This document shows, in pieces, positions 1 to 16,237 of a DNA stretch of 16,237 nucleotides. The stretch covers positions 1 to 16,237 of the forward strand of contig JBEKGO010000043.1 of the NCBI GenBank assembly GCA_050012755.1. Reading direction: 5' to 3'. The notes below the pieces were generated by a model. The model ran no database searches, was not told where the DNA came from, and worked only from the letters and a program-made list of their open reading frames with translations. The stretch is from Candidatus Bathyarchaeia archaeon (lineage in GTDB: Archaea > Thermoproteota > Bathyarchaeia > Bathyarchaeales > Bathycorpusculaceae). How positions within the stretch are numbered: position 1 is the first letter of the stretch; every line of letters starts with the position of its first letter. Position numbers and translations under genes: made by a program.

Positions 1-64
1 CACAAGCACAAGAATGTAAACCTGCGCAACCCAAAGCAAACACTTTCATTTTTTGTTCACTATG

Positions 65-312
65 GTTCAAGCTGCTTTTTTAGCTCAGGGCTTGATTTCT
101 CTGCAGGCTGCGGCTCCACGCGTCTCTATGCGTCTCCCCCCGTCTCGCTGCGTCTCCTCGCGTCCCCGACAGTTATTGACGGTTTTTTTGCGCAGTCTTT
201 GTACTTTGTCTTTTGGATTGCTTTTTTGGTTTAAGGTTTGATTCGTTTGCAGGTTGAGTCAAAAAAAGTCCAAAAAAGTCTAAATAAGTCCAAAAAAGTT
301 CAGGAAGAAAAG
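65..312. repeat. Modular repeat cluster A: two head+decamer-array modules
   Basis: Heads TGCTTTTTT-N20-TGCAG at 73-106 and 219-252. Decamer arrays at 111-170 (cgtctcNNNN-type, 6 units) and 257-306 (agtccaaaaa-type, 5 units). Homologous to 8329-8554. Confidence 0.85.
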
Positions 313-408
313 TGAATTAGAGAGAAGAAAGTGGTAGTAGTGATTCCATATTTTGTCTTTCCAGCTATTTTGGTTCTTTGTGTTTTGGTTGTGAAGCAAT
401 TGGGTCAT

Positions 409-1914
409 TTATATTATGAGCAGGAATAGCCAGATAGGAATTATTGTTATGTTTTTGCGTGTTTCAAGGGTTTCTTTTGACAGAACTATTGTGTTTGATG
501 ATGTTGAGGCTTTTGTAAAATCTATGACCCCGAAGATGTCTCTTGTTGTTATTTTTGGTTGATATTTGACTTCGATGGCAGCTGGTTTGGGTAGGCCTTC
601 GTTTATTACGAAGTCTACTTCTCGATCCTTTTTTCCTCTCCAATACATAACTGTGTTTTCGTAATTGAATAGTTGTTTTTGTTCACATAGTCGGAATGAT
701 AGTCTGACCATGTGATCGGCTGCGATTCCTTCAACGAGGATGCCTACTTTTTCGGGGTCTTTTAGAAAATCAAGTGTTGATTCAAATGGTTGTTTTCCAG
801 TGGTCCATGCTCGCATTGCATGTAAGAAGAATGGATCTGTGAAGTGGATTTTCTTTTCTTTTTGGTATGCCGGTTTGTTTCGGCTTGTGTCGTAGCAGTG
901 CAAGTATAATAGCACGAAGCTGTCGCTGAGGGTATCTACGTATTCGGCTACTGTGTTGTGGCTTGCAATGTCTGTGCCTTGTCTAAGGGTATTCCAGCCG
1001 ATGGGGTTTCCGAGGGTTTCGATTATTCGGCTCATGACTTGTCTTAGGTATGTTTCTCTTTTTCCCCATTTGGCAAGGTCTCCCAACACGACGTCTACAT
1101 AGGTTTTGTAGATACTTTCAGAGATTTCGTTGTGCTTTAGGTATTCATCTGCAACTCTTGCTATTCCTCCTGTTAGCAAGTAGTTTTGGAAGAGGTTCTT
1201 CAGGTCTTTTGAGAGGAAAGAAAGTTCTTTGATTTGTTCTGGGATTTCTCCCTTTAGCAAAGATAGGAAAACTTGCTTTCTATTTTCCCAGGAGAGCATA
1301 TTCTGTTGTTTTAGTGTGTTTTCCACGTCTTTGTTCAAAGTCTCTGCATATTCTGCAAATTTCATTGGAAGCATTATCTTGTCGGGTGTATCTTTTGTTA
1401 TCCCGCGTCTTCCTGGCAACTTTTCTGAGGCTTTCTTGATGTCGAGTGTGTGAGAACCTGTCAAAATCAAGGTTGTTTGTGCTAGGCTGCCCTTGTCGGC
1501 TAAGAATTTTATTGCTTTCTGCCAGTCCTTGACTGAAGAAACTTCATCGATAAGAATGTATGCTCTTTGTTTATTGTCTGGTCTTACGGTGTCAAGATAA
1601 GAGGATATTGTTTCCGCAAGCATCTTTGGATTGTCTATAAGGTCACAAGTATAGTAGAATATGTTTCTTGGTGGCACATTACGTTTTAGAAGATCTTTTA
1701 TCATGTCTTTGATGAGCGTTGTCTTTCCAACTTGGCGCGGTCCTCGGAGGGTGTAGATTACATCTGCTTCAAGGTCGAACGTATACTTTATCCGAGGATC
1801 CCAGCATACTTCGGATTTTGCCAAAGCCATAATGTTTTTGTCTTTTGATATATCCTCGGGTTTTCTCCACCAAGGATTCTGATCCATCAGTTCAATATTT
1901 ACCGACATAGCCAT
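409..1914 (-). CDS. ATP-binding protein, AAA_14 + DUF4143 (COG1373-type) with C-terminal PD-(D/E)XK-like motif
   Basis: N-terminal NPWW, Walker A GPRQVGKTT, Walker B LIDEV, LTGS, LPGR, YLLTGG, KKIHFTDP, and C-terminal YWR...EVDFV...AIEVK, all typical of this family. Confidence 0.92.
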   Translation of the reverse strand: MAMSVNIELMDQNPWWRKPEDISKDKNIMALAKSEVCWDPRIKYTFDLEADVIYTLRGPRQVGKTTLIKDMIKDLLKRNVPPRNIFYYTCDLIDNPKMLAETISSYLDTVRPDNKQRAYILIDEVSSVKDWQKAIKFLADKGSLAQTTLILTGSHTLDIKKASEKLPGRRGITKDTPDKIMLPMKFAEYAETLNKDVENTLKQQNMLSWENRKQVFLSLLKGEIPEQIKELSFLSKDLKNLFQNYLLTGGIARVADEYLKHNEISESIYKTYVDVVLGDLAKWGKRETYLRQVMSRIIETLGNPIGWNTLRQGTDIASHNTVAEYVDTLSDSFVLLYLHCYDTSRNKPAYQKEKKIHFTDPFFLHAMRAWTTGKQPFESTLDFLKDPEKVGILVEGIAADHMVRLSFRLCEQKQLFNYENTVMYWRGKKDREVDFVINEGLPKPAAIEVKYQPKITTRDIFGVIDFTKASTSSNTIVLSKETLETRKNITIIPIWLFLLII

Positions 1915-1927
1915 CTACTGAAAATAG

Positions 1928-1959
1928 ATTGACAGCTCGTTTATAAATAGCTTGTCAAT
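1928..1959 (-). promoter_or_regulatory. TATA box inside an inverted repeat, upstream of the AAA/DUF4143 gene
   Basis: TTTATAAA at 1940-1947, about 26 bp from the start at 1914 (suggests a leaderless mRNA). Flanked by ATTGACA (1928-1934) and TGTCAAT (1953-1959). Confidence 0.6.
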
Positions 1960-2173
1960 ACATTGCCAGGCTGTTTATTAACCCAAAATAGGTTTATTCC
2001 CGAACCTTTTAGCCAACTATGCATCACTGTCTGGATCTACTTCGTTTTCAACGCTTCAATGCTGTTGAGATTAAGAAAATATCCACATCCAGACAAATTG
2101 GGGAAACGGATCTCCGTAACCCTCTGCTCCAAAAATCAAGAATAACATTGGTTCTTAGCAAGAACTCTTTTGA

Positions 2174-5152
2174 TTAATCGCAGAGACAGTGGTAGTCGCA
2201 TTGGGTGCATTCCCAGCTTCCTTTTTTGGGTTCAAATGCTGCTGCCTTGATTTTTGTCGCCATCTCCGCGATCTCTGTTTGCATTGCCTCGATGGCTTGG
2301 TTTTCGGGTTCAAAAAATACTTTCTCGTTGGACCGTAAGAACCAGTTTCCCACCTTTAATGGATGACCATCAGGATAGATTTCTTTGACAGCAAGTGCAT
2401 AAACGAGCAGTTGCATGTCCTTTTTTAGCTCGTTCAGGGATGGCGCCTTTTTGCTTGTTTTGTAGTCTACCACAGTGTAACCGAGTCCATCTTTGTCTAT
2501 GCGGTCGATTCTCCCCCTAAGCCGTATGTCGCCAATTGAGGTTTCAAACCATCGTTCAATGTCAACAATCTCCGTTTTGCTCTGAGTCTGCTCTTCGAGG
2601 AAAACCTTCAAAATAGCTTTAGCTTCGTTATAATCTCTTTTTTCATCTATCTTTGACTTGTAGCCTTTTGGATCCCAGAACTTCGCGAGAAGCTCCTCAG
2701 CCACAACTTCGTTGATTGTTTTTCCGTCTTTCTGCATACTGGTTAATTGTTCTGCAATGCTGTGTAGTGAAGAGCCGAAATCAAAGTAGTACCTGGGCTT
2801 CTCTGGAATCTTCATAACATGGCGATACTGGTAGAGTCTGGGGCATTTCTTGTAGCCGACAAATTGGGAGACACTAAAAACATGGTCCTCAGGAACTGTA
2901 ATTGGTTCTTCAACAACTTTTTCCAATTTTGAGTAATCGGGTTCTTCTATTTTGCCAATTAAATCTGCTTTAATGTCCAAGTCTTTGTTTGCTGACTTGG
3001 CGAATAGAAGCACATCCTGTATAGCTTCACTAAATTTTCCGGTTGTTAAGTTTGCAATTACTTGTTTCATGATACGTGTCTGAGTTTCATTTTCTTTTGT
3101 TGTCGATTCAGCAGGCAATTCTTGAGAGTCAGCTTGCTGGAAGTCTAAGTTTTCGTTTTGCTGATATTTTATTTCGGTTAGGAATCTTGATGGTTTGGAG
3201 TCTGTTTTGTTTTCACCATATCGCTTTGCATAGGAGATAATTAGCTTCTCTTTTGCGCGGGTTATGGCTACGTAGAAGAGTCTTCGTTCTTCTTGGATAT
3301 GTAGTTCTTTTTCGTCGAATTGGGATTGGATACCTTTGAGCAGTTCTTTTGGTATCGCGAATTTGTCTTTTTGGTAGGTTGTTGGTAGTCTACGCTCGAT
3401 AAGGTCTGGAATTATAACCACTGGGTATTGCATGCCTTTGACGCCGTGGATTGTTGAGATAACTACGGCTTGTTCTTCGAGATTTTTTTCTTCAATTTCA
3501 AAGTTTGAGGCAAAAGAGAGGTAGTCTGTGAAGTCTTCGATGTCATTGTCTGGATAGATGCTGTTGAATTCCTCTGCGAACTCGTAGAACTGGTTTAGGA
3601 GCTGTATGTTTCGATTGTTTTGGAGTGCTATCTCGTACTTATAGAACTCACGTTCAAAAAGCAAGCTATGAATTAGGTCAAGTGTTCGGACCCTCTTTTT
3701 TGAGGCAATCATGTCAGAAATTGTCTGTTTGGCTTGGAGGAACTTGAATTTATCAACATCTATTTCGCTTATGTGGTCAAATACTTCGTATAGTGAAAGG
3801 TCATTTTGTTCTGCATAGCAGTTGAATTTGCATATCTCAATCTGCTTGATGCCGTAATTGTTTCGGTTCAGAATCCTTACGATTTCAGCGTTGTTTTCTA
3901 ATGGGTTACTTATGACTTTTAGGTACGCTGTAACATCTTTTATTATTGGCTCTTGGAAGAAGCCTGTCTCGCCAACAAAGTTAAAACGAATAGCTTGCTT
4001 TCTGAATGCTTTGATTATTGGCTCAGCAGTCGACCTTCGCCTGCAAAGTATCGCTATTTCCTGTAAGGGGTATTTCTTAAGAAGCTCCTTGACAGTTTCA
4101 AGAATATAGTTTGCTTGAGAAGAGTCGCTTGGAGTCTCGACGACTGCTACTTTTTCTCCGTCTGGGTTTGTTGTGAAAAGTTTCTTTATTGTTCTTTCAG
4201 GGCTGTTCTCTATTAGTCTGTTGGCGACTGCTACGATTTTTTTGGTGCTGCGGTAGTTATGCTCTAGTGCTTTTTCAACGTAGTTAGGGAACATTTTTTT
4301 GAATTCTGATATGTTGGTTAGGTAGGCTCCTCGGAAACGGTAGATGCTTTGGTCGTCATCTCCTACGACCGTAATGTGGCCGTGTTTGCTAGCTATCAAG
4401 TGGACTATCTGCAGCTGAATATAGTCAGTATCTTGAAATTCGTCTACTATGACAAACTGGAATTTTTCTTGATACTTTTTTAGAATTAGAGGCTTGCTTT
4501 TGAGTAGGTTGTATACTGTGCAGAGCATGTCTCCAAAATCAAGCATGTTGTTCTTAATTTTGTAATCTTCGTAGGCCCGATAAATTTTTAGTATGTCCTT
4601 TAGATTGTTCAGGTCATCAAGAGCTTCTTCATCGAGAGTGATTTTTTCCTGTTTTTCGATGTATTTTTGAATATCCTCTGGTGCGATGGATTCGTCTTTG
4701 CATCTTGATATGAATTTCGCCGTTTCTTCGGCTAATGTGTATGGTTCATGGTTGAATTCAAGATGCTCAATGCCGAAGCGGTTGATGTTCTTGGTCAAGT
4801 AAACTAGCTGAGCGGTATCAGTAATTACCTTAAAATTAGCGTTAAGTTTGGTGTTTAGAATGTTGTCCTGAATGACCTGGTTGCAGAAAGAGTGAAAGGT
4901 TGATATGCTCAAGTCCTCAGCATTTCCAACCATGCTAATGACTCTGTTCTTAAGATCCTCTGCCGCCTTTTGGTTAAAAGCTAAGGCAAGTATGTTCTCT
5001 GTTTTGGCGCCCTGTTCGATTAAATAGGCAATTTTACTTGCCACCGTTAATGTTTTGCCTGAGCCCGCACCTGCTATTATTAGGAGGGGTCTTTCAATTT
5101 CTTTGACTGCTTCCGTTTGTTGGGGATTTAACTGCTCAAAAATGTTTGCCGT
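2174..5152 (-). CDS. UvrD/PcrA-family SF1A helicase fused to a RecB-like PD-(D/E)XK nuclease with 4-Cys Fe-S motif
   Basis: The frame stays open upstream of 5044 and encodes LNPQQTEAV (Q motif) and IIAGAGSGKT (Walker A). Also TFHSF, VDEFQD, VGDDDQSIYRFRGA, NYRST, TIHGVKG, EERRLFYVAITRAK. C-terminal CPR...GRIDRID...VDYKT...CTQCDYHCLC. The start is uncertain because no canonical codon exists; 5152 is the ACG 9 nt after AAGGAG. Confidence 0.9.
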   Translation of the reverse strand, partial: TANIFEQLNPQQTEAVKEIERPLLIIAGAGSGKTLTVASKIAYLIEQGAKTENILALAFNQKAAEDLKNRVISMVGNAEDLSISTFHSFCNQVIQDNILNTKLNANFKVITDTAQLVYLTKNINRFGIEHLEFNHEPYTLAEETAKFISRCKDESIAPEDIQKYIEKQEKITLDEEALDDLNNLKDILKIYRAYEDYKIKNNMLDFGDMLCTVYNLLKSKPLILKKYQEKFQFVIVDEFQDTDYIQLQIVHLIASKHGHITVVGDDDQSIYRFRGAYLTNISEFKKMFPNYVEKALEHNYRSTKKIVAVANRLIENSPERTIKKLFTTNPDGEKVAVVETPSDSSQANYILETVKELLKKYPLQEIAILCRRRSTAEPIIKAFRKQAIRFNFVGETGFFQEPIIKDVTAYLKVISNPLENNAEIVRILNRNNYGIKQIEICKFNCYAEQNDLSLYEVFDHISEIDVDKFKFLQAKQTISDMIASKKRVRTLDLIHSLLFEREFYKYEIALQNNRNIQLLNQFYEFAEEFNSIYPDNDIEDFTDYLSFASNFEIEEKNLEEQAVVISTIHGVKGMQYPVVIIPDLIERRLPTTYQKDKFAIPKELLKGIQSQFDEKELHIQEERRLFYVAITRAKEKLIISYAKRYGENKTDSKPSRFLTEIKYQQNENLDFQQADSQELPAESTTKENETQTRIMKQVIANLTTGKFSEAIQDVLLFAKSANKDLDIKADLIGKIEEPDYSKLEKVVEEPITVPEDHVFSVSQFVGYKKCPRLYQYRHVMKIPEKPRYYFDFGSSLHSIAEQLTSMQKDGKTINEVVAEELLAKFWDPKGYKSKIDEKRDYNEAKAILKVFLEEQTQSKTEIVDIERWFETSIGDIRLRGRIDRIDKDGLGYTVVDYKTSKKAPSLNELKKDMQLLVYALAVKEIYPDGHPLKVGNWFLRSNEKVFFEPENQAIEAMQTEIAEMATKIKAAAFEPKKGSWECTQCDYHCLCD

Positions 5153-5254
5153 CGAAACCGTCTCCTTTCTTAGAAAACCAAGCTATCAATGGGTGCATGC
5201 ATCTATGATAAAAGAATTCCAGATTTAACTTTTTGCAGTTCAAGCTTCATGCAA

Positions 5255-5280
5255 ACATGCAAAAGATTTTATCTGCATGT
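5255..5280 (+). promoter_or_regulatory. BRE/TATA-like element flanked by an inverted repeat, in the divergent promoter region
   Basis: ACATGCA (5255-5261), AAAGATTTTATC, TGCATGT (5274-5280), about 30 bp upstream of the TTG at 5304. Additional CATGC copies at about 5196 and 5248. Confidence 0.45.
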
Positions 5281-5303
5281 ATTGACTTATACTGGGGTCT
5301 GTC

Positions 5304-6434
5304 TTGTCCACGAAGTTGTCCAATGACAAAATGATTAAACTTGTCGAAAGAATCAAAGCCTTTTCTCAATCAGATCTAGGTAGCAGTGAAGCAAACACAA
5401 AAAAGAGGATAATTGAGCCCATGCTAGATATGCTTGGCTGGGATTGTTTAGGCAATGAAGTTCAACTTGAGTATCCAATTCAAGTGGGTTCGTCTTCTGT
5501 TCATGTCGACTACGCAATGCGCCTCGAAGGGAAACCGGTGATTCTTGTTGAAGCAAAACCGTTTGATGTTAATCTTTCTGCTGATTGGGCTTCCCAAATA
5601 ATTAGTTACGGAAAAATTGAGGATATTCGCTGGGTTGTACTTACAAACGGAAAAGTTGTAAAGATATTTGATACGAAAGCTGGAAAAGGAGAAAAAGAAT
5701 GCCTCATCACTGCCATTGACTTGCCAAGGTTACCCAGAGATTCAATCGCTTTGAGCCTAATCTCTAGAGAATCTATACTGACAGGTGAGATTGAGTCTGC
5801 AGCTAAAAGATTAGCGACTACAAAAGAGGCTATTAATTCTCTGAGCCAACGAAAAGGCGAGATAGCATCAGAATTCAAGAAAATTCTTGTCAAAATAACA
5901 GGACCAGGAATTGAAGACCGACTCGAGACTATTTCAAAGAAACTTGCAGATATTGCGGTTCAATCCTTTGAGAGTGAAATAGAATCAGTTCCGTCTCGCA
6001 CAACGGATAAAACAGTTCAGTTGTTACCAAGACATTCGCTTTCTTCCAAGCCACCAGGTGAAGTGGTTTTGTGTCCAAGCAAAATTGGAGGAGTTGAATT
6101 TCTCAAAAAGTATAACGCTTGGGGCTTTGTCAACATGAATAGACAGGTTCCATATTTTGCTCTTTACGTAGGAGACCCAGAATCTTCGGTTCTATACTTT
6201 GGGGAAGTCGAGTCGATTACCAAACCGATAACATCCGAGGAGGACATTCAACGAATAGAGGAAAAAGACATTGAAAACTTTCCATCTGGTAAAAGAGCGA
6301 TTCACCTTAGACAAGGAACCTTAGTGAAATTTACCGATCCAATACCTCTAAAGAACAAACGGATTGCTCCGCGGGGTCTCAGATATACCACATTAGACAA
6401 ACTCATAAACGCAAATTATGCTGAAGATCTTTAA
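5304..6434 (+). CDS. HsdR_N-like (type I restriction R N-terminal) PD-(D/E)XK nuclease fused to a probable PUA/EVE-like domain
   Basis: SEANTK...IEPML..LGW, LEYP, VDYA...VILVEAK and VLTNG match HSDR_N_2. There are no helicase motifs. The C-terminal YFALYVGDPESSVLYFGEV...PIPL...PRGLRYTT fold assignment is inference. Confidence 0.8.
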   Translation: MSTKLSNDKMIKLVERIKAFSQSDLGSSEANTKKRIIEPMLDMLGWDCLGNEVQLEYPIQVGSSSVHVDYAMRLEGKPVILVEAKPFDVNLSADWASQIISYGKIEDIRWVVLTNGKVVKIFDTKAGKGEKECLITAIDLPRLPRDSIALSLISRESILTGEIESAAKRLATTKEAINSLSQRKGEIASEFKKILVKITGPGIEDRLETISKKLADIAVQSFESEIESVPSRTTDKTVQLLPRHSLSSKPPGEVVLCPSKIGGVEFLKKYNAWGFVNMNRQVPYFALYVGDPESSVLYFGEVESITKPITSEEDIQRIEEKDIENFPSGKRAIHLRQGTLVKFTDPIPLKNKRIAPRGLRYTTLDKLINANYAEDL

Positions 6435-6465
6435 TTCAGAATAAGAAATTCAGGCGAATGGTCCT

Positions 6466-6614
6466 ATGTGGCCTTGTAAGAGTTGTGGACACGAAAACAA
6501 AGAAGAATCGGTAATGTGTGAATTCTGTGGTGTGTATTAAGATTCGACGAAACAGGCGATTCTGGCGATAACAAAGACTCAGAGGACCTGTTTTTTGACG
6601 ATGAATGCCTGTAA
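6466..6614 (+). pseudogene. RanBP2-type zinc-finger micro-protein, frameshifted before an acidic tail (or a 24-aa CDS at 6466-6540)
   Basis: 6466-6540 reads MWPCKSCGHENKEESVMCEFCGVY*, matching W-x-C-x2-C-x3-N-x6-C-x2-C-G. AGGCGA lies 8 nt upstream. A shifted frame continues VLRFDETGDSGDNKDSEDLFFDDECL* to 6614. Confidence 0.65.
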
Positions 6615-6679
6615 ACACTCAAAACAAGCCACAATATGTAAGACCTTTTTCAGCGAAAAGAAAACTATTGTGAAAGTTG

Positions 6680-7261
6680 TTACCATTCATCGCGTTTGCT
6701 TTCTGATTCTTTTTTCATGGTTTCTTCGATTTCACGGTAAACTTTTTTGTCAGACTTGGAAACCACCGCTAAAGAGGGTTCTCCGAAGCTTTTCACAATT
6801 GGAACTTTAATCAGTCTGAACTCTCTTGTCTGTGGAACATATTGCACAGTAACCTCTTTTTGGGTAAAGCAGAGTTTTTCTCCATCAGACCACAACTCAT
6901 ACATCTCAACTCTAATCGGGTAGGCTCCAGCAGCTATTCCCTTCATACCCAGCACAAGCGGCAACTCCAGCTCATCAGCCGACAAAGGACCCTGAGTGAT
7001 CCTAATTAGGCGCGAACCGATTCGTTGGTTGTCAAACCATAAATCCAAATTCACCTTTGAAAACGCAGACTTTGACGGATACAGCTTGAACCCGACTTTA
7101 AGCGCTAACTCATCCTCTCTTATGACTGCCTGGATTTCAATTATGGTTATTTGCTTTTGCTGAACAGGTTTGTTTGGTTCTTTTGCATGAACATTCGGCA
7201 TATTGTCTAAAGTAAGTTGCTTGTGCGCTTTGAGATTAGGCGATATCTTTGTTTTGCCCAC
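6680..7261 (-). CDS. Hypothetical protein, beta-rich and possibly Ig-like
   Basis: 193-aa ORF with GTG start 4 nt after GGTGA. Alternating hydrophobic strands and a GAYPIRVEM motif. No family recognised. Confidence 0.7.
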   Translation of the reverse strand: MGKTKISPNLKAHKQLTLDNMPNVHAKEPNKPVQQKQITIIEIQAVIREDELALKVGFKLYPSKSAFSKVNLDLWFDNQRIGSRLIRITQGPLSADELELPLVLGMKGIAAGAYPIRVEMYELWSDGEKLCFTQKEVTVQYVPQTREFRLIKVPIVKSFGEPSLAVVSKSDKKVYREIEETMKKESESKRDEW

Positions 7262-7320
7262 GAATTCACCTGTCCTCTAATTTTAATGATTTTGGCTTCG
7301 ATTTCATTGAGTCTGGATTC

Positions 7321-7582
7321 ATTTATAGCGTTTAAAAGCTTTTTCAGGATTATGCATGATGCTTTTTTGTCTAAGGGTTTATTTTCATTTCCGCATTTAG
7401 GCCAGTAAATACATTGAGGGGCAACCGTCTTTTCGCAATTATCAATCAGCTCGAAGGTTCTATGTTTTGGTAGAGGTTTTCTGAAATCCCTATACCGCCT
7501 TCAAAGCCGTCATATATAAAAATCGTTGCATTCCCAGTGTCTGGATGCAGAGGCGTTGACAAACCGCCAATGTCCCATCTGT
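7321..7582 (-). pseudogene. Degenerate C-terminal fragment (DUF1998 Zn-binding domain) of an MrfA/Hrq1-type DEAD/DEAH helicase
   Basis: Minus-strand translation RWDIGGLSTPLHPDTGNATIFIYDGFEGGIGISENLY, a frameshift, then TFELIDNCE...CIYWPKCGNENKPLDKKAS. No helicase core and no start codon. Confidence 0.85.
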
Positions 7583-7638
7583 TGATAAATTATGGTATTG
7601 CAAGGGTAAGAATGTTTATTTGTCTGTTTGACTAATGG

Positions 7639-7665
7639 TTATCTGATAATTAATATGTCAGATAA
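7639..7665 (+). promoter_or_regulatory. Putative VapBC autoregulatory operator
   Basis: Inverted repeat TTATCTGA (7639-7646) / TCAGATAA (7658-7665) spanning the ATG at 7655. TTATCTGATAA is itself symmetric. Confidence 0.45.
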
Positions 7666-7888
7666 AATAAAAGTCGGTGTGCGAGGTCAAGTCGTAATTC
7701 CCAAGAAATACCGCAAGAAGCTCAACATCGAAACCGGAATCATTCTTGAAATAAACGCAACAAACGAGGGCTTGTTTTTAAAACCCTTCAACCCAGCAAG
7801 CGAATTGAAGGGACTAGGAAAAGGCATCTTCGGAGACCCAATCAAATATCAAAAAAAGCTACGTGAAGAATGGGAATGCCCACAATGA
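7655..7888 (+). CDS. vapB: AbrB/MazE/SpoVT-family antitoxin
   Basis: KVGVRGQVVIPKKYRKKLNIETG is the AbrB signature, and the protein ends LREEW. Directly upstream of a PIN gene. ATG 7655 is preferred over TTG 7628. Confidence 0.92.
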   Translation: MSDKIKVGVRGQVVIPKKYRKKLNIETGIILEINATNEGLFLKPFNPASELKGLGKGIFGDPIKYQKKLREEWECPQ

Positions 7889-8301
7889 AAACGGCCCTGG
7901 ATACAAATATTCTCATTTACTATCTGGAAGGAATCGAACCAGAAGCAAGCAAAATAGGAAAAATACTAGAAGGATTTATGAATTCCGAAAATGAAGGATT
8001 GATTTCGACAATAACCGTTGCTGAAATCCTGACCGGCTTTTACTTAGCAGGCGACATAAACAGAGCAGCAAAAGTAAAAAAGTTACTCATCGACCTAACT
8101 CTTAACAGCTTCAAGATAGTGCCAGTTACTTTTGAAATCGCTGATCTAGCCGCCAACTTACGAGCCAAAAAAGGCGGAAGGTTACCTGACGCCTTAATTT
8201 TAGCCACCGCAATCAACCAAAAAGCAGACGTTATTTATTCGCAAGACAAAGACCTACAACGGTTCAATAAAGAAATCAGAGTCTGCCAGCTCCCAGAATA
8301 A
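7885..8301 (+). CDS. vapC: PIN-domain ribonuclease toxin
   Basis: ALDTNILIY, ISTITVAEI, LPDALILATA and YSQDKD carry the PIN acidic residues. ATGA overlap with the antitoxin stop at 7885-7888. Confidence 0.95.
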   Translation: MKTALDTNILIYYLEGIEPEASKIGKILEGFMNSENEGLISTITVAEILTGFYLAGDINRAAKVKKLLIDLTLNSFKIVPVTFEIADLAANLRAKKGGRLPDALILATAINQKADVIYSQDKDLQRFNKEIRVCQLPE

Positions 8302-8328
8302 CTAAGTTAAAAGGTCTTTTTTATGGTT

Positions 8329-8745
8329 ATTTCTTTGCAGGCTGCGTCTCTACGCGGTTTTATGCGTCTCCTTGCGGTTCTATGTGGCTCTGCCCGTCTC
8401 GCTGCGTCCCAACAGATATTGACGGTTCTTTGTGCACTCATGTTCTTTGTGTTTTAGGTTGCTTTTTTAATTTGGGGCTTAAATCTCTTGCAACCATAAT
8501 CTTAAAACATCCCAAAACATCTAGAAACATCCCAAAAAATCGCAGGCAGAAAAGTTCAATTCGACGTTCACTCAAAGGCTGAAGGCAGTTTTTGCGGGAG
8601 TTCTGTTGTTTGTGTTTTAGGTTGCTTTTTTGGTTTAGATTTTGGTTCGTCTGCAGGCTGCGTACAAGGAAGTACACCAAAGTACAAGCACGTACACAGA
8701 AGAACAAACACGTAAAACTGCGGAAATTAAGTTATTGACGTTTTT
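8329..8745. repeat. Modular repeat cluster B: three head+decamer-array modules
   Basis: Partial head ending TGCAGGCTG at 8344, then 7 cgtctc-type decamers (8345-8414). Head 8460-8493, then 5 catcccaaaa-type decamers (8498-8547). Head 8623-8656, then 6 (a/c)gtaca-type decamers (8661-8720). Confidence 0.85.
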
Positions 8746-8967
8746 GGACAAGAGAAGATTAGAATTTAATTCTTCTTTGTGTCTCATCTTTTTCAACTAC
8801 TTTTATTCTCTTTGGTTCTTCTCTTCTATGTTAGCACTTACTCCGCTCTCTTACTCCGCTCAACCATGACACCCGCGAAGAGACGTCACAACACATAGAA
8901 AAAAGAGGAAAATAGAATATCTCCAACTAGGCGGACAAGAAAAGTGGGTGGACCCAGCCCTCTCCCA

Positions 8968-9145
8968 ATGAGGGGATTAAAGATTGATGATTCAACTATC
9001 TTAACAGGTTTTCAGCTATTCCACAGATTCATTTGACCCCTTGAGCATTGGATGGAAAAACTCCGAGCAAAGCATGCGATATTCTGATTCAAGGAGACAA
9101 CAAGTGGAAAACCCTAATAGGAACGCTAGTAAAAAGAAGAATTAG
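8968..9145 (+). pseudogene. Degenerate C-terminal remnant of an archaeal DDE-type (IS6/integrase-core-like) transposase
   Basis: MRGLKIDDSTILTGFQLFHRFI*PLE, frameshift, LDGKTPSKACDILIQGDNKWKTLI, frameshift, NASKKKN*. This resembles the HNxxRPHxxLxGxTPxxxxG...KW tail of these transposases. One stop and two frameshifts. Confidence 0.75.
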
Positions 9146-9160
9146 CAACTTAAAGAATTA

Positions 9161-9919
9161 CTACGGAAACTTTACAAAAGACGCGGCAATTTGTTTTAGG
9201 AAGTCATCAAGTGGCTTATCAATACTATCAATGTCTTCTAGTGCGACAAGAAACCACCCTTCTTCCACCATAAAGAATCGCTTGACGATTAAAGGCACAT
9301 TATCCACATCCGAGAATGGACAAGGTGGCTTACTAGGAGACTGCCAAGGGCAGGGCTTTTCCAAAGTGGCAATGCAGTGCCACGCACCTTTTCCCCAAGG
9401 GCTCAGAAGTGGGCAATCTTTCTTTAAATTGCTAACCTCAGAATCCACAATGTAGCCTAAAGTAGGAACACTGCATTCTGAACAACCCTCCAGTTCAAGC
9501 AAATTTGTTCTCGAAGAACGAAGATTATTAGTTGAACCCTCAATTAATGAAGGCAAAATTTCTTTGTAAAGAAGAGATTCAAAAAAGGGCATTTCAAGAA
9601 GGCTTCTGACGGTTGGTGGAAAAAGTTCAGCTATTTCATGAAAGTTTATGGGGTCCTTTGGAAGGTAGAATCCTGAACCCATAATAGCCATAAAGCATTT
9701 TGAAGCTACTTTTCGAGCTACCGTGTGCAAAATAATCTCTCCACCATTCGGGTAAGGACCAAAAATCCCTATTTTCGGAAATTTACCAAAATTCTTTTCT
9801 ATGTTGAGCTTTATAGCTTCGGCTGTAAGTTTGGTAATTATCATTCTAGTAATGACATTTTTCATTTGTTTATTAATTTCGCGCAACATTTCAGTAAGAG
9901 GAAGCATCGAACTAGACAT
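9161..9919 (-). CDS. Hypothetical protein, possible Rossmannoid (NDT/TIR-like) fold with Cys-rich insert
   Basis: 252-aa ORF with a TATA-like element about 25 bp upstream. Motifs KIGIFGPY, SRTNLLELEG...VPTLGY and CPL...HC...CPW...CPF. The fold is inference. Confidence 0.65.
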   Translation of the reverse strand: MSSSMLPLTEMLREINKQMKNVITRMIITKLTAEAIKLNIEKNFGKFPKIGIFGPYPNGGEIILHTVARKVASKCFMAIMGSGFYLPKDPINFHEIAELFPPTVRSLLEMPFFESLLYKEILPSLIEGSTNNLRSSRTNLLELEGCSECSVPTLGYIVDSEVSNLKKDCPLLSPWGKGAWHCIATLEKPCPWQSPSKPPCPFSDVDNVPLIVKRFFMVEEGWFLVALEDIDSIDKPLDDFLKQIAASFVKFP

Positions 9920-10080
9920 AAGGATTACAATAACGACGGTTTTAATTTAATTCTTTGCTATGATTATGTCGAACAGTTTTAAATTTATTAATTAGCTCTA
10001 ATTTACTATATTATTCCGATATATTTGTACCACTCTATCTTCATAATATTGATATATAAATGTCGAGTTGTTCAACATTA

Positions 10081-10106
10081 TTGTAGTAGGTCAAGAACTA
10101 CCACAA
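10081..10106. promoter_or_regulatory. Imperfect inverted repeat, candidate ArsR operator
   Basis: TTGTAGTAG-N8-CTACCACAA (8 of 9 positions paired) between the divergent 252-aa gene and the regulator. Confidence 0.35.
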
Positions 10107-10135
10107 GTGTTTAATACTCTTAGCCATACTGTCAT

Positions 10136-10570
10136 ATGACTGGAGATTTGACTGAAATGACCAAAATATCTATCGCTGAATGGACAGATGTATTTGCAGC
10201 GATTGGAAACGATGAACGGCTTTCGATAATGATAGTGCTCAGCGGTAGCGATTATATCTTACATAGTCACATGTCCAATGGTGATAACGCTGATGCAGGC
10301 GCGATAGAGCCAGGATGTCTGCCATTCAGCGATATTGCAAAAGCTATTGAAGTATCTTCGGCTTCAAGATTGAGCTACCATCTTTCTAAGCTTCTGGAAG
10401 CAAACTTGGTATGCAAAATTCCCGCTAAGGATGCGAAAGAACGAGTATTCCCGCTTTACAAAGTAACAAGTAGATGGCAAAAGTTCGCGACGGAGTTTGG
10501 CTTCAACGCGAAAATAAAGGAATATGTTAAGCATAAATACCCTGAATCGTTTGACGAAAAAGCACCATAG
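10136..10570 (+). CDS. ArsR/SmtB-like winged-helix transcriptional regulator
   Basis: VFAAIGNDERLSIM, FSDIAKAI, SRLSYHLSKLLEANLV and YKVT follow the ArsR wHTH pattern, with an insertion after helix 2. Confidence 0.8.
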   Translation: MTGDLTEMTKISIAEWTDVFAAIGNDERLSIMIVLSGSDYILHSHMSNGDNADAGAIEPGCLPFSDIAKAIEVSSASRLSYHLSKLLEANLVCKIPAKDAKERVFPLYKVTSRWQKFATEFGFNAKIKEYVKHKYPESFDEKAP

Positions 10571-10598
10571 TTCTGCTATGGTGCAACCACCTTTTTGT
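10562..10598 (+). terminator. Hairpin over the regulator stop codon, followed by a T-tract
   Basis: Perfect 9-bp stem GCACCATAG-ttctg-CTATGGTGC (10562-10584), then TTTTTGTT. Confidence 0.4.
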
Positions 10599-10659
10599 TG
10601 GCACATGTCTGTGCTAAAGGCTTTTCAAATTGACCATGCAATCTCTGAACTACTTATTT

Positions 10660-10700
10660 TCAGGTTGCTTTTTTGTTTTGTTGCTGAATTCGCTTTGAGG
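10660..10700. repeat. Degenerate solo copy of the repeat head
   Basis: AGGTTGCTTTTTT (TGCTTTTTT at 10666-10674), N20, then TTGAG instead of TGCAG. No clear decamer array follows. Confidence 0.5.
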
Positions 10701-11168
10701 TGTTAGTAGTAGTAAATGGGACTGTTTTGCGTTTGTGCGCGTCTCGAGTTGATATAGATTTGAAATTCACAAAGATTAATTTTTAAAGACAGTTTGCAAG
10801 AATCTGCAAGAAAATGTGAGATTTTTAAGTTGAGTTAATAATTCAACCTTGAAAAACGTCCAAGGTTGAGACAGTTAAAGCCAAGGTTTCATTTAGGGCC
10901 ACAATTTGCGAAGGATTTAGCAAAAAAATGCTTAGTTTTTGTTTCTAATTTCTTTGTTTAGACAAACTTTTTTCAGGCTTAACTTTCAGTGCATAGTATA
11001 TATGCGAAGTTACATAATTGATTAAAGAGTTGAATCCATTGCATAATGAATTAGACAAACCAATTGGTATATGGGAGTTAAGAAGCTACGAGTTGGTATG
11101 TTCATTGGGATGCTAGTTTTGACCTAGCAAAAGGTGGAATTGAACTAAGCTATCGTAATCATGAAGAT

Positions 11169-13823
11169 ATGAGTCACTTACTAGTCGAAACTTCATCAAC
11201 GCGACTCATAGATAACATCATTAGCAGAATGGAGTCACCGACGGTGGGCCCCAGATACCACATATTGGGATCAAGAGGATTTGGAAAATCAACACTCCTA
11301 AACTATATGGCTTTTGAACTTTTCAACAGTCTGGGCTCAAAGCTTGTTCTCCCAGTCTACTCAAGCATGTTTGGAACGGCCACTTCAGAGGAAGAACTCA
11401 CATTCATTTTCTTTAGAAGCTTGCTAGAAGGCCTCTTTGATGTCCCTGGGAGCCTTGACAACTTCAACCTTAAACAAAGATTTGAAGAAGTTTCTAAACA
11501 ACTGGCCTCTGCAAATAATGAGTACAAACAGGAATTAAGAGACTCGCATACTATTTCTATCGAATATGTTTACGCGGCATTTGAGAACCAAGTTGGTCAC
11601 CTTAAGAATTGGTTCCCTAGAATTGCATTTCTTGTGGATGGGCTAGACAAACAAGACACCAATTTAGTACTAAAATTTTTGAGAAATACCCAGGAGAGAC
11701 TAAACAGCTTAGTTGCCAAGTATAATCTCGTTATCGTGGACTGTGCAGATCCATCTTGGAGGGAAACTCTTGGAACAAAAGAATTCAGTGGAGTTCGAGG
11801 TTTTCAAATAAATCTTAGGGGTTGGACTGTCGCAGAGGTTGAAGCTCTCATAAAAAGCCGCCTACATACGTTCGGAATATTTGAAGTGCCTTTTGAAGAC
11901 AAAGCAATAGAAATGCTAGTTGAGGATTTTCAAGGTAATCCGCGAGAAATTCTTCAATACTGTACTACCCTTCTTCACTATGGAGCCTCAGAAAATCTTG
12001 GAACAATAGGGCACGGAATAGCCCGCGAAATAGTTTGGGGCGAAGGTTCAAAAGAGAAGTTTTATAAGTTCATTATAGAAGATGCCGAAGCAAGAGTTGC
12101 CTTTGAGAAGCTCAAAACGGTATATTCAGAGCGACAAATGTTCAATATCTTATCAGCTATTTATAACCAAAGGAATCAACGACTCTCACCAAACCTTGAC
12201 TACGAGGAACGATCGTCAGTCGGAGTCACTTTGACGGATGATCAATTCAAGCGTTTTTTGGATGTTCTCTTGATAAGAGGCTGCATTATAACTAAAATGC
12301 AGAGTTATATAGAACTCTCTAGCGATATAATGCGTTTGTTCAATTTTGTTGCAGGGCTTAAAGAATCATTGATTGCTTTGCCCGTCATAATTGGTGGTCT
12401 TGAGTTCAAAATTGATACAACTATTGAATTGCCCAAAGCCACTGTCGCCATCAAACAAGAAATCGAATACATTTTTGAAAAGCACCCAAATAGCTGGATT
12501 AATTATGCCAAATGCGGTGAAATGTTGTTGACTGACCCCCGCAAAAGAATAGAAATAAGCGAGTATTTTGGAGAAAACTTCAATCAGAAGTTATCACAGA
12601 CAATCAACCTTACCATATATGAGTTGTTGACCAAAGGCAAATTAATGATGGATGAAGAAACTCGGGAATATCGATGGAGACCGGGGTCGATCGATTTCGA
12701 ATTGGCGAACTTGATCAAATCAAAGAAAGTGCTTGATTTAATAGATTCCGCAAATGAATCTCTCAATGAAGAAAACTCTGACAAACTTAGGGAAGACTGT
12801 AAGTCTATCATAATAGTTTCTTTCTCAATGCTTGATAATCTTCTGGGTGGCAGAATTGGCACAACAGACTTACGGCTCATAATCGACTATTTGCAGGATT
12901 TGAACTTGAAAGTTGATAAACCTGTTCCGCTGGCTTTAGTCTTTAATTTTCTAAATGAACCCATAAAAGATAGAGCAGAGGGACAATTATGTCTTCAAGC
13001 GGCATTAGTCTATTCAAAACGAATCTTTGATGAAATTAATCGACTAAAGATATTTGAGGTACAGAATCAGGAAAAAATTAACAAATTGAAAGTGTCTAAA
13101 ATTGGGTGTTCAAAAGAAAAGGAACGTAAAAGGTTCAAAGAGTTTTTCTTGCCGACAATTGTCGAACATTATGGTGTTCTTGTAGACTATATGACCAAGT
13201 TAAAAATTTTAGAAGGAATATCTGATAGGATTCCTCAAGAACTTGCGGAGTTACAAGAAAACAAACAAATTCTCGCTTCCCAAGTCTATAAATGCCCTGT
13301 TTGTGGAGATCAGAATGCAACAATCTCGAACACAGTGGAAACCAATTTTTGCCTGAAGGATAAAGTACCTAAGGAATTTGTGAAAAATGCCTATGTTTTG
13401 TCGGCAGATGCTTACGAAACATGGACTGTTTGGATGGAAGAGTACACTCAATTTATTCTAGAACATCTTCCCATTAGATTTGTAGAAGCAGGTATCATGC
13501 TAAAGTCTTTGGATAGTACTAGTTTTTCAACTCCTGAAGAAATTGATCTTGCATTAGTCTTCAATGGGCGATTGATTGCTATCGAATGTATTGAAAAAGT
13601 CGATTTAACACCTCAAAAGAATGATATTCGTGATATATTATATAAAACACAAAAAATCGGTCTTTTTGACGCTGTAATACTCGTCTATGCTAACTGCAGT
13701 GATAGCCATTTCTTCGAAGCAGAGATAGCCAAAAATCAGAAGTTTCTAATTCCTATACAGATTGGCAATCCCAAAAATTTCAAAACTAATCTTTTTGCTG
13801 CACTTAAGTCTACAAACAAATGA
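11169..13823 (+). CDS. Large AAA+/STAND-like NTPase with Zn ribbon and C-terminal PD-(D/E)XK-like nuclease
   Basis: Walker A GSRGFGKST, Walker B FLVDGLD, GNPREIL, CPVCG...CLKD, and EIDLALVFNGRLIAIECIEK. The frame is open upstream to 11082. Confidence 0.8.
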   Translation: MSHLLVETSSTRLIDNIISRMESPTVGPRYHILGSRGFGKSTLLNYMAFELFNSLGSKLVLPVYSSMFGTATSEEELTFIFFRSLLEGLFDVPGSLDNFNLKQRFEEVSKQLASANNEYKQELRDSHTISIEYVYAAFENQVGHLKNWFPRIAFLVDGLDKQDTNLVLKFLRNTQERLNSLVAKYNLVIVDCADPSWRETLGTKEFSGVRGFQINLRGWTVAEVEALIKSRLHTFGIFEVPFEDKAIEMLVEDFQGNPREILQYCTTLLHYGASENLGTIGHGIAREIVWGEGSKEKFYKFIIEDAEARVAFEKLKTVYSERQMFNILSAIYNQRNQRLSPNLDYEERSSVGVTLTDDQFKRFLDVLLIRGCIITKMQSYIELSSDIMRLFNFVAGLKESLIALPVIIGGLEFKIDTTIELPKATVAIKQEIEYIFEKHPNSWINYAKCGEMLLTDPRKRIEISEYFGENFNQKLSQTINLTIYELLTKGKLMMDEETREYRWRPGSIDFELANLIKSKKVLDLIDSANESLNEENSDKLREDCKSIIIVSFSMLDNLLGGRIGTTDLRLIIDYLQDLNLKVDKPVPLALVFNFLNEPIKDRAEGQLCLQAALVYSKRIFDEINRLKIFEVQNQEKINKLKVSKIGCSKEKERKRFKEFFLPTIVEHYGVLVDYMTKLKILEGISDRIPQELAELQENKQILASQVYKCPVCGDQNATISNTVETNFCLKDKVPKEFVKNAYVLSADAYETWTVWMEEYTQFILEHLPIRFVEAGIMLKSLDSTSFSTPEEIDLALVFNGRLIAIECIEKVDLTPQKNDIRDILYKTQKIGLFDAVILVYANCSDSHFFEAEIAKNQKFLIPIQIGNPKNFKTNLFAALKSTNK

Positions 13824-14105
13824 GTAGAAACACAGCAAGTTGAACCATTGCTACTTCAAATTATGCCTATATTTAGCTTTGTTAATCCCTCTTGCTCCAT
13901 TTATTATAATGTAATTTTAGGAAACAAGTATAAAATCAATGGCATTCAAATTGGTTTCGCCGGAAATATCAACACAATATTGAAAGAAAAATTACAGAAA
14001 AAACGATCGCATGATAAACATTGTTGACTTGTTAATTAGAAATTAAACGTGACAACCGTTTAAAAATAGTCCACCTTTTCTTTTAGGTTTTTACGTCCCT
14101 TCTTT

Positions 14106-14933
14106 CTAACGTTGAAAGTTGAGTTTAATATCTTCTGGTTCATAATTCGTAATAAAAAGTTCTTCTCCTTCAATTGCTTTTTTCTTGTGCATCCCGTTAT
14201 ATTTCATTTTCCAAGGGTAAATATACGCAAAAGAAAACAGCTCATGTATCAATTCTGAATCATCGCAGGTAATTAGCCAAGTATGTTTGCACTTTTTTAT
14301 TTTTTCTGCAAAATCCTGGTGGTCAAAAAATTTATTAAGATTACCTTTTTTACCGTATAAAGGAAAATTTCTTGCTTTCCAATAGGGCGGGTCCAGAAAA
14401 ATAAAAACATTTTTGCCTTCTTCAAAAAGAAGATTCTCGTAACTTTGGTTGGTTATACTTACATTATTCAAGAGCTTTGCCAAGGGCCAAAGACCTTCAA
14501 TTTTGGACATTGTGAAACGTTTCTTAAAAGATTCAGCAGAATACCCACCAGAATCTGTTGTGCCAGAATAAGTTGTTCTATTCAAGACATAGAATCTTAA
14601 TGCTCGACCAAAAACTCCAGAGGCATTTGAATTTACAAGTTTAGAATATAAGGCTCTGCCGTCTTGGCAGCCGTTTTTAATTCGAGTAATAGCGTTAATT
14701 AACGAAACCGGATCATTTTGCAGAGTTTTCCAGAAGCAATAAACATCCTGATTTAAGTCGTTTAATTTACACTTTAATTGAGGATTTTGGTGTTTAAAAG
14801 CTACGAAAACAGAGCCACCGCCCAGAAATGGTTCCCGATACTCGGTGAAACCATGCGGAATAAGTGGAAGGATCTTCTTTATTGCCCGTGCTTTTCCTCC
14901 AGGATACCTTAGTGGGCTGGTGATAGCGGTCAT
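14106..14933 (-). CDS. Dam-family (D12 class) N6-adenine DNA methyltransferase
   Basis: SPLRYPGGK, EPFLGGGSV (motif I), NDLN and FLDPPY (motif IV). Target specificity cannot be determined here. Confidence 0.93.
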   Translation of the reverse strand: MTAITSPLRYPGGKARAIKKILPLIPHGFTEYREPFLGGGSVFVAFKHQNPQLKCKLNDLNQDVYCFWKTLQNDPVSLINAITRIKNGCQDGRALYSKLVNSNASGVFGRALRFYVLNRTTYSGTTDSGGYSAESFKKRFTMSKIEGLWPLAKLLNNVSITNQSYENLLFEEGKNVFIFLDPPYWKARNFPLYGKKGNLNKFFDHQDFAEKIKKCKHTWLITCDDSELIHELFSFAYIYPWKMKYNGMHKKKAIEGEELFITNYEPEDIKLNFQR

Positions 14934-14975
14934 TTTTTCGTTATTACCTTTGACCCCTTTTAGCGTATGTATGAA

Positions 14976-15890
14976 TTAAACCTTGGCCCATTTAGCTTTT
15001 GATAAAACAGAATCAAGCAAACTGTCCTTTACTACATAATCGAACATGGGTATTGAAAAGTTATGTTCTTTTATATCATCATATAAGTAAATGCTTTCTT
15101 TACTCGAGATTTCTTTGCAAAATTGTAATATCAAATCAGCTGAATCTGATGAAAGGGATCCTTTAAAAATTTTCCAAAACAAATAGCTTAATTTTTCTTT
15201 TGACAGAACATCTTCACCGAATATATCCAGATAATAACCATATCTCCCTGTATAAACATAAATTCCGCGAGTTTTTTGAACCGCAGGGCCATTATGTCTA
15301 AATATGCTGCTAACTACATGTTCGTTTCCGCTTTTACGTAAAAAGTCCTCTTTTTTTAATTTCCTTATCAAATGCAAATCGGTTAAAAGATCATAGGACT
15401 TTTCAAGAACTTCTCGCCATTTTTCTTTAACATTATCATCCTTCTTTAAGTCAACTAATGATTTTTCGGAGAAAGCTCTAGCTGCAATCATCGCAAAAAG
15501 GATTACAGCTTCCCTATCGTCTAAGTCGTCCCGATTAGAAGACGATGATGCTCCGCTAAAGAATTTTTCGTTAATATAAGAAAATAGCGTTTCCTCACTT
15601 ACCAGTCCAAAATTTTGTTCGTAATCCCAGACACCTTTTGCCGTAATAGCGTATGTTCCAACGTTTCCGAGAACTTGAATTTGTTTCTTTGTTAAAAGAG
15701 ATAATAATGCCTCGTTTGGAATTAGATTTGAGGGCATTGTCGAATCGCTTAGCAGTTTGTTCCTTGACGAACTCTTAGTTTCAATAAATGAAATTAAAAT
15801 TGATTTTTCTTTGAGGTTTTTCTCTCTCAAAAAATTGTCTCTTAACAAACTATAGAATTTCTTGAGATAATCATTTTCGTTTGTAGACAT
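14976..15890 (-). CDS. Hypothetical protein with probable winged-helix domain(s)
   Basis: 304-aa ORF starting 2 nt after the upstream stop. LLSLLTKKQI...YAITAKG is a wHTH wing-like motif. Confidence 0.7.
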   Translation of the reverse strand: MSTNENDYLKKFYSLLRDNFLREKNLKEKSILISFIETKSSSRNKLLSDSTMPSNLIPNEALLSLLTKKQIQVLGNVGTYAITAKGVWDYEQNFGLVSEETLFSYINEKFFSGASSSSNRDDLDDREAVILFAMIAARAFSEKSLVDLKKDDNVKEKWREVLEKSYDLLTDLHLIRKLKKEDFLRKSGNEHVVSSIFRHNGPAVQKTRGIYVYTGRYGYYLDIFGEDVLSKEKLSYLFWKIFKGSLSSDSADLILQFCKEISSKESIYLYDDIKEHNFSIPMFDYVVKDSLLDSVLSKAKWAKV

Positions 15891-15892
15891 TT

Positions 15893-16237
15893 TTACTCAT
15901 CTAAATTTCGGACGCTTATCTGATTGCTTTTTTGAACGAGGATTCCAAGAAGTAACCTATTCTGTTTTTCCAATTCGCGCAACCTTAAACAAATGGGTTC
16001 AAGAGTCTTATCATCCATCATAGCAATTTCGTCAAAAAGAGCAATTATTTTTCGGGGATCGTTTTCCTCATTTATATTGAGTACGCTAAGGATGTATTCA
16101 GCTTGTTCTTGCCCAGTTCCCATGTCAATCATATGAATGATTTCGTTATCATCTGTGATAATAATTTTATCTATTAAATCGACTACTTTCGCTTTATAAA
16201 TTCTGTCAATATGCTTAAAAGAACCTACTCTATAGGC
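15893..16237 (-). CDS. C-terminal part of an SMC/Rad50-like ABC ATPase (5' end outside the window)
   Basis: The frame is open to the window edge (AYRVGSFKHIDRIYK...). Signature-like MGTGQ, Walker B IIALFDE and D-loop-like AMMD. Confidence 0.72.
   Translation of the reverse strand, partial: AYRVGSFKHIDRIYKAKVVDLIDKIIITDDNEIIHMIDMGTGQEQAEYILSVLNINEENDPRKIIALFDEIAMMDDKTLEPICLRLRELEKQNRLLLGILVQKSNQISVRNLDE

Follow-up and report, generated by a model that had tools for sequence, protein, structure and literature searches.

What is a conserved sequence head that recurs along an archaeal contig, each time followed by a differently lettered array of phased decamers? The question is raised by a stretch of 16,237 nt from a Candidatus Bathyarchaeia archaeon (GCA_050012755.1, contig JBEKGO010000043.1), referred to here as the window. 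We consider it probable (roughly 60%) that each module is a promoter head plus an operator array for 92-aa MraZ/AbrB/PhS018-like proteins, and that the copies in the window, all of which lack the gene for the 92-aa protein, are solo cassettes.

A preliminary description of the window had reported four full heads of the form TGCTTTTTT-N20-TGCA, and these were found as described (73-105, 219-251, 8460-8492 and 8623-8655). R1, a sequence-only model of the head under which full heads score 50-56 bits, also recovered the partial head (8326-8348) and the degenerate head (10658-10695) proposed there, at 11.6 and 17 bits. Five arrays run in strict 10-bp register from bases 111, 257, 8345, 8498 and 8661, equivalent to head position 39, again as first described. 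Their lag-10 identity is 0.50-0.73, compared to a window mean of 0.27 and a maximum of 0.44-0.54 in 20 shuffles, and at each of the five Tandem Repeats Finder detects periods of 10 and 20. The features of the window are as follows.

1-42, + strand: 3′ part of an AGCAAAC/GTAAAC-type decamer array, truncated by the contig start; letters identical in module G000:C60:6243
43-72, + strand: T-rich leader of module A, model positions 1-30 (R1 match 46-113, 51.7 bits; profile consensus)
73-110, + strand: head of module A with TGCTTTTTT, the TATA-like GCTTGATTT and TGCAGGCTG (position-by-position make-up computed)
111-170, + strand: array A, six decamers CGTCTCnnnn (lag-10 identity 0.63)
173-182, + strand: TTATTGACGG, an optional element, 45 nt 5′ of the next head
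189-256, + strand: leader and head of module B (R1 match 193-259, 56.5 bits)
257-306, + strand: array B, five decamers AGTC(A/C/T)AAAAA (lag-10 identity 0.73)
366-388, + strand: lone T-rich leader fragment with no head after it (R1 match 11 bits, model positions 6-28)
8314-8344, + strand: partial head with shortened middle, ending in TGCAGGCTG and adjoining the stop of the PIN gene (R1 match 8326-8348)
8345-8414, + strand: array C, seven decamers CG(T/G)(C/T)TCnnnn, same family as array A (lag-10 identity 0.50)
8416-8425, + strand: ATATTGACGG element, 5′ of the next head
8430-8497, + strand: leader and head of module D, with the canonical TATA-like GGGGCTTAAATC and the end TTGCAA, not TTGCAGG (R1 match 8434-8492, 50.1 bits)
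8498-8547, + strand: array D, five decamers (C/A)ATC(C/T)nAAAA (lag-10 identity 0.61)
8593-8660, + strand: leader and head of module E (R1 match 8597-8663, 51.4 bits)
8661-8720, + strand: array E, six decamers (A/C)GTACAnnnA (lag-10 identity 0.54)
8732-8740, + strand: TTATTGACG 3′ of the last array, with no head after it
10658-10695, + strand: degenerate head without array, 3′ of the HTH gene (R1 match 17.2 bits, E 4.6e-5)

Several details of the anatomy needed revision. The head is conserved as first reported, but conservation extends over about 72 nt, the head being preceded by a T-rich leader of about 30 nt. Among the proposed shared tails, TTATTGACGG, ATATTGACGG, TTATTGACG and CAGG(A/C)AGAAAAG (near 301 and 8543) are present, but TTATTGAYRG is not a general module end. 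It is an optional element 42-46 nt 5′ of the head, the position of 25 of its 60 genome-wide occurrences (25 heads). Bases 1-26, previously likened to the end of the 8661 array, actually belong to the AGCAAAC-type array end at 1-42; the contig starts inside a module, since these bases match the letters of module C60:6243. Pfam assigns the window genes to AAA_14/DUF4143, UvrD-PDDEXK, HSDR_N, MazE, PIN, HTH and D12 methylase, with three genes lacking a match. Both module clusters of the window run towards the 3′ end of a convergent gene.

Module structure, copy number and phase were read directly from the genome. Many copies with a conserved head and swapped arrays, which the preliminary description would take as support for a real system, are present in this 2.4-Mb peat-dwelling Bathyarchaeia genome. 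The exact head pattern matches 43 times, compared to no match of a reversed control, and a profile search yielded 130 heads at 76 loci, in clusters of one to five. With the frame fixed at head position 39, at least three in-phase decamers, each sharing at least four of six core letters, were found in 124 of 128 modules, and the decamers fall into at least 14 families. Arrays hold 5-12 boxes without interruption. In each decamer, positions 1-6 form the core and positions 7-10 the spacer; position 2, almost always G, is the best conserved column (1.63 bits). AGTC, the type of array B, is the commonest family with 24 orphan modules; the CGTCTC family has nine modules genome-wide plus two filed as CGGCT, and five near-identical modules carry the type of array D. 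We found no published description of such cassettes in the literature.

Assembly artefact had been named as an alternative and is excluded by independent metagenome data: at least half of the words of the stretch recur in each of at least nine metagenome runs from peat or wetland, of which two are marked as possible sources. In an independent metagenome run, breaks between contigs coincide with the modules, and depth climbs from about 10 to 136-476 over the heads; one independent metagenome contig skips a module, passing from 8483 to 8652. The statement that the layout is not that of CRISPR was borne out. Heads lie 146-190 nt apart with at most five in a row, the apparent spacers are decamer repeats that recur at many loci, and the window contains no Rfam CRISPR-DR match; a CRISPR array was therefore rejected.

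The arrays are linked to one gene family. A head and array lie 5′ of 53 of the 61 full-length genes of a 92-aa protein family that have at least 200 nt of upstream sequence, and the remaining genes have a divergent head and three to four boxes. In genome G392 (8 contigs) all nine intact genes lie directly 3′ of a head, and the three genus members without heads (G403, G394 and G346) have no intact gene either. This genome (G000) carries such genes at C17:24257-24535 and on C2, C14 and C53. Complete units with an array of the type of array E occur in L206 and in L284 of G392; no gene-linked example was seen for the CGTCTC and CATC arrays of the window. The small gene is solitary: no ORF follows on its strand in 16 of 22 instances, the other followers are unrelated small ORFs, and no toxin gene was found 3′ of it.

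The AF2 model of the 92-aa protein (pLDDT 91) shows two beta-beta-alpha-beta repeats, and by this model the predicted fold is a single-chain swapped-hairpin barrel. Foldseek returned 2glw (PhS018) as best match (TM 0.76 over 92 columns, E 1e-4), followed by MraZ, including the MraZ-promoter complexes 9r4j and 9sz7 (probability 0.99, TMq 0.44-0.50). In a search of the family profile against PDB, 2glw was matched as well (2glw_A, residues 8-70, hmmsearch E 0.0034). A Pfam scan of three members with E up to 1 gave neither MraZ nor SpoVT/AbrB, only a sub-threshold Arcadin_1 match, and precomputed Pfam domains were absent from the 120 listed homologues. Five of these 120 bear the JGI name 'PrlF-type regulator/antitoxin'.

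Across 45 non-identical gene-array pairs, the box sequence covaries with the N-terminal repeat of the protein, by statistics that ignore shared descent. The array core correlates with residues 1-34 (Mantel r 0.47, p 2e-4), also when residues 35-92 are partialled out (r 0.30, p 2e-4); the reverse partial test gave r 0.13 (p 0.06). Mutual information with the boxes peaks at residues 16 and 18, in the N-terminal repeat. An R at residue 18 is paired with GTC in 19 of 25, a T with GTT in 6 of 6 and a K with GAC in 5 of 9, and in the profile alignment this residue falls on the Arg of G-R-x-x-I-P in PhS018. Residues R26, W27 and G61 never vary, and R62 occurs in 42 of 45.

The 'fixed handle' of the modules is best read as a putative promoter rather than an RNA handle. 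The consensus at head positions 19-26 is YTTRAWTY. In homologues from other families of the order, the place of the head is taken by a canonical BRE/TATA of the AAAGCTTAAATC type, about 13 nt ahead of the boxes; such elements resemble the tRNA-Gly and tRNA-Val promoters of this genome and are carried by some heads too. The TATA-like GGGGCTTAAATC of module D was likewise compared with the tRNA promoters AAACCTTAAATC and ACAGCTTAAATT. A canonical TATA-like element is found in only 23 of 121 orphans (degenerate in 98), compared to 24 of 48 gene-linked heads, the two samples coming from different genomes. An SD-like motif occurs in 30 of 56 genes, which places the mRNA start of these genes further 5′, within the array or ahead of it. 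Against this reading, T5-T6 runs, at which archaeal transcription would end, occur in some arrays. The GCGTT/CGACT subfamily has a second TATA-like element about 27 nt before the start codon, so that the head, with its predicted promoter activity, is not the sole candidate promoter. RNA contigs covered only the neighbouring MazE/PIN genes; none lay on the modules of the window, which speaks neither for nor against their transcription.

We propose that the head would serve as an archaeal promoter region, in which a T-rich stretch is followed by a BRE/TATA-like element and TTGCAGG. The array would be the operator, starting 13 nt past the TATA-like element, with each decamer as one box. Its predicted readers are the 92-residue single-chain swapped-hairpin proteins, bound one per box along a single face of the helix. 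Complete units carry the gene of the protein 3′ of the array and are probably autoregulated, like mraZ; both DNA binding by the protein and repression of the gene by its own product are putative. Paralogues would have diverged along with their boxes into many protein-operator pairs. Solo cassettes may then have proliferated, become reshuffled head to head as tandem clusters and entered many intergenic regions, an expansion that appears confined to a few species of one Bathyarchaeia genus. The earlier suggestion of protein-binding arrays is thus favoured, as operator boxes of a small MraZ/AbrB/PhS018-like protein, but not in its iteron, centromere or chromatin-positioning forms.

A close parallel in layout is MraZ. 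In one published account, MraZ binds four GTG(G/T) boxes with 6-nt spacers (10 bp apart), one subunit to each, box 1 contains the TSS, and MraZ represses its own gene (PMC12957436). Both systems have direct-repeat boxes, with a core of 4-6 nt and a period of 10 bp, that begin beside the promoter and lie shortly 5′ of the gene for the regulator, and both proteins have two AbrB-like repeats in one chain. However, the 92-aa protein has no Pfam MraZ membership and lacks the oligomerising helices of MraZ, which measures about 140-150 aa (TMt only 0.33-0.35). MraZ heads the dcw (mraW/fts) cluster, whereas here the gene is solitary and belongs to an archaeal host. MraZ has one specificity; here there are 5-12 boxes, at least 14 specificities, and about 100 head-array units per genome without the gene.

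PhS018 of Pyrococcus horikoshii, deposited as hypothetical, has the same length of 92 aa and the same single-chain fold; its profile match is weak but significant, at 21% identity. To our knowledge, PhS018 has no known DNA target or function. AbrB, SpoVT and MazE share the swapped-hairpin barrel and a G-R-x-x-I-P-type motif, and autoregulation via sites at their own promoter is typical of this class. They are one-repeat homodimers, often with a toxin partner, whereas here the repeats are fused, a toxin gene is absent and the arrays are long and unidirectional. Omega repressor heptads and ParR iterons also consist of many contiguous short direct repeats 5′ of the binder's gene and are bound cooperatively. 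Their binders are plasmid-borne proteins of the ribbon-helix-helix type that have partners for partition or copy control; here the window has no such partner genes, the fold differs, and the sites are chromosomal and dispersed. Like REP/BIME elements and MITEs, the cassettes are numerous and intergenic, combine modules in mosaics or tandems and are quickly gained and lost between relatives, but here no palindrome or hairpin, terminal inverted repeat (TIR) or target duplication was seen, and the phased array is tied to a specific protein family.

Two other readings compete with this one. The first would make the modules small non-coding RNA genes, with the head as promoter, the array transcribed into an unstructured repeat RNA acting as a sponge for an RNA-binding protein or as antisense to the neighbouring gene, and the next T-rich leader as terminator. 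We regard this as distinctly unlikely. The promoter-like element of the head, the archaeal terminator-like T4-T7 runs with which the next module begins, the 31 of 69 clusters (both window clusters among them) that face the 3′ end of a convergent gene, and the SD-bearing genes, which imply that the array lies within the leader of many complete units, are consistent with it. On the other hand, the T5-T6 runs of several array types should halt transcription within the array, the boxes covary with residues of a DNA-binding fold, and the RNA family with a constant handle suggested in the preliminary description is not borne out by folding. Over 50 modules the MFE z-score is near 0 on both strands (mean +0.11 sense, +0.34 antisense). 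The modules have no Rfam match, the only hit of an E-value scan of the window being an unrelated sub-threshold one at 3224-3322; a structured RNA family was rejected on these grounds. The other reading, to which we give only a very slim chance, holds that decamers and A-tracts bend DNA or position histones without specific readers, or act as iterons or centromeres. The period of one helical turn, the phased A-tracts of several families (AGTCAAAAAA, CATCCCAAAA) and array lengths of 50-120 bp, within the range of archaeal histone multimers, speak for it. Yet many families have no A-tracts (CGTCTCnnnn, CGTCACnnnn, TGTGTnnnnn), the conserved part is a specific core of 4-6 nt rather than a composition, and this core covaries with a specific protein. 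Plasmid iterons and a partition centromere were rejected: no rep or par gene lies among the window genes or beside the arrays there, and 76 chromosomal loci per genome are far too many for origins or centromeres.

Under the promoter-operator reading, the solo cassettes may still be working, either by offering binding platforms or by acting as regulated promoters in sense or antisense, or may be decaying copies. That reading has to contend with the many cassettes that lack a gene, 123 of 130 here and 84 of 111 at other Bathyarchaeia loci, and only four gene types were found here, compared to at least 14 array families. That the solo cassettes are selfish or decaying repeats, non-functional promoter-operator copies that are unbound in the present genome and spread by head recombination or an unknown mobility, seems to us unlikely; this accepts the operator origin and denies present function for the window copies. 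Solo copies lack synteny in relatives, which counts in favour of decay: a head is absent beside the orthologous MazE/PIN pair in five of five relatives and within 1.5 kb of the orthologous aconitase-like gene in eight of nine, and the glmM intergenic site is empty in four, occupied by an AGTCA orphan here and by a GCGT-type module with a gene remnant in two others. For many orphan families, too, the same genome has no intact cognate gene; in G392, which is near-complete, this applies to TGACAT (about 17 copies, gene broken), AATCT/AAGCTAGTTT (about 12), TGTCCC (about 10) and CGTCAAC (about 7). The degenerate TATA-like element of most orphans, gene remnants 3′ of 16 of the 111 heads at other loci and the module skipped by the metagenome contig point the same way. 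Simple decay is opposed by the orphan arrays, which remain uninterrupted and keep strict phase and core letters (0.97-1.63 bits in columns 1-4) while spacers vary (0.44 and 0.52 bits in columns 7 and 9; unfiltered contiguous decamers). The tandem modules are packed without room for a decayed gene and thus do not reflect simple in-place gene loss. Against a selfish repeat stands that no transposase, TIR or target duplication was found to account for the spread. The inverted repeats seen were limited to T-run/A-run pairs and a single 12-nt pair (83% complementarity), only 3 of 76 clusters are flanked on both sides by TTATTGA, and no duplication is visible between filled and empty glmM sites; a MITE or IS end, which the preliminary description had allowed for, was rejected for these reasons. 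The cassettes appear to have spread mostly without the gene.

That the solo cassettes form a working genome-wide regulatory layer, with a dozen or more orthogonal repressor-operator pairs evolved in one archaeal genus from single-chain swapped-hairpin proteins that read 10-bp-phased boxes, and with a portable promoter-operator cassette copied and shuffled between intergenic regions, is possible but in our judgement rather unlikely. If so, sense or antisense transcription of unrelated genes would be placed under these repressors, or the repressors would be titrated. Two or three residues of the first hairpin (positions 16 and 18) would largely determine specificity, giving a readable protein-DNA recognition code and a function for the long-orphan PhS018 fold. 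Further points weigh against the promoter-operator reading as a whole. Flanking genes follow no orientation rule; by crude ORF calls the downstream gene lies on the same strand in 38 cases and on the opposite one in 31. Recent copying, rather than selection, may account for the near-identity of orphan copies.

Four full heads, TGCTTTTTT-N20-TGCA, are present at positions 73, 219, 8460 and 8623 of the window. The partial head of the preliminary description was recovered on reading the sequence as a shortened copy that ends at 8344, as was a degenerate head near 10660. All copies share one orientation, as had been stated, and lie on the plus strand; each full or partial head is followed by 5-7 decamers strictly in register, starting at head position 39.

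Decamer arrays in the window, from reading of the register
111-170 and 8345-8414, plus strand: CGTCTCnnnn
257-306, plus strand: AGTCnAAAAA
8498-8547, plus strand: CATCCCAAAA-like
8661-8720, plus strand: (A/C)GTACAnnnA

Within these arrays, identity at a lag of 10 was 0.50-0.73, whereas the window averaged 0.27 and 20 shuffles gave at most 0.54; Tandem Repeats Finder called periods of both 10 and 20 in each of the five. A 20-bp super-period was observed in many arrays genome-wide, with lag-20 identity at least equal to lag-10 identity in four of the five window arrays; this would fit pairwise binding. The head itself is present as described, but the conserved unit is longer and comprises about 72 nt, including a T-rich leader. 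Against a model of this unit, the scores were 50-56 bits for each of the four full copies, 17 for the degenerate one and 11.6 for the partial one. Bases 1-26 had been likened to the array at 8661. Instead, bases 1-42 match a module on another contig (C60) of the same genome letter for letter and form the tail of an AGCAAAC-type array, so the window contig starts inside a module. The whole second cluster of modules is bracketed by a 12-nt inverted pair (8297-8308 and 8725-8736, 83% complementary), which may be due to chance and whose right arm overlaps the TTATTGACG element. Right after this cluster, at 8837-8861, Tandem Repeats Finder found a perfect 13-nt direct repeat, CTTACTCCGCTCT, in 1.9 copies.

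Further copies with the fixed N20 spacing were found in the window's own genome (2.41 Mb, 65 contigs, 41.6% G+C), where the exact pattern matched 43 times and a reversed control not at all; one of the 43, on contig C30, is a chance match. A head profile detected 130 heads in 76 loci of this genome: 41 loci have one module, 23 have two and 12 have 3-5, at a spacing of 146-190 nt. With the frame set by the head, 124 of 128 modules carry at least three in-phase decamers. Cataloguing the decamers yielded at least 14 recurring families in this genome: AGTC(A/C/G/T)AAAAA, CGTCAC, AGCAAAC, CGTCTC, TGTAAG, TGTGT, AGTACA, mixtures of AGGTT and AGAAC, CATC, CGTTT, TGACA, TGACT, CGTCC and others. An assembly artefact is excluded by recurrence in metagenomes and by the raised depth at heads in an independent run. 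At least half of the words of the DNA of 7600-9200 occur in at least nine metagenome runs from peat or wetland, of which two are flagged as possible sources. In the independent run, contigs break at modules, the depth rises from about 10 to 136-476 over heads, and one contig omits exactly one module.

In a scan of one genome per species, at least 113 stretches matched the pattern. Among the 80 matches listed, 55 are titled Candidatus Bathyarchaeota or Bathyarchaeia and come from peat, bog and soil. The head profile was fitted by 87 of the 113 loci, and most pattern matches outside Bathyarchaeia did not fit it. The strict head pattern was found in 9 of 401 genomes of the class, namely the window's own genome, seven of its genus and, with a single match, one of another genus. 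Large counts were obtained only in the window's own genome (26) and in genomes G382 (28) and G392 (20); looser BLAST head matches occur in many more genomes of the genus. A profile of the small protein discussed below likewise matched 9 genomes out of 401 from the phylum, each of which belongs to the window's order. The element is real and abundant, and it is lineage-specific. A contig titled Candidatus Acidoferrum MAG (locus L021) carries a complete, Bathyarchaeia-typical unit of head, AGTCA array and gene and is probably mis-binned. A viral origin was rejected, as none of 17 IMG/VR pattern matches fits the head profile. The sole viral-labelled contig with a real unit (L206, 29.9 kb, IMG/VR) carries a head, an AGTACA array and the gene.

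A small ORF starting with (M/L)PLTxxVTFK was observed within 10-40 nt 3' of several arrays. In the first data set, 22 copies were detected with a profile built on this ORF, and a head and array precede every copy for which upstream sequence exists. Addition of 80 of 307 metagenome loci, fetched by protein, increased the set to 68 full-length genes. Where at least 200 nt of upstream DNA were available, 53 of 61 full-length genes had a head upstream; in the remaining genes the head is divergent, and 3-4 boxes precede AAAAGGAG and the start codon. Genome G392 (8 contigs) has 84-86 heads and nine intact genes, all nine directly after a head. Three head-less members of the genus have no intact gene, and a single, broken gene accompanies the five heads of a further genome. 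Downstream of the gene, 16 of 22 instances show no same-strand ORF; where there is one, it is small and unrelated.

The small protein has no Pfam match, and its 120 listed relatives are mostly unnamed or 'hypothetical', with five named PrlF-type regulator/antitoxin by JGI. The family profile matches PDB entry 2glw, a 92-residue hypothetical protein of Pyrococcus horikoshii (E 0.0034). An AlphaFold model (pLDDT 91) shows two beta-beta-alpha-beta repeats. In a Foldseek search, 2glw (PhS018) ranked top with a TM of 0.76, followed by MraZ chains with a probability of 0.99, including 2026 cryo-EM complexes of MraZ on its promoter. The PhS018 structure dates from 2006, when it was deposited as a hypothetical protein. 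[quoted passage not shown] Such an operator anatomy, with boxes of 10-bp period at the protein's own probable promoter, is that of the complete cassette investigated here. Our best reading of the module, with a probability of about 0.6, is a promoter plus operator array in the manner of MraZ, tied to a diversified family of predicted DNA-binding proteins that resemble PhS018. In the literature searched, no description of the element or of the function of the protein family was found.

The relation between boxes and protein was examined with 45 gene-array pairs. These were derived from 54 full-length genes with a head, after removal of arrays with fewer than four decamers, three weak arrays and identical proteins. 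Ignoring kinship among the 45 pairs, the distance between array cores correlated with the protein distance over residues 1-34 (Mantel r 0.47, p 2e-4), also given residues 35-92 (partial r 0.30, p 2e-4), and the reverse partial correlation was weak (r 0.13, p 0.06). Mutual information was highest at residues 10, 16 and 18, which belong to the first hairpin, immediately ahead of the conserved VQ(I/V)PK. At residue 18, R is paired with GTC cores (19 of 25), T with GTT (6 of 6) and K with GAC (5 of 9). The arginine of the PhS018 motif G-R-I-I-I-P aligns with this residue, and the arginine of motifs of this type contacts DNA in AbrB-type proteins. R26 and R62, the latter being the second-repeat equivalent of that arginine, are near-invariant, and G occupies box position 2 almost without exception (1.63 bits over the orphan families). 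A joint change of array type and N-terminal protein half is seen at one orthologous locus (C2:16212 in the window's genome, L082 elsewhere), whereas the flank and the C-terminal half remain alike.

In homologues from other families of the order, a canonical promoter-type element, AAAGCTTAAATC or one like it, lies about 13 nt before 3-7 phased boxes. Elements of this type match tRNA gene promoters of the window's genome, for example AAACCTTAAATC and ACAGCTTAAATT, and heads of the window's genus align with them, positions 19-26 reading YTTRAWTY. From this sequence likeness, we infer that the head would have promoter activity. An SD-like motif is present in 30 of 56 genes, so transcripts of those genes would begin in or before the array. 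In the GCGTT/CGACT subfamily, by contrast, another TATA-like element sits about 27 nt upstream of the ATG. The T4-T7 runs of the T-rich leader could serve as an archaeal terminator for transcripts arriving from upstream. RNA-library contigs were found only at 7645-8214, in the MazE/PIN genes; these are contig data, and uncovered parts are uninformative. A match to a related GTACA array came from a single contig of a run flagged as 'probably DNA'.

The element is an unrecognised, highly repeated DNA of uncultured Bathyarchaeia that can now be connected with a specific protein family and with a mechanism open to testing. PhS018-like proteins would bind 10-bp-phased boxes sequence-specifically, which would extend the MraZ way of reading DNA to archaea. 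There are many natural protein-box pairs, and from their covariation one could learn what determines site choice in swapped-hairpin proteins. Orthogonal small predicted repressors would be useful parts.

None of the window modules has a gene. They sit among defence-like or mobile-looking genes, namely those for the AAA_14/DUF4143 ATPase, the helicase-nuclease, the HSDR_N protein and the adenine methylase of the following list.

Genes and ORFs of the window
409-1914, minus strand: AAA_14/DUF4143 ATPase
2174-5044, minus strand: UvrD helicase fused to a PD-(D/E)XK nuclease
5304-6434, plus strand: HSDR_N protein
6680-7261, minus strand: ORF of 193 aa, no Pfam match
7628-8301: MazE-type antitoxin and PIN-domain toxin, overlapping by 19 nt
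9161-9919, minus strand: ORF of 252 aa, no Pfam match
11169-13823, plus strand: ORF of 884 aa, no Pfam match
14106-14933, minus strand: D12 (Dam-like) adenine methylase

Inside the helicase gene, at 3224-3322 on the minus strand, a sub-threshold Rfam match to sRNA n00280 (39.5 bits, gathering threshold 65.2) probably reflects conserved helicase coding sequence.

Genome-wide, 123 of 130 heads have no gene, four have an entire gene and three a gene cut by contig ends; at other Bathyarchaeia loci, 84 of 111 heads lack a gene and 16 have gene remnants. Four intact paralogues of the window's genome are located at C17:24257-24535, C2:15848-16126, C14:16118-16393 and C53:6748-7026, each on the minus strand. 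The orphans lie in all kinds of intergenic regions. By crude ORF calls, the downstream gene points the same way in 38 cases and the opposite way in 31, which rules out a strict promoter role for neighbour genes. Many genomes of the genus carry orthologues of the MazE/PIN pair (75-78% identity), and no head was found beside them in five of five relatives. Near an orthologous aconitase-like gene, the head was absent in eight of nine relatives, in which the flanks of the cluster lie 10-15 kb apart. At the L230 cluster (G000:C5:31535-31717, in the window's genome), the flanking genes are 10-15 kb apart and inverted in genomes G430, G410 and G392, so a rearrangement or deletion junction coincides with the cluster. 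The gap before glmM, between the preceding stop and the glmM promoter, is empty in four relatives; it contains an AGTCA orphan in the window's genome and, in two others, a module of GCGT type together with a gene remnant. In the window's genome the promoter of glmM is intact behind the inserted module. A given module type occurs between differing neighbours, which indicates that modules are exchanged at heads. No recombinase to account for the spread and no target duplication were found, nor terminal inverted repeats of note. TTATTGACGG, located 42-46 nt upstream of 25 heads, flanks both sides in only 3 of 76 clusters and was rejected as a target duplication or att core. The best-supported view is that the window holds gene-less copies, dispersed and shuffled. 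Such dispersal makes assemblies of these genomes break at modules, and gene-less spread of promoter-operator cassettes is unusual among prokaryotic regulatory DNA.

The orphans may be decaying, or they may retain a role, whether as binding platforms or as regulated promoters in sense or antisense direction. Against a role today, an intact cognate gene is missing for many orphan families of a given genome: G392 has about 17 TGACAT arrays with the gene of that kind broken, and four other families without any gene. For the CGTCTC and CATC arrays of the window, no gene-linked example was found among the data examined. A canonical TATA-like element is present in 23 of 121 orphans compared to 24 of 48 gene-linked heads, the samples being from different genomes. 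On the other hand, orphan arrays keep their core letters and phase while the spacers vary. An ncRNA family had been suggested in the preliminary description; a structured one is not supported, with folding z-scores near 0 on both strands and no Rfam match. The description's iteron- or centromere-like alternative fails the respective definitions on the features tested, as does a MITE; its statement that the layout is not CRISPR was upheld by the same kind of comparison. The cores CGTCTC, GAGTC, GTAC and GGATG equal known restriction recognition sites. Restriction-site decoys were set aside because many families fit no site known to us and the covariation with the protein explains the cores. Coding arrays were rejected, since stop codons are frequent in A-rich arrays; ORFs 1-234 and 53-241 cross the array at 111-170 only because it is GC-rich.

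Three loci of other Bathyarchaeia (L119, L101 and L105) contain perfect TGTGTCGGGA repeats, at least 12 of them consecutive in L119, which suggests a recent expansion by slippage.
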